Source of the DNA: an uncultured delta proteobacterium
Lineage (GTDB): Bacteria > Desulfobacterota > WTBG01 > CAIYCZ01
Reading direction: 5' to 3'
Length of the DNA stretch: 64,000 nucleotides
Assembly: GCA_963803975.1 (NCBI GenBank)
Contig: CAWDOY010000047.1
Span: 64,001 to 128,000, forward strand
The notes beneath the pieces are model-generated. The model had not been told where the DNA came from and did no database searches. It worked only from the letters and a program-made list of their open reading frames with translations. This document shows, one piece after another, positions 1 to 64,000 of this stretch; position 1 is the stretch's first letter, and every line of letters starts with the position of its first letter. The position numbers and the translations under genes are program-made.

Positions 1-831
1 GAGTTTGACGGCTTTCTATCCGAAAAAGGCCCTTCATATGTTTCGGGCGTTGCAAGCATTGATAACCTGACCATTCGGGCGTATCTGGGACTGCTGGCAA
101 AGCAGCACAAAAAATCATCGCAGGCGCGAAAGCTCTCATGCCTCAGGACATTTTTTAAGTTCCTGGTGAGAGAGGGGGTCATAACGGATAATCCTGCAGC
201 GGCAGTGCGAACCCCGAAGCTTGAAAAATATCTCCCGACGCATCTGACGGTTGACGAGGCGTTTGCCCTGCTTGACTCTGTGCCGGCAGGAGATGTGCAG
301 CATGCACGGGATCGGGCACTGCTGGAGGTGCTGTATTCTACCGGTATCCGGGTGAGCGAACTGGTGGGCCTGAATCGGGGTGATCTGGAACTGAACCTGG
401 GCATTATAAAGGTTCTCGGCAAGGGAAGAAAAGAGCGCGTTGTGCCCATCGGTAAAAAAGCCATAGCGGCATTAACCCATTATCTGAATCTAAAAGATAC
501 CGCACCGGGCACGGATTACCCGCAGGAAGGCAGGACTCAGCCGGCGGCGGTGTTTTTAAATAAAAGCGGCGGTCGCCTGACCGCGCGCAGCGTAGCGCGC
601 TTTATTGATAAGTATGTACAGCACTGTGGCCTGCAGCGCAGCATCAGCCCGCATTCACTGCGCCATTCGTTTGCAACCCATCTGCTCAACGCAGGCGCAG
701 ATCTGCGCGCCATTCAGGAGCTTCTGGGGCATGAGAACCTGTCGACCACCCAGAGATATACCCATCTCAATATTGACAAGCTGATGGAAGTATATGACCG
801 GGCGCATCCCCGGAGCAGGGAAAAGAGGTAA
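1..831 (+). CDS. xerC: Tyrosine recombinase XerC (5'-truncated by window edge)
   Basis: Frame is open from base 1. Motifs [43 protein letters not shown]. Sits directly upstream of hslVU. Confidence 0.9.
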
Positions 832-835
832 GGTA

Positions 836-1369
836 ATGACGGAGTTTCACGGTACAACCATATTAGCCATCCGGCATCAGGGCGCGGTGTGCATCGCCGG
901 CGATGGGCAGGTGACCTTCAGTTCAACCGTTCTCAAGCACGGAGCAAAAAAAATCAGGCGGATTTATCAGAACAAAGTGCTCGCCGGATTTTCCGGCAGC
1001 ACCGCTGATGCCTTTACGCTGTTTGAAAAATTTGAAGAAAAGCTTGAGCAGTATCATGGCAATATCACCCGGGCTGCGGTAGAACTGGCAAAAGAGTGGC
1101 GGACCGACCGGATGCTGAGAAAGCTTGAGGCGTTGCTGATAGTCGCTGACAGCGAGCACCTCTTTATCATTTCCGGCAATGGGGATGTCATAGAGCCGGA
1201 TGATGATATTGCTGCTATCGGTTCCGGAGGCCCCTATGCCCTTGCTGCTGCGCGCGCGCTGCTCATGCACGCAAAACTCCCGGTGCGGCAGATTGCTGAA
1301 GAAGCAATGAAGATTGCCTCTGATATTTGCATATATACTAATAAAGAAATAACGGTGGATGAGCTGTAA
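836..1369 (+). CDS. hslV: ATP-dependent protease subunit HslV
   Basis: [10 protein letters not shown] (N-terminal Thr nucleophile), [24 protein letters not shown]. Confidence 0.97.
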
Positions 1370-1466
1370 AGGGGCAGGCAGATAGGCAGCAAAGGCAACC
1401 CGCCTTCGCTGGCGCTCCGGCGCGGCACAGAGGCACAAAGCTAAACGAAAAGGTATATACGTAATA

Positions 1467-2843
1467 ATGAAACCACTGAGTCCGCGGGAAACTGTTATCG
1501 AGCTTGATAAGTTCATCATCGGCCAGCGCAATGCCAAAAGGGCAGTTGCCATTGCGCTGAGAAACCGGTGGCGGCGGCAGCAGGTGCCGGAAGAGCTGCG
1601 CGATGAAATAGCGCCGAAGAATATCATCATGATGGGCCCGACCGGTGTCGGTAAAACAGAAATTGCCCGCAGACTGGCAAAACTTGCCCAATCGCCGTTC
1701 CTCAAAATCGAGGCATCCAAATTTACCGAGGTCGGCTACGTAGGGCGCGATGTTGAGTCGATGATCCGCGATCTCACCGAGCTGGCGGTGAATCAGGTTA
1801 AGTCTGAAGAGGCGGAGAAAGTGCAGGCAAAAGCGCGGGAGATTGCAGAGGAACGCATTCTGGACATTCTGCTCCCCCCCGCACCGAAGAAGGCGCCACC
1901 GCTGGAAGAGCAGCCTTCTCTCAGCGCAGAAGCCGGTCATGACCAGGCTGATACCAAGCAGCCTCCCTCAACACGTGAAAAGCTGCGAAAAATGCTTCGG
2001 GCAGGAAAGCTTGATGGACGGGAAGTTGAGCTGGAGACGACACAGCAGAACCTCCCGGTGGTTGAAATTTTTTCCGCCTCCGGCATGGAGGAGATGGATA
2101 TTAACATCAAGGATATGTTCGGCAATATGTTCCCCAAAAAGACGCGCAAGAAAAAGGTCAAAGTACCGGAGGCTCTTGAGATCATCACCCGGGAAGAAGC
2201 GCAGAAGCTCGTGGATATGGATCTGGTCACCAGACAGGCAATAGAGCGCGTCGAGCAATCAGGCATCATCTTCCTTGATGAGATTGACAAGATTGCCGGC
2301 CGCGAGCACGCCCAGGGGCCGGATGTTTCGCGGGAAGGTGTGCAGCGGGACCTGCTGCCGATTGTCGAGGGCTCAACCGTAACAACAAAGTACGGCATGG
2401 TAAAAACAGACCACATCCTGTTTATTGCATCCGGTGCCTTTTATGTATCCAAACCCTCTGACCTGATCCCTGAACTGCAGGGCCGCTTTCCCATCAGGGT
2501 TGAGCTTAACTCCCTCTCCCGGGATGATTTTATCAGGATCCTTACCGAGCCGCAGAATGCACTGCTCAAGCAGTATGTTGCACTCATGGAAACCGAGGGC
2601 ATTGCACTGGTGTTCAAACCGGATGCGATCGAGAGGATTGCCGAAATCGCAACGACGGTCAATGAGCGGACCGAAAATATCGGCGCGCGCCGGCTTCACA
2701 CCATAATGGAAAAGCTGCTTGAGGACTACTCCTTTGATGCGCCTGAGATGACGGGAAAGAAAATTGTCATTGACGCTGCCTATGTGGCGCAGAAAATGGA
2801 ACCCCTGCTGAAGGACGAGGATCTGAGCAGATATATACTGTAG
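1467..2843 (+). CDS. hslU: ATP-dependent protease ATPase subunit HslU
   Basis: [35 protein letters not shown]-terminal DLSRYIL. Confidence 0.97.
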
Positions 2844-2845
2844 AG

Positions 2846-2920
2846 AATGTCAAAGGACAAAATCCAAATGACAAATATTTTTTAATGCTATTTGACATTT
2901 GAGCTTTGAAATTTGAAATT
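2846..2920. repeat. Intergenic inverted heptamer repeat element
   Basis: aatgtca/aaggaca/aaatcca/aatgaca facing tttgaca/tttgagc/tttgaaa/tttgaaa. Confidence 0.65.
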
Positions 2921-2938
2921 GTTTTAAAGGACACAGCC

Positions 2939-3817
2939 ATGTCTCATCCCCAGGATAAAGCAACCGTGCTGATGGAGGCCCTGCCCTATATCAGGTCCTT
3001 CTATCAGAAGACGATTGTGGTAAAATTTGGCGGCCATGCCATGATCGATGAGGAGCTGAAACACAGCTTTGCCATGGACATAACGCTCTTGAGCTACATC
3101 GGCATGCGGCCGGTAGTGGTTCACGGCGGCGGCCCGCAGATCGGGTCGCTGCTGAACAAAATAGGGAAAGAGTCGCGGTTTGTCGGCGGCATGCGGGTCA
3201 CTGACCAGGAAACCATGGACGTGGTGGAAATGGTGCTGGTGGGTAAAATCAACAAGGAGATTGTAAACCTCATCAATCAGAACGGCGGCAAGGCCGTGGG
3301 CTTAAGCGGTAAAGACGGAAATCTTATACAGGCAAAAAAACTGCATCTGCCGGGAAAAGCCGGGAGCAGCAAAGCCTCCGTTGACCTGGGCATGGTTGGC
3401 GAAGTTGCCGCTATTGACCCTCAGGTTATCGATACCCTCGACCAGAGCCAGTTTATTCCGGTCATTGCACCGGTGGGTGTCGGGACTGACGGCCGTACCT
3501 ACAATATCAATGCCGACCTGGTGGCAGGAGAGATCGCCGCCTCCCTCAAGGCTGAAAAGCTCATCCTGCTCACCGATGTGGTGGGGGTAAAAGACGGCAG
3601 GGGGAAACTGGTTTCCTCGCTTGATGCAAAACAGGCGCGCAGCATGCTGCGCTCAGGCGCGATCAGCGGCGGGATGATACCCAAGGTCAACTGCTGCCTC
3701 ACCGCGCTTCAGAAGGGCGTGGCAAAGGCGCACATAATTGACGGCCGGGTCCGGCACGCAATACTGCTGGAGCTTTTTACTGATGGCGGCATCGGCACAC
3801 AGCTGGTGAAAAAATAA
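2939..3817 (+). CDS. argB: Acetylglutamate kinase
   Basis: [35 protein letters not shown]. Confidence 0.95.
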
Positions 3818-3854
3818 AGGGCTTGCGTAACAATATACCTTTCAAGATGGTGCT

Positions 3855-5052
3855 ATGAAAAATACGGTGTCGATTACTGACCAGAATATTTTCCAGACCT
3901 ACAGCAGGTATCCGGTAGTGCTGGTTAAGGGAAAAGGCTCAAAACTCTGGGATGCGCAGGGCAACGAGTATCTTGATTTTCTCTCCGGAATTGCCGTATG
4001 CAACCTCGGGCACTGCCACCCGGCGGTGGTGCGGGCTGCTCAAGCGCAGCTGGGACAGGCTGATCCATGTATCAAATTTTTTCTATACCGAACCCCAGGC
4101 AGAGCTTTCTGAGCTTCTGACCAGGCACTCCTTTGCCGACCGGGTGTTCTTCTGCAACAGCGGCGCAGAAGCCAATGAATCAGCACTGAAGCTGGCGCGC
4201 AAATATTCTCAGGACCGCGGGCATAAAAAACGCTTTGAAGTCATCACCATGCACGATTCTTTTCATGGCCGGACCTTCGCCACGCTTTCAGCAACCGCGC
4301 AGAAAAAATTTCATAAAGGCTTTGAGCCGCTGCTGCCGGGATTTCGCTATGTACCGTTCAATGATATAGCAGCCCTGAAACGAGCTGTCACGCCGCATAC
4401 GTGCGCCGTACTGCTTGAGCCGATTCAGGGAGAAGGCGGGGTCAACATCCCTGACGCTTCCTACTTGAAAAAGGTCAGGCAATTGTGCGACGAGCACGGG
4501 CTGCTGCTCATTTTTGATGAGGTGCAGGTGGGCATGGGCAGGACCGGAAAACTCTTTGCCCATGAGCACTACCGGGTCAAGCCGGACATTATGACGCTGG
4601 CAAAAGCGCTTGCCGGGGGACTTCCGGCCGGAGCCATGCTGGCACGAAAACATATTGCCGAGAGCTTTACCCCCGGCACCCACGCTTCAACCTTTGGCGG
4701 CAACCCGGTTGCCATGGCTGCAGGCGCAGCAGTGATGAAGACCCTGCTGCACGGCGATGTTCTGAACAATTGCCGGATGATGGGCAGCTATTTTATGAAC
4801 GGGCTCATGGCGCTGAAGAAGCGCTACCCCGCCATCATCAAGGAGGTGCGGGGCAAAGGCCTCATCATCGGCATGGAGCTGAACAGAGAGGGCAAGGAGA
4901 TCGTCAGGCAGTGTCTCCGCCAGGGCATCATCATCAACTGCACCATGGACAAAATCCTGCGCTTTGTGCCGCCGCTGATCATTACCAGCAGAGAAATTGA
5001 CCGCTGCCTCAGCGTGCTGGAAAGCATTTTTGCAAAACTGTACATCCCGTAA
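3855..5052 (+). CDS. argD: Acetylornithine aminotransferase, split by a +1 frameshift near 4052 (probable sequence error)
   Basis: N-terminal ORF 3855-4112 (YLDFLSGIAVCNLGH) joins ORF 3952-5052 (NSGAEANE, DEVQVGMGRTG, LAKALAGG). Removing one G in ctGGGac restores L-D-R-L-I-H. Confidence 0.92.
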
Positions 5053-5107
5053 GCCTTCCCTTGCATAACAGGGGGGCAGCGGTGGATTCACCGTAAGCGA
5101 GTTACCC

Positions 5108-6025
5108 ATGAAACATAAAAAAGACCTTTTAAGCCTCTATGATCTGAAAAAAGAAGAGCTGGAGGAATTCTTAACCAGGGCCCTGGAACTGAAAAAGAAG
5201 CAGAAAAAGGGCGAGCTCTATCATCCGCTCAAGGGAAAAACCCTGGGCATGATCTTTGAGAAGCCATCCACCCGCACCCGCGTCTCCTTTGAGGTCGGGA
5301 TGTTTCAGCTGGGGGGCCTCGCGCTCTATATGCGCTGGACCGATACCCAGCTTGGCCGCGGCGAATCGGTTGCCGATACCGCCCGCACGCTGTCACGGTA
5401 TATGGACGGCATCATGATCCGCACCTTTTCCCAGGCAACCATCGAAGAGTTTGCCCAGAATGCAACGGTCCCGGTTATAAACGGTCTCACTGACCTCTGC
5501 CACCCCTGCCAGATACTGGCAGATATTCTCACCATACGGGAAAAGAGGAAAAGCTTAAAGGGATTGAAAGTAGCCTACATCGGGGACGGCAATAATATCG
5601 CCCATTCCTGGATCCATGCCGCCCTCAGGCTGCAGTTTGATTTGACGGTGGCGTGTCCCAAGACCCACAGCCCTGCTGCTTCTGTTCTGGAAATGGCGCA
5701 GCGGGAGGCAGCATCAAAGATTACGCTGCTCCACGATCCGTTCGAGGCAGTAAAGGATGCCCATGTCATCAGCACTGACACCTGGGTCAGCATGGGACAG
5801 GAAAAAGAGTATCGCGAGCGGATCAAGGCGTTTCAAAACTTTCAGGTAAACACGCGGCTGGTGGAAGCTGCGGCCAGGGATGTCATAGTCATGCACTGCC
5901 TGCCTGCGCACCGGGGGGAAGAGATAACCGACGAGGTGATGGACGGCGAGCATTCGGCTATTTTTGACCAGGCTGAAAACCGTCTGCATATACAGAAGGC
6001 AATACTGGAACTGCTCATGAGCTGA
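5108..6025 (+). CDS. argF: Ornithine carbamoyltransferase
   Basis: FEKPSTRTR, HPCQ, SMG, HCLP, QAENR. Confidence 0.96.
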   Translation: MKHKKDLLSLYDLKKEELEEFLTRALELKKKQKKGELYHPLKGKTLGMIFEKPSTRTRVSFEVGMFQLGGLALYMRWTDTQLGRGESVADTARTLSRYMDGIMIRTFSQATIEEFAQNATVPVINGLTDLCHPCQILADILTIREKRKSLKGLKVAYIGDGNNIAHSWIHAALRLQFDLTVACPKTHSPAASVLEMAQREAASKITLLHDPFEAVKDAHVISTDTWVSMGQEKEYRERIKAFQNFQVNTRLVEAAARDVIVMHCLPAHRGEEITDEVMDGEHSAIFDQAENRLHIQKAILELLMS

Positions 6026-6026
6026 T

Positions 6027-6097
6027 AAGCTGTCAGCTGACAGCCGTCAGCCTAATTTAATTTTTGCTGAAAGCTGACCGCTGACTGCTGATAGCTA
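6027..6097. repeat. Intergenic inverted heptamer repeat element
   Basis: gctgtca/gctgaca/gccgtca facing gctgaaa/gctgacc/gctgact/gctgata. Confidence 0.7.
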
Positions 6098-6114
6098 CCA
6101 AAGGAGGTTGCAAC

Positions 6115-7332
6115 GTGAAAGACAGTAGTATTAAGAAAGTGGTGCTTGCCTATTCCGGCGGGCTGGATACATCTATTATTCTGAAATGGCTCATTGAAAC
6201 GTACGGGTGTGAAGTCATCGCCTTTGCCGCCGACCTCGGCCAGGGCCAGGAACTGCAGGGGCTTAATGAAAAGGCGCTTAAAACCGGTGCCAGTAAAATT
6301 TATATCGAAGACCTGCGGGAGGAGTTTGTCAAGGATTTCATCTTCCCCATGCTCAGGGCAAATGCCATTTATGAGGGGACCTATATGCTGGGCACCTCTA
6401 TTGCCCGGCCCCTGATTGCCAAAAGGCAGATCGAGATTGCACGCCAGGAAGGCGCTGAAGCTGTTTCCCATGGCTCAACCGGCAAGGGTAATGACCAGGT
6501 GCGCTTTGAACTCACCTACCTTGCCCTGTCACCGCACATAAAGATTATTGCGCCGTGGAGAATCTGGGACTTCAACTCACGCAATGCGCTCATTGATTAT
6601 GCCAAAAAACACGGCATCCCGGTGCCGGTGTCCCAGGAAAAACCCTACAGCAGCGACCGGAACCTGTTTCACATAAGCTTTGAGGGCGGCATCCTTGAGG
6701 ACCCCTGGAGCGAGCCGAAGGAGGACATGTTTCTCCTCAGCGTCTCTCCGGAGAAGGCCCCGGACAAGCCGACCTATATTGAAATCGGCTACGTAAACGG
6801 CGATCCCGTCTCCCTGGACGGGAAAGAAATGAGCCCGGCAACACTGCTCGATAATCTCAACCGGCTCGGAGGAGCGAACGGGATCGGCAGGATTGACATC
6901 GTGGAAAATCGCTATGTGGGCATGAAATCGCGCGGTGTCTATGAAACGCCGGGAGGAACGATCCTGCACAGTGCCCACCGCGCCATGGAGTCAATCACCA
7001 TGGACCGCGAAGTGATGCACTTCAAAGACAGCCTGGTTACCCGGTACGCGGAGCTGGTGTATTACGGTTACTGGTTCGCACCCGAACGCGAAGTGCTGCA
7101 GGGAACTGTTGACGCAACACAGAACAATGTGACCGGCAGCGTGCGCCTGAAACTCTATAAAGGCAACTGTATCGTGGTGGGCAGGAAATCACCCCACAGC
7201 CTCTACCGGCCGGACTTTGCCACCTTTGAGGAGGACAGCGTCTATCAGCAGGCAGATGCCACCGGCTTTATCCGGCTGAATGCGCTGCGGCTGCGGATAC
7301 AGGCTATGGCAAAGGAAAAGTTAGGGAGTTAA
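6115..7332 (+). CDS. argG: Argininosuccinate synthase
   Basis: [36 protein letters not shown] start preceded by AAGGAGG RBS. Confidence 0.97.
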
Positions 7333-7424
7333 AGGAGTTATGGAGTGTGGGAGATATAGCGCGGTGAATGAAGGAAAGTATTCCTTGATAACTCCTCAAC
7401 TCTTCAACTCCGCAACTCCACAAC
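7324..7424. repeat. Intergenic inverted octamer repeat element
   Basis: ggagttaa/ggagttat/ggagtgtg facing aactcctc/aactcttc/aactccgc/aactccac. Confidence 0.7.
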
Positions 7425-7443
7425 TGAATTCAAGAGGGATTGC

Positions 7444-8871
7444 ATGAAAACTAAAAAGCCCTGGTCAGGACGCTTTAAGGAAGCAACCGACGCTCTCGTT
7501 GAGAGCTTCACCGCTTCTATCCAGTTCGACCGGATGCTCTACCAGTACGACATCAGGGGCAGCATTGCCCACTGCCGCATGCTCAAAAAGCAGAAAATCA
7601 TTGCGCCCGCTGAAGCAGCCAGAATCATTGCCGGCCTTAAAGAAATAGAGCGGGAAATCGAGCAGGGGAAACTTGCCTTTACCGCGCGTCTTGAAGATGT
7701 CCACATGCACATTGAAAGCCGCCTGATACAAAAAATCGGCCCGACCGGCGGCAAGCTCCACACGGCGCGCAGCCGTAACGACCAGGTGGCCCTTGACGTG
7801 AGCCTCTACCTGCGGGATGCGGTTATTGATGCCATCCGCCTGCTTAACCGTCTGCAGGAGACGCTTCTTTCCCTGGCAGAAAAACATATCGCTGTCTCTA
7901 TGCCCGGGTTTACTCATTTGCAGCACGCCCAGCCGGTGCTTTTTTCCCATCATCTGATGGCCTATTACGAGATGGTTACCCGGGACCGGGAGCGCATGGA
8001 GTCATGCTTTTCGCGCGTTAACCGCATGCCCCTGGGCGCAGCAGCGCTTGCCGGAACTCCCTATCCCATTGACCGGGAATATGTTGCGCAGCTCCTGGGC
8101 TACCCTCGCGTAACGGCAAACAGTATCGATTCTGTGAGCGACCGGGATATGCTCATCGAGTTCTGCAGTGCCGGCGCAGTTGCCATGATGCACCTCAGCC
8201 GCTTTAGCGAAGAGCTCATCATCTGGTCATCGCCCGAGTTTCAGTTCGTTGAGCTTCCCGATTCATTCTGCACCGGCTCAAGCATCATGCCGCAGAAAAA
8301 GAACCCTGACGTGGCAGAGCTCATCCGGGGGAAAACCGGCCGGGTATATGGGAACCTCATGGCTCTCCTCACCATCATGAAAGCGTTGCCTCTTTCCTAC
8401 AACCGCGATTTACAGGAGGACAAGGAAGCACTGTTCGACACGGTGGAAACACTGAAAAGCTGCCTTGCCGTTTTTACCGCTCTGCTGCCAAAGGTGAAGA
8501 TCAATGAACAGCAGATGAAAAAGGCTGCTCATCAGGGATTTACTACCGCAACCGACCTGGCTGATTACCTGGCAGCGCACGGCATCCCGTTCCGGGACGC
8601 CCATGAAATTGCCGGCCGGATAGTCGCCTCCTGTATCAGCACCGGGAAAACCCTGGAGGATCTCACGCTTGCTGAGCTGCGGAAATTCAGCTCTGCCATA
8701 GCTGCAGATGCGCTCTCGTTTGTGACCGTAGAGCACTCCATCAACAGCCGCGCGGCCATCGGCGGCACAGCGCGGCAGACCGTCGAAAAAGCAATTAAAA
8801 AAGCCCGCGCAGAGCTGAAGAAACAGCGGCGCTTCATTGCAACAGCAGCACCTTCATGGCACAGGGGGTAG
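7444..8871 (+). CDS. argH: Argininosuccinate lyase
   Basis: LHTARSRNDQ, GSSIMPQKKNPD, YNRDLQEDKE. Confidence 0.97.
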   Translation: MKTKKPWSGRFKEATDALVESFTASIQFDRMLYQYDIRGSIAHCRMLKKQKIIAPAEAARIIAGLKEIEREIEQGKLAFTARLEDVHMHIESRLIQKIGPTGGKLHTARSRNDQVALDVSLYLRDAVIDAIRLLNRLQETLLSLAEKHIAVSMPGFTHLQHAQPVLFSHHLMAYYEMVTRDRERMESCFSRVNRMPLGAAALAGTPYPIDREYVAQLLGYPRVTANSIDSVSDRDMLIEFCSAGAVAMMHLSRFSEELIIWSSPEFQFVELPDSFCTGSSIMPQKKNPDVAELIRGKTGRVYGNLMALLTIMKALPLSYNRDLQEDKEALFDTVETLKSCLAVFTALLPKVKINEQQMKKAAHQGFTTATDLADYLAAHGIPFRDAHEIAGRIVASCISTGKTLEDLTLAELRKFSSAIAADALSFVTVEHSINSRAAIGGTARQTVEKAIKKARAELKKQRRFIATAAPSWHRG

Positions 8872-8877
8872 GCGTAT

Positions 8878-9984
8878 ATGGCGGCGTACCTGAGTATATT
8901 TCGCTTTCATAGGCACCGGCTGCTTTTGCAGCGGGCCGCAGTTATTATTTTCTGTTGTTTCGCGCTGCTTGCATGCGGGAAAAAAGATGACCCTTCGGTT
9001 CCGCACGCGATTGGTCCGGAGCCGGTTAAAAAATTCAGGGCGTTTGCCCGGTCAGGCGGAATCATTCTCGCGTGGAGACCGCCCACAAAAAATACCGACA
9101 AAACGCCGCTTCTTGACCTGGAAAGCTTTAAAATATACCGTGAGGAAGTGGCCGCGGCTGACCGCTGTAAAAAGTGCCCGAAAAACTTCCGCTTCTTTTT
9201 CGAATATGCCTATACAGGTCCGCGGGGGAAAATCCCTGAGCGGGACATGTTTTCCTATATTGACAACGCGGTCAAAACGGACCACGTCTATGCCTATAAA
9301 ATTCAGTGTCTCAATGAGCGGAATATGCTGGGGGCTTCGTCAGAAACCGTGACCGTATTCTGGGACGTGCCTCCATCTCCGCCATCAGACCTGCGGTGTG
9401 AACGGCAAGGGCGCACGCTCCTGTTTGCATGGAAACAGCCCGCAACCGTTGAAGGCGGGAAACCGCTTGAGGGGAAGGTGGGCTTTAATATCTATCGCAG
9501 CCTGCAGAAGGGAACCTATGAAGGATTTCCCCTGAACGCTGAATTGCTCACAGAACCAGCGTATCAGGATACCCCGGATACCTACGACCAGACCTATTTC
9601 TACACGGTCCGTGCCGTCCGGCAAATGTTTGACACCGCCGTTGAAAGCGCTCCCTCAGAGGAATTGGCTCTGCTCTATGAAGACCTGATCCCCCCGGGCG
9701 CCCCGCAGGGGCTGACAGCAATACCTGACCGGAACGGTATGATTTTAAAATGGATAGCAAAGGCTGAACAGGGTGTGGCAGGATTTAATGTGTATCGCAA
9801 AGACGCGGGCGGAGGAGCGTTTGTCCGCCTTAACAAAGAGCTCATTCAGGATAACTCCTGGCGAGACACCACGGCGCGCGTCGGTAAACGCTATATATAC
9901 GCAGTAACCGCGGTTGATCAGTCGCTGCGGAAAAATGAAAGCGAGCTATCAGAGCCGGTCAGTATTCTGCATTTGCCGCAGTAA
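8878..9984 (+). CDS. Lipoprotein with fibronectin type III-like domains
   Basis: Lipobox LLACGKK and three FN3-like repeats (W..P, GFNIYR, Y.Y.V.AV). Start codon uncertain. Confidence 0.75.
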   Translation: MAAYLSIFRFHRHRLLLQRAAVIIFCCFALLACGKKDDPSVPHAIGPEPVKKFRAFARSGGIILAWRPPTKNTDKTPLLDLESFKIYREEVAAADRCKKCPKNFRFFFEYAYTGPRGKIPERDMFSYIDNAVKTDHVYAYKIQCLNERNMLGASSETVTVFWDVPPSPPSDLRCERQGRTLLFAWKQPATVEGGKPLEGKVGFNIYRSLQKGTYEGFPLNAELLTEPAYQDTPDTYDQTYFYTVRAVRQMFDTAVESAPSEELALLYEDLIPPGAPQGLTAIPDRNGMILKWIAKAEQGVAGFNVYRKDAGGGAFVRLNKELIQDNSWRDTTARVGKRYIYAVTAVDQSLRKNESELSEPVSILHLPQ

Positions 9985-9991
9985 TTAAAGG

Positions 9992-10186
9992 AATGTCAAA
10001 TGACCAGGCCCAAAGTTCAAGAAAAGATTTTAGCCACAGAACTTCACAGATTTTCACAGAAAGAGATTTTTAACTTCAGTGTTATTCTGTGTTTTCTGTG
10101 GCCATACATAAAAAGTATTTGGTTCCGGCTTGTCCGGGTTAGGCTTTGACATTTATTTGACATTTGAGCTTTGAAATTTGTCATTT
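9992..10186. repeat. Nested heptamer and about 10-mer inverted repeat element
   Basis: Outer aatgtca...tttgaca/tttgagc/tttgaaa/tttgtca (same family as 2846); inner cacagaa/cacagat/cacagaa facing ctgtg copies. Confidence 0.6.
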
Positions 10187-10204
10187 ACTCTGAGGAAATA
10201 GAGT

Positions 10205-11461
10205 ATGCACGATTTCCAGTACCGGAAAAATGATCTCTGCTGCGAGCAGGTGCCGATTGAAAAAATTGCGGCTGCAGTGGGGACGCCGTTTTATCTCTAC
10301 AGCCGGCAGACGCTGGAAAACCATTTTGCCTCATTTGACGGAGCATTCACGGCCATCCCCCACCTCACCTGCTACTCGGTGAAAGCAAACTCCAATCTCG
10401 CTATCCTGAAAACCTTTGCCCGGCGCGGCGCCGGCGCAGACGTGGTTTCTGGCGGCGAACTGTTCCGCGCCCTGAGCGCCGGTGTCCCGGCGGAAAAAAT
10501 TGTCTATTCCGGGGTCGGCAAGCGGCCGCAGGAAATCACCTATGCACTGGATGCCGGTATCCTCATGTTTAACGTGGAATCACCGCAGGAGCTTGAGCTG
10601 GTGGCAGAGCTTGCGGAAAAAGCAGACCGGAAGGCCCGCATAGCGCTCCGGGTCAACCCGGATATCAACCCCGGGACCCACCCCTACATTTCAACAGGAC
10701 TTAAGGAGAATAAATTCGGCATCAATCTGCAGGACGCGCTGCAGGAATATGAAAAGGCGCGCGACAAAAAACATATTGACATCACCGGTATTGCGTGTCA
10801 TATCGGCTCCCAGATAACCGAGGCCAGCCCGTTTGTTGAAGCCCTGCGAACACTAAAGAAACTGGTCATGGAACTGCAGGGCCGCGGGATAGCCCTGCGC
10901 TACCTTGACCTCGGCGGCGGCCTGGGCATTACCTACAAAAAAGAGTCTCCGCCGCAGCCGCAGCAGTACGCGCAGGAAATTGTCAGCGAGCTGGCCGGAC
11001 TGCCCGTTACCCTCATCCTTGAGCCGGGACGGGTACTGGTGGGCAATGCCGGTATCCTGGTGACGCAGGTGCTCTATACTAAAAATTCCGGCGAGAAAAA
11101 TTTTATCGTGGTGGATGCGGGCATGAATGATCTGATACGGCCCAGCCTCTACGGCTCCTATCAGGGTATCCAGCCGGTCAAGAAAAAAAAGGGGCAGAAA
11201 ATAACTGCCGACATTGTCGGCCCCATCTGCGAGTCCGGGGATTTTATAGCGAAAAAGAGGAAAGTCCCGGCATTCGCTCCCGGTGAGCTTATGGCCGTTA
11301 TGAGTGCCGGTGCGTACGGATTCAGCATGTCATCCAACTATAACTCACGGCCGCGGGTTCCGGAAGTGCTGGTGACCGGTGAAACATGGTCTGTCATCCG
11401 CGAGCGGGAGTCCTATGACGACCTGATCCGGGGCGAAACAATACCCGGGTATTTACGGTAA
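10205..11461 (+). CDS. lysA: Diaminopimelate decarboxylase
   Basis: YSVKANSN, CHIGSQ, DLGGGLG, EPGR, GPICESGD, SSNYN. Confidence 0.96.
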   Translation: MHDFQYRKNDLCCEQVPIEKIAAAVGTPFYLYSRQTLENHFASFDGAFTAIPHLTCYSVKANSNLAILKTFARRGAGADVVSGGELFRALSAGVPAEKIVYSGVGKRPQEITYALDAGILMFNVESPQELELVAELAEKADRKARIALRVNPDINPGTHPYISTGLKENKFGINLQDALQEYEKARDKKHIDITGIACHIGSQITEASPFVEALRTLKKLVMELQGRGIALRYLDLGGGLGITYKKESPPQPQQYAQEIVSELAGLPVTLILEPGRVLVGNAGILVTQVLYTKNSGEKNFIVVDAGMNDLIRPSLYGSYQGIQPVKKKKGQKITADIVGPICESGDFIAKKRKVPAFAPGELMAVMSAGAYGFSMSSNYNSRPRVPEVLVTGETWSVIRERESYDDLIRGETIPGYLR

Positions 11462-11521
11462 CCCGGTGCAGACTGCGGAGATCACAGCAGATAGTTTCCG
11501 TGCCCGCTGCGGATATCTCGT

Positions 11522-12349
11522 ATGAGAATTCCTTTCTTCAAAATGAGCGGCAGCGGTAATGACTTCATCATTATAGACAACCGCAGCCGCCGGATGGAAC
11601 AGATTGCCCTGCCCGCCTTTGTCCGTGCAGTATGCAGGCGCAATGTTGCTGTCGGTGCAGACGGGCTGATACTGGTGGAAAACCCGCGCACCGCCGGCTG
11701 TGACTTTGCCTGGCGTTTTTTTAACGCGGACGGCAGCGAGGCGGACATGTGCGGCAACGGCGGCCGCTGTGCTGCGCGTTATGCGGTTATAAACAGCATT
11801 GCTGCCGCCAGGCTCTCATTTGAAACCAATGCCGGCATTATTCATGCGGAAGCACATAACGACCGGGTAAAAATTGAGCTGCCGTCCCCGCAGGCAATCG
11901 AAATGAATATAACGGCGGCAGCTGATGATACTCCCCTGCTGCTCCATTTTATTAATACCGGGGTTCCCCATGTGGTGACATTTGTCAGCAATGTGGAGAA
12001 GGTGCAGGTGCGCGAGCAGGGTAAAGCGCTGCGCTTTCATCCGCGTTTTCAGCCTGCCGGCACCAATGTTAATTTTGCAGCAGTGGACGGCCCGGCACAG
12101 CTTTCTGTCCGCACCTATGAGCGGGGCGTTGAGGATGAAACACTGGCATGCGGCACCGGCTCGGTAGCTTCAGCGTTAATAGCTTCCGCCCTGGGAAGCG
12201 TTGTATCCCCGGTGCAGGTCATAACCAGGGGCGGTGAAACGCTGACCGTATACTGTGACAACGCGACCTATCCTTTTGGCCGGGTTTATCTGGAGGGAGC
12301 GGTGCGGGTTGTCTGCAGCGGCGAGATCTGGGAAGAAGCATACCAATGA
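11522..12349 (+). CDS. dapF: Diaminopimelate epimerase
   Basis: KMSGSGNDF, MCGNGGRC, ERGVEDETLACGTG. Confidence 0.96.
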   Translation: MRIPFFKMSGSGNDFIIIDNRSRRMEQIALPAFVRAVCRRNVAVGADGLILVENPRTAGCDFAWRFFNADGSEADMCGNGGRCAARYAVINSIAAARLSFETNAGIIHAEAHNDRVKIELPSPQAIEMNITAAADDTPLLLHFINTGVPHVVTFVSNVEKVQVREQGKALRFHPRFQPAGTNVNFAAVDGPAQLSVRTYERGVEDETLACGTGSVASALIASALGSVVSPVQVITRGGETLTVYCDNATYPFGRVYLEGAVRVVCSGEIWEEAYQ

Positions 12350-12433
12350 GTTGAAGAGTGGGTGAGTGTCGGAGTTGAGGAGTTTTATTCTTCAACTCGT
12401 AACTCCCTGACTCCTGAACTCATAAACTCATCA
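12347..12433. repeat. Intergenic inverted octamer repeat element
   Basis: gagttgaa/gagtgggt/gagtgtcg/gagttgag facing aactc-repeat arm; same family as 7324. Confidence 0.7.
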
Positions 12434-12454
12434 CGGGAAGGAGAACTGCACGAT

Positions 12455-13333
12455 ATGTTTACAGGTTCGATGGTGGCGCTGGTGACACCGTTCAAGAACG
12501 GCAAACTTGATAAAAAGGGGCTGCGGGCACTGGTTAAATTTCACTTAAACAATGGCACTGATGTCATCTCTCCCTGCGGCACCACCGGAGAGGCAGCTAC
12601 GCTCTCTCTTGAAGAACATGAACAGGTGGTCAATATAGTCGTGGATGCTGCCGGCGGGAGGGTGAAGGTACTGGCCGGGACCGGCTCCAACAACACCGCG
12701 GAAGCCCTGCGCCTGACAAAACATGCGGTCAAGGCCGGCGTTGACGGCTGCCTGCTCATTACGCCCTACTACAACCGGCCCACCCAGCAGGGCCTTATTG
12801 CCCACTTTAAGAACATTGCCGAAGCAGTGGACATTCCGCTGGTGCTCTACAATGTGCCCGCCAGGACCGGGGTCAATATACTGCCGGAAACAGTGGCAAA
12901 GCTGGCACAGCTGCGCAACATCGTCGGCATCAAAGAGGCAAGCGGGTCGCTGTCCCAGGTGAGCGAGATAATAAACCTGTGTAAAAAAGATTTTTCCGTT
13001 ATTTCAGGTGATGATGTAAATACCCTGCCTATTATGGCAGTGGGCGGAAAGGGGGTGATATCAGTAACCGCAAACATTGCCCCGCGGCTCGTTTCTTCCC
13101 TGGTGCGGGCCTTTGAACAGGGGCGTCTTGATGAAGCACAGCGTATTCACCATCGACTGCTGCCTCTGCATAACGCTATGTTTCTGCAGACCAATCCGAT
13201 CCCGGTAAAGACGGCTCTGGGACTCATGGGCATAATCTCTTCAGAGATGCGTCTTCCCATGTGCCCCATGCCTAAGGATCTTACAGAGAAGCTGAGGGGA
13301 ATTCTCAAACAATACGGGTTAGTCAAATCGTAA
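12455..13333 (+). CDS. dapA: 4-hydroxy-tetrahydrodipicolinate synthase
   Basis: GTTGE, PYYNRP, LYNVPART, IKEASG. ATG 12455 has a GAAGGAG RBS. Confidence 0.96.
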   Translation: MFTGSMVALVTPFKNGKLDKKGLRALVKFHLNNGTDVISPCGTTGEAATLSLEEHEQVVNIVVDAAGGRVKVLAGTGSNNTAEALRLTKHAVKAGVDGCLLITPYYNRPTQQGLIAHFKNIAEAVDIPLVLYNVPARTGVNILPETVAKLAQLRNIVGIKEASGSLSQVSEIINLCKKDFSVISGDDVNTLPIMAVGGKGVISVTANIAPRLVSSLVRAFEQGRLDEAQRIHHRLLPLHNAMFLQTNPIPVKTALGLMGIISSEMRLPMCPMPKDLTEKLRGILKQYGLVKS

Positions 13334-13360
13334 TACCACAAAAACGAAAGGAGTTAGTCT

Positions 13361-14311
13361 ATGAGAAAAGTTTTACTGATTACCGCACTGATCGTTGGCG
13401 CAGCCATCCTCACCATGCCGTTTGCAGCCATGGCAAAGGAGGCGGCAAAAGTTTACGCAACCGTTGGCAACGAAACAATCACCCAGGCTGATATTGACTC
13501 TAAAACATCCATGCTGCCGCCGCAGTTCCGGGCACGCTACGAAACTGCTGATGGAAAGAAAAAGCTGGTGGAGCAGCTGACCAAAATGAGCCTCCTCTCC
13601 CAGGAAGCGCGCCGGCTGAACCTTGATAAAAAAGAAGAGGTGGCCAAACGCATCAAGGAAATCGCCGATAACCTCATCATTCAGGAGCTGATTAAACAGG
13701 AAGTCATTGATAAAATTAAGGTGAGTGATGCGGACCTGGAAAAATACTACAAGGAACACCAGCAGGAGTTCATCGAACCGGAGAAGGTAAAGGTCAACAT
13801 TATCATGTTCAAGCTGAAAGACAATGCAACCCCTGAGGAGAAGAAAGCACAGAAGAAAAAAGCCGACCTGGCACTGAAGCGCTTAAAGAAGGGGGATGAT
13901 TTTGAGAAGCTGGCAAAGGAAGTTTCAGAAGATGAGCGCACCAAGAACAGCGGCGGCAATACCGGATTTTTCTCAAAAGGGAAACGCATGAATACCTACG
14001 GAGAGAAAGTTGAGGAAAAAGCCTTTGCTCTCAAGACAGGACAGATAAGCGACATCATTGAAGAGAAAAACGGCTATTACATTATAAAAGTGGGTGAGAA
14101 GAAGCCGCAAAAAGAGGAGACCTTCCAGGAAGCCAAAAGCAAAATTGAGCGACGGATGCAGCAGGAGGAACAGAAAAAGGCCTATGATACCTACCTTGAG
14201 TCGCTGAAAAAACAGTATCCGGTCAAGATCAACGAAGAAAATATCGCCGCCGGAGCACCGGCATCACCGCCAGCTCCACAGCCGCAGCAGCCGAAACCTG
14301 CTCAGCCGTAA
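13361..14311 (+). CDS. Exported PpiC/parvulin-type peptidyl-prolyl isomerase (SurA/PrsA-like)
   Basis: Signal peptide; DFEKLAKEVSED..TKNSGGNTG, AFALKTGQISDII, GYYIIKV. Confidence 0.85.
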   Translation: MRKVLLITALIVGAAILTMPFAAMAKEAAKVYATVGNETITQADIDSKTSMLPPQFRARYETADGKKKLVEQLTKMSLLSQEARRLNLDKKEEVAKRIKEIADNLIIQELIKQEVIDKIKVSDADLEKYYKEHQQEFIEPEKVKVNIIMFKLKDNATPEEKKAQKKKADLALKRLKKGDDFEKLAKEVSEDERTKNSGGNTGFFSKGKRMNTYGEKVEEKAFALKTGQISDIIEEKNGYYIIKVGEKKPQKEETFQEAKSKIERRMQQEEQKKAYDTYLESLKKQYPVKINEENIAAGAPASPPAPQPQQPKPAQP

Positions 14312-14323
14312 CGTGTTTATATT

Positions 14324-14353
14324 GAGGAGGGCCACCAGCCCTCCTCTTTTTTT
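14324..14353 (+). terminator. Rho-independent terminator
   Basis: GAGGAGGGC-cacca-GCCCTCCTC followed by a T run. Confidence 0.85.
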
Positions 14354-14506
14354 AGTTCCTCTTTCTGCCTGCTTGATTCACAGGAACCGGCCATGCTGCT
14401 GCGGTTCGGTATCGGCAGCGTCATGGTAAAAGTTCTTGAAAAAGACCGCTATTACCGCGTTACCCGCAGCAGAAATAACAACGGCTGAGCCGGCAGGTGC
14501 TTCCCA

Positions 14507-14535
14507 TTGACTTATGCAATCCCTTTCATTATAGT
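14507..14535 (+). promoter_or_regulatory. Putative sigma70 promoter
   Basis: TTGACT-17nt-TATAGT upstream of the DUF1846 gene. Confidence 0.5.
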
Positions 14536-14621
14536 TCCATCCCATAGAGGCAACTCCCGGTCATGCCTACACCTGCAGAGACAATAATCCGCGATCAGGT
14601 AATCAGCAGGAAGGGTACACG

Positions 14622-16140
14622 ATGAAAAACAGAATCGGCTTTGACAATAAACGCTATTTACAGGAGCAGACAGCCGCAATTCTTGAGCGGGTGCAGATGT
14701 TCGGCAACACGCTGTATCTTGAATTCGGCGGGAAACTGCTTTTTGATTATCATGCGTCCCGGGTGCTGCCGGGCTTTCATCCCAACGTGAAGATGGAGCT
14801 TCTGCAGAAGCTTAAAGACCGGGCCGATATAGTGCTCTGCATCTACGCCGGAGACATTGAGAGAAAAAAAGTTCGCGCTGATTTCGGCATCACCTATGAC
14901 GCAGATGCTCTCAAGCTGATTGATGATTTAAAAGACTGGGGCCTTGAAATAGCCGCGGTGGTGATCACCCGCTTTGACAACCAGCCAGCGGCAAAAATAT
15001 TTAAAAATAAACTCGAGCGCCGCGGTATCAGGGTCTGCGTGCACCGCTTCACCAAAGGCTACCCCACGGACGTGAACACCATTGTCAGCGATGAGGGGTA
15101 CGGCAGCAATGAGTATATAGAAACAAAGAAGCAGCTGGTGGTGGTTACCGGTCCCGGCCCCGGCAGCGGCAAGCTTGCCACCTGTCTTTCACAATTATAT
15201 CATGAGCACAAGCGGGGCGTTCAGGCCGGCTATGCAAAGCTTGAAACGTTCCCGGTGTGGAACCTCCCGCTCAAGCATCCGGTCAATGTCGCCTATGAAG
15301 CCGCCACTGCCGATATCATGGACTTTAACCAGATCGATCCGTTTCACCTGGAAGCCCACAACAAAACCGCCATCAACTACAACCGCGACATTGAAATCTT
15401 CCCGGTGCTTAAAAGGATACTGGAAAAAATATCGGGAGCAGGGTCAGTATATAAGTCCCCCACGGACATGGGTGTTAACAGGGTGGGCTTCGCCATTACT
15501 GATGATGCCATTGTTCAGGAGGCGGCAAAGCAGGAGTTCATCCGGCGGTATTTCAGGTATAACTGCGAATACGCGATGGGCTTTGTGGAGAAGGAGGCGG
15601 TGCAGCGGGTTGAGCTGCTCATGAACGAGCTGGATATCAAGATCGACGATAGAAAAGTTGTTGCCATGGCCCGCAGCGCGGCCGCTGAAGCCCAGCAGCA
15701 GCAGAAAGGCAACGAGGGCATCTTCTGCGGCGCTGCCATTGAACTGCCGGATGGCACCATTGTTACCGGCAATAACTCCTCGCTGCTGCACGCGGCATCC
15801 AGCAGCGTTATCAATGCCATAAAAAAGCTTGCAGAAATACCGGCAAAAATTCACCTGCTGCCCCAGAACATCACCGAAACAATCGCACAGTTTAAAACAA
15901 ACATTCTGGCGCGCTAAAACCGCAAGCCTTGACCTGGAAGAAACACTCATAGCGCTCAGCATCAGCGCCATGTCAAACCCCGCAGCACAACTGGCAATTG
16001 AGCAGTTGAAAGAGCTCAGGGACTGCGAGATGCATATAACGCACATCCCGACCCCTGGTGATGAGGGAGGCCTGCGCAGGCTGGGAATAAATGTCACCAG
16101 CGATCCTGATTTTTCAACCAAGAATCTTTTTTTGCAGTAA
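14622..16140 (+). CDS. DUF1846/UPF0371 family protein, split by a +1 frameshift near 15909
   Basis: [37 protein letters not shown]-terminal part lies in ORF 15829-16140 ([16 protein letters not shown]). Confidence 0.85.
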
Positions 16141-16182
16141 GCCTGAGTGTTACTGGAAGACGGGGACATTGCCGGAAACGAG

Positions 16183-17220
16183 TTAGTCCCACAGGTGGGC
16201 GAGTTTTCTCTTAAGCTCTTTCTTGTCGGGATAAAAGGCGTGATCAAGCGCAGTTCTATTGAGCGCCTTTAAGTCCTCCCGGGTCACGCCAAGCTCCTGG
16301 ATGGCAGTTACATATTCATCAGTCAGCGTGATGCCGGATATGGCGGGGTCATCGGTATTGAGGTTGAGCGGTACCTTCTGCTGCATGAGCTGTTTTATGG
16401 GATGCTCCTTCATGGAGGCTACCACCCCGGTATGACAGTTACTGGTAAGGCTCACCTCAAGTAAAATATTTTTTTTCCGCAACAGCTCTACGACAGCTGC
16501 ATCGTCCACCGCCCTGATGCCGTGGCCAATGCGGTCAGCATGAAACTCCTCAACTGCCTGCCGCACGTTTGCCGCACCGCCTGCTTCCCCGGCATGGATG
16601 GTCAGCCCCAGCCCTGCCTGCTTGGCCAGGGCAAAAAGTCTTGCATAGGGGTGCGCATTATTGTTCACCTCATCACCGGCCAGATCAAGGCCATAAAACG
16701 ATCCGGGCGGCAGGCTCGCAATCATGGCAACGGTCTGCTCCGCGGTCGCAACACCATAGTCCCTGCTGATGGTAAGGATGGGGGTAACGATAATATCAAA
16801 GCTTTTACTGGCACGGGCTATAGCGCCACTCACACAGTGTACAACATCACCTTCGCTGAAACGTTCACTGCAGGCAAAGTGGGTTGGGCTGTAGCGCAGT
16901 TCCAGGTATCTGACCCCGTCTTCTGCCGCATTCTGGACTGCCCTGAAAGCTATCTCTTCGACAGCCGCAAGGCATGGATAAAAGCAACGGAATACTTTGA
17001 ACTTGCTGAGAAAATTTTGGAAGCTGGGTGGGTCGTCAACTACCTGTATCAGCGGCCGCAGGGCTTCAACCTCATAGGCAGGCAGATCTCCACCGTATTT
17101 GCGGGCAATCTCTACAAAGGTCTCCGGCAGGATGCTCCCCTCAAGGTGACGATGGAGGTCTGTTTTGGGAAATATTTTTATCTGCTCAAGAAGAAGTTTT
17201 CTATTCATATCCATGGACAA
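16183..17220 (-). CDS. add: Adenosine deaminase
   Basis: DLHRHLEGS, DLAGDE, TIHAGE, RIGHG, LNTDDP. Confidence 0.9.
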   Translation of the reverse strand: MSMDMNRKLLLEQIKIFPKTDLHRHLEGSILPETFVEIARKYGGDLPAYEVEALRPLIQVVDDPPSFQNFLSKFKVFRCFYPCLAAVEEIAFRAVQNAAEDGVRYLELRYSPTHFACSERFSEGDVVHCVSGAIARASKSFDIIVTPILTISRDYGVATAEQTVAMIASLPPGSFYGLDLAGDEVNNNAHPYARLFALAKQAGLGLTIHAGEAGGAANVRQAVEEFHADRIGHGIRAVDDAAVVELLRKKNILLEVSLTSNCHTGVVASMKEHPIKQLMQQKVPLNLNTDDPAISGITLTDEYVTAIQELGVTREDLKALNRTALDHAFYPDKKELKRKLAHLWD

Positions 17221-17303
17221 TTGCGCTATTATTTATCTATAAATTATGTATAAAGTAGTCAAGCTTATAAAATATCGGAATAAAATTTAATAACTATAAC
17301 AAA

Positions 17304-17867
17304 ATGACAGCACGTAACCGACACCGTTTCCAGACTATCTTTTTCTGTATAGTATTAGTCATACCCCTTTTTTGCTCGGGGTGTGGAGAAACGGAACAGC
17401 CCCCGTTTTTCACGGCACAGGTTCATCGACATCTGGAACCAGACGTTTACAGATAGAAAATTTTAAAATATTGTATGCGTGGGAAGAGAGAGGAGAAACC
17501 CCGTTCCTCAGACCCTATGATTATCATGCCAGGGAACTGATTGTTGAGGTTATGGTACCCATTCCGGGAGATGCGCATCGCGTGGATGTTGTAACCAGGA
17601 AGATACCATTTCAAAATCTTGAAGCAATTTGAGTTTATCCGCGGCGCAGCAGACAAATACTATTAAAATCGTGTTGAACAACAATGAGGAAATTCTGGCA
17701 ACGGACAAATTCCCGCGAGTTTGAAAAAAGGGGGCGCTACCGGCCTTGCAGATTATGCAACCTTCGTTGAAGGCGTCACGGTTAAGGACGGCAAGCGGGA
17801 AAAATTCAAAGCTGATTTGTATAACATAAAAAAGGTGGTACTGCTACCGGCAGCGCTGCCGGGCTAA
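17304..17867 (+). CDS. Hypothetical membrane-anchored protein broken by several frameshifts
   Basis: Coding-like pieces in alternating frames: MTARNRHRFQTIFF, CIVLVIPLFLLGVWRNG..., NTIKIVLNNNEEILAT, IPASLKKGGATG...LPAALPG*. Confidence 0.45.
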
Positions 17868-17961
17868 CGGAAAATATTTAAATATGGATTGCAGGATAAG
17901 TTCATACAATAAAGCCGCACGCCTGACTCTTCAAGCATAGTTAGTATGAACCCTGCCCTTT

Positions 17962-18991
17962 TTAATAACTGATTTTTTTCTCCGGCCATCCTTTCGAACA
18001 GGATATCTTCCCGCCTTCAGAAACAATGAGCGCTTCCGCCCCACGCAGACTCTCTACCATGCGCATGCCCTGCTCCGGGCCCAGCACAAACAGGGCGGTC
18101 GAAAGCGCATCACTGGTCATACCATCTGGCGCAATAACACTCACCGACTGCATGTGCGGCACCGGCATGCCGCTGCGCGGGTCAATAATATGGGTTCTTC
18201 TTTTACCGTTCTTTTTATAAAAGTTTTCGTAATCGCCGGAGGTTGAAGTTGAACTGTTCTGCAATGATATGACGGTCAGCAGACCTCCCTGCTTGCGCGG
18301 ATGCTGAACACCGACCTGCCAGTGTGTTCCATCAGGTTTTTTACCCAGGGCGCAGACCGTGCCGCCGGTGATCACCAGGGCATTCTGAATGCCCCGTTTT
18401 TTCAGAACAGCCATGGCCTTGTCTGCAACAAAACCTTTAGAAAAAGACCCCACATCTATCCACATGCCCTTTTTCGCAAGCCTTCCGGTTCTCTGCACCG
18501 TGCCGGCTATGGGTGTCTCAGACAAGTTCGATCTCCCGATAATTAACCCGGGATTTTGCCCGGCGTATGGTCTGCGCATCCGGCTCACTCCCGGACAATC
18601 CAACCTCATCCCTGCCGAAGCCCCACAGCTTGAGCAGGGGTCCTACGGTGATATCAAGCGCTCCTCCGGTAATGCTGCAGAAGAAAACCGCCCGCTTCAG
18701 CGCCTCCATGGTCTCCGGGCTTAACGGAACCGGGGCCCCGCCTGCCTGTTGATTGATATGTGAAACGTCACTTCCCGGATCATAGGTATTGAGCAGGCTA
18801 TTGACGCGCTCCATCTCGGAGAATGCTTCTTCTATTGTCGCGTCCGCATTATTCCCCCATGCCTTGATTTCTACAAAGGTATGGAGCATAGGCTTTGAGC
18901 GCGCGATTATCTCAGGGGGACCGGAAAAAGCAGGTGAACAAAGGCAGCAAACCATAATTAGAAAGGGCCAGAAATAATATATTTTTTTCAT
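17962..18991 (-). CDS. apbE: FAD:protein FMN transferase (ApbE family), split by a frameshift near 18525
   Basis: GALDITVGPLLKLWGF, IDVGSFSKGFVAD, STSGDYENF, HIIDPRSG, SDALSTALFVLG. Confidence 0.88.
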
Positions 18992-19098
18992 TTATTTTCT
19001 ATCCCTCGCAACCGTTCATCCAGCGGAATAGTATATATAATTGATTATAGACATTTTTTTTAAAAAAAGGCATATATAAACATTTAAACAGGATTTTT

Positions 19099-19815
19099 AT
19101 GAAGCAGACCTTTTTCATTGCAGACGTTCATCTGGATCGGGAATACCCTGAGAGAAAAGAATTGCTGCTCTCATTTTTGGATATGCTGCAGGCCGCAGGA
19201 GGAGATCTCTATATCCTGGGAGACTTCTTTGATTTCTGGGCCAATAATAAAACTGTTTTAAATGATAACCATGCGGTTTTATCGATCATGAAGGAGATAA
19301 CATCACGGGGCTCAAAAATCTATATGCTCATTGGCAACCGTGATCTCCTGCTGCAGCAGAAGGCGCTGACACCATTTGGCATCACGTTCCTGGGTGAAGA
19401 AGCTACCATCACGCTTGACCATAAAAAAATATTTCTCACCCACGGGCACTTACTCTGTACCATGGATTTAAAGTTTCAGCAGTACAAAAAAAGAGTGTGG
19501 CCGCTCTACCGGTTTCTTGACAGAATACTGCCCGGATGGATAGAAAATTATCTTGCCAGAAAATTTATTATCACCAGTAAAAAAGTGATAGATTCCCAGG
19601 ACCAGTCCCGTTTTCAATTTTCAACTGCGGCGCTCACCGGCTGTTTTAGCCGCGGCATCGATGTAATCATCTGCGGCCATGCCCATAAAGCCGCAGCAGA
19701 ATCATTTGACGAAAAGCTTTTTTACACACTGCCTGCGTGGGACCGGGGCGCCGGAGGCTATCTCAAATATGGTGACGGCGGCTTTGCTCTCCATGCTGTT
19801 CCCGCGCGCTCGTAA
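19099..19815 (+). CDS. lpxH: UDP-2,3-diacylglucosamine hydrolase-like metallophosphoesterase
   Basis: IADVHL, LGDFFDFW, GNRD, THG, CGHAH. Confidence 0.75.
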   Translation: MKQTFFIADVHLDREYPERKELLLSFLDMLQAAGGDLYILGDFFDFWANNKTVLNDNHAVLSIMKEITSRGSKIYMLIGNRDLLLQQKALTPFGITFLGEEATITLDHKKIFLTHGHLLCTMDLKFQQYKKRVWPLYRFLDRILPGWIENYLARKFIITSKKVIDSQDQSRFQFSTAALTGCFSRGIDVIICGHAHKAAAESFDEKLFYTLPAWDRGAGGYLKYGDGGFALHAVPARS

Positions 19816-19834
19816 TTAGAAAGGCTCAGGTACT

Positions 19835-20551
19835 ATGTATCGCAAAAATTTTATTGTCCCGCTTATAGTAATTGGCATAGTATACGGGGCCTATATCGCG
19901 TTTAACTTTGCTGTCTGCAAAATTATCGAAACACGCCTCACCCATACGCTGGGCCTTAAAGCACGGATTGGCAGCTTCAGGCTGTATCCCTGGCGGGGCA
20001 TGATAGCAATTGAAAAATTTACTATTGCCAATCCCGAAGGCTTTTCCAATAAACCCATTTTTTCCATAAAAACATGCTCTGCTACTGTTAAACTTTCCTC
20101 CCTTACCCACGATATAATTCCTATCGAGGAATTTAAGCTGCACGGGATTGGCATTAATGTTGAGCACAATAAAGACTCGTTAAATCTTGACTGGCTGAAA
20201 CATGACGTTAGCCCGCGCGCTGCCCTTAAGGACAGCGATGATGCAGACAAGCAGGAGCATCAGGATGGGCCGCAAAAGAAACTCTTCTTGATTAATCGCT
20301 TAAAAGCAAAAAACATAGAAGTGCGGTTTGCTTCAGCCTCCATGGGGCTCAAAGCAATTCATTTTAAAATTCCTGGTGTGGTGATCAATGATTTTTCTGA
20401 GCCTGATGGCAGGCCACTGGCAATTGATGAAATTTTATATAAACTGGTCTGTACCATCATAGATAAACTCTCAGCCCAGGGACCTGCGAACTATCAAAAA
20501 GAAATTAAAAAATTTTTAATGGAACAGCTGAAAAATTATTATAAAAAATAA
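19835..20551 (+). CDS. AsmA-like membrane-anchored protein
   Basis: N-terminal TM; IANPEGFS and beta-rich segments typical of AsmA/DUF748-like proteins. Confidence 0.55.
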   Translation: MYRKNFIVPLIVIGIVYGAYIAFNFAVCKIIETRLTHTLGLKARIGSFRLYPWRGMIAIEKFTIANPEGFSNKPIFSIKTCSATVKLSSLTHDIIPIEEFKLHGIGINVEHNKDSLNLDWLKHDVSPRAALKDSDDADKQEHQDGPQKKLFLINRLKAKNIEVRFASASMGLKAIHFKIPGVVINDFSEPDGRPLAIDEILYKLVCTIIDKLSAQGPANYQKEIKKFLMEQLKNYYKK

Positions 20552-20564
20552 AACCTGCTCTCTT

Positions 20565-20867
20565 TCATGGGCCGCTTCGATTTTCTATAAATTTTTTCTC
20601 GCCATAGAAAACAGGGTCCTGGATATGCTCACCTTTACACAGCGGGCATCTGCTTGGCGCCCTGAGATGTTCCCGCTTGGTAAACCGGAATCCGCAGCCT
20701 AAACATTCCGCAGGCACCATTCTAAACTCGCTCTTCAGCGATCGCTGTATGTAGCGCAAATGATCATAGACCTCTTTTTCAGTTATATGCTGCAGTTTGG
20801 AAATATCCCGCGCAGTCCACTTCCCTTCATACAGTAACGCAATAATGTTTTTACGCACTGTTGCCAT
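20565..20867 (-). CDS. HTH plus Zn-ribbon putative transcriptional regulator (COG3357-like)
   Basis: TARDISK..EKEVYDHL HTH; CLGCGF...RCPLCK zinc ribbon. Confidence 0.7.
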   Translation of the reverse strand: MATVRKNIIALLYEGKWTARDISKLQHITEKEVYDHLRYIQRSLKSEFRMVPAECLGCGFRFTKREHLRAPSRCPLCKGEHIQDPVFYGEKKFIENRSGP

Positions 20868-21398
20868 AGTGAGTTCCTCCGGACAATAGATGGTTAGCTA
20901 TTAATCTGAAATTTGTAATAATAAATATTTCCGCAATAATTATTACTAAAATTAATTTCTAAGATTTTAACATGAACTATTGCCATAAAATGAGACGTAT
21001 CATTTTGTTTTGGTCACTCTGAAATAATAACGATTGCTATGAAAATATTTAAAAAAATTAATGGATTATTTACTACCGTTACTTGCGATAAAAAATCCAT
21101 AAATTGTTTTCAATATGCTGATTAAACATGATATTTATATATATAGGTGATATGATACATATTGAACTTATTGCATACATAAAATTAAATTGAAATTTTT
21201 ATTTTGACAAATAGAGACAAAATGAATTAATATGATATTATAAGACAACATATTGTAATTATATTTTTTATTATTACAATAAAACATAAATAAGATTCAT
21301 GAGAGCTAATTAAATTATAAGCCTTGCTAATATTATTTTTTAACTTGTAATTTATAATAGTAGAGGGGCAAAAAGTACAGCAAAGGGAGGAAGCCGAC

Positions 21399-21584
21399 AT
21401 GAGAAGAAAAAATAAAGAGTTAAATTCAGATACCTCTATTCTCACAGCAGACGAAGTGGCAGAGTATTTAAAGCTCTCCAAAATCACCGTCTACAAGCTG
21501 GCAAAACAAGGGTCTATTCCCGGATTCAGAGTTGGTGGCTCATGGAGATTTAATAGATCATTCATCGAAAAAATGATGAAATAA
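21399..21584 (+). CDS. Excisionase-family (HTH_17) small DNA-binding protein
   Basis: LTADEVAEYLKLSKITVYKLAKQGSIPGFRVGGSWRF; strong AGGGAGG RBS. Confidence 0.85.
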   Translation: MRRKNKELNSDTSILTADEVAEYLKLSKITVYKLAKQGSIPGFRVGGSWRFNRSFIEKMMK

Positions 21585-21604
21585 ATTTGCGGAAGTTCGA
21601 CTTG

Positions 21605-21644
21605 AAAAAAGAGTTCTCGTCACGATGACAGAGAACTCTTTTTT
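21605..21644. terminator. Bidirectional terminator between the HTH gene and tRNA-Met
   Basis: AAAAAAGAGTTCTC...GAGAACTCTTTTTT inverted repeat. Confidence 0.8.
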
Positions 21645-21727
21645 ATTTTAAACCTGCCAGATACTTTTTATGCATATACGGGGGAATCTTTTTTACAGGG
21701 AAAAGGCTGTTGCAGGGAAGATGAAGG

Positions 21728-21804
21728 TGGTGGCGGTGCAGGGATTCGAACCCCGGACACTGCGGATATGAGCCGCATGCTCTAGCCACCTGAGCTACAC
21801 CGCC
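21728..21804 (-). tRNA. tRNA-Met (CAT), elongator type
   Basis: Reverse complement reads GGCGGTGTAGCTCAG...GCGGCT-CAT-ATCCGC...GGTTCGAATCC...CCGCCACCA. 77 nt, paired G1-C72. Confidence 0.93.
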
Positions 21805-21847
21805 GTATAAAGAATCATGAACTATCGCTTCAGTGAAACAGTAAATT

Positions 21848-23062
21848 ATGATATTAATATATGGATTTTATTTGTCAATGATAAATTACCTTGTAAGCTG
21901 CACAGAGCTTTTTTTCCAGGACAGATTACTGCATAGTCGCATTATTATCTCTATACGCCGGATAAATAAAGACGGGATCCTTCCAGCCCTTGAAATGCTG
22001 CTGCAACCATTTGTTCCGCACCTTCCCCTCAGCGGTAAATCAGTTCTCATCAAGCCCAACCTGGTAGAGCCGGAGCATTATACTACCGGCCAGACCACAA
22101 ACCCGCAACTGGTTGAAGCAATCATCATCTGGTGCCGTCAGCAGGGCGCATCAAAGATTGCCATCGGCGAAGGCCCCAGCTACTTCCAGCCGCAATCGGC
22201 GCTGCGGGAATGCTTCACACAAACCGGGATTGCTGATGTGGCGAAACGACAGAACGTCCCCTGGATTCTCTTTGATGAGGGGCCGTTCAGGGAATTTAGA
22301 AATCACTCCCCAAGAACCCCTAAGATTTTCTACGTATCCGAGCATGCCTTCACCTGGGAGCACGTCATTAATGTTCCGGTGCCAAAATCCCATTACCTCA
22401 CCACGGTTTCCATCGGCATGAAAAATTTGAAGGGGTTCCTGAAGCGGTGCGATAAGCCGGCTTTTCATTACGCGGGCAGCGACGGCATACATGGCTCGGT
22501 TACCGAACTGAATCTTTTAATCCGCCCTGCGCTTACCATTGTCGACTGCACTGCGCCGGTGCACACCAACAAAAACTTCCTGCTCGCAGGCACTGATATC
22601 GTTGCCGTAGATGCAGTAACCACCTCCCTCATGGGACTCAACCCGCGGAAGATAAAAACAATTCAGATGGGACATGCGGCCGGTCTGGGGGAGATGAATG
22701 TTGCGAAGATTGATATTCAGGGAGATGACCTGAAAAACTTCCATATGAATTTTGAACAGCCGGAAGATTATCTGAGAAGATCCTTCCCGGGAATTACCCT
22801 CTCGGCGCAAAGCGCCTGCAGCGGCTGCCTCATCCCGTTCTTTTCTGCCCTGCACCGTATCGAAGAGTTGGGCTTCAACGGAGATGATGCATTCGCCATC
22901 CTTATCGGTAAGGATAGTTTTAATGAGACTGCAAAGAAGATGCTGGTTATCGGCCAGTGCACAAAGGAGCAGGCAGGAAACAATTGCCGGCTCAACGGCT
23001 GCCCGCCGACCAAGGAAGAGATGTTTGAATTTTTACGAGAGCACCTTTTAAAACCAGCCTGA
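21848..23062 (+). CDS. DUF362 domain protein (probable Fe-S)
   Basis: VLIKPNLV, TTNPQLV, PVPKSH, GMKNL, DIVAVDA; C-terminal CSGC/GQC/GCPP. Start uncertain. Confidence 0.8.
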   Translation: MILIYGFYLSMINYLVSCTELFFQDRLLHSRIIISIRRINKDGILPALEMLLQPFVPHLPLSGKSVLIKPNLVEPEHYTTGQTTNPQLVEAIIIWCRQQGASKIAIGEGPSYFQPQSALRECFTQTGIADVAKRQNVPWILFDEGPFREFRNHSPRTPKIFYVSEHAFTWEHVINVPVPKSHYLTTVSIGMKNLKGFLKRCDKPAFHYAGSDGIHGSVTELNLLIRPALTIVDCTAPVHTNKNFLLAGTDIVAVDAVTTSLMGLNPRKIKTIQMGHAAGLGEMNVAKIDIQGDDLKNFHMNFEQPEDYLRRSFPGITLSAQSACSGCLIPFFSALHRIEELGFNGDDAFAILIGKDSFNETAKKMLVIGQCTKEQAGNNCRLNGCPPTKEEMFEFLREHLLKPA

Positions 23063-23295
23063 CACCTCTCTTCCTTCAACGCCGTCTTCTGTGTCGGACA
23101 ACTGCCCGTCCGCTGGAAGGGCCTGTCACGGGCTTCTTTATTATTTTTGATAAAAATTGTTTACCCCTCAGGTTCATAGGATAAATAATGTTCACTGTCA
23201 ATAGCAATTGGGTACAGGATATGATATGAAATGTGTCTACTCTTACCAAACAATGGGTTTCTTTACTGTGTTGGCACTATAGATAAAAGTACTGC

Positions 23296-23850
23296 ATGAT
23301 TGACAACAACGACAATCACGAAGAGATCAAAAGCAAATCCCAGTTCAAACGCGAGATGATCGCGCTGCAGGAAATGGGAGAGGAACTGGTGAGGCTGAAC
23401 GCGGAGCAGCTGGCAAAGCTTCCACTTACCGATGAGTTGCGGGAGGCGATTTGTGCTGCCCAGGGCATGCACGCACGCGGTGCCCGCTACCGGCAGATGC
23501 AGTATATCGGCAGGCTGATGCGCGAAGTGGACCCGGCTCCTGTTCAGGATGCCCTTGATATCGTGAGGAATAGACACAACCGGGCAACTTCCCTGCTGCA
23601 TCGTTTAGAGAAATGGCGGAATGAGCTTATTGCCGGAGACCATGAGGCTCTTGAGGAGGTCTTTGCAGCATTTCCCAATGCAGACCGCCAGCACTTACGA
23701 CAGCTGGTGCGCAATGCGCAGAAAGAAGAGGAGGCAGGAAAACCGCCGAAGTCTTCACGCGAGCTGTTCCGCTATTTGCGGGAGCTGCAAGAGGAAGGCA
23801 ATAGGCAACAGGCACCAGGCAATAGTATCGATCAGGATTTGTTACGGTAA
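23296..23850 (+). CDS. yjgA: Ribosome biogenesis factor YjgA/DarP (DUF615)
   Basis: SKSQFKREM.ALQEMGEEL, RQMQYIGRLMR, LEKWRNELI, DRQHLRQLVRNA, RELFRYL. Confidence 0.9.
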   Translation: MIDNNDNHEEIKSKSQFKREMIALQEMGEELVRLNAEQLAKLPLTDELREAICAAQGMHARGARYRQMQYIGRLMREVDPAPVQDALDIVRNRHNRATSLLHRLEKWRNELIAGDHEALEEVFAAFPNADRQHLRQLVRNAQKEEEAGKPPKSSRELFRYLRELQEEGNRQQAPGNSIDQDLLR

Positions 23851-25757
23851 GCCCCGGCCTTCTCAAGCGACTCAGCCACATCTTTAAGGCCAAGGCTCCC
23901 CAGTTTCTCCTTTGTGGGCACGCCGTTATTGTCCCAGCCGCGCAGGCGGTAATAATCATCAAGCGCCATCTCCCACTGCTGCGGATCAATTTTTTCACCC
24001 TTGTACTGTCCGCTGGGCACCGGCTCATCCGCCCACTTGCCCACGAGGTGATCATCTTTACGCGTAATTCCTTCCCTGCAGGCATAGGCTCGCTCCACAT
24101 TATAAACGCGCTCGGTAATGGTGAGCATGACTTTCTCGTCACAGTGCATGCCGGTTGCCAGATAATAGAGCTGATACAGGTCGCTGTATTTGAAGTCTTT
24201 GGTCCCGGTGCCGAGCCCCAGCAGGAACCGGCACAGCTCAAACAGGTCGGGAACCATGGATACGTGCTGATAATAGATAATGGGCGCAGCCTTGTTGTAT
24301 GAGAGGGGATTGAGGACTTCAGCAGTGCCGAATTTCTCAATGGCCTGCTCCGGCGTCATGACGGGATAGGCCGGGAATTCGACCGGCACCAGAGCACGCA
24401 GGTGATCGGCCCCGCGGGTTGAAGTTGCAAAGCCAAGGGCTGTTCCTTTCAGCATCCGGGTGTCAACCCCCGCCATGACCATGCCTTTTGAATGGCTAAC
24501 GTATTTCTCTGCTTCCCTGCCGAACTTCGCTGCCGCTCGCACAATGCCCTCGGCAAAAACATCCCCCACGCCTTCACGGAACGCGATTTTCTCCATCAGC
24601 TGCATCATTGCATGATAATTCCCCCAGGTCAGTTCAAGACCGTCAAGTTCCTTTTTCGAAACAACGCCCTTCTCATACCATTCCATGGCTACTGACGCGG
24701 CAGCTCCAAATTCAATCAAATCAATGCCGAACTGGTTGCCCATGTTGTTCATCTTGAAGATCGAAGCTATGTTTGCATTGCCGCACACCGGCCCCAGCGG
24801 GGTAAAAGCCCCCTCTTCTATCTTGTTGCCCCATTCCCCGGCAAACGGGCCCTCTTTGATTTCATATTTTTTCCCGCAGCCAACCGGGCATCCGAAACAC
24901 GGTTTATTAGCCTTATAATATTCCCCTGCCACTTTGAGCGGCTCAAAGTTTTCTATGCCCTCAAAGCCGCCGGTCTGCTGGAAGTTTCTGATAGCCAGGA
25001 ATCCGGCTTTGTCTGTTCCAAAGGTGCCGGTAGAGCCGCCCTTCTTTCGGAAATGGTCATAGGCGCTTGATGCACCAATCTTTTTCTGCAGTTCTTTTGC
25101 ATAGCGGTTAAAACCTTCCGGATCAAACAGGGGCACTTCCTGCGATCCCCTGACCGCGACCGCCTTCAGCTTCTTTGAGCCCATCACCGCGCCCATCCCG
25201 GTGCGCGCTGCGGCGCGCTCTTCGTGAATGACACTTGCTATGCGCACCAGATTTTCCCCCGCCTGCCCAATGGATGCAACCCGCACCCGTTTATCGCCGA
25301 GCTCCTCCTTAATCATCGTTTCGGTCTCGCGCACATTCTTCCCCCACAAATTGCGCGCCGGACGGATTTCCACTTTGCCGTCATCAATCCAGAGATACAC
25401 CGGCTCTGATGCCGCGCCAGTGATGACAATGTGGTCAATCCCTGCCCGCTTCATTGCAGGACCGAAATAGCCGCCGGCATTGGCATCCCCCATGATGCCG
25501 GTCAGCGGCGACTTTGCTGTTACGTTAAAGCGTGCCGGGCAGGGAGCAGCTGTTCCTGAAAGCGGCCCGCTGCCGAATATGAGCACATTCTCCGGTGAAT
25601 ACGGATCAATGTGCGGCACTGTCGCGTCAAAAAGAATGCGGCTGTTTATGCCCCTGCCGCCTACAAAGTTTAGCCGCAGGCTCTCACTGAGAGGCTGCCG
25701 TTCAAACGTCCTGTTGCTTAAATTAACCTTGAGAATAGTTCCTGTTTGTGCGATCAT
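23832..25757 (-). CDS. Aldehyde:ferredoxin oxidoreductase family (W/Mo)
   Basis: KSPLTG, IGQAGENLV, RTGMGAVMGSKKLKA, CFGCPVGC, RGADH, YYRLRGWD..GVPT. Confidence 0.92.
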   Translation of the reverse strand: MIAQTGTILKVNLSNRTFERQPLSESLRLNFVGGRGINSRILFDATVPHIDPYSPENVLIFGSGPLSGTAAPCPARFNVTAKSPLTGIMGDANAGGYFGPAMKRAGIDHIVITGAASEPVYLWIDDGKVEIRPARNLWGKNVRETETMIKEELGDKRVRVASIGQAGENLVRIASVIHEERAAARTGMGAVMGSKKLKAVAVRGSQEVPLFDPEGFNRYAKELQKKIGASSAYDHFRKKGGSTGTFGTDKAGFLAIRNFQQTGGFEGIENFEPLKVAGEYYKANKPCFGCPVGCGKKYEIKEGPFAGEWGNKIEEGAFTPLGPVCGNANIASIFKMNNMGNQFGIDLIEFGAAASVAMEWYEKGVVSKKELDGLELTWGNYHAMMQLMEKIAFREGVGDVFAEGIVRAAAKFGREAEKYVSHSKGMVMAGVDTRMLKGTALGFATSTRGADHLRALVPVEFPAYPVMTPEQAIEKFGTAEVLNPLSYNKAAPIIYYQHVSMVPDLFELCRFLLGLGTGTKDFKYSDLYQLYYLATGMHCDEKVMLTITERVYNVERAYACREGITRKDDHLVGKWADEPVPSGQYKGEKIDPQQWEMALDDYYRLRGWDNNGVPTKEKLGSLGLKDVAESLEKAGAYRNKS

Positions 25758-25894
25758 GATTATCTCCTTATGAATTTATTTTCATAATGACGGGTATCTT
25801 CGTGGTGACGATATTATAAGCTTTGCGTAACGCGCTCCTTAATAGTAAGCGGCATACAGCACATCTGAGCGGATACTGCACAGGCCCCGACTGC

Positions 25895-27139
25895 CTACTT
25901 CCTCCTGCCAATCTCTTCAATCCTGGCCGCAAGCTTTTCCAGGGCTGCTTCTGAATCGATGTGCCGGGAAACCTCTTTACAGTTATTAATAAGTTCTGTG
26001 TCCGCAAGCATGGCACTGAGCTTCCGGCTTAGCCGTGCCGCAGTGTATTGACGGGCAAGAATATAGCTGCCAAGCTTTCTGTTGGTAACCCGGTAGGCAT
26101 TATCAAACTGGTCGTACGCCAGGGGTCGTATTAACTGGGGAATCCCGGCCTTCAAAGCCTGTCCGAGCGTCCCGACACCGCCATGGTGCACAATTGCCCG
26201 GCAGGAAGAAAGCACGTTACCCAGCGGTAGAAAAGAACAGGTCATGATATGTGGCGGCAATCTATCAGGCAGGTCATCTTTCTTCGGCGTCAAAAAAATG
26301 CCCCGCGCGTTGATCATCTCCAGCGCCTTTACCGATTCCTGAAAAATGTTTTTCCCGAAATAAAAAGCTGTGCCGAAGGTAAAGACTATCGGCGGTTCAC
26401 CCTGCTTTATGAAGCGCTCTGCTTCCGGGGGCACCTGTTCGTTTCCGTCGTACAGAAGAAAATCAAACATCTCGGATGGTGCGGGCCAATCAGGCTGCTG
26501 TTGTGCAATATCCCGGGAAAACATGGCAGCGTTTAAGCAGCCGGAAAACAGCCATTGATTAGGTATCCGCCTTACCGGCTTGAGCCCCAGCTCGCTTCTA
26601 AAACAGTTTAATTCTTTTTTTATGCACGGATCAAAGATAAAAATATCGGCAAGCCACCACAACAGTTTTTTGTACCAGGCGGGAAATCCTTTGCCCATGG
26701 GAATGCCGCCTATCTGGGCAGTGTCTTGCAGGGTTCTGAACATGCTGGGAGCAAGGTGCAGATGCACAACCTTTATTCCCTCTTTCTCTTCGGCCAGCTT
26801 GCTTGCAAGGGCAAACGGCGTGGATACCACCACAAAATCTTCCGTGCGCTCCTGCATGATGATAGGGTAAATGATGCGCATGCCCGGCAGTAAACCCTTC
26901 TTTATTAACGTGGGCAGGGCTTTCCGGAAATGCCACAGGTCGGGATCATTGGTTACCTCTTCATACTGCTTCCGGGTGAAATGCGGGACAAATCTGATCG
27001 CCTGATCTTCAATGAGCTGCCGGTAATTTTCCGAAGTACAGAAGACAACTTCATGCCCTTTGCTCTTGAGCTTGAGCGCGACCGCAAGGAAGGGATTCAC
27101 ATCACCGCGGCTGCCTATGGCAATGACAAGAACTTTCAT
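25895..27139 (-). CDS. GT1-family glycosyltransferase (RhlB/sterol-GT like)
   Basis: GSRGDVNPF, HEV, HHGGVGT, GIPQL..P.AYDQFDNA. Confidence 0.88.
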   Translation of the reverse strand: MKVLVIAIGSRGDVNPFLAVALKLKSKGHEVVFCTSENYRQLIEDQAIRFVPHFTRKQYEEVTNDPDLWHFRKALPTLIKKGLLPGMRIIYPIIMQERTEDFVVVSTPFALASKLAEEKEGIKVVHLHLAPSMFRTLQDTAQIGGIPMGKGFPAWYKKLLWWLADIFIFDPCIKKELNCFRSELGLKPVRRIPNQWLFSGCLNAAMFSRDIAQQQPDWPAPSEMFDFLLYDGNEQVPPEAERFIKQGEPPIVFTFGTAFYFGKNIFQESVKALEMINARGIFLTPKKDDLPDRLPPHIMTCSFLPLGNVLSSCRAIVHHGGVGTLGQALKAGIPQLIRPLAYDQFDNAYRVTNRKLGSYILARQYTAARLSRKLSAMLADTELINNCKEVSRHIDSEAALEKLAARIEEIGRRK

Positions 27140-27258
27140 AAGTATCTTTTTTATCCAAACACGTTTGCAATAGTATTACATGATATACTATATAGGGTTA
27201 AATAAATCCATAGTTCATACTCACGTAATGCATCTTTAGTTTCTCTCAGGTCGACGCA

Positions 27259-28663
27259 ATGCCGCAAACACTGCAGTGCAGAACCATAAGCAGAACACGC
27301 ATCAGACCAGAAGCAAACATCACGGGGACTCTCAGGCTGAATGCCCTTGATCACTTTGAGTCATGGTTCCTGCTTGAAGTGGTCTATTTCTATCAGCACG
27401 CCCTCGATCCCGCCCGTCTGCAGCAGTCCCTGCAGCAGGCGCTTAATGACTTCCCCATGCTGTGCGGGCAGCTCCGGGCTGCTGCTGATGGCTCCCTCTG
27501 CATAGACTACCCACGTGCAGGCGTTCAGTTTTCAGTATGCGGATGTGACGTCACTATTGAAGAAGCAAGCAAAGGATTGCATACAACGTACACGGTATAT
27601 GATTTTATTGAAAAAATTAATCCCCTGCTGTTTTCTGTTAAAAATAAGCCCCTGGCTTCATTCAAACTTACCCGGATGAAGGGCGGCGGCAGTGCCCTGG
27701 GAATTTCTGTCGCCCATGCGCTGATTGATGCATACAGCTTCTATTATTTTATACAGCACTGGTCGCGCATTCACGAGGGGCTGCCCGCCGGCACCGCCTC
27801 TGCATGACCGCAGCCTGCTTTCCGCGTATAGTGAAGCAGACAACGGTTTTTCCGGAACGGCAATAAAGTCCCCTGATACCTGCAGAGGATTCCGCCTTCT
27901 GACCTCGTGGCAGCTGCTCAAGCTCATCTCATCCTTTATCATGCAGCAGAAATCCATCGTGTGCAGTGTTCTGCATTTCAATCGGCAACAGCTCCTGGCG
28001 ATAAAAAATGCTGCGCTGCGGCTGGGGCCGGTATCGATGGGGGATGCGTTGAGCGCTCACCTGTGGCAGTTCTGCACACGGATTGCAAGAGCTGCTGAGA
28101 CTGCCGCCTCCCGCAAGCTGCTCATTCCAGCCAACATGCGGCCGCTGATACATCATCCGCAGTCCGGGCATTATGTTGGGAATGCCATTGCACATTTGGA
28201 ACTCGTATACAGTCAGGAACAGCTTGACCGGGCCGATATTGCCGCCATAGCACATCAATGCAGGAAGCAGGTTGTTGCTTTTGACCAGGGGCATATCAGG
28301 GAGCAGATGCTGTGGCTGCGGCAGCACGAGCAGGAGAAACATCTCTATAAAATTTATGCTGATATCGACCCCTATGCAGGCGACTGCATGATAAGCAATC
28401 TGTCGCGGCTGCCGGTCTATGGAGCCTGTTTTGACCGTGAACAGCCGTTTTGGGCCGCAGTACCCGCTATACCGATTCCCTGGGTATTACAGATAATGCC
28501 TGCCCCTGACGGAAGCGGAGCTGTTGATGTACACGCTCATCTTCCGCGCTCTGCCGCAGATACATTGCAGGGTGATACCTGGCGGGATGAATTATATAAA
28601 TACGGGGAAGCAGCTGATTCTGAAGCAGCGGCAAATCCTGCCGCTTTCAGCCCCGTTGATTGA
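27259..28663 (+). CDS. BAHD/'transferase'-family CoA-dependent acyltransferase, split by a +1 frameshift near 27786
   Basis: FPMLCGQL, HALIDAYS (HxxxD), PLHDRSLL, YVGNA, and SRLPVYGACFDREQP at the position of the DFGWG motif. Confidence 0.7.
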
Positions 28664-28718
28664 ACACCGGGAGCCTTACCGCTTATTTCTACCCGGTTGT
28701 TGAATAAGTTGTTTTTCC

Positions 28719-28844
28719 CAGGCTGGTCAAAAATGCTCAGATGCAAGGCTCCCGAAATCCTCCAGAAGTGAGGCATACTTCTGGGTACGTCGCAACGACG
28801 AAGGAAGAGGGAAACGCCGCAGATGGGCGTTTTTCAACAGCCTG
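28719..28844. mobile_element. MITE-like short element with terminal inverted repeats
   Basis: Ends CAGGCTGGTCAAAAATG and CGTTTTTCAACAGCCTG; internal hairpin ccagaagt...acttctgg; no ORF. Confidence 0.6.
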
Positions 28845-28853
28845 CTAATCAAC

Positions 28854-28887
28854 AAAAAAGGCCTGGAAAGATATCCAGGCCTTTTTA
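28854..28887. terminator. Bidirectional terminator
   Basis: AAAAAAGGCCTGGA-aagata-TCCAGGCCTTTTT. Confidence 0.8.
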
Positions 28888-28919
28888 TGTAAAGTGAATC
28901 CGGAGATTTATTAATTACG

Positions 28920-29771
28920 TTAATGCCCCTTATGTTCGCTCTCTTCTTCTTTGGGCTTCAGGTATTTTTTCCCGGCCATTGACATGAACGCCAAGGCAAT
29001 CATCGCCAGCCCGAACCCGTAAAAAAGTTTTTCCGCAACTCGCAATGGCGCCTTGTCAAACACCTCAGATTTATGGATGGGCCCTAAATTTAAAGCGCCT
29101 TTCCCCGGCTCATGACATTTTGCACAAACCGGCTGCTGCCGTTCCTTCGGCCCGTGATTGGCAACTTCAAAGTGACAGTCCAGGCACCGGTCAATGCGAA
29201 AATCTCCAGCCAGATTTACCTTCCCGTGGCCTTTCAGTTTTGCGACAATCGCAGAACCAATCAGCCCCGGACCCTCCACCAGTCCCTCATGACAGTTACT
29301 GCAGGTCGCAGGCACATTTTTAGGATTTATGCTGGAGCGCGGATCATCGCTGTAAAAATTATAGTGCATGGTATGGCAATCATAGCACTGCGGCGCCCTG
29401 GTGTTACCTTCCTTTAAGAGCTTCGCATGCCTGCTCATCTCATACTTTTTCAGAGCCTCCTCGTGACATTCCTCGCACTTCACATCAGCAAGCCCGCTTG
29501 CCGGGTGATCCTGCGTTGCCCCTGTATGGCATTCCACACAGGTATAGTCAAGCTTTCCGTGGATTGACTCTGAAAACAGTTTTTTATCCACATACAAATT
29601 ATGAACCGTGCCGGTGCTGTCAGTTTGAGTGAGGCTGCGGTCCTGATGGCATTCAAGGCAGTCATCTATTGACTGAGACAGCGCTGCTCCGGGACCCACT
29701 GCCGCTATCAGCAGGACCAGTAACCACAGGGAGAAGCATGTGCCGGGGACTTTTTTCATCGTCTTACTCAT
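28920..29771 (-). CDS. Membrane-anchored multiheme cytochrome c (7 CxxCH)
   Basis: Signal peptide; CLECH, CVECH, CEECH, CYDCH, CSNCH, CLDCH, CAKCH; C-terminal TM helix. Confidence 0.9.
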   Translation of the reverse strand: MSKTMKKVPGTCFSLWLLVLLIAAVGPGAALSQSIDDCLECHQDRSLTQTDSTGTVHNLYVDKKLFSESIHGKLDYTCVECHTGATQDHPASGLADVKCEECHEEALKKYEMSRHAKLLKEGNTRAPQCYDCHTMHYNFYSDDPRSSINPKNVPATCSNCHEGLVEGPGLIGSAIVAKLKGHGKVNLAGDFRIDRCLDCHFEVANHGPKERQQPVCAKCHEPGKGALNLGPIHKSEVFDKAPLRVAEKLFYGFGLAMIALAFMSMAGKKYLKPKEEESEHKGH

Positions 29772-31708
29772 TTCTTCATGGCATCATAAATATATTCAGC
29801 AATGTCCAGCGCCTTGATCGAGTCAAACACATTCTTTGCTTTCAGGCCGTCTTCCAGCATAGTGAGGCAGTAGGGACATGCTGTGGCAATCGCATCCGGC
29901 TTCGCTGCAATTGCCTGCTCGGTGCGCGCCTCATTTATTCTCGTGCCCAGGTGCTCTTCCATCCACATCCTGCCGCCGCCTGCACCGCAGCAGAAGCTCC
30001 GGTCAAGCGTTCTATCCATTTCAACCAGAGATATACCGCTGATAGAGGTGAGGAGCTTGCGCGGCTGGTCGTAGATATCATTGTACCTGCCCAGAAAACA
30101 TGAATCATGGTAACAGACGTTCATTTTACCGGGAGAGCTGTTGAGAGAAATTTTTTCTGTGTTCACAAGGTTCAATAATAACTCGGTGTGGTGCAGAACC
30201 TCAAAGTCTGTTCCATACTGGGGATACTCGTTTTTCAGTGCATTGTAACAATGGGGACATATCGTAAGGATCTTTTTAACGCCATACTGCTGGAAGACGC
30301 CGATATTATACTGGACGAGGCTGTCGTACAGATACTCATTGCCGATTCTCCGGGCAGAATCACCGCAGCATCCTTCCTCTGTTCCCAGAATCGCAAAGTT
30401 GACGCCGGCTGCCTGCAGGATTTTTACCATCGCTGTTGAGACTTTTTTATAGCGGTCATCGAAGGCGCCGGCACATCCTGCATACAGGAGGATATCCGCG
30501 GTCCCTGCCTCAGCCATGGTCTTCACGCCAAGATCTTTTGCCCAGTCACCCCGCTGGTGCCGACCGATGCCCCAGGGGTTGCTGTTGTTTTCCATATTCT
30601 TAAACACTGCCTGCACTTCTACCGGAAAATTTGATTCCACCAGCACCAGGTTGCGCCGCATCTCTATAGTTTTATCCACTGACGTGATAAAGACCGGACA
30701 CTGGAAGTGACAATTGAGGCACAGGGTACAGGACCAGATGGTATCGTGCTCGATCACGTCCCCGATTAATGCCTTCTCACTAACATCTCCATTATGGGCG
30801 GATTGCGCACCCTTCTCTTCCATGTGCGTCCGCAGATCCTGGTAGAGTTTTTTGGGTGACAGCGGTTTCTGGGTCAGATGAGCCGGGCAGTTATCCTGAC
30901 AGCGACCGCAGCGGGTACAGGCATCAAGTTGGAACAGCTGCTGACGGGTAAATTCATCAATGCGCGAGACGCCGAAGGTTTCGGCAGTTTCAAAATCCGT
31001 AATCTGGCGAAGAACCCCTGGCGGCCCGTATTTCCGCAAGAAAATATTAATAGCAGAGGTTATGATGTGAAGAAATTTGGTGTACGGTGTGCAGGCAATC
31101 AAGCCTAACACCAGGAACAGATGAATACGCCAGAGAAGTTTATGGATGGAAACCTGCGTGCCGGGTTCAGCGAAGGAGAATAAAGAGGCAAACACATACC
31201 CTGCCGGAGCCCATACGCCGGTCTCTCCGGTAATGCTCAGCCGGAGCCCCTCCACGCAGAAGCCAAGAAAAATAATCGCAAAGACCCAGATCAGGGCTAT
31301 CGCATCCTCAGCACGGGTATCGCTCAGTCGGTCAGGTCTTTGAATGTAGCGCCGGTACGCTGCAAGTCCGATCCCCAGAAGCCCCAGGCTTCCCACCGCG
31401 TCAAGAAACAGGGAAAATAGATTGCCCAGCAGCTGCGGAATCGAAAACTTGACCTGTACCGCAAGTATGATCAGAAGGGGGATAGCGCAAGCGCAGAAGA
31501 TAAAAAGATGCATGAGCCCCGGATAGAGCTCCCGCAGAATGCGTTTATGGCCGACGGCATATACAATAAAGTCCTTAAGCCTCTGTCCAACCCCCTCTAA
31601 ACGCTCATCTTTCTGCCCCATCATCCACAGGCGGACCCGTCTGATGATACCGATGGTGAAGATGGTCAGCGCAATAAGAACCCACAAGGGGTCAAGTGTT
31701 GTGAGCAT
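29768..31708 (-). CDS. Membrane Fe-S oxidoreductase (NarI-like heme b domain + 2x[4Fe-4S] + 2 CCG domains), ETF:quinone oxidoreductase type
   Basis: TM helices with His residues; CTRCGRCQDNCP, CTLCLNCHFQCP; EGCCG, CPHC, HDSC, CCGAGGG, ACPYC; follows etfBA. Confidence 0.88.
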   Translation of the reverse strand: MLTTLDPLWVLIALTIFTIGIIRRVRLWMMGQKDERLEGVGQRLKDFIVYAVGHKRILRELYPGLMHLFIFCACAIPLLIILAVQVKFSIPQLLGNLFSLFLDAVGSLGLLGIGLAAYRRYIQRPDRLSDTRAEDAIALIWVFAIIFLGFCVEGLRLSITGETGVWAPAGYVFASLFSFAEPGTQVSIHKLLWRIHLFLVLGLIACTPYTKFLHIITSAINIFLRKYGPPGVLRQITDFETAETFGVSRIDEFTRQQLFQLDACTRCGRCQDNCPAHLTQKPLSPKKLYQDLRTHMEEKGAQSAHNGDVSEKALIGDVIEHDTIWSCTLCLNCHFQCPVFITSVDKTIEMRRNLVLVESNFPVEVQAVFKNMENNSNPWGIGRHQRGDWAKDLGVKTMAEAGTADILLYAGCAGAFDDRYKKVSTAMVKILQAAGVNFAILGTEEGCCGDSARRIGNEYLYDSLVQYNIGVFQQYGVKKILTICPHCYNALKNEYPQYGTDFEVLHHTELLLNLVNTEKISLNSSPGKMNVCYHDSCFLGRYNDIYDQPRKLLTSISGISLVEMDRTLDRSFCCGAGGGRMWMEEHLGTRINEARTEQAIAAKPDAIATACPYCLTMLEDGLKAKNVFDSIKALDIAEYIYDAMKK

Positions 31709-31727
31709 GGTCCGTTAGTGTGCAAAA

Positions 31728-31767
31728 CTCGCAAACAAAAATTCCGGTCTGTCGGAATTTTTGCGAG
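31728..31767. terminator. Hairpin between etfA and the Fe-S oxidoreductase
   Basis: CTCGCAAA..AAAAATTCCG-gtctgt-CGGAATTTTTGCGAG. Confidence 0.5.
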
Positions 31768-31790
31768 AAATATATTCCTTGATAAAAATC

Positions 31791-32789
31791 CTAACCTTCC
31801 GCCTTAAGCTTTTTCATCTCCTGCGTCATGGCAGGCACTACTTTAAATAGATCATCAACAATACCGTAGTCACATTTGGAGAATATGGGTGCTTCAGCGT
31901 CCTTGTTGACGGCTACAATCACCTTGGAGGTTCCCATGCCGGCATAGTGCTGTATTGATCCAGAGATACCGCAGGCGATATACAGATTGGGCGACACCAC
32001 TTTCCCGGTCTGTCCGACCTGCTCAGCCACCGGCTTCCAGCCGGCATCAACAGCAGCACGTGATGCACCTACGGTTGCACCGATAATCTCCGCCATATCT
32101 TCAAGCAGCTTGAAGCCTGCAGCTTCCTTCATGCCGCGGCCACCGGAAACAATGACTTCCGCCTCGGTGAGATCCACTTTCGCGGCAGCAGTTTTAATCG
32201 TTTCGACAATGGTCACACGGATGTCACCGGCTGCAAGTTCTGCGGCTACCTTTTCAACTGGCGCCTTCTTGGATGCATCAGGCGGCGTTGGAATAAGTAC
32301 GTTAGGCCGAATAGAAGCCATTATTACCGGCGCATTGGGGAATCCCACATCCGCATATACTTTACCTGCATACATAGGTCTCCGCACGCAGAAATTTCCG
32401 CTGTCATCGACTTTTAGTTCAGTACAGTCAGTAGCAAGGCCGGCGTTTACTTTGGCAGCAACTTTTGCAGACAGGTCTTTGCCGACCACGGTTGCGCCAA
32501 ACAGTACCATAGAGGGCTGCTGCTTGGTGATGATATCTGCCAGTGCTTTTGCATAACCGTCTGAGGTATAATTGGCAAGCAGCTCATGCTCCACGAAATA
32601 GACCTTATCTGCTCCATAAGAAGCGCACTGGTCAGCAACGCTCTCCGGTATATTCTTACCAAGAACAACAGCACATACCTCTTCGCCCTTTTTGGCGGCA
32701 ATTGATTTAACCGCGCTTAGTATCTCAAAGGTAACCTTTCTGACTGAAGTTTCAGTCAGCTCTGCGTATACCCAAATTCCTTTTCCCAT
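31791..32789 (-). CDS. etfA: Electron transfer flavoprotein alpha subunit
   Basis: VSGGRG, GASRAAVD, QVGQTGK, YIACGISGSIQH, NKD.EAPIF. Confidence 0.95.
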   Translation of the reverse strand: MGKGIWVYAELTETSVRKVTFEILSAVKSIAAKKGEEVCAVVLGKNIPESVADQCASYGADKVYFVEHELLANYTSDGYAKALADIITKQQPSMVLFGATVVGKDLSAKVAAKVNAGLATDCTELKVDDSGNFCVRRPMYAGKVYADVGFPNAPVIMASIRPNVLIPTPPDASKKAPVEKVAAELAAGDIRVTIVETIKTAAAKVDLTEAEVIVSGGRGMKEAAGFKLLEDMAEIIGATVGASRAAVDAGWKPVAEQVGQTGKVVSPNLYIACGISGSIQHYAGMGTSKVIVAVNKDAEAPIFSKCDYGIVDDLFKVVPAMTQEMKKLKAEG

Positions 32790-32854
32790 GGTTAGATCTC
32801 CTTTATCGTTATACTTATACAAAAACGTATTGCGTTTAATTACCGGCCGTCCCG

Positions 32855-33652
32855 TTAAATTGCCTTCGCTTCTTCGCGTAACAGTTTTACCAGTTTTAAA
32901 GCTTTTGCTTCCGGCGTCTCTCCATCAATAATTTGCGCAGCTTTCCGTTGCGGCGGGGCATAGCACTTCAGCACTTTTGATTTTGCGCCTGCAGCACCGA
33001 TTTGTGCAGCATCAAGCTTCAGATCAGCGGCTTTGACTGCCTTGATTTCTTTCTTTTTTGCTTTCATAATGCCGGGAAGCGAGGCATAACGCGGCTCATT
33101 GAGACCCTTCTGACAGGTAATAACTGCTGGAAGCGGTAATTCTAAAACTTCTTCTCCACCCACGATCTGGCGGTTCACTTTCACCTTCTTTTTATCCGAA
33201 GCGACTTCAACCTTTACCACCAAATTGGCATGCGGAATATTGAGGTATTCGGCAAGTGCCACAGCCACCTGGGCTGCATCATCATCAATCGCCTGTTTGC
33301 CGCAGAAGATAATATCATATTCCATACCTTTGATCTGCTCGGCCAGGGCACGGGCCGTCGTAAAGGCATCACCGCCATCCAGGGCCGGATCATCAAGGTG
33401 CACGGCTTTATCTGCACCCATTGCCAGTGCCGTCCTGATCGATTCAACACCCCGGTCCGGACCGAGGCAGGCAATAGTTACTGTTCCCTGACCAAATTTC
33501 TCTTTCAGTTTGAGTGCTTCTTCAACCCCATACTCATCATACGGATTAATAATAAACTTAACATCCTGTAAAAGAACATCAGAACCATCCGGCTTTACTC
33601 TGATCTGTGCTTCTGTATCAGGAACCTGTTTTAAACATACAATGCTATTCAC
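32855..33652 (-). CDS. etfB: Electron transfer flavoprotein beta subunit
   Basis: CLKQVPDT, NPYDEYGVEEAL, ALAMGAD, GKQAIDDD, NEPRYASL. GTG start. Confidence 0.95.
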   Translation of the reverse strand: MNSIVCLKQVPDTEAQIRVKPDGSDVLLQDVKFIINPYDEYGVEEALKLKEKFGQGTVTIACLGPDRGVESIRTALAMGADKAVHLDDPALDGGDAFTTARALAEQIKGMEYDIIFCGKQAIDDDAAQVAVALAEYLNIPHANLVVKVEVASDKKKVKVNRQIVGGEEVLELPLPAVITCQKGLNEPRYASLPGIMKAKKKEIKAVKAADLKLDAAQIGAAGAKSKVLKCYAPPQRKAAQIIDGETPEAKALKLVKLLREEAKAI

Positions 33653-33730
33653 GTCTACCTCCCTGTTTACATTAATTTATGATCTTTAAGCTGTTATACA
33701 AGCATCATCAGACTTTTGTTCAGTATGCAG

Positions 33731-33759
33731 TATTTACTCATACGCGGCTGATGTGTCAA
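33731..33759 (-). promoter_or_regulatory. Putative sigma70 promoter of etfBA
   Basis: Minus strand TTGACA-17nt-TAAATA. Confidence 0.45.
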
Positions 33760-33879
33760 GAATTTTTTCAAGCTATCTAAGCTATCTATTCAAGAATCTC
33801 TCCCCTGCTTGAACGGTGCGTAAACTCTATGGTTCATAGACGCTCTTTGAGCATGGTGCCTGGGTTTTTATCTATGTTT

Positions 33880-34166
33880 AAAAAAGGGGGGATTGGCAGT
33901 CAATCCCATCAATCAATCTACAGCAACTAAGGGTAATTTAGAGGGGATATTTGGGGTTATTTTTTTATTGGGGTGATAGGGGATTGACTGCCAATTTTCG
34001 AACATTTTGTTCTTCTATTTCGTTTCGTATTTGTCCATTAACCCGCTCCTTTTCAGGAGGGGGGCTGGCAATCAACCCATATCAGCAAGCGTTATCAGGT
34101 TGAAAATTCTTCTCCGAGGGGATTACAGGGTCCACAATCATCAGGTTGATTGCCAGCGAATTTTTC
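33880..34166 (-). ncRNA. Candidate tandem structured small RNA(s), two homologous stem-loop units
   Basis: Perfect inverted repeats 34064-34077/34144-34157 (14 bp) and 33892-33907/33980-33995 (16 bp), homologous with compensatory changes. Shared loop motif AUCCCCUC. Sigma54 promoter directly upstream; ends in C6-U6. Confidence 0.65.
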
Positions 34167-34177
34167 ATTGAATAGAG

Positions 34178-34194
34178 AGCAAAATAAATGCCAA
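34178..34194 (-). promoter_or_regulatory. Sigma54 (-24/-12) promoter
   Basis: Minus strand TTGGCATTTATTTTGCT, GG-N10-GC consensus. Confidence 0.75.
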
Positions 34195-34301
34195 GGCGAT
34201 AAATATTGCCATGGCATTTATAATTTATTGATTATGCTTTATTATTTATATTTTCAGCGGCTTATAAGCATTCCATTTTAGCAATAAACTGGCTCCCTGA
34301 A

Positions 34302-34408
34302 TTGCCATTTTGACAAAGCCATTATAACTACAGCATTATGTGATAAACATTCTAATATGAAAATGAACACTAATATAATGCAAAAACAGCTACTTGACAT
34401 ATTGACAA
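34302..34408. promoter_or_regulatory. Two palindromic putative enhancer (UAS) sites
   Basis: TTGCCA-TTT-TGACAA at 34302-34316 and TTGACA-TAT-TGACAA at 34394-34408, about 110 and 200 bp upstream of the sigma54 site. Confidence 0.55.
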
Positions 34409-34412
34409 CCGT

Positions 34413-35831
34413 TTATTCGTTCTCTTCTTTTTCGTCTTTGCTTTTATCAAATCTGCGATAAATTGTTCTTGTTGAAATTCCTAATATTTTTGAAGCAATA
34501 TTCTTATCATCTTTGAACTGCTTAAGCGTTGCTTCCATTACCATCCTTTCAATTTCCTTGAGAGGTGTTCCTATGGGGATGCTCAGCATACGTTCTGCAA
34601 CTGATAAAACTGGGTTCTCCTGGGCAGATTTGATTATTTCCTCCGGGATATCTTCTAGTGTTATTTGATCCCCACGTGTTAATACCACAGCCCGCTCAAC
34701 AGTATTTTCCAGCTCCCGCACATTCCCGGGCCAACTATATTTAGATAAAATTTCCAACGAATCCCTGGAAATTTCAATTAATTTTTTATCATTCTTTTGA
34801 CAATACATCTGCAAAAAATGATGGGCTAACAATGGAATGTCATCTATTCTTTCTCGCAAAGGTGGTATTTTAATATTAATGACATTTAGTCTATAGTATA
34901 AATCTTCACGGAATCGTTTGTTTTCTACTGCCTCTTTCAGGAGAATATTTGTTGCAGCAATAAGCCGAACATCTGCCTTGAAAGTTTTACCCCCCCCCAG
35001 CCGTTCAAACTCACCATTCTGGAGAACCCGGAGAAGTTTAACCTGAACTGAAGGAGTTATTTCACCCACTTCATCTAAAAACAGGGTGCCGCCATGGGCA
35101 AGTTCAAATCGTCCCTCCCTCCGGGCAATGGCCCCGGTAAACGCACCGCGCTCATAACCAAACAACTCAGCCTCAAGCAGTGTTTCAGGAAGTGCTGCAC
35201 AGCTTACTTTTATAAACGGTTTATCATTTCTTGTACTCTGGTCGAGAATTGCCTGGGCAATTACTTCTTTACCAACGCCACTTTCTCCCGTTATGAGAAC
35301 CGTAGCAGAACTGGACGCTACCTGTGAGACCAGTGCCAATACTTTTCTCATAGCCTGGCTTGTCCCAATAACATTTACTCCCCGTTGAGAAGTCTTTAAC
35401 CTTTTGTTTTCGCGACGCAGAGCAGGCTTTTCTAAAGCTTCTCCAACGATATCTACAACTATTTTCCTGTTCACCGGTTTTTGCAGCAGGTAAAACAGCC
35501 CGGAAGAATGCATAAGTTCGGCAGTATCTTCGACTGTTCCATGCCCGGTTATCATTATTACCTCAATCTCCGGTGATATTGCTTTTGCTGTTCTTAAAAG
35601 CGTTACGCCATCGACTTTAGGCATCTTGAGGTCAGTTAAAACGAGGGAAATCTCATGCCTCCGGAGAATAGTAATGCCTTCCTCTCCGTCACCAGCGGTC
35701 ATAACCGTATAACCTTGTTTTTGAAGAATCTTGGTGATACTGTCTCGAATCCCCGGCTCATCATCAACCACAAGGATTGGTTTTTCGCGGGTTAAGTTTA
35801 TTTGCTCTTCAAGATTATATATTTTTTGCAA
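34413..35831 (-). CDS. Sigma54-dependent NtrC/AtoC-family response regulator
   Basis: Receiver domain (VVDDE, DLKMP), GESGVGKE, GAFTGA, FLDEV, FREDLYYRL, WPGNVRELEN, C-terminal HTH. Confidence 0.95.
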   Translation of the reverse strand: MQKIYNLEEQINLTREKPILVVDDEPGIRDSITKILQKQGYTVMTAGDGEEGITILRRHEISLVLTDLKMPKVDGVTLLRTAKAISPEIEVIMITGHGTVEDTAELMHSSGLFYLLQKPVNRKIVVDIVGEALEKPALRRENKRLKTSQRGVNVIGTSQAMRKVLALVSQVASSSATVLITGESGVGKEVIAQAILDQSTRNDKPFIKVSCAALPETLLEAELFGYERGAFTGAIARREGRFELAHGGTLFLDEVGEITPSVQVKLLRVLQNGEFERLGGGKTFKADVRLIAATNILLKEAVENKRFREDLYYRLNVINIKIPPLRERIDDIPLLAHHFLQMYCQKNDKKLIEISRDSLEILSKYSWPGNVRELENTVERAVVLTRGDQITLEDIPEEIIKSAQENPVLSVAERMLSIPIGTPLKEIERMVMEATLKQFKDDKNIASKILGISTRTIYRRFDKSKDEKEENE

Positions 35832-35876
35832 TGTTCGATCCTTTAGTAAATAAAATGCAAGCCGCCATCACGGTGG

Positions 35877-37955
35877 TTACGCGTCCCCCTTGAGAAGTTT
35901 TATCGTAAACCGTGTACCCTCTTCCCGCCTGCTTTCACAAAATATTTCACCATTATGCTCGGTAATGATATGTTTGGTAATAGAGAGACCAAGACCGGTG
36001 CCGCCGACTTTAGTGCTGAAAAAAGGGGTAAATATCTGATCGAGGTTTTCATCTGCAATGCCTTCACCGCTATCCATAAAAACAACTTCAATCCATTTAT
36101 CTGCTGAACGGGTTGCAACATCAAGAGTTCCGCCGCCCTTCATGGCCTGAATTGCATTCCGGGTAATATTGATAAACGCCCGGCGAAGCTGTTCGTAATC
36201 AATCTGAGCAGGCGGCAAATTGGGCTCAAATGATTTTTTTAAGATAACTTTATTTACACGAAATTCTTCATTTAAAAAAGAAAAAATTTCCTGGAGAAGC
36301 TGATTAATATCGCCATTGAGCAGTGTTATGGTAGGGAGCCTCGTAAACTGCAGGTATTCATCTATTACTTTGTGCAGACTGTGCAATTCAAATTTAATTA
36401 TTGAAACAAGTTCTTTTGCTTCTTTTGTGTCTACCGTACTATATGCTTCGATTTCATCTTCCAGCAGCTCTGTATTTAATGTCAGTGCGCTCAATGGATT
36501 GCGGATTTCATGCGCTACCTGGGCCGACATCTTGCCAATGATCGCCAGTCGTTCATTCTGGATATTTTCAGCCTGCAGCAGTCTTTCTTTTGTTACATCT
36601 TTTACGTACTCGACAACCCTGACTGTTTTGCCGTTTCTATCTTTAAGCGGGAATGTGTAGAGGTGAAAATAATATTTCCTGCCTCCCAGCGTTATACTGA
36701 CCCGTTCCCTGAAAGCTGGCTGACCTGTTTCAAAGGTCTCTTTCGCCGGACAACCGAGGCAGAGTTCATCCCGCTGCAAAAATACTTCATGACATGGTTT
36801 GCCGAGTAAAAAATCAAGGGGCTTATCCTGCCAGCGGCATATTGCTTCATTCGCCGTGAGCACCCGGTAATATTGATCAATAATCGTAATGCCATCAGTA
36901 ATACCGTTAAAGACTTCCTGGCTCCATTGCAGGTTCTGATTTACCTGCTGATTTTTCTTTTCCTGCCACAGCAGCCACAGTGCACCAATTAAAATAGTGC
37001 CGATGAAACTCCCCAGAAACAGGGCCAGGCGTTTAGTGCTCTCGCTCAGCTGGTCTAACACCTCATTATACGGGGTAGACACACCGATTGACCACCCTAT
37101 TTCGCGCAGCGTGATCGGAGCATAGGCAATCAATTTTTTTGTCAGCCCTTTTGCTTCCGCATGCCAGCCGCTCACATATTCGCCCGTGCCTTCCTGACCT
37201 CTGACCATCTGCTGATTAACAATTTCTTCCAGCCTGCGGGAAGAAAACTCTGGCAAACCCCGTTTAGAAGCCTCTATTGCTTCTATTCCTTCCATGCTTT
37301 TATTAGGATGGGCAATAAGGATACCCCGGTTATCCACCATCCAGGCATAACCAGTCTTCCCTGACCGTATGGGATAAATAAATTTGTTCTTTATGCTGTT
37401 GAAATCAGCGATACAGCAGATCCATGCGGCAGGCTGCTGGTCGCTATCTGCCATAGGGACGCCAATAACAAAAGAGAAAATCGCACGCGGGCTGTCGCCG
37501 ATGGTGGTTATATTCGAAATAAAGGGAACACGGTTGGCCGCTCCGTTGGCAAGCACGCCAGTAAGCCCGATCGTATCCGCTGAAAAGGAAAAAGACTGCG
37601 GGGGATAGCTATAGATAATAGTCCCGTCCGGGTTTGCGAGAAACATGCAGAGTATCTGCCCCTGGTTATTCGCCAGCACAGAGCTGAATATTTTTTCCGC
37701 TGACCGGTTATGTTCCTCAGCCGAGGACAGGATATCTGCTGCAATTCTCAGGGTTCCTTCAATATTACTGATCAGTTCCCTGATACCCCGCGCAGCTTCC
37801 CGAACCAGAAAAAGCTGCTGTTCATTGAACGCATTGGCAGCGTTCAATTCCATAATACGATAGCTGTTAAAACCAATAGCGAGTATGCCCGCAATAATAA
37901 TAATGGTGGCAATCCATATTTTAAACATGGGAAGGAACAGTTTACCCATTCTCAT
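35877..37955 (-). CDS. Sensor histidine kinase (periplasmic Cache-like + PAS + HisKA/HATPase)
   Basis: Two TMs; TGYAWMVD..G.LIAHP; PAS; VAHEIRNPL, NAIQAM, DSGEGI, FFSTK..GTGLGL. Confidence 0.93.
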   Translation of the reverse strand: MRMGKLFLPMFKIWIATIIIIAGILAIGFNSYRIMELNAANAFNEQQLFLVREAARGIRELISNIEGTLRIAADILSSAEEHNRSAEKIFSSVLANNQGQILCMFLANPDGTIIYSYPPQSFSFSADTIGLTGVLANGAANRVPFISNITTIGDSPRAIFSFVIGVPMADSDQQPAAWICCIADFNSIKNKFIYPIRSGKTGYAWMVDNRGILIAHPNKSMEGIEAIEASKRGLPEFSSRRLEEIVNQQMVRGQEGTGEYVSGWHAEAKGLTKKLIAYAPITLREIGWSIGVSTPYNEVLDQLSESTKRLALFLGSFIGTILIGALWLLWQEKKNQQVNQNLQWSQEVFNGITDGITIIDQYYRVLTANEAICRWQDKPLDFLLGKPCHEVFLQRDELCLGCPAKETFETGQPAFRERVSITLGGRKYYFHLYTFPLKDRNGKTVRVVEYVKDVTKERLLQAENIQNERLAIIGKMSAQVAHEIRNPLSALTLNTELLEDEIEAYSTVDTKEAKELVSIIKFELHSLHKVIDEYLQFTRLPTITLLNGDINQLLQEIFSFLNEEFRVNKVILKKSFEPNLPPAQIDYEQLRRAFINITRNAIQAMKGGGTLDVATRSADKWIEVVFMDSGEGIADENLDQIFTPFFSTKVGGTGLGLSITKHIITEHNGEIFCESRREEGTRFTIKLLKGDA

Positions 37956-38267
37956 ATCCTCTTAATGTATCCAAATCGTGTTCAGTATGATTCACCAGAT
38001 ACGTACTGCTGCCATGCGCACTATTCTATGAGATGCGTGATGATCTGAAAAGAGTTGAAATAATAGGCAGGGAGTATCGGCAGTAAAATAGATGGCAATT
38101 AAACTCCCGTTCAATAAGGCTTCATAGTCTCTTCTTTTATTTAAAAGTATAACTGCCTTATGTATTAAAATCAATCAAAATTCATGCAACAGCTATGACA
38201 GGAGTTATATCGCAGGGTCACGCGCAAGGGAGAGGTTGAAAAGATAACAGGGGAGAACAGTTTTTGG

Positions 38268-38314
38268 CATAGGGCATTTGGCCGAGGCTTTAAGCCTCGG
38301 CCAAATGCCCTATG
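38268..38314. terminator. Long perfect hairpin downstream of acs
   Basis: CATAGGGCATTTGGCCGAGGCTT/AAGCCTCGGCCAAATGCCCTATG. Confidence 0.75.
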
Positions 38315-38324
38315 GTAACAATTG

Positions 38325-40308
38325 TTATTGTCTTCCTTGAACTAAAACATCTACTACGGCAGGATCAGCAAGGGTCGTGGTGTCACCCAGATCAGAAATT
38401 TGTCCTGCAGCAATCTTTTTCAGAATTCTTCGCATAATCTTTCCGCTTCGGGTCTTGGGAAGACCGTCTGCCCACTGAATCTTATCAGGGGTTGCAATGG
38501 GCCCGATTTCCTTGCGGACATGTGCGACAAGCTCCTTTTTGAGATCATCAGACTTTTCGACACCAACGTTCAGGGTAACGTAGGCATAGATACCTTCGCC
38601 TTTAATCTCATGGGGGAACCCGACAACCGCAGCTTCCGCGACCTTGGGATGGGCAACCAGCGCGCTCTCAACCTCGGCAGTTCCCATGCGGTGACCTGAA
38701 ACATTAATAACGTCATCCAGGCGGCCCATCAGGAAGAAGTCGCCGTCCTGGTCTTTGCGGGCGCCGTCACCGGTGTAGTATCTGTTAGGGAACTGGGTAA
38801 AGTAGGTGTCTTTAAACCGCTGATGATCTCCATAAACGGTTCTCATCATGCCGGGCCATGGTTTGGTAATAGTCAGGTATCCGCCTTCATTGACATCAGC
38901 AGGGGTTCCATTTTCACGGACAATCTCCGCAGCCACGCCAAAGAACGGCCGGTTTGCAGAGCCCGGCTTAATCTTCATGGCACCGGGAATCGGGGTGATA
39001 ATAAAACCGCCGGTCTCGGTCTGCCAGTAGGTGTCAACAATCGGACATCTCCCGCCGCCGATCTTGTTGTAGTACCACATCCATGCCTCAGGATTAATCG
39101 GCTCACCGACGGTGCCCAGGATCCGCAGGCTGCTCAGGTCAATTCCCTCAACCCATTTGTCGCCCTGTGCGGCGATGGCCCGGATTGCGGTCGGTGCGGT
39201 GTAGAACTGATTGACTTTGTATTTCTCAACAATCTTCCAGAACCGTGAATAATCAGGCCAGCTTGGCACACCTTCAAACATGACGCTTGCAGCGCCGTTT
39301 GACAGCGGGCCATAGACAATATAGCTGTGTCCGGTAACCCAGCCGATGTCTGCGGTGCACCAGAAGGTATCCTCATCCTTGAGATCAAAGACATATTTCA
39401 GCGTGGTAGTCACGTACAAGAGATAGCCAGCTGTCGTATGCAGCGCACCCTTGGGCTTTCCCGTTGAACCGCTGGTATACAGGATGAACAGTGGATCTTC
39501 AGCATCCATCTCTTCAGGCTTACAGTATGACCTTGATGTCTTTTGCATTCATCTCCTCATTCCACCAGGAATCGCGACCCTCTTTCATGGCGCACTTTGA
39601 GTTGGTCCGGTTGACAACCAGACAGGAGGTAACGCTGGGACATGTTTCAAGTGCCTGGTCAGCATTAGCCTTCAGGGGGACCGACTTTCCGTTCCGGTAG
39701 GAAGCATCGCTGGTGATGAGGACTTTTGCTTCACAGTCCTGAATTCTGTCTTTCAGGGCGTCTGCACTAAAGCCGCCGAATATGATACTGTGAATTGCGC
39801 CAATGCGTGCGCAGGCAAGCATGGCAATGGGAAGCTCGGGGATCATGGGCAGATAAATGGAAACCCGGTCGCCCTTCTTGACGCCTTTCTTCTTGAGAAC
39901 ATTGGCAAATTTATTCACCTCTGTATACAGCTCCATGTACGTGTAGGTGCGGGCTTCATCGACCGGCTCACCCTGCCACATGAGGGCTGCTTTGTTCTTT
40001 CTCCAGGTTTTTATATGGCGGTCAAGGCAGTTGTAGGAGATATTTAACTTTGATCCCTTAAACCACTCAACCTTTGCTTCCTTGAAATCATAGTTGAGCA
40101 CCTTATCCCACTTCTTGAAAAATTCTATGTTTTCATTTGCCATGTCGCCCCAGAATCCATCTGGATCCTCAATTGAGCGCTTGTACATCTTGTCATACTG
40201 CTCCATGCTGTTGATGTAAGCTGTCTTCTGCAGCTCCTTAGGGACGTCAAAGACCTTCCCCAGACTTGCTAATGTTGTCATTGTTTTTTTCTCTTCTGCC
40301 ATTTCCAT
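38325..40308 (-). CDS. acs: Acetyl-CoA synthetase (AMP-forming), split by a +1 frameshift near 39531
   Basis: [58 protein letters not shown]-terminal half in ORF 39520-40308. Confidence 0.95.
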
Positions 40309-40453
40309 CCTCCGTGTTAGTTTAACGATTTATGGTGTTCAACCCCTAAACGCCATGCTGAGTCAGTATAAAACCCCGTCTGTAATAAAGTTTTAAAGTC
40401 TGTGAAAACCGGCGAGGGGAAAATAATAAAGGCAAGTAATAAGTGAAAATAAT

Positions 40454-40469
40454 TCAAGTAGTATGCCAA
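40454..40469 (-). promoter_or_regulatory. Putative sigma54 promoter of acs
   Basis: Minus strand TTGGCATACTACTTGA (GG-N10-GA, non-canonical -12). The flank ATGCCAAGGCG is identical to that of the 34178 promoter. Confidence 0.5.
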
Positions 40470-40539
40470 GGCGTAAAATAATTTTTGCATGTTAATTCAG
40501 ATAGTTTTCCATGTCAATCTATTTTTTATTTCTCTTTAA

Positions 40540-40618
40540 TTGCCATATTGACAAGATGTGATTAAATTGATTACATAAAATTTATACGATATTAGCCGTT
40601 CGCCTGTCAAGTTGGCAA
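40540..40618. promoter_or_regulatory. Two palindromic putative UAS sites upstream of acs
   Basis: TTGCCA-TAT-TGACAA at 40540-40554; CTGTCA-AGT-TGGCAA at 40604-40618. Confidence 0.55.
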
Positions 40619-40913
40619 ATGATAATCTAAAAGTTATGTAAATGCCGTCTTTTTAATTTATTTTTTTCATGCTGCTCTCTCAGTACGGACTCTGCCCTGG
40701 AAGAAACAATAGCGGTTAAAGTAACCAGTTCGTTATGAAGAATACATGGTAAAATAAGAAGTTTGAAGATTGCGCTCAGAATCCATCTGCTGTGCAGCGG
40801 GGTCCTTTACTTTCTTTGTGGCTCATTATTTGCACTCAATCTAAATAAAAACATTTTTCAATATCATTATTTGAAATGGAAGCTCATTAATAATCAGAGC
40901 ATAATTACAAAAT

Positions 40914-42407
40914 ATGCAGCCCATCGATAACAAACCCGCCCCTGGTGAAAGTGGCCACAATGGCCTTCATCCGTTAGAGGAGACGGTGCTCTCTCTCTCA
41001 ACGGGAAAACTGTATCAGCTTGAGCAGCAGGAAAAGCCCCATCTCTTTGTCATTCCCAAGATAGATGAGGTTGATGAAAAAAAGGCTGCACCTGTTGAAA
41101 CGGTCTCTCGTGATCAATTTGCCTCACTACATACTGCGATTAACGAGGCCATTGAGTTTATCAGCAACCAGATCCTTGGCAGAGAGCAGATTATCCGGCA
41201 GGCCTTTTTTGCCCTGATGACCGGTGAGCACCAGCTTCTCATAAGCCGCACGGGGATGGCCAAATCAATGCTTGCCCGTCAGATTTTTGCCTGCTTTGAT
41301 GGTGCCGTGTTATTTGAAAAACAGCTCACCAAGGATACCATGCCTGACAACCTGTTTGGAGCCTATGATATAGAGGCTATGAAGCGCGGCAAAATGATAC
41401 ACAATGTGGAAGGATCACTGGTTCTGGCCCATTTTGCCTTTCTCGATGAAATCTTTGATGCCAATGACATGCTGCTCAGATCTCTGCTGTCATTGCTCAA
41501 CGAGAAACAGCTGGTTAATGGCGAGCAAATCATCCATTCTTCTCTCCAGAGCGTCATCGCTGCAGCAAACTACATCAGGGTGACAGAAATTCTTGAAGCA
41601 GTACTCGACCGCTTTTTATATAAAAGCTATATCCCGGAAAACAAAAACCTCTACTTCCAGCACTCCATTGACACGGTGTACCAGAATAATTTCGGCACCA
41701 TCCGCATGCCCGACAAGAGACTCAGACTTAAAGACTTTACGGTGGTAAAAGAGTTAATCAAGAGCAGAGCTATCGAGATACCAAACTATATTTTGCTTCT
41801 CAAGAATCATATTCTGCGACAGTACATTGAAGAGACCAGGGAGCAGGTGCCCGACAAACGAAACTTTACCATCAGTGATAGAACAACTGCCAAGTCACAG
41901 GACCTCCTGCGGGCCTCTGCAATCCTTGACGGCCGTTCTCTGGCACAAGAGGCTGACCTTGATAATCTGCATTATATGATGTGCACGCTCGGGAGGGATG
42001 ATGAGAAGGTGCGTTTTACCAAAATCAGTTCAGCGGCACGACGTTATTTTCACCAGGACAAAGAGTTGCTGGAGAACATCTTTGACGGCTTTGGCATTTT
42101 TAACTATCTCAGGGCTTGTAAAGATCCCGAGCTGTTAAAAAGCGATGCAACCTTTAACCCCATAAAAGCACGTCTCGAGAAACTGGTTAAAAAAGAAAGC
42201 TCGGTATTAAGAGACTATCTGGATAAAATTAAAAATAAATTTATCTCCATTCCCCGGAACACCATCATTCCTGAAACCTTTGCGGTCCTGGAAGAAATCT
42301 GCGACCTGTCGCTCAAAGGTGCACGGACAAAAGAGGCACGGGAGATCATTGATGGTTTCAGGCAGGATATTTTTAACGAAAAAAAATTAATTGCTCCGGG
42401 AACGTAA
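40914..42407 (+). CDS. MoxR/RavA-like AAA+ ATPase
   Basis: ILGRE, GEHQLLISRTGMAKS (variant Walker A), NLFG, AFLDEIF, LLNEK, AVLDRFL. Confidence 0.8.
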   Translation: MQPIDNKPAPGESGHNGLHPLEETVLSLSTGKLYQLEQQEKPHLFVIPKIDEVDEKKAAPVETVSRDQFASLHTAINEAIEFISNQILGREQIIRQAFFALMTGEHQLLISRTGMAKSMLARQIFACFDGAVLFEKQLTKDTMPDNLFGAYDIEAMKRGKMIHNVEGSLVLAHFAFLDEIFDANDMLLRSLLSLLNEKQLVNGEQIIHSSLQSVIAAANYIRVTEILEAVLDRFLYKSYIPENKNLYFQHSIDTVYQNNFGTIRMPDKRLRLKDFTVVKELIKSRAIEIPNYILLLKNHILRQYIEETREQVPDKRNFTISDRTTAKSQDLLRASAILDGRSLAQEADLDNLHYMMCTLGRDDEKVRFTKISSAARRYFHQDKELLENIFDGFGIFNYLRACKDPELLKSDATFNPIKARLEKLVKKESSVLRDYLDKIKNKFISIPRNTIIPETFAVLEEICDLSLKGARTKEAREIIDGFRQDIFNEKKLIAPGT

Positions 42408-42429
42408 CCCACAGGCCTCATGTGTTTCC

Positions 42430-44025
42430 ATGCAGCACGATCCGCTTCTATCACAGCTCAGCTTTTATATCCCGTCATGGGGAACACGCAACAGCTCTAA
42501 CCTCAACTTCCCGCCTGAACTCGTCAAGATATTCTATATCGCCCGGGTCATCTTTAGCGACCATAGTACGCTCAAGATAAAAAACCAGGTTTCTCCGCTC
42601 TTCAGCAGAAGCCGGATATTTTCTTCCAGCACGCACCCATCTCTGCAGCAGCAGGCGCGACAGCAGATCACGCCCATGGACAATTCCCTGCAAATTGGCA
42701 AGATGACCCTCATGAGCGATATTTCCCGTCTTATCCCTCGTGAGCATACCATCTACACGGAAAACATTTTTTATAAAAAGCTCCTCAACCGTGAGCTCAT
42801 CAAGATCATCTACCAGGGAGCCCGCGAGGAGGCGGTATCCGTTGATACGTTTGTCGGCCGCGAGGAGGCTGAGCTCAACAGGAGTCAAAAAGTATATATT
42901 CTCTTCGACAATTCCACTTCAATGAATGGTGAGAGTTTTAACAAGATTTTTGCCGCCAAGGCTATTGCCATAGAATATCTGCGAAAAGTATCGGGGGAAT
43001 CCCCGCAGATCTATTTTCGCTCGTTTCACAGTGACGTGGGAGATGCTGTGAAGGCCCGTACCAGCGGCGAAATATACCGGCTCATCGACCATATCACACG
43101 CCTGCAGACTGGCGGCGGGCACATAACAAATATCGGCTCTGCTGTTGAGCAGGCACTGGAAGATATTCAAAAGGATCCTGAGCTGAGAGAGGCCGAAATA
43201 CTGGTGCTGACTGATGGTTTCGGCCCGGTGTCAAATGATCTGAAGGCGCGGCTGGGCAGCATCAAGCTCCATGTTATTCTTATCCCCGACCTTGATATTG
43301 CAAAAATTCTTGAGCTCTATCCGGATCGTAAAACCTGGGAAGACGGCGGCCCGCAGGGAACGCGACCCATGCCCGAGTTCTGGCAGTATTACAGCAAAGA
43401 ACCTCCCCCGCTGCGCCTTGAGGGAGATCTGTACGAGAATACTGTTCGTTCCTACGAGACAGCCGGGAAATCCGTCAAGGAGCTTAAAAGGCAGGAAATC
43501 CTCCAGGGCCTTAACCAGATTTATACCATACGGGAGCACTGTGAAAATTTTATCTTTGTGGTCATAACCGCTTTGTTTGGTGAAACCTTCAAGTGCTACG
43601 AAGAGGATATCAACAGCATGGCGGCAGCCATAGAGGAGCTTAAGCAGCTCTCAATTGAGCAGCTGACGCATAATGAAAAACTTTCCCTGCTGCAGACCCT
43701 GAATTTTATGTCAGAGCTGCTCCTGCTGGCCATGGAGCGTGCAGCAAAAAAGACCATGAAAGCACGCATCCGCGGACTGCTGCAAGTGGTGGGCATACTG
43801 AAGGCACGTCTTCTTGCCGACCCGTGGCTGTTATCCACAATCAAGGTTGCCGATGATCATGTTGATATAAAATTTACAACCACCATGTCCTCTTTTTTCA
43901 AAGATTTGCCGCTTGGTAAAGCCCTGGCCATGCTGATCAAGTTTCTCTGGCAGACATTCCGCGAATCAGCGCAGAGGTTTTTTGCCCCGTTAAGGAAATT
44001 TCACATCAGACAGGAAAAAGTCTAA
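42430..44025 (+). CDS. VWA-domain protein (ViaA-like partner)
   Basis: DISRLIPRE; MIDAS elements FDNSTSM, GGHITNI, VLTDG; follows the AAA gene. Confidence 0.75.
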   Translation: MQHDPLLSQLSFYIPSWGTRNSSNLNFPPELVKIFYIARVIFSDHSTLKIKNQVSPLFSRSRIFSSSTHPSLQQQARQQITPMDNSLQIGKMTLMSDISRLIPREHTIYTENIFYKKLLNRELIKIIYQGAREEAVSVDTFVGREEAELNRSQKVYILFDNSTSMNGESFNKIFAAKAIAIEYLRKVSGESPQIYFRSFHSDVGDAVKARTSGEIYRLIDHITRLQTGGGHITNIGSAVEQALEDIQKDPELREAEILVLTDGFGPVSNDLKARLGSIKLHVILIPDLDIAKILELYPDRKTWEDGGPQGTRPMPEFWQYYSKEPPPLRLEGDLYENTVRSYETAGKSVKELKRQEILQGLNQIYTIREHCENFIFVVITALFGETFKCYEEDINSMAAAIEELKQLSIEQLTHNEKLSLLQTLNFMSELLLLAMERAAKKTMKARIRGLLQVVGILKARLLADPWLLSTIKVADDHVDIKFTTTMSSFFKDLPLGKALAMLIKFLWQTFRESAQRFFAPLRKFHIRQEKV

Positions 44026-44104
44026 ATTGTTATTCTCGCCCGGATATGATATTTTGTGAAGAGTTATTTACGCACTATACTTGCAGGAGAAAGGATACGC
44101 TGAC

Positions 44105-45556
44105 ATGGAAATTACCCCCAGCCCCAGTTACAGCATCACTATCAGGATCGAGCTTGAGCATAAGCCGGGCATGTTTGCGCGGGTTGCGGAAGCCATTGGC
44201 AAGGCGGGAGGCTCTCTTGGCTCCATTGATATAGTCGCCCGCTCCAGAGAAAAAACAGTTCGCGACGTTACCGTGGAGGCCCGGGACCATCTGCATGAAA
44301 AACAGATCGTCAGTTCGCTGAACATGGTTGCCGGCAGCCGTGTTATTGATGTCTCGGATGTAACGTTCTTATCACACCTTGGCGGAAAAATTGAAGTGGT
44401 GAATAAACTGCAGCTTAACAAGCGGGAAAACCTCGCCATTGCCTATACGCCCGGTGTTGCCCGCATCTGTACTGCCATCCATAAAGACCCTGAAAAAGCG
44501 TACAGCCTGACCATCAAGAAAAACACGGTTGCCGTGGTTTCAGACGGAACCGCCGTGCTGGGGCTGGGAGATATCGGCCCGGAGGCAGCAATGCCGGTCA
44601 TGGAGGGCAAGGCAATGCTGTTTAAAGAGTTCGGCGGCGTTGATGCGTTTCCCATCTGTCTCAGCACCAAGGACCCTGATGAGATAATTAAAACAGTGAA
44701 ATATATCTCTCCCGGCTTCGGAGGAATAAACCTTGAAGACATTTCCTCACCCCGCTGCTTTGAGATTGAAACCAGGCTGCAGGCAGAGCTGGACATTCCC
44801 GTGTTTCACGATGACCAGCACGGAACAGCCGTCGTAGTGCTTGCTGCTTTGTACAATGCCTTGAAGATCGTCGGCAAGAAAATGGAGAATTTAAAAGTGG
44901 TGGTAAGCGGCGTGGGTGCAGCAGGGGTTGCCTGCACCAAAATTATCATGCTCGCCGGTGTGCACAACATCATTGGGGCAGATCGGGCCGGAGCGATTTA
45001 CAAGGGTAGAACCGAAAACATGAATCAGGTAAAGGAATGGTTTGCCGATCACACGAATGCGGATCGCGTCACCGGCAGTCTTGCTGAATGTATGAAGGGA
45101 GCCGATGTCTTTATTGGTGTTTCTTCACCAGGACTTTTAACAGCGGCTGACCTTAAGAAAATGGCAAAAGATTCGATAGTCTTTGCCATGGCCAATCCTG
45201 TTCCCGAAATCATGCCGGAGGAAGCACTGCCCTACGTGCGCATTATGGCAACGGGAAGATCCGACTATCCAAACCAGATCAACAATGTGCTCTGCTTTCC
45301 GGGGATTTTCAAGGGGGCGCTGCGCTGTTGCGCACGGCAGATTAATGAGGATATGAAACTTGCTGCAGCCCGTGCCATAGCCTCATGCATCCCCGAGGAT
45401 GAACTAAATGAAGATGAGATTATACCGTCGGTGTATAACCGGATGGTTGCAGATAAGGTGGCGGATGAAGTGGAAAGAGTAGCTGTTGCTGCAGGCCTTG
45501 CCAGAAAACATCCCAGCGACCACTCGCTCTTCGAGGTGTCAAATATTCAGAGCTGA
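44105..45556 (+). CDS. NAD(P)-dependent malic enzyme with N-terminal ACT domain
   Basis: AYTPGVA, SDGTAVLGLG, PVMEGK, NLEDI, FHDDQHGTA, ATGRSDYPNQINN. Confidence 0.93.
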   Translation: MEITPSPSYSITIRIELEHKPGMFARVAEAIGKAGGSLGSIDIVARSREKTVRDVTVEARDHLHEKQIVSSLNMVAGSRVIDVSDVTFLSHLGGKIEVVNKLQLNKRENLAIAYTPGVARICTAIHKDPEKAYSLTIKKNTVAVVSDGTAVLGLGDIGPEAAMPVMEGKAMLFKEFGGVDAFPICLSTKDPDEIIKTVKYISPGFGGINLEDISSPRCFEIETRLQAELDIPVFHDDQHGTAVVVLAALYNALKIVGKKMENLKVVVSGVGAAGVACTKIIMLAGVHNIIGADRAGAIYKGRTENMNQVKEWFADHTNADRVTGSLAECMKGADVFIGVSSPGLLTAADLKKMAKDSIVFAMANPVPEIMPEEALPYVRIMATGRSDYPNQINNVLCFPGIFKGALRCCARQINEDMKLAAARAIASCIPEDELNEDEIIPSVYNRMVADKVADEVERVAVAAGLARKHPSDHSLFEVSNIQS

Positions 45557-45598
45557 TAGTCCCGAATAAAGCGCCGTTTATGTTTGCCGGCACACCGC

Positions 45599-46753
45599 CT
45601 ATTCTTTCTCCCAGTAGGGAAGAATGCGGTTTATAATGTACATGGTCACAAACGGCATGGCAAAAAGAATCAGCGCCACCAGCAGCCCTTCCCTGCCTAA
45701 AAAACTCGGCATATAACTGGTGAACCCCCGCAGGCTTTTTGAAAAAAGCTGCCCGCCGACAACCACATTCCAGCGCATGGCAAGCACCTGTATAAGCAGC
45801 AGCACCGATGAAATAATGCCCAGCGTATTGCGCGTTGATTCTTTGAGCTTCCAGAGAGAAACTATGCCCAGCATCACCATCGGGATGGTAGAGCAGACGA
45901 TCAACTGCAGAACGACATAGCTGAACTGCAGCCTGCCGCCGATGAGTTGGGAAATAGCCGACCAGGACTCCTCCCCTTCATAGCCCATGCTGAGAAGTTC
46001 CAGAAGTTCAAGGGTCACGTCGACAATAAAGAATCCCCACAGATAGCCGCAGAGTGACTGCATGCAGGCCGAGTCAACCGTCTTTCCCCTCAGCTTCATA
46101 ATAATGGCATATGATACGATAAGCACCGCGATGCCTGAAACGATTGCTGACATGAGAAAGATGACCGGCATCAGCGGCGTTGACCACCACGGATTTGATT
46201 TAAGCGAGCCGAACAGAAAACCCACATATCCATGCAGCACACACGCTGAGGGAATGCCAACGGCGGCAAGAAATGTTGTTATCTTATGATCCAGGTGCAG
46301 CGCCTTCTCCGACACGTCAAACACGCCCAGAGACAGCACAGAGTAGAATAATTTCTTCAGCCCAATGCTCTCCTGAGCCAGTCTCACCATATCCGGCCGG
46401 AATACAAACCAGATTTCAAGAGCCACAATAATCAGATAAAAAGTGTAGATGTAACCAAACCCTGACATGGCAGATGTGAACTTGGGTGTGAACATGATGT
46501 TGAACGCCCGCTCCGGATGGCCGAGATGAAAGAGAAGCGGTGTGCAGGCAAAAAGCAGGAACGAAAAGGCGGCAACAAGCGCAAACCTGGCAACAGGTTT
46601 AAGCTCTTCCCTGCCGAATACATGGTAGAGAGAAGAAACAATGAATGCCCCAGCGACAAGCCCGGTAATATACGGATACAGAACAATCAGCAGACTCCAG
46701 AGCACTTCCACTTCATTGGGATATAAAAACCCCTGGGTTACGGCCTCAAGCAT
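45599..46753 (-). CDS. NrfD/PsrC-family integral membrane subunit
   Basis: YPYITGLVAG, HLGHPER, LHGYVGFLF, WWSTPL, RWNVVVGGQ. Confidence 0.88.
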   Translation of the reverse strand: MLEAVTQGFLYPNEVEVLWSLLIVLYPYITGLVAGAFIVSSLYHVFGREELKPVARFALVAAFSFLLFACTPLLFHLGHPERAFNIMFTPKFTSAMSGFGYIYTFYLIIVALEIWFVFRPDMVRLAQESIGLKKLFYSVLSLGVFDVSEKALHLDHKITTFLAAVGIPSACVLHGYVGFLFGSLKSNPWWSTPLMPVIFLMSAIVSGIAVLIVSYAIIMKLRGKTVDSACMQSLCGYLWGFFIVDVTLELLELLSMGYEGEESWSAISQLIGGRLQFSYVVLQLIVCSTIPMVMLGIVSLWKLKESTRNTLGIISSVLLLIQVLAMRWNVVVGGQLFSKSLRGFTSYMPSFLGREGLLVALILFAMPFVTMYIINRILPYWEKE

Positions 46754-47499
46754 TATCGTACCTCCTTATCCAGGCCCACGTAAAATGTCTTCGGGCTGTT
46801 GCCGGTTTCCGGTTTGAGCACGCCGATCCGTTCTTCACGTAAAATCCGGGCAACCCGGCTTTCCGGGTCTTTCAGGCTGCCAAACAGCCGCGCTTCAACG
46901 GGACACACCACAACGCAGGCCGGCATAAGGCCCTTCTTTACCCGGTGATAACACCAGGTGCATTTATCAGCCGTTCGACGCTCGGGGTGAATGTAGCGCG
47001 CACCATACGGGCATGCCTGCACACAGTAGCCGCATCCCACACAGTGTTTCTCATCGACCAGCACCACACCCTCTTTGGTGGTATAGGTTGCACCCACCGG
47101 ACATACCTGAACGCAGTTAGCCTCGGTACAGTGGTTGCACAGCTTGGGAACAAAAAATGACTTTTCAATTTTTTCTTTTACTTCGGTATCTTTAAAACCA
47201 TGCACAGCGCCGTGGGGCGAGTCCACATAAACCGTATCGTCAGCAGTGATGATATATCTCTCAACCCAGGTCCGGAAGAACTCTTCAGGCACGTGGTTTT
47301 CAGTTTTGCATGCCTGTACACATTTGCCGCACCCGATACACCGGTGAGTATCCACTATAAACCCGTAGAGTTCATGCGATGAACCTTTCTGCATGGCCCT
47401 TCCCGCAGCAGGGAAAAAAGAGCCCACAGAAACCAGAATACCGCTCCCTAATAGAGTCCATCCTGTCTGTTTAATAAATTTTCTGCGATCTGCATTCAT
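46753..47499 (-). CDS. NrfC/DmsB-like 4x[4Fe-4S] protein with Tat signal
   Basis: DRRKFIK; CIGCGKCVQAC, CNHC..ANCVQVCP, CVGCGYCVQACP, KCTWC..PACVVVCP. Confidence 0.9.
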   Translation of the reverse strand: MNADRRKFIKQTGWTLLGSGILVSVGSFFPAAGRAMQKGSSHELYGFIVDTHRCIGCGKCVQACKTENHVPEEFFRTWVERYIITADDTVYVDSPHGAVHGFKDTEVKEKIEKSFFVPKLCNHCTEANCVQVCPVGATYTTKEGVVLVDEKHCVGCGYCVQACPYGARYIHPERRTADKCTWCYHRVKKGLMPACVVVCPVEARLFGSLKDPESRVARILREERIGVLKPETGNSPKTFYVGLDKEVR

Positions 47500-47547
47500 A
47501 TCGTTATCCCTTGTAAACACTCTTGTCCTGATATAATGCCACGTCTT

Positions 47548-48030
47548 TTACAGAGGCACATGCGGGTTATGGCAGTCAATGCATTTTAAGTCGGGCTCAA
47601 ATGCTTCTTCCTGGTCTTTCATGTGCTGGGCGAAGGAGTTTATTTGCGGAAGAAAATCAGGCCGGCCAATAACCTTTTCATGGCAGCTCATGCACGATTC
47701 CACCGTGGTGTCTCGGGGCACTGTATCTTTGGTATTCTTGTTGTGCGCCTGCCAGAATCCATGGCATGCTTCACAGGCAACCGCAGCATGACCCCCTGCC
47801 CGGGAGTCCTTGATTAATTTTTCATGGCACTTGGCACATTTTTCTGTGCCCTGATAGAGAGCGTACATGTTTTCCTGCTCTGCATCAGAATCGCCCCGGT
47901 GATAGCCGTACTGGTAACTTCCGTAGGTCCCGAAAGACTCGGGAACGAAAAAACCACGGACTATAAAAAAACCAATCACGACGGCTATCAGCACAACACA
48001 TAACCTGATGATATGATTAAAATGCCCCAT
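47548..48030 (-). CDS. Membrane-anchored tetraheme cytochrome c
   Basis: N-terminal TM; CAKCH, CEACH, CMSCH, CIDCH. Confidence 0.88.
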   Translation of the reverse strand: MGHFNHIIRLCVVLIAVVIGFFIVRGFFVPESFGTYGSYQYGYHRGDSDAEQENMYALYQGTEKCAKCHEKLIKDSRAGGHAAVACEACHGFWQAHNKNTKDTVPRDTTVESCMSCHEKVIGRPDFLPQINSFAQHMKDQEEAFEPDLKCIDCHNPHVPL

Positions 48031-48184
48031 GAATGCCTCTCAATATGTTGCAACTAATCTTCTTAAATGCCAATTTGGCAAAAGATCATTGAAATTGCGT
48101 TCGCTATTGCAGGATACCTGATATCCAACTAATTTTAATTCCTATACTTTTAAACCAGAAGGAGAAATAATTTAGTATATAATT

Positions 48185-48200
48185 AGCATGTACTGTGCCA
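48185..48200 (-). promoter_or_regulatory. Sigma54 promoter of the cytochrome c/NrfCD operon
   Basis: Minus strand TGGCACAGTACATGCT, near-perfect -24/-12. Confidence 0.7.
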
Positions 48201-48433
48201 TAAAATACTATCCCTATGGTTTAGAAAATCCCTCAATTCCTCCTTACAAAGAGTCCGCCTTTTTTTAATGCTGGGTGTTTAGCAGGGATACCGGATAGTA
48301 TGTTGAGAGCAGAGTACAAACAAAAGATTATTTTTTCAAGTTAAATAGTAGCTGCTATTCTGCGACTGGCTCCAGGAACAAAGTTTCTTGACACTCGCGG
48401 TAAAACATGTTTAAATTCAATAAGTCCAACAAG

Positions 48434-48511
<78 letters not shown>

Positions 48512-48654
48512 GTAAAATCAAGCACTTAGCAGCACATGCTGAGTGCTTTTTTAGTGTCCACTGTATAGTAATTGTATAGTAGACATGAGATGACAGTTAA
48601 TTTCTCACGCAAAAAAGCGGAGCCAATTAATTACTGACTCCGCTTTTGTTGTGT

Positions 48655-50036
48655 AAATTCAGTTTTTGCTATCCACGAACTCCCTAATCCCAAAACCCTA
48701 ATATAAGCCTCGGCGTTGCACTCACTGGCCCATGCATAGTTGAGTTGCCATTCAGGTCTATGTCTTCCAGTTTGTAGTAATAGGTCTTTCTGTTCTTCAC
48801 ATCCGTTATCAATAAACTCATAATGATGCACCTTGGATGGATGAACCTTGGGCGGGGATTAATGATGCATTTATTTTGGTGTATTTACCATCTTCTGATT
48901 CAGAGCGGTAGAGGTTGAAACCAGCGTTGTCGATTTCGGATTCTGTTGTCCATTGAATAATTTTTGCTTCTTTAGGTGTAGCAGTAAAAGAAGACAAATT
49001 AATGAGTGTTGCTGGTGCAGTTGTTGTGGTCGTAGATTGCTGTATAGTTGTAGTGGTTGATGTTGTTTCAGTCACATATTCATACACCCCCATATCATAA
49101 CCAGCACCTTGGGGTCTTTGAGTACCTTCTATATCAATAGATGGAGCGCCACTGCTCGTTCCACTATCAATACAGAGGGAAACAGGCTGCAGGTGGAAAT
49201 CTCCGGGCACCCAATAATCATCCCCTATAGATGCAGTACCATTAACATTCCAGAACCCGGCATAACAAATTGAGGGTTACTGCTAATTTCCCCGTGCCAG
49301 TCCATCCACCGTAATGTCTGAGTAGGAAACGGTAACGAAAATGCTCGAAATTGTATCGGGAAGTCCGTTTGCTGTATTTCCCCAGATTATTGTGTTAATG
49401 ACCAGAGCAGGGCCGCAGAATCTTCCGGCGCCTCTTGCATCGGAAAGTTCCGCCATTATCCGCTCTGTTTTGAGATATAGTACAATTCACAATGGTTGGT
49501 GAACCCTCGCTATATATTCCTCCTCCTCCATAAGCGCATAAATTACCACTAATAATACAATTTATAATAAGCGGAGCCCCGTCATAACAATAAATCCCTG
49601 CTCCATAGACTGAGCGTCCACCATATATAAAACAATTTGAAATAGTTGGTGAGGCGTTATAGCAACTTATATTACCTCCTTCGAAATTCAATCCATGAAC
49701 GATGGTAAAGCCATCAAGCACTGTGTCACGTCCCAGTCCTGAACCAAATGCTACAGCACTGGTGAAACCACTACTACTACTCTGTGCGGCATCAATAATA
49801 GTTCTGCCCGAACCATTCACTGATTTAACAATCAGCTTTTTGCTTACAATTATTGTCTCATGGTAGGTGCCATCATAGACTAAAATTGTATCTCCGGTGG
49901 TAGCAGCAGTTATTGCAGACTGTATAATGGTGAATGGCTTGCCACTTCCTACCTCAAGGGTTGCCGCATTTATGCTTGAAGAAACTGATATTACTATTAC
50001 CGCGACTGCTAAAAGAATGTTCTTTCGTGTTTTCAT
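48655..50036 (-). CDS. Array member A: secreted beta-helix (pectin-lyase-like) protein with shared C-terminal domain; multiple frameshifts
   Basis: Signal peptide; IQSAI..GDTILV.DGTY, GGNI/GAGI/GGGI repeats; DFHLQ..S.CID.G..RPQG.GYDMG.YEY; Thr linker; TLINLSSFTATP domain. 3' end approximate. Confidence 0.65.
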
Positions 50037-50074
50037 CTTTTGTTCCCTCCTCTAATTCACACTAATAGTTTTGT

Positions 50075-50853
50075 TAAATTTCTGGAATAGTCCCCAAACC
50101 CACTTGGTGTAGCACTCACCGGACCACGCATGGTTGACTTACCGTTCAGGTCTATGTCTTCCAGCTTGTAGTAGTAGGTTTTTCTGTTCTTCACTTCAGT
50201 ATCAATAAATTCATATGACGCACCCTGGGTGGATGAGCCTTGAGCAGGAATTAGTGAGTCATTGATCTTGATATAATCACCATCCTCTGTTTCAGAACGG
50301 TAGAGGTCGAAGCCAGCATTGCCAATTTCTGCCTCTGTTGACGTATTGAATAATGACTGTGCTGAATTGTAGGTGTAGCAGTAAAAGAAGACAAATTAAT
50401 GAGTGTTGGTGGTGTAGTTGTGGTGGTCGTAGATTGCTGTATGGTTGTTGTGGCGGCGGTATCACATATTACATCCCAATTTCCATATCCGCTTCCGTAA
50501 CACCGTTCAGGATGAGCGCCACACGTAGATGCTCCACCACCATGTATATTCCAGCAAAAAGTCCAGATGCCACTGATACTGACAAAGTTTGAACACTCAA
50601 GTCCCAAACCTTCGATATAGTCTGATTAACAACCGCTGGACCAAGCAGGTTGCTGGACCTTGCAAATACTGGATACTGGAATAATTGCTGAGTATGCTTC
50701 ATACGCAGCCTGCTGAGTTTTTGAGGTTTCGTTAGTTTGTCTGGACCCACTTCTGTCACCTGTCCACACAATGCTACATCCTGCTGATGCCTGCGTAATG
50801 TGAAAACCAAAGAGTATGAAAACAATCAGAAATAAAAAAATTATCTTTTTCAT
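50075..50853 (-). CDS. Array member B: secreted Cys-rich protein with shared C-terminal domain; frameshifted
   Basis: ORFs 50626-50853 and 50251-50607 plus tail YKLEDIDLNG..HGPVSATP. N-terminus paralogous to member C. 3' end approximate. Confidence 0.65.
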
Positions 50854-50869
50854 AATTGTCCTCCTCTTG

Positions 50870-51640
50870 TTAATTTCTCAATACGAAAATCAATCGCGGT
50901 GTAACACTCACCGGCCCGTGTATGGTTGACTCTCCGTTCAGGTCTATATCTTCAAGTTTGTAGTAGGAGGTTTTTCTGTTCTCAACATCTCTATCAACAT
51001 ACTCATAAGATGCCCCTTGGGTGGATGAGCCCTGAGCAGGGATAAGCGAAGCGTTTATCTTGATGAAATCTCCATCCTTTGTTTCAGAACGGTAGAGATT
51101 AAAGCCAGCATTATCGGTTTCTGCTTCGGTGTTCCATTGCACAATAACTTTTCCAGATTTAGGTGTAGCAGTAAAAGAAGACAAATTAATGAGTGTTGCT
51201 GGTGTAGTTGTTGTGGTGGTGGTCTGCTGAATGGTGGTGGTGATGTTGTTACCACATATTACATCCCAGGTGCCAAGTCTTGTCGAGCACCTATCAGGAT
51301 TGAAGACATCAGGACAAACTTTATAATCCCAAGAGCCGTCTATACAAACGCTATAACCTGAACCACTCCGGTGACAACCAATACTGGAGATTTGACATTG
51401 GTCAGAAGTATTCCAATAAAAATTACAATTACAAAGGTCTAACTCACACTGCCATTGCAGGTCATTAAACAAAACCATAGATAATTCTTGTGCTGCTTGC
51501 GGGGTTCTTGATGTTTCATTTGTTGGCACTGAACCACTCAAATCACCTGTCCATACAATATTACATCCTGCTGATGCCTGCGCAATGTTAAAAACAAAGA
51601 GTCCGAAAACAATTAAAAATATAACAATAATCTTTTTCAT
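50870..51640 (-). CDS. Array member C: intact secreted Cys-rich protein with Thr linker and conserved C-terminal beta domain
   Basis: MKKIIVIF..AQASA signal; Cys-rich head; TTTIQQTTTTTTT; TLINLSSFTATP..QWNTEAETDNAGFNLYR..YYKLEDIDLNG..HGPVSVTPRLIF. Confidence 0.8.
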   Translation of the reverse strand: MKKIIVIFLIVFGLFVFNIAQASAGCNIVWTGDLSGSVPTNETSRTPQAAQELSMVLFNDLQWQCELDLCNCNFYWNTSDQCQISSIGCHRSGSGYSVCIDGSWDYKVCPDVFNPDRCSTRLGTWDVICGNNITTTIQQTTTTTTTPATLINLSSFTATPKSGKVIVQWNTEAETDNAGFNLYRSETKDGDFIKINASLIPAQGSSTQGASYEYVDRDVENRKTSYYKLEDIDLNGESTIHGPVSVTPRLIFVLRN

Positions 51641-51654
51641 AACTGCCCTCTTTC

Positions 51655-52379
51655 TTAATTTCTCAATCCAAATATCAACCCGGGGTTGCACTCACAGGGC
51701 CATGCATAGTTGACACTCCGTTCAGGTCTATGTCTTCAAGTTTATAGTAATAAGTCTTTCTGTTCTGGAATTCGATATCAGTAAACTCATAGATTAGCGC
51801 CTTGGGTGGGGGAGCCTTGTGCAGGGATCAGTGAGTGTTTATCTTGGTGTAGTTACCATCCTCTGATTCAGCGCGATAGATGTTAAAGCCGGCGTTGTCG
51901 GTTTCGGATTCGGTGGACCAAGCGAGAATAACGCTTTTTGACTTTGCATAAGCTTTAAAATCCCGCAGCGTAATCAGCGTGCTTGATTCGCAGGTGCTGT
52001 TGATACATTCATAGTTCCCCGCAGTGCACTGATACCCTTCACAAGTTTGAAGATAGCCCATGTCAATAACGCCAGATGTGCAGGTATTGTCTTTACTGCA
52101 GCAGCCCTGCTGAACTTCCGGCACATAGGTTTTAATAGGTTGCATAACCCCCCTGCAGATGTCGCTACAACACTTTTCCCCCGGATAAAAAGTACCTCCT
52201 GCATAATTTTCACAAAAGGAGGCTTCATTGAGTGGCGGGGTATCTCCACAACGATAACAGCCCATCATTGGCATATAATAATCGCACGCCCCGGTGTCCT
52301 GGGCATTTGATTTGCCGGATGTAACCAATAGAACAGGAAATATGATTGCAAGTAGAGCTATTATTCTGAGTTTTGCCAT
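51655..52379 (-). CDS. Array member D: secreted Cys-rich protein with shared C-terminal domain; frameshifts after 51830
   Basis: Signal peptide, head with about 13 Cys, TLITLRDFKA..WSTESETDNAGFNIYR; tail YYKLEDIDLNG..HGP..IFGLRN*. Confidence 0.7.
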
Positions 52380-52456
52380 GTTCCCTCCTCCTTTATAAAG
52401 GCGCTATTCTATCAATAATTCTCACCCTGTTTACCGTCTGACAGAGTTTTAATAAT

Positions 52457-52507
52457 CTATTTCCCTATTCCATAAATAAGCCGAGGCGTTGCTGATACCG
52501 GTCCATG
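52457..52507 (-). pseudogene. Orphan C-terminal tail of the array domain
   Basis: Minus strand reads HGPVSATPRLIYGIGK*. Confidence 0.7.
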
Positions 52508-52526
52508 CCTCTTAGGGGCTCTTGAT

Positions 52527-52568
52527 CAGTGGCCCGTGACCAGTGACTCGTGGCCAGTGACCCGTGGT
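52527..52568. repeat. Heptamer tandem repeat
   Basis: cagtggc ccgtgac cagtgac tcgtggc cagtgac ccgtggt. Confidence 0.65.
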
Positions 52569-52579
52569 TTGTGTTTTAT

Positions 52580-52738
52580 TTAAGCCCCTGAGATCAGTCT
52601 TGGTGTTGCTGAGACCGGCCCGTGGAATGTGCCTGCTCCATTGTTATCAATATCTTCCAGCTTGTAGTAATAGGTCTTTCTGTTCTGGACCTTTGTGTCC
52701 GTGAACTCGTATGCCGCACCTGAGTGGAGTAACCTTTA
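52580..52738 (-). pseudogene. Orphan C-terminal half of the array domain
   Basis: Minus strand reads GAAYEFTDTKVQNRKTYYYKLEDIDNNGAGTFHGPVSATPRLISGA*. Confidence 0.75.
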
Positions 52739-52916
52739 GATGATTATCACATCTCAATTTTATACATTCGCACGGGATGGAGATTCAAGTACCGTTGTTC
52801 GACCATAGGGACTTTCCGGCCGCTCTTACTGACTTTTTTCATTTAATGGGCGCAAAATTTTCGCCCCATTATATAATTCCCAATAAAATACGCCAATCAA
52901 TGAGTGTCCCCAGTCT

Positions 52917-53111
52917 ATTGATAGAAACTTGCTTTCGGATAGAGAAAATATAGGCCGGTGGTGGTTGTGTGTCAACAATTTGTTAAAAGATATGGGCAGG
53001 GGTTAACCGAACAAAAATCAACATCTTGTGGTATGCCTTAAAGGCAGGAAAGTGCAGCTTATGTATCAGCAGCGATGAGAAGTTTAGCAGCCTAAATTCA
53101 TTGATGACTTC
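52917..53111 (-). repeat. About 195-bp direct repeat, copy 1 (promoter-containing)
   Basis: Aligns with 54321-54518; contains TTGACA-17-TATATT (52947-52975, minus strand). Confidence 0.8.
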
Positions 53112-53232
53112 TTTTGCAAAGCGCCAGTGACAGTTCAAAAAAATCATAGCAGTAGTAGCAACTCGGGCTCCATGATGCAGGGGGGTTCGTTATCAAAACC
53201 GGAAGATAACTCTCATAATTGCCTCAAAATAT

Positions 53233-54248
53233 TTAATCTAATTTTCTTCCGTCAGCCTGTAAGGCTGCAACTGCTTTTTTAATGTCTTCTTCTGCACCAC
53301 CCCTGATTTTAGGTTTTGCATAGCATCGAAGGGAGATATGAACATTTCCCGGATCTTCAATTAAATCTGCTGTAACAATATGCATGGACAGTGCTTTTCC
53401 ATTATATTTTTTTGTCCCAATAAAATATGTATTATAATAGGTTTTTTTATCTTCTTTACATTCAATGTCATTCTGTTTTGCCCAGTCATTTAATAATGAG
53501 GCTGCCTTGTCAAGATTTGCCTTAACACGCAAACGGGTAAAATAGCATCTTTTATCGCTTTGTGTATTTGTCCATGGCCTTATTGATAATTTGTTCTTAT
53601 TTTTATCAGTAAGATTTCCGGGCTGTAATGACTCCCAGAAGCTTCTATATTTTTTTACCTCTTTTTCTTGTAGCGGCGTAAGGGAGAGGATCTTTGTACG
53701 TATGTCATTTGCGAATGCCTCTACCCTTTCAGGAATAAGTGATTCCCACATGTCAAGCCCTGTCCATCCCACTTTATCTGCAGGCATGGTTTTTCCAAGG
53801 ATCCATATCAGCCTTGCATCATTTGAATTGAGATAACGGTTTACCTGGCGCCCGCCAAATGCCCCGAGTGTTATTGGTTTTAATTTGGGGAATTTTTCAA
53901 GTGTATCAAAGAAATAACTTCTCCCGCTCGAAAGATGAGGCGGTTTCCCGGGCATGTATATGATTATGGTTTCATCAATTTCACCGCAGGTAAGAAAGTA
54001 TGCAATTTCCTTTTTTGTAAGTTCATCATGGAACCTTTCAATAAATTTATATGTTGATTTATGCGGTTTTTCCCATCTTGTGTATCCGCCGATTATTACA
54101 TAGTCATAGGGCTCTACAGTTAAAACTTGATTATACATTTTTACATCCACATGATTTTCAAAGCCGATCAGAGCTTTTAACCAGTATGCAACATCAGCTG
54201 CTGAGCCGTATTGGGTTTCATAAGCTATTAGTCCTTTTTTTCTACCAT
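53233..54248 (-). CDS. Flavodoxin-domain (HemG/Flavodoxin_5-like) protein with C-terminal extension; frameshifted N-terminus
   Basis: AGGAGGAG RBS and ATG at 54248. Restored N-terminus MVEKKGLIAYETQYGSAADVAYWL joins YDYVIIGG...AYFLTCG...AFGG. Confidence 0.6.
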
Positions 54249-54320
54249 GTTACTCCTCCTTGTTTTATATCTATGTTGTGGTTATCTAAGGAGTTGCAAG
54301 CAATATAAATGCAGCAAAGA

Positions 54321-54518
54321 ATTGACAGAAATTCGCTTTTGGATGAGGGAAATATAGGCTGGGGAGGATTGTGTGTCAATAAAAAATATGCCGCAAAATA
54401 TGTAAAGGATTATTGCGACAAAAATCTACATCTTGTGGTGGGCATTGAACATTGAAAAGTGTAGACTAGTGTATCAACAGCGATAGAAGTTTAGCAGCTT
54501 AAATTCATTGATGACTTC
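54321..54518 (-). repeat. About 195-bp direct repeat, copy 2 (promoter-containing)
   Basis: Contains TTGACA-17-TATATT (54351-54379, minus strand); shares GAAGTTTAGCAGCyTAAATTCATTGATGACTTC with copy 1. Confidence 0.8.
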
Positions 54519-54587
54519 ATCTGGTAATATGCAATTGTCTGCTACGATCAAAATCGTGATTTTTTGTTTATCGTTAAAGCTCCCGAT

Positions 54588-55016
54588 TTATGTCGTCGTC
54601 TCGGCACTGGTAAAGCCGGTAAAAACCACCGGGATGATTTGAGAGTATTCAAAGAGAATTACACCCGTTCCGGCAATAAATGCTGTTGGTTCAAAGGAGG
54701 AACCAACCAGAAGCATAATGATGTCGCCTGTTTTGGTTCCGATTTTAGCATTAAGCGAGATATAGGCGCCTGTAAACAGGCTCAAGACGGTAACGTAAAA
54801 TCCATCACCCTTAAAACTTGAAATAGTAAGACCGCCGGTATCGCTGAATAAAACCGGTGAGCTGAAAACATCCAGTGAGCAGACGAAATAGCAGACGTAC
54901 TCATTGCCGGTAACAACATTCGGGCCAATACTGTTTTCAGCACGGGCGGTGCTTATGAGTAAACCACCTGCGAGAAGCATACAGCACAATGTAATTTTTA
55001 TTATTTTTCTGTTCAC
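54588..55016 (-). CDS. Hypothetical exported protein
   Basis: GTG start with GGAGG RBS; signal peptide ending TARA. Confidence 0.6.
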   Translation of the reverse strand: MNRKIIKITLCCMLLAGGLLISTARAENSIGPNVVTGNEYVCYFVCSLDVFSSPVLFSDTGGLTISSFKGDGFYVTVLSLFTGAYISLNAKIGTKTGDIIMLLVGSSFEPTAFIAGTGVILFEYSQIIPVVFTGFTSAETTT

Positions 55017-55098
55017 ACGTACCTCCTTATTTATTTTGTCTGGTATGTCATTATTTAATATGGTTAAAATCCCTGTTTTAGAAACTGACAGGGTTCCT

Positions 55099-55920
55099 CT
55101 ATTTGACTTCCGGGGGCTGAAGCGGGACTTGGAATGGCTCGGCCAGCGTGAAATCAAGGTTGGTTTGAGACGGAATGCGAACTTCCGGACCTTTGGTCAA
55201 TGCCTGATATGCTAGAGTTCCACCTGCTCCAACGCTCGCACCAATGGCTGCACCCTTGCCTCCGCCGAAAATTCCTCCAATTATTGCACCCGCCCCACCT
55301 CCAAGCACTGTCCTTTTGGCAGTCTGCTCACCGCGAGATGCGCTCTTATGTCGCACACTGCTGCTGTTTAACAGAATGGACTGCCCCTGTACAACCAAAT
55401 GATCCAAAACGACTTCAAGCTCACTTGAACCCTTAATGCTTCCTGAGGATTTAGCATTTACCAGTTTGATATACACATCAGTTCCCTTGGGTATAACGAC
55501 CTGATTACCAACTGTAATAGGAACATAGAGGGAGGAATGAAACAGGGAGCCAACCTGGCTCGACCTGGAATTAATTGAATCGATCATCTTGACCTGTATC
55601 TCTGTCCCTGCAGGGATCGTGATTACAGTTATTACCTTAATTGCGTCATTGACCTTCTTGATCCCGGGAGTGACACCAGCCAGCTCAACAGCCTTCTTGT
55701 GAATAGCATCATTTGATACCTCGCCTGACAAAGTAGCCTCCCCCTTTGACATGGTAACTTGAATCGATGCGGTCTTCAATTGGGGCTCTGAATAAAACTT
55801 TGCCTGGAGGGCCTGCGTCATTTCCTCATCACTCGGGGTCCTGGAACAGGCTGCGCAACCTAATGCCAAAACGACCAGTAGCAACCAATACGCTGAAAGA
55901 TTTTTTAATGTGGTAAGCAT
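55099..55920 (-). CDS. BON-domain lipoprotein with glycine zipper
   Basis: Lipobox CAAC, BON (ATLSGEV..GIKKVND), IPAGTEI, GGGAGAIIGGIFGGGKGAAIGA. Confidence 0.8.
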   Translation of the reverse strand: MLTTLKNLSAYWLLLVVLALGCAACSRTPSDEEMTQALQAKFYSEPQLKTASIQVTMSKGEATLSGEVSNDAIHKKAVELAGVTPGIKKVNDAIKVITVITIPAGTEIQVKMIDSINSRSSQVGSLFHSSLYVPITVGNQVVIPKGTDVYIKLVNAKSSGSIKGSSELEVVLDHLVVQGQSILLNSSSVRHKSASRGEQTAKRTVLGGGAGAIIGGIFGGGKGAAIGASVGAGGTLAYQALTKGPEVRIPSQTNLDFTLAEPFQVPLQPPEVK

Positions 55921-56015
55921 TTTTTAATTCCTTTTTTCGTCTTTGCTTCAACCCAGCAAGTTAAAGGACAACAGCGCACTTTAATGACCCTATCTGGCAA
56001 TAAATAAAATGCAGG

Positions 56016-56444
56016 TTACAGATTATACAGTTCCTCATCGTTCAATAATACAAATCCGGCTTTGGAAAGCAATGTCACTGCTTCAGGCATTTCCTCCACA
56101 TCAAAAATCATTACCGCCTGATTTTTATCTTTAATGACAAACCCGTAGGCATCTTCGATATTGATTTCCTTCCGGGCAAATACTTCTGCGATCTTCTGCA
56201 GGCCGCCGGGCTGATCATCCATGAGGACGGCAATGACCTCCCGCAGATACGCAGTGAGCCCTTTTGCCCGCAACGTTTCAGTGGTTTTTACCGGATCGTT
56301 GACGATCAGTTTAATAATGCCAAAACCCTGAGAAGTGGCGATGGTTATGGCCCGCATATTAATATGTGCGTCTTTAAGAATTTTTGTAAGCCGCTCGAGC
56401 CGTCCCGGTTTGTTCTCTGCGAAAATACACACCTGCTGCGCCAT
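56016..56444 (-). CDS. ACT-domain protein
   Basis: IFAENKPGRL, DDQPGGL..INIE; typical paaK partner. Confidence 0.85.
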   Translation of the reverse strand: MAQQVCIFAENKPGRLERLTKILKDAHINMRAITIATSQGFGIIKLIVNDPVKTTETLRAKGLTAYLREVIAVLMDDQPGGLQKIAEVFARKEINIEDAYGFVIKDKNQAVMIFDVEEMPEAVTLLSKAGFVLLNDEELYNL

Positions 56445-56527
56445 GGCAAACCTCCCTGTTCCCCGTTAGGCGTTCTTGATCAATTGCCTTCAGTGTACTA
56501 TATTCCCCTGTGAAAAATTATCAAAAA

Positions 56528-56612
56528 GGGTCCAGGGATTCGAGGGTTCATGGGTTCTAGTCTTTTTTAAAACTTTCACTTGGCCACTTGAATCCCAGAC
56601 CACTTGACTCCT
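56528..56612. repeat. Intergenic inverted octamer repeat element
   Basis: gggtccag/ggattcga/gggttcat/gggttcta facing cacttggc/cacttgaa/cacttgac. Confidence 0.65.
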
Positions 56613-56615
56613 TTA

Positions 56616-57920
56616 TCATCCCCACTGTTTCCGGTTGTCAAGAACCCGGACCGCCTTACCTTCGCTCTTGGGCAAGGTATCCGGCTCCACCAGCTCCACG
56701 CGGGGCGTCACCAGAAGCTCAGACCTGAGATCGTCAATAATCCGCTTGCGCACGCTCTCAAGATGCTTTAAATCCCCGGTAAACATCTCTGCCCGTATCT
56801 CCGCTTTAACGGTCATAAAATCATTGTCGTCAATGGTGTCAAGAATAATCTGGAAATTGGACCCGACTTCCGGGATGGCCATGAGCGCCTTCTCAATCTG
56901 AATGGGGAACATATTCACGCCTTTCACAATGAGCATGTCATCGGTTCTTCCTTTGATGCGGCTTATGCGGCGATGGGTTCTGCCGCAGGGACAGGGCTCC
57001 GGATAGACAAAAGCCAGATCACGGGTGCGGTAGCGCAATAGCGGCATGCCTTCACGCCGCAGGCTGGTGAATACCAGCTCCCCTTCAACACCATCCGGCA
57101 CCGGCTCAAGCGTGGCAGGATCAATCACCTCCAGGATGTAGCTGTCTTCCCAGGTATGCAGGCCGTTCTGGCACGGGCACTCAAAAGCAACCCCGGGGCC
57201 ATTCATCTCGGAAAGGCCGTAGGAGTTGTATGCCTTGACGCCGTATGCCTGTTCTATCCGCTGCCGTGTCTCTTCGGTATGGGGCTCAGCGCCGATGAAG
57301 GCAATCTTAAGCTTCAGGTCTTTTTGCGGATCTATGCCCATAGTGCGGAACGTCTCAACGAGATGCAGGCCATAGCTGGGGATGATGTGGATAACCGTGG
57401 TATCAAACTCCTGCATGAGCATGATCTGGCGCTTGCTGTTGCCGGCACCGGCAGGAATCACCATGGCGCCAAGCTTTTCCGCTCCGTAGTGAAAGCCCAG
57501 ACCCCCGGTAAACAGGCCGTAGCCCATCATATTCTGGAAAACATCGCCCGGCCGCACCCCGGTCATGTACATGCAGCGGGCAACGAGTCCCGCCCATTCA
57601 TCAATATCACGGGCAGTGTGGAAAATGACGGTCGCCCGCCCGGTTGTTCCCGATGAGGAGTGCATCCTGACTATCTGTTCCCGGGGGACGGCAAGAAACC
57701 CGTAGGGGTAGTGCTCCCTGAGGGTATCCTTGGTGATGAAAGGGATGCGCCGGATATCATCCAGGCCTTTTATTGTATCGGGTGCTATCCCCTCCTGTTG
57801 AAAGAGTGATTGATAGTATGGTGAGTTTCCTGCCTGCTCCACGGTTTTCCGCAGCAGCAAGAGCTGCATCGTTTCAAGCCCGTCTCTGTCGAGCGTTTCA
57901 ATATCCTTATTCCAGTACAT
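56616..57920 (-). CDS. paaK: Phenylacetate-CoA ligase family
   Basis: HSSSGTTG, GYGLFTGGLG, YGLSEMNGPGV, RYRTRD, GRTDDMLIVKGVN, GKAVRV.D.R. Confidence 0.9.
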   Translation of the reverse strand: MYWNKDIETLDRDGLETMQLLLLRKTVEQAGNSPYYQSLFQQEGIAPDTIKGLDDIRRIPFITKDTLREHYPYGFLAVPREQIVRMHSSSGTTGRATVIFHTARDIDEWAGLVARCMYMTGVRPGDVFQNMMGYGLFTGGLGFHYGAEKLGAMVIPAGAGNSKRQIMLMQEFDTTVIHIIPSYGLHLVETFRTMGIDPQKDLKLKIAFIGAEPHTEETRQRIEQAYGVKAYNSYGLSEMNGPGVAFECPCQNGLHTWEDSYILEVIDPATLEPVPDGVEGELVFTSLRREGMPLLRYRTRDLAFVYPEPCPCGRTHRRISRIKGRTDDMLIVKGVNMFPIQIEKALMAIPEVGSNFQIILDTIDDNDFMTVKAEIRAEMFTGDLKHLESVRKRIIDDLRSELLVTPRVELVEPDTLPKSEGKAVRVLDNRKQWG

Positions 57921-58027
57921 TACGCGAGACCTCTCTGTTTTCTGTTCCGCTATAAAACTCCCGGTCATTTCCGGTATTGTTAGACCATTACCGGTTTGTC
58001 GCATGCCCCCGCTGCTTGACCATACGG

Positions 58028-58600
58028 TTACAATTTATTGCGATAGAGAGCGGGGTCAACGGCCCGCACCATTGCCTGAATATCTAAACCACCGTCAAGA
58101 AAGGTGTTTATTTTTTCTGCCAGGAGCTGCGGCGCAGTCACAATATCAGAGTAGTTTACCGGAAGCATTGCAAAGCTCCGGTGGTTATGAATCCAGTGGT
58201 TGAATTTATTGAGCTGGCCTTTAAAAAGCTCGGCCAGCTTGTCATCACTCAGGTTTGCGCCTGTTTTCCCTGATCTCTGCAGCATTCTTTTTTGTGACGC
58301 AAGAACTTCGTAGATGTTTCGCTCCATGAAAATGACCCGGTATTCATATTCCAGCGGCAGGTCATATAACAGGCTGTAAATCACTTTTACCACCTTGCCC
58401 CGAGCTGTCGGCACCCATGAGGGATCGTCCCGGGTTTTTTTGACCGGCTCAAATTCGTAATATCCTTTCGGGTTATCCTCGTCCCGGGTGCGCTGGTGAT
58501 CGGTGAGCACGGGGATGCCGCCCGCTTCAATCATCTGCATCATCATTGATGTGCCGGAGCGGGGAAGGCCTGATACAATCGTAACAAACGATAGATTCAT
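58028..58600 (-). CDS. Sulfotransferase-family protein
   Basis: VSGLPRSGTSMMMQ (5'-PSB loop), DNPKGYYE, FMER..EVLASQ. Confidence 0.8.
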   Translation of the reverse strand: MNLSFVTIVSGLPRSGTSMMMQMIEAGGIPVLTDHQRTRDEDNPKGYYEFEPVKKTRDDPSWVPTARGKVVKVIYSLLYDLPLEYEYRVIFMERNIYEVLASQKRMLQRSGKTGANLSDDKLAELFKGQLNKFNHWIHNHRSFAMLPVNYSDIVTAPQLLAEKINTFLDGGLDIQAMVRAVDPALYRNKL

Positions 58601-58687
58601 CGAAGGTTATCCTTTACTGGTTGTTTGTTTTCCTGTAGCTCCCGCGAGACTGCCAGGGGGCGTTAAACGAAAGAATTGCTGCCGCCC

Positions 58688-59536
58688 TCAGGCAGAGAGC
58701 CTGCCTTTTATAAAAGGGCTGGTAAGCAGCGCGGAGATCATTGATATGATACAGAACCATACCAGCCACCAGTCTGTTCCACAGATAAATGAATGCCGCG
58801 CCGGATAGGCAATGCTGATTGAAGCAACCGGACCCGCAGCGCTCAGCGGCTGCTCAAGGGGATGCATAATAACATCTGCCGCGTCTGTGCCCGGGCGTTT
58901 GGCGCTGACGCGCATGAAACCTGTGCCTATTGCCAGCTGCTTTACAATCTGCTGATCGCCCACCTGAAATTTGAGCAGATGGGTTCCGTCCTGTACCGGC
59001 TGAATCGTCCAGCAGATCTCTTTCCGGCTTGCAATGCGCATGGGGCCGGCAACTATTCGCGCGCCGGGACGGGCATCAAGGGTTACGGCCGGCCAGTGTT
59101 CAGAAGCATTGTTCAGTTTCAGATTCACGACTACCGGCGCATCTCCCAACTGCAGGGGACGGGCCTGATACCACAGGCCCATCTGGGCAAGAATGAGGCT
59201 CAAGGGTATACTCATAATCAGCACCGGTATGAGTGAATATACGAACAGTTTAACGGAGCACAGCATCAGCCGTGCCTCGGACTTCATGGTAACCGCTATA
59301 TTGTCCCGATAGAGGCGAACCGCCAGCAGACTGGCTTTGATATCATCAATGGTGCGGGTTAAAGCGCGCTGGTTTGAAGTGTACTTAAATATAATAAATA
59401 ACGGGATCCCGAGAACTGCCGAAATAATCGTGATTGAAAGCCAGCCCGGAACCATGGCAATCGGGGCCAATACCAGGCCGCAGACAGTGTTTGCTGCCGA
59501 GTTCACTATGAAAAGAAAATAAATCAATCCGCTCAT
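58688..59536 (-). CDS. Hypothetical membrane protein
   Basis: N-terminal TMs with FKYTSNQ, periplasmic beta region, C-terminal WWLVWF TM. Confidence 0.7.
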   Translation of the reverse strand: MSGLIYFLFIVNSAANTVCGLVLAPIAMVPGWLSITIISAVLGIPLFIIFKYTSNQRALTRTIDDIKASLLAVRLYRDNIAVTMKSEARLMLCSVKLFVYSLIPVLIMSIPLSLILAQMGLWYQARPLQLGDAPVVVNLKLNNASEHWPAVTLDARPGARIVAGPMRIASRKEICWTIQPVQDGTHLLKFQVGDQQIVKQLAIGTGFMRVSAKRPGTDAADVIMHPLEQPLSAAGPVASISIAYPARHSFICGTDWWLVWFCIISMISALLTSPFIKGRLSA

Positions 59537-59724
59537 TACTCAATATAGCCCAAACCGCGCAGCTGTTCTGATACTGCCTTATCATCATCAGGTGACGCCT
59601 CAAGCAGGGCCAGCTCTTTTTCAATAACAGAGGATACAAACTCTTCAAAACTGCTGTACCCCGCAGCTTCCGCAGCCTTTTTTGCCCGCTCATACAGCTT
59701 GCTGTCAATTTTTACTTTGGTCAT
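59536..59724 (-). CDS. Small ribbon-helix-helix-like protein
   Basis: VKIDSKLYERAKKAAEAAGYSSFEEFV...LRGLGYIE; coupled to the next gene. Confidence 0.7.
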   Translation of the reverse strand: MTKVKIDSKLYERAKKAAEAAGYSSFEEFVSSVIEKELALLEASPDDDKAVSEQLRGLGYIE

Positions 59725-59741
59725 GGCTCGCTCCCTGGCAA

Positions 59742-61772
59742 TTATACTTTAAATATATTTCGTCCGGTCATGGTCGCCGGCACCTTTACGCCGAATGCCG
59801 TCAATATTGACGGCGCAAGGTCAGTAAGGGCCGACGCAGGGCTTATGATGTCCTGATTGCTGAACAGTATGCCCGGCAGTTCAGAGGAATCCATGCAGTG
59901 GTCAGCTGCCCAGGCTGAATCATTATCTGAAAGTATCTCTTTGGGCATATCTCCCAGGCATGATTTCCACGAGCAGCGGAAATCGCGGCTGTAGCCGATA
60001 ATTAGATCCGGCGCATACTTCTGCTGCGGCCCTGAATATATCTTGTCTGCTCTGCGCGCTTTGCAGATAACGGCCCTGCCGTCGCTATCCCGCACTGCCT
60101 CAAGCTTCTGCACAAGCTCTTCCAGAAGGGTTTCCCGCTCTGCAGCGGGGTCCACAATCCCGTACTGCTCCCGTCCTCTCTGGTTAAGATAGAGGCTGTT
60201 GATGCCAAGGCCGTAGGCCCTGGTTTTTGACCAGTCAACGTCAGAAAACAGTGACGTGCACTCAGGCGGACCCAGGTACCCGTTATCCCGCAGCCAGGTG
60301 TTCAAGTTGAACTGGCGCCTGAAGTTTGCAAATCCGTGATCACTCATGATAATGATATGCGCCGTATCACCGTACCGCTTCATGAGCGCTCCGACCAGCG
60401 CGTCCATCCTGCCGTAGAGATCCTGCACATGGGTGAAATATTTTTGCGCTTCAGCTGCCGTGCGGTAGGGATGTTTTGCCGCGGTGTCCCACCACAGCAT
60501 GTGGGACTGCATGTCGGTACTGGAAAAATAAAAAAAGAGCAGCCCGTCATCATAATTGCGCAGCGCGTAGTCAAGCAGCTGCATGCGCTCCTGCAGCACA
60601 TACTCTGCCTGCCGGACAAATTCATCATCACTGAAAACCTTGTTTGAGAGGGCCTTATGGTCTTCCTGAAAACCCGTATTGTAAAAAAGCCCCAGCTGCT
60701 GAGACAGCTCCGGAAGAAATGCGGGCGGCTCGGTAATTTTTATGGCCGGGTCGTTAGGATCAGTATTTATGGGGGTAACATACAGCCTGAAGTTGGGGGC
60801 CGCTTCCTGCAGATAAAACCGGCAGATGCCGCTTATTTTTTTGTCAGGCACCAGCGCGGGGGTTGAAAGGCTGTACTCGATTCGCACCCAGGGGCTCCAT
60901 TCACCCTGCTTCATAAGTATCGTCTGCTGCTGAATTTCGACGACAGCAGCCCTGTCGTTGCGGTTGCGATGCACGATAAATTCTATGGTTGCGTCCTGCG
61001 GTTTTTTAAGAAAGGTATTTTTTGGGCCAATTAAAATAAGCGGCCGGGAGGTTTCGCCGTCAAAATATATTTTTGACCGCCTCCCTCCCCCTTCGCTGAC
61101 GGGTTTCTCCGGGCCGTCTTCGGCAAAGTGCTGGTAGGTTCCATAAGAGCCCAGCAGGTCAGGGGTCCCCATTCCTGCAAGGCAGCGGTGATTCCCATGC
61201 GTTGAGGAACTGGGCGGGTAGTTTGACGGCAGATCGTAAAACGTTGAGGGAATACCCGCTGCATCAAGATACTCCCAGAACGGCACGCCTTCGCGCTTCA
61301 GCACGGTCCGGGGAGGGGTGTGATTGAAGGGCCAGAAATCAAGCTGCATTTTATGCTCGCCCAGTTCCAGGTAACCGACACCGGGCATTGTTTCAGCAGC
61401 TGCAAAAAAAGGTAACGCCTGTTTTTCCGGATTGCGGTGGATAAAATCAAATATACCGTGGGAGCCGGGGCCCGCGCCGTTGATAAAATTTGCCCAGGCA
61501 ACCGGGCTTTGCGGAGGGTTGCTGGTAGCAAGCGGCCGGAATCCATTATTCTTTCTCAGCCGGTCAAGATTGGGCAGCCGGCCCTGCTCCATCAAACGGA
61601 TGCAGAGCAGCGGGTCCATGCCGTCAAAACCTATGACAATAACTTTTTTGCCCGCAACCCTGCGCGGCTTTTGTTCCTGCGCGCTTGCTGCGCGGGAGCT
61701 TATTCCAGCTGCCAGCGCTGCTGCAGCCGCGGTCGACTGTTTTATAAAATCCCGTCTGGTAAGATGTTTCAT
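59742..61772 (-). CDS. Alkaline phosphatase-superfamily (type I phosphodiesterase/NPP) protein, Tat-exported
   Basis: TRRDFIK signal; IGFDGMD, PPQSPVAW, SDHGF, WAADH. Confidence 0.85.
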   Translation of the reverse strand: MKHLTRRDFIKQSTAAAAALAAGISSRAASAQEQKPRRVAGKKVIVIGFDGMDPLLCIRLMEQGRLPNLDRLRKNNGFRPLATSNPPQSPVAWANFINGAGPGSHGIFDFIHRNPEKQALPFFAAAETMPGVGYLELGEHKMQLDFWPFNHTPPRTVLKREGVPFWEYLDAAGIPSTFYDLPSNYPPSSSTHGNHRCLAGMGTPDLLGSYGTYQHFAEDGPEKPVSEGGGRRSKIYFDGETSRPLILIGPKNTFLKKPQDATIEFIVHRNRNDRAAVVEIQQQTILMKQGEWSPWVRIEYSLSTPALVPDKKISGICRFYLQEAAPNFRLYVTPINTDPNDPAIKITEPPAFLPELSQQLGLFYNTGFQEDHKALSNKVFSDDEFVRQAEYVLQERMQLLDYALRNYDDGLLFFYFSSTDMQSHMLWWDTAAKHPYRTAAEAQKYFTHVQDLYGRMDALVGALMKRYGDTAHIIIMSDHGFANFRRQFNLNTWLRDNGYLGPPECTSLFSDVDWSKTRAYGLGINSLYLNQRGREQYGIVDPAAERETLLEELVQKLEAVRDSDGRAVICKARRADKIYSGPQQKYAPDLIIGYSRDFRCSWKSCLGDMPKEILSDNDSAWAADHCMDSSELPGILFSNQDIISPASALTDLAPSILTAFGVKVPATMTGRNIFKV

Positions 61773-61784
61773 AACAGTTACGTC

Positions 61785-63893
61785 CTATGAGATCGTTTTC
61801 TGCCCGGGGCCGTCCACCTGCAGGGATTTCCCGTCCATGTGGGAAGGAACCGGAACCCCGAACATTTCAAGTATGGTCGGCCCGATGTCCATGAGCCGCG
61901 GGTGCTCGTCATGAATCATGCGATTGCTGAACAGAATGCCCGGAACCAGTGATTGATCAATGCAGTGATCGCCGCTCCAGGCTTTTACATTATCGTGAAC
62001 GACCCGGCCGGTTACTTCTCCAATGGCAGTTTCCCATGCCGCCCGGTAACCCGCATTATATCCGACGAGAAGGTCCGGAGCATCCTGTTTGTAGGGGCCC
62101 TGATAAATCTTCATGGCATTATAGACCCTCTTTATTACCGGCTGTCCGTGCAGGGGATCAATAAAACCTTGAAGCTTTTCGGCAAGTTCCTCCCGGAGCT
62201 GCACTGCTTCTGCCCCGGAATCTACCATCCCCTGCGCTTCTCTGCCCTTAAGGTTTAGATAGATGCCGGAAAGGCCGATGGCAAAGGCTCTGGTCTTTGA
62301 CCAGTCAACACCTGCCAGATTTTTCCTGCCGCGCCCATTCTCAGTGAGCGACAGATAGCCGTTTTCCTCAAGCCACCGGTTTAAGTCTATGCCGTAGCGA
62401 AAGGAGTTAAACCCGTGATCGGAAATCACCATCAGCAGCGTGTTGCGGTCACGGCATTTTTTCATCGTCTCTCCGAGTATTCTGTCAGCATTCCGGTAAA
62501 TCTTTTCAATTTCCGGTTCTGCTGCCGGCTGATAGCTGCCCCGGTGCGCGGGATGTTCGGGGTCAAGCTGGCGCCAGAAAGAGTGCTGTACGCGGTCAGT
62601 GCCGTCAAACACACACACGCACAGTCCCCGGCCGATATTGTCAAGGGCATCAAAGAACATGCTCACCCGCTCCCGGTCGGTCTGCAGGCACTGCTCAATA
62701 AACTGCTCATCACTGATGCGCTGTTCATTCAGCGCCCAGCTGTCCTCAGCCAGGCCCAGGGTTGCATACCGGCCCTGACGCTTGGCCAGGTACGTTGCAT
62801 AGACCTGCGGATGGCTGATGGGCATTACCGGTTTATCCGGGTCAATGTTTATCGGCGTCACATAGAGCTTGAAATCCGGCTCAGCTGCTATCAGCAGAAA
62901 CCTGCAGATGCCCCGCACCTTCATCCCCAGAGAGGCCTTGAAGGTAACCGGTATCCAGTCAGAGTATTGTCCTGCGATGAGGGCACAGGTTGCGCCATTG
63001 AGATGCAGCACCGCGCTCGTAGCATCCTGAATGGTTATTTCAAAAGGGCATTTCAGGACAACGCGTGCTTTAAGCATGGGATCGTGCGGCCCTGACAGCT
63101 CTGCTTTGATACGGTTGCCGGTTCTCTCTACCTGATGTACTTCCCCGCCGGTATTCTCGCCCGCGCCGGCAGCGCTGGTCGTGTAAAAGGAAAATATTCC
63201 CTGGGATCCGCGCAGATCCGGGGTGCACATTGCCGCAAGCTGCAGGCCGTAAAATTGTTCCGGCGGAAAGGTAATGGGAACGCGGATTATGTTGCTGAAG
63301 ATGCCATGCTCGCCGAGCGTCTTCCAGAAGGGAACACCTTTTCTCAGCAGACGGATATCACCGCGCCCGAGAGGAATCTGATAGCGTCCCACTGACAGGG
63401 TGCGCAGCGGCCCCTTAATATCGGTAGAGCTCAGCTTGGGGGCATACGTTTTACGATCGCGCGTGAGAAAGTCAAAGATATTATGTTTGCCCGGATTTAC
63501 CCCGGTCTGAAATGAAGACCAGGCAACCGGTGAAATGGGGGGAATAGTGGACAGCAGCGGTTTAAAGCAGCCCTGTTCCTGCAGCTTTGCAAAATTGGGC
63601 AATTTACCCTCATCCAGCAGTTGCGTGGTCAGCGTATAGTCCATGCCGTCAAATCCAATAACAATTGCTTTTTTGATGCGGCTGCGGGCATACACTCTGC
63701 GGAACCGGATACTGCGCACGATCGTCCGGATCGGCCAGGTCACCAGTATTATAAGCGCAGAGACCAGTGCGGTAAATAAAACTAAAAATGAGCCGCCAAC
63801 CGCAAAACCGGCACCCGGACCAATATAGGCGCTTGCAGAACCGGGAAGCAGTGCACTTAATAGTACTGCAAGAGCGACCAGCAAATATTTCAT
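61785..63893 (-). CDS. Alkaline phosphatase-superfamily (type I phosphodiesterase/NPP) protein, membrane anchored
   Basis: Signal + AYIGPG + TM; IGFDGMD, PPISPVAW, SDHGF, WSGDH; paralog of the downstream gene. Confidence 0.85.
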   Translation of the reverse strand: MKYLLVALAVLLSALLPGSASAYIGPGAGFAVGGSFLVLFTALVSALIILVTWPIRTIVRSIRFRRVYARSRIKKAIVIGFDGMDYTLTTQLLDEGKLPNFAKLQEQGCFKPLLSTIPPISPVAWSSFQTGVNPGKHNIFDFLTRDRKTYAPKLSSTDIKGPLRTLSVGRYQIPLGRGDIRLLRKGVPFWKTLGEHGIFSNIIRVPITFPPEQFYGLQLAAMCTPDLRGSQGIFSFYTTSAAGAGENTGGEVHQVERTGNRIKAELSGPHDPMLKARVVLKCPFEITIQDATSAVLHLNGATCALIAGQYSDWIPVTFKASLGMKVRGICRFLLIAAEPDFKLYVTPINIDPDKPVMPISHPQVYATYLAKRQGRYATLGLAEDSWALNEQRISDEQFIEQCLQTDRERVSMFFDALDNIGRGLCVCVFDGTDRVQHSFWRQLDPEHPAHRGSYQPAAEPEIEKIYRNADRILGETMKKCRDRNTLLMVISDHGFNSFRYGIDLNRWLEENGYLSLTENGRGRKNLAGVDWSKTRAFAIGLSGIYLNLKGREAQGMVDSGAEAVQLREELAEKLQGFIDPLHGQPVIKRVYNAMKIYQGPYKQDAPDLLVGYNAGYRAAWETAIGEVTGRVVHDNVKAWSGDHCIDQSLVPGILFSNRMIHDEHPRLMDIGPTILEMFGVPVPSHMDGKSLQVDGPGQKTIS

Positions 63894-64000
63894 GCGTAAG
63901 CCAACATAATTATAACTGTTTACAAAACTCTCTTATCAATAATCTTTCCGGATTGCTGCAGGTTCTCTTCGAGTGTTTTCCGCTCCACCAGCTTTACCTC

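Follow-up and report, generated by a model that had tools for sequence, protein, structure and literature searches.

Paralogous structured RNAs behind a conserved sigma-54 promoter upstream of etfB in an uncultured deltaproteobacterium

Between the gene for an NtrC-type response regulator and etfB, an uncultured deltaproteobacterium encodes two paralogous structured RNA modules on the minus strand, preceded by a conserved sigma-54 promoter and conserved enhancer sites. The modules belong to a real RNA family in a known kind of system, and a second family, type B, was found alongside; both are undescribed. An undescribed paralogous pair of this sort had been predicted from the window, that is, the whole 64-kb stretch of DNA analyzed; covariation, matches between the models of the two units, and occurrence in 13 of the order's 21 genomes bear the prediction out.

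Results

The locus and its neighbors

All genes of the locus are read from the minus strand, with acs, a kinase gene and the NtrC-type regulator gene upstream of the RNA, and etfB, etfA, an oxidoreductase gene and a cytochrome gene downstream. As predicted, the RNA thus lies beside a two-component system whose kinase and regulator genes are directly upstream. The features are as follows, with the protein genes assigned by domain search.

35877–37955, minus: sensor histidine kinase (dCache_1, PAS, HisKA, HATPase_c)
34413–35831, minus: NtrC-type sigma-54 enhancer-binding response regulator (REC, AAA+ with GAFTGA, Fis-type HTH)
34394–34408, minus: distal enhancer palindrome TTG(T/C/A)CA-N3-TG(G/A/T)CAA, 215 nt upstream of the sigma-54 TGG; same offset in other loci of family f1
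34302–34316, minus: proximal enhancer site, 123 nt upstream of the sigma-54 TGG; homologous sites lie mostly between −120 and −126
34178–34194, minus: sigma-54 −24/−12 promoter; upstream of unit 2 in all 13 genomes carrying unit 2
34064–34157, minus: RNA unit 1, an end-sealing stem and a variable loop with the conserved motif A(U)CCC(C/U); paralogue of unit 2
34046–34063, minus: C run and small 3′ hairpin after unit 1 (hairpin itself 34046–34059); some hairpin is kept in most homologues
33892–33995, minus: RNA unit 2, the conserved core, a 13–18 bp stem closing a 48–73 nt single-stranded loop with three to four CC(C/U)C runs
33880–33891, minus: C6U6 tail; C run conserved, U run variable
33731–33759, minus: sigma-70-like etfB promoter (TTGACA and an imperfect −10); matching site in 11 of 13 RNA-bearing genomes
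32855–33652, minus: etfB, first gene of the linked operon
28920–32822, minus: etfA, membrane FeS/CCG oxidoreductase and multihaem cytochrome c

Judged by its domain content, the membrane FeS/CCG oxidoreductase appears EMO-like; EMO itself has been described (PMC8805022). The regulator falls below the curated cut-offs of both AtoC and NtrC, scoring 414 bits against the TIGR01818 (NtrC) cut-off of 558.6. The original prediction gave etfB a sigma-70 promoter of its own, and a sigma-70-like site is indeed present at 33731–33759, where a strict promoter scan makes no call.

The acs gene (window positions 38325–40308), the sole acetyl-CoA synthetase match in the predicted protein set, is split by a frameshift near 39520–39548. 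The split is probably an assembly error or a recent lesion because genomes G001 and G003 stay in a single frame at that point; G001 changes frame elsewhere. Divergent from acs, positions 40914–44025 encode a RavA/MoxR-type AAA+ ATPase and then a protein with a VWA-like motif (recognized by eye). At the other side of the locus, two overlapping ORFs at 27259–28663 resemble a single transferase gene split by a frameshift.

Structure, strand and paralogy of the RNA modules

Each module is about 100 nt long, and a long stem seals its 5′ and 3′ ends around a C-rich loop. The unit 1 stem has 14 perfect base pairs (16 including G-U) and closes a loop of 66 nt; that of unit 2 has 16 perfect pairs and closes a loop of 72 nt. 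The stems differ at 4 of 14 aligned positions and, just as predicted, all four differences keep pairing. Folding of 33880–34166 (minus strand) gave both long stems with z = −6.0, and none of 200 shuffled sequences folded as well. Perfect inverted repeats of at least 14 bp with loops of 40–100 nt number seven in the 4.25-Mb genome, and two of these are units 1 and 2. The region, predicted to be free of ORFs, holds short ones only, none with an evident ribosome-binding site; no reading frame is conserved in it, homologous loops differing by indels of any length. Across the compared loci, no conserved canonical terminator was found after the RNA.

In the unit 2 alignment, 99.6% of 273 stem cells are paired and two-sided changes occur at 7 of 13 pairs. 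None of 500 shuffles gave covariation as high, and the value lies above all slid controls, although related sequences are not independent and inflate such counts. Over 26 loci the 338 stem cells comprise 308 Watson-Crick pairs, 29 G-U pairs, no A-C pair and one mismatch; with one locus per genome the tally is 157 Watson-Crick, 12 G-U and no A-C. The opposite strand, or DNA, would not give G-U wobbles without A-C wobbles, and therefore the element is an RNA read from the minus strand, in line with the original prediction. The GGCAG pairs at the bottom of the unit 2 stem are nearly invariant and do not covary. Covariation in unit 1 is weak (1 of 12 pairs; 69 of 500 shuffles reached as much), which is explained by a stem that hardly varies among the 14 aligned loci or within family f1 and genus g11; the divergent unit 1 forms of G007, G008, G012 and L181 were left out of this alignment.

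Loop identity to four homologues of the family is 90–99%, versus 47–63% for the spacer and flanks. The unit 2 loop is C-rich and G-poor, its core has a predicted unpaired probability of 0.60–0.91 in the 20 loci scored out of 23, and it carries three to four CC(C/U)C runs in 13 of 13 genomes, with a further C run 3′ of the stem in most loci. Between the C runs of genus g10 the sequence has changed, with run number and spacing preserved. The closed fold is predicted at −25 to −35 kcal/mol versus 0 to −10 kcal/mol for the 3′ arm with the tail (21 loci, L285 and L286 being left out). A switch between the 3′ arm and the tail was considered and rejected, the local 7-bp hairpin that they can form not being conserved.

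The paralogy of the units is evident from their covariance models: that of unit 1 finds unit 2 at 38 bits (E 2.6e-7 genome-wide), and that of unit 2 finds unit 1 at 21–24 bits in three loci. The sole loop motif common to both is the anti-Shine-Dalgarno-like A(U)CCC(C/U), in which variation between CCCC and CCUC preserves pairing to GGGG or GAGG. Other details of the original prediction hold for this genome and less widely elsewhere. Thus UUGCUG is present in both loops here but absent outside family f1; the CUCCU-GAAA-AGGAG hairpin follows unit 1, but its GAAA loop varies among the homologues that keep a hairpin; and the C run preceding the U6 tail is conserved whereas the U run is not.

Promoter, enhancers and regulator

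The sigma-54 site lies exactly where it had been predicted, and transcription from it would start near 34167. Of 33 loci examined, 32 have a called promoter, and 26 of these carry the palindrome (at most two mismatches) upstream of it, mostly 120–126 nt before the TGG; a second copy near −215 occurs in family f1. This locus has the best enhancer-plus-promoter score in its genome. A genome scan found two strong enhancer sites at this promoter only, with two weaker single-site candidates above threshold, so that the regulon is probably this locus in essence. The second-best candidate is on contig C30 near 33951 (minus), before a membrane-protein gene, and has one site at −228. A sequence in front of unit 2 in G012 that looked like a second sigma-54 promoter was discarded because its −24/−12 spacing is one base short.

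Orthologues of the regulator share the same HTH and form one clade apart from the nine paralogues of this genome in a quick tree made without bootstrap. The co-occurrence of regulator and palindrome suggests that the adjacent regulator binds the palindrome. A general search for loci related to the regulator returned mostly unrelated NtrC paralogues.

Expression, RNA-handling proteins and target search

The metatranscriptome evidence consists of assembled contigs from 4 of 17 listed runs. In lake run X12, a 295-nt contig matches 33888–34126 with four differing letters and a 57-nt unlike end; it covers unit 2, the spacer and the greater part of unit 1, and is the sole long, well-matching piece among those listed for the run. 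The contig is a weak hint of a joint transcript of the two units. A contig of run X1 covers 32900–34220 and, because it crosses the promoter, cannot separate RNA from DNA carry-over or read-through. Contigs of runs X4 and X6 do not cover the element, which proves nothing about its expression.

Searches of the 98% complete genome for Hfq (PF17209) and CsrA (PF02599) gave no matches, with positive controls. The genome encodes RNase E/G, RNase III, Rho and three KH_KhpA-B proteins.

Target prediction with the C-rich loop, which had been proposed along with the RNA pair, singled out no gene: duplex scans of 3945 start regions, predicted by a simple gene caller, gave neither an outlier nor a conserved target. 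A site in a malate dehydrogenase gene matches the seed and is not conserved in 15 genomes, and a G-rich site in an ATP-cone/NrdD-like gene is just as rich in G where a genome lacks the RNA; both were rejected. GGGGAT is hardly enriched at start regions (29 versus 21 and 16).

Distribution among genomes

The unit 2 covariance model was built from 21 sequences, to which 11 of the 13 RNA-bearing genomes contributed. Of the order's 21 genomes, 13 have a single true unit 2 locus, namely 4 of 4 in family f1 (including this genome) and 9 of 17 in family f2; in G010 and G011, which lay outside the model-building set, it was found independently at 59–61 bits. Searches of the other 21 genomes of the class yielded nothing save one 22-bit chance match, and searches outside the order in a 150-genome sample of the phylum (strict filters, 25 candidates scored per genome) yielded none. 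Matches to the exact motif outside the order are chance matches. A gapped-pattern search of metagenomes returned 94 stretches, 18 of which close a stem; 17 are true homologues, two near-duplicate pairs among them, and one lies in a coding region. The RNA is upstream of etfB in 13 of 13 genomes and in 16 of the 17 metagenome loci. Not every locus has both units: several genomes lack unit 1 or have something else in its place, and module number varies between loci.

Among the eight genomes of the order that lack unit 2, several keep parts of the arrangement. The promoter and a degenerate hairpin are retained in G004, and G019, without the RNA, retains the enhancer and sigma-54 site directly before etfB. 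In G005 and G006 the regulator-etfB order is kept and the sigma-54 site is absent. The locus was not found in G014, G015, G018 and G020, which are 79–90% complete. In two loci of genus g10 (L285, L286), a 240-nt leader containing additional shared segments that resemble hairpins separates the RNA from etfB; the sigma-70-like site there lies not after the RNA but upstream of the enhancer. In family f8 (G043, L093:2444–3847), an orthologous regulator gene is followed, with no promoter or RNA between, by a gene for a protein of 467 aa, the N-terminal part of which resembles, by eye, an AcuA-type acetyltransferase.

A second RNA family behind related regulators

The regulators of class f42 are a sister clade (96% SH-aLRT, quick tree), and there a different RNA, here called type B, comes after the enhancer and sigma-54 promoter.

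L127:3172–3296: example of type B RNA; homologues L317–L332

Type B is about 110 nt long and occurs in 15 of 17 genomes of the class. It has a 16-bp end-sealing stem with six covarying pairs, an inner hairpin, a highly conserved loop, the single-stranded stretch AACCCUCCUC, an anti-Shine-Dalgarno stretch and a U tract; six loci scanned against Rfam gave no match. Type B precedes a receiver-domain gene and acs, and moves together with both. Its U tract ends 30–70 nt before the receiver gene, and in genus g87 there is no room for a promoter belonging to that gene. A second, diverged copy in G393 (L332:1501–1614) has no evident sigma-54 site and lies about 400 nt before a 2-oxoacid:ferredoxin-oxidoreductase-like operon. 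Cross-model scores between type A, to which units 1 and 2 belong, and type B are 8–18 bits, on the right units and strand, which does not in itself prove homology.

In Myxococcota, orthologous regulators often precede the same palindrome and a gspC-like gene, the T2SSC domain being confirmed for one. At loci L159, L160, L162, L164, L304 and L305, the palindrome and a sigma-54-like site stand directly before the gspC-like gene. The orthologous regulator is possibly Nla4, whose gene in M. xanthus presumably adjoins gspC. The gene nla4 is MXAN_2516 (PMC11980068).

Comparison with known RNAs

At the gathering threshold, Rfam 15 returned two tRNAs only from the 64-kb window. With E up to 10, the best match in the RNA region reached 23.9 bits against a cut-off of 90, with no Pxr listed, and 15 homologous loci had no match, which agrees with the expectation that the pair falls in no Rfam family. 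The Pxr model RF01812, run against this genome at E up to 10, found nothing, in a search that had no positive control above the cut-off. No Pxr was found in the 40 of 50 Myxococcota loci of the nearest regulator that were scanned, many of which precede a gspC-like gene. The literature searched holds no description of the RNA pair; supplements of large motif-discovery screens, outside that search, could list it.

The locus resembles NrsZ, Pxr and Dv_sRNA2 in layout, and belongs to none of them where compared. NrsZ of Pseudomonas is likewise described downstream of a kinase and NtrC-type regulator pair, with a sigma-54 promoter and repeated similar stem-loops in one transcript; the same account has module number varying between species and processed modules acting via a conserved loop (PMC4253122). 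Its modules, however, are given there as about 44 nt with a ACAGGCAG loop (PMC4253122), whereas those here are about 100 nt with C-rich loops of 50–70 nt, and the ACAGGCAG motif is absent from the alignments of units 1 and 2. NrsZ is also described as dependent on NtrB/C, whereas here the regulator reaches 414 of the 558.6 bits of the NtrC cut-off and the kinase has a dCache domain. Pxr of Myxococcus (RF01812) shares the order kinase, regulator, sigma-54 promoter, sRNA, and its published accounts mention tandem paralogues in some species, a C-rich segment and a predicted target just downstream (PMC5568312, PMC5684412, PMC10217877, PMC11928866). As described, Pxr has three stem-loops and each paralogue has its own promoter, in contrast to the one end-sealing stem per module here.

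Dv_sRNA2 and the ncRNA downstream of DVU0653, both of Desulfovibrio vulgaris, come from a related anaerobic lineage and, according to the reports cited, are each controlled by a sigma-54 regulator whose regulon is essentially the adjacent downstream ncRNA (PMC3333781, PMC4641369). The published binding sites and HTH (PMC4641369) differ by eye from the enhancer and HTH here, and DVU0679 has GAYTGS where this regulator has GAFTGA. Judged by eye on regulator binding sites and domains, the feature is not Dv_sRNA2.

In the loop itself the likeness is to RsaE, LhrC and sX13, reported to have unpaired, often redundant C-rich motifs and not to require Hfq (PMC2790875, PMC4132741, PMC3771888); LhrC is, in addition, multicopy and under two-component-system control (PMC4132741). 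The motifs of sX13 are described as distributed over three small loops (PMC3771888), whereas all runs here lie in one large end-sealed loop. Pairing with mRNA is reported as proven for these three RNAs, whereas for the modules it is predicted, and the accounts cited name no sigma-54 control, unlike the promoter here. DseA, described as a SAM-I riboswitch RNA, is unrelated.

Discussion

Our preferred explanation, to which we give about even weight for and against, is that the modules are Hfq-independent processed sRNAs that pair, through their CC(C/U)C runs, with G-rich ribosome-binding sites, with some read-through. The kinase, which has a dCache_1 domain, would sense an extracytoplasmic ligand, for which acetate or fatty acids had been put forward speculatively at the outset, and phosphorylate the regulator, which, as the conserved sites and their spacing suggest, would bind the two enhancer sites and open the sigma-54 promoter. 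The transcript would fold into one or two end-sealed modules of about 100 nt, whose structure and strand the covariation shows, and these would probably be cut apart at the AU-rich spacer. The stem would protect the RNA without Hfq and hold the loop open; the C runs would act as redundant seeds, pairing with G-rich ribosome-binding regions of several mRNAs and so repressing translation, as in RsaE, LhrC and sX13. Some read-through would probably add etfBA-oxidoreductase mRNA, giving the promoter two outputs. Consistent with trans-acting sRNAs, in 11 of 13 genomes etfB has a promoter-like site to itself, located after the RNA; the modules have been duplicated and their number differs between loci, as in NrsZ; and the motif common to both loops is anti-Shine-Dalgarno-like, as in RsaE, LhrC and sX13. 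Such sRNAs fit less well with target scans that singled out no gene, with an RNA that stands before etfB in all 13 genomes and in 16 of 17 metagenome loci, also when the regulator gene moves, with the lack of a conserved canonical terminator, and with the best contig (X1) running through the promoter.

A possible, if rather doubtful, alternative is that the modules form the 5′ leader of a sigma-54-driven etfBA-oxidoreductase mRNA and act in cis: by loading Rho, say, or as a switch gated by a protein or a ligand, they could set how far transcription reads through, how stable the mRNA is or how well it is translated. The original prediction, in saying that the RNA need not be a leader, understated this case, because the RNA travels with etfBA, not with the regulator gene, and because in two genomes no sigma-70-like site intervenes between the RNA and etfB. 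Besides the position upstream of etfB in all 13 genomes, in G010 and G011, whose regulator gene has another location, the series of enhancer-like sequence, promoter, RNA and etfB is unbroken and no convincing sigma-70 site separates the RNA from etfB, and G019 keeps promoter and enhancer before etfB after loss of the RNA. Type B points the same way, its U tract lying 30–70 nt before a receiver gene that has no room for a promoter of its own (g87) and the RNA traveling with that gene and acs, as does the second copy in G393 before the oxidoreductase-like operon; a C-rich, G-poor loop in a genome with Rho would also suit a leader. However, in 11 of 13 genomes an internal sigma-70-like promoter 140–380 nt from the etfB start codon would bypass the leader, and proximity alone predicts linkage after one rearrangement. 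Nor is there a conserved alternative fold among the 21 loci (0 to −10 versus −25 to −35 kcal/mol), such pairing as the loop has with the etfB start region is weak (−7.5 to −15.7) and not conserved, and trans-acting RNAs would account more readily for a tandem duplication whose loops diverged.

The open loops could also titrate a C-binding protein (such as KhpA/KhpB, Rho or some repressor), although we consider such a protein decoy unlikely. CrcZ (cbrAB-crcZ), which has the gene order and sigma-54 control seen here, titrates Hfq/Crc; CsrB and GlmY likewise titrate their proteins. Four spaced C runs with a fifth after the stem, the constancy of run number and spacing in genus g10 while the letters between them change, the near-invariance of the bottom GGCAG pairs in place of covariation, the presence of Rho and three KH_KhpA-B proteins, and a search for base-pairing targets that gave none would all suit a decoy. 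Yet neither Hfq nor CsrA, the partners known for such decoys, was found in the 98% complete genome, so that titration of Hfq or CsrA, on the analogy of CrcZ, is unlikely; four or five motifs would make a small sponge, and Rho loading presumably requires less than near-identity over 20 nt. The specific form in which the RNA is a signal-induced decoy of Rho or KhpA/B, with a nuclease-resistant end-sealed loop and rut-like spaced C runs, strikes us as distinctly improbable. If true, a sigma-54 two-component system would make a decoy on demand, relieving termination or repression genome-wide, and two anaerobic lineages would independently have placed end-sealed RNAs behind an old enhancer that serves type II secretion genes in Myxococcota.

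Hardly credible at all is a feature that is no regulatory RNA, whether a DNA inverted repeat, a mobile-element scar, a G-quadruplex or a small-peptide gene. The four G tracts on the opposite strand in family f1 might suggest a quadruplex, but one of the four is broken in family f2, and this candidate was rejected as not conserved. G-U wobbles without A-C, the lack of a conserved frame and the conserved promoter and enhancer directly upstream all speak for an RNA. So does the single locus per genome: BLAST and motif scans found one in this genome, and each of the 13 genomes has one true locus, which disposes of a MITE or REP-like repeat and removes an objection, many dispersed copies, that had been foreseen at the outset.

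Almost nothing has been known so far about RNA regulation in the uncultured anaerobes of this group, without Hfq and CsrA, and uncultured hosts limit how soon the proposals above can be tested. The locus adds two new, well-bounded RNA families with their promoter, enhancer and regulator, and it appears that one regulator-enhancer pair has been rewired, serving here protein genes (gspC-like, etfB) and there one or other of two different RNAs. The two families are tied to the etfBA-oxidoreductase and acetyl-CoA synthetase genes, which are central to anaerobic acyl-CoA and acetate metabolism.
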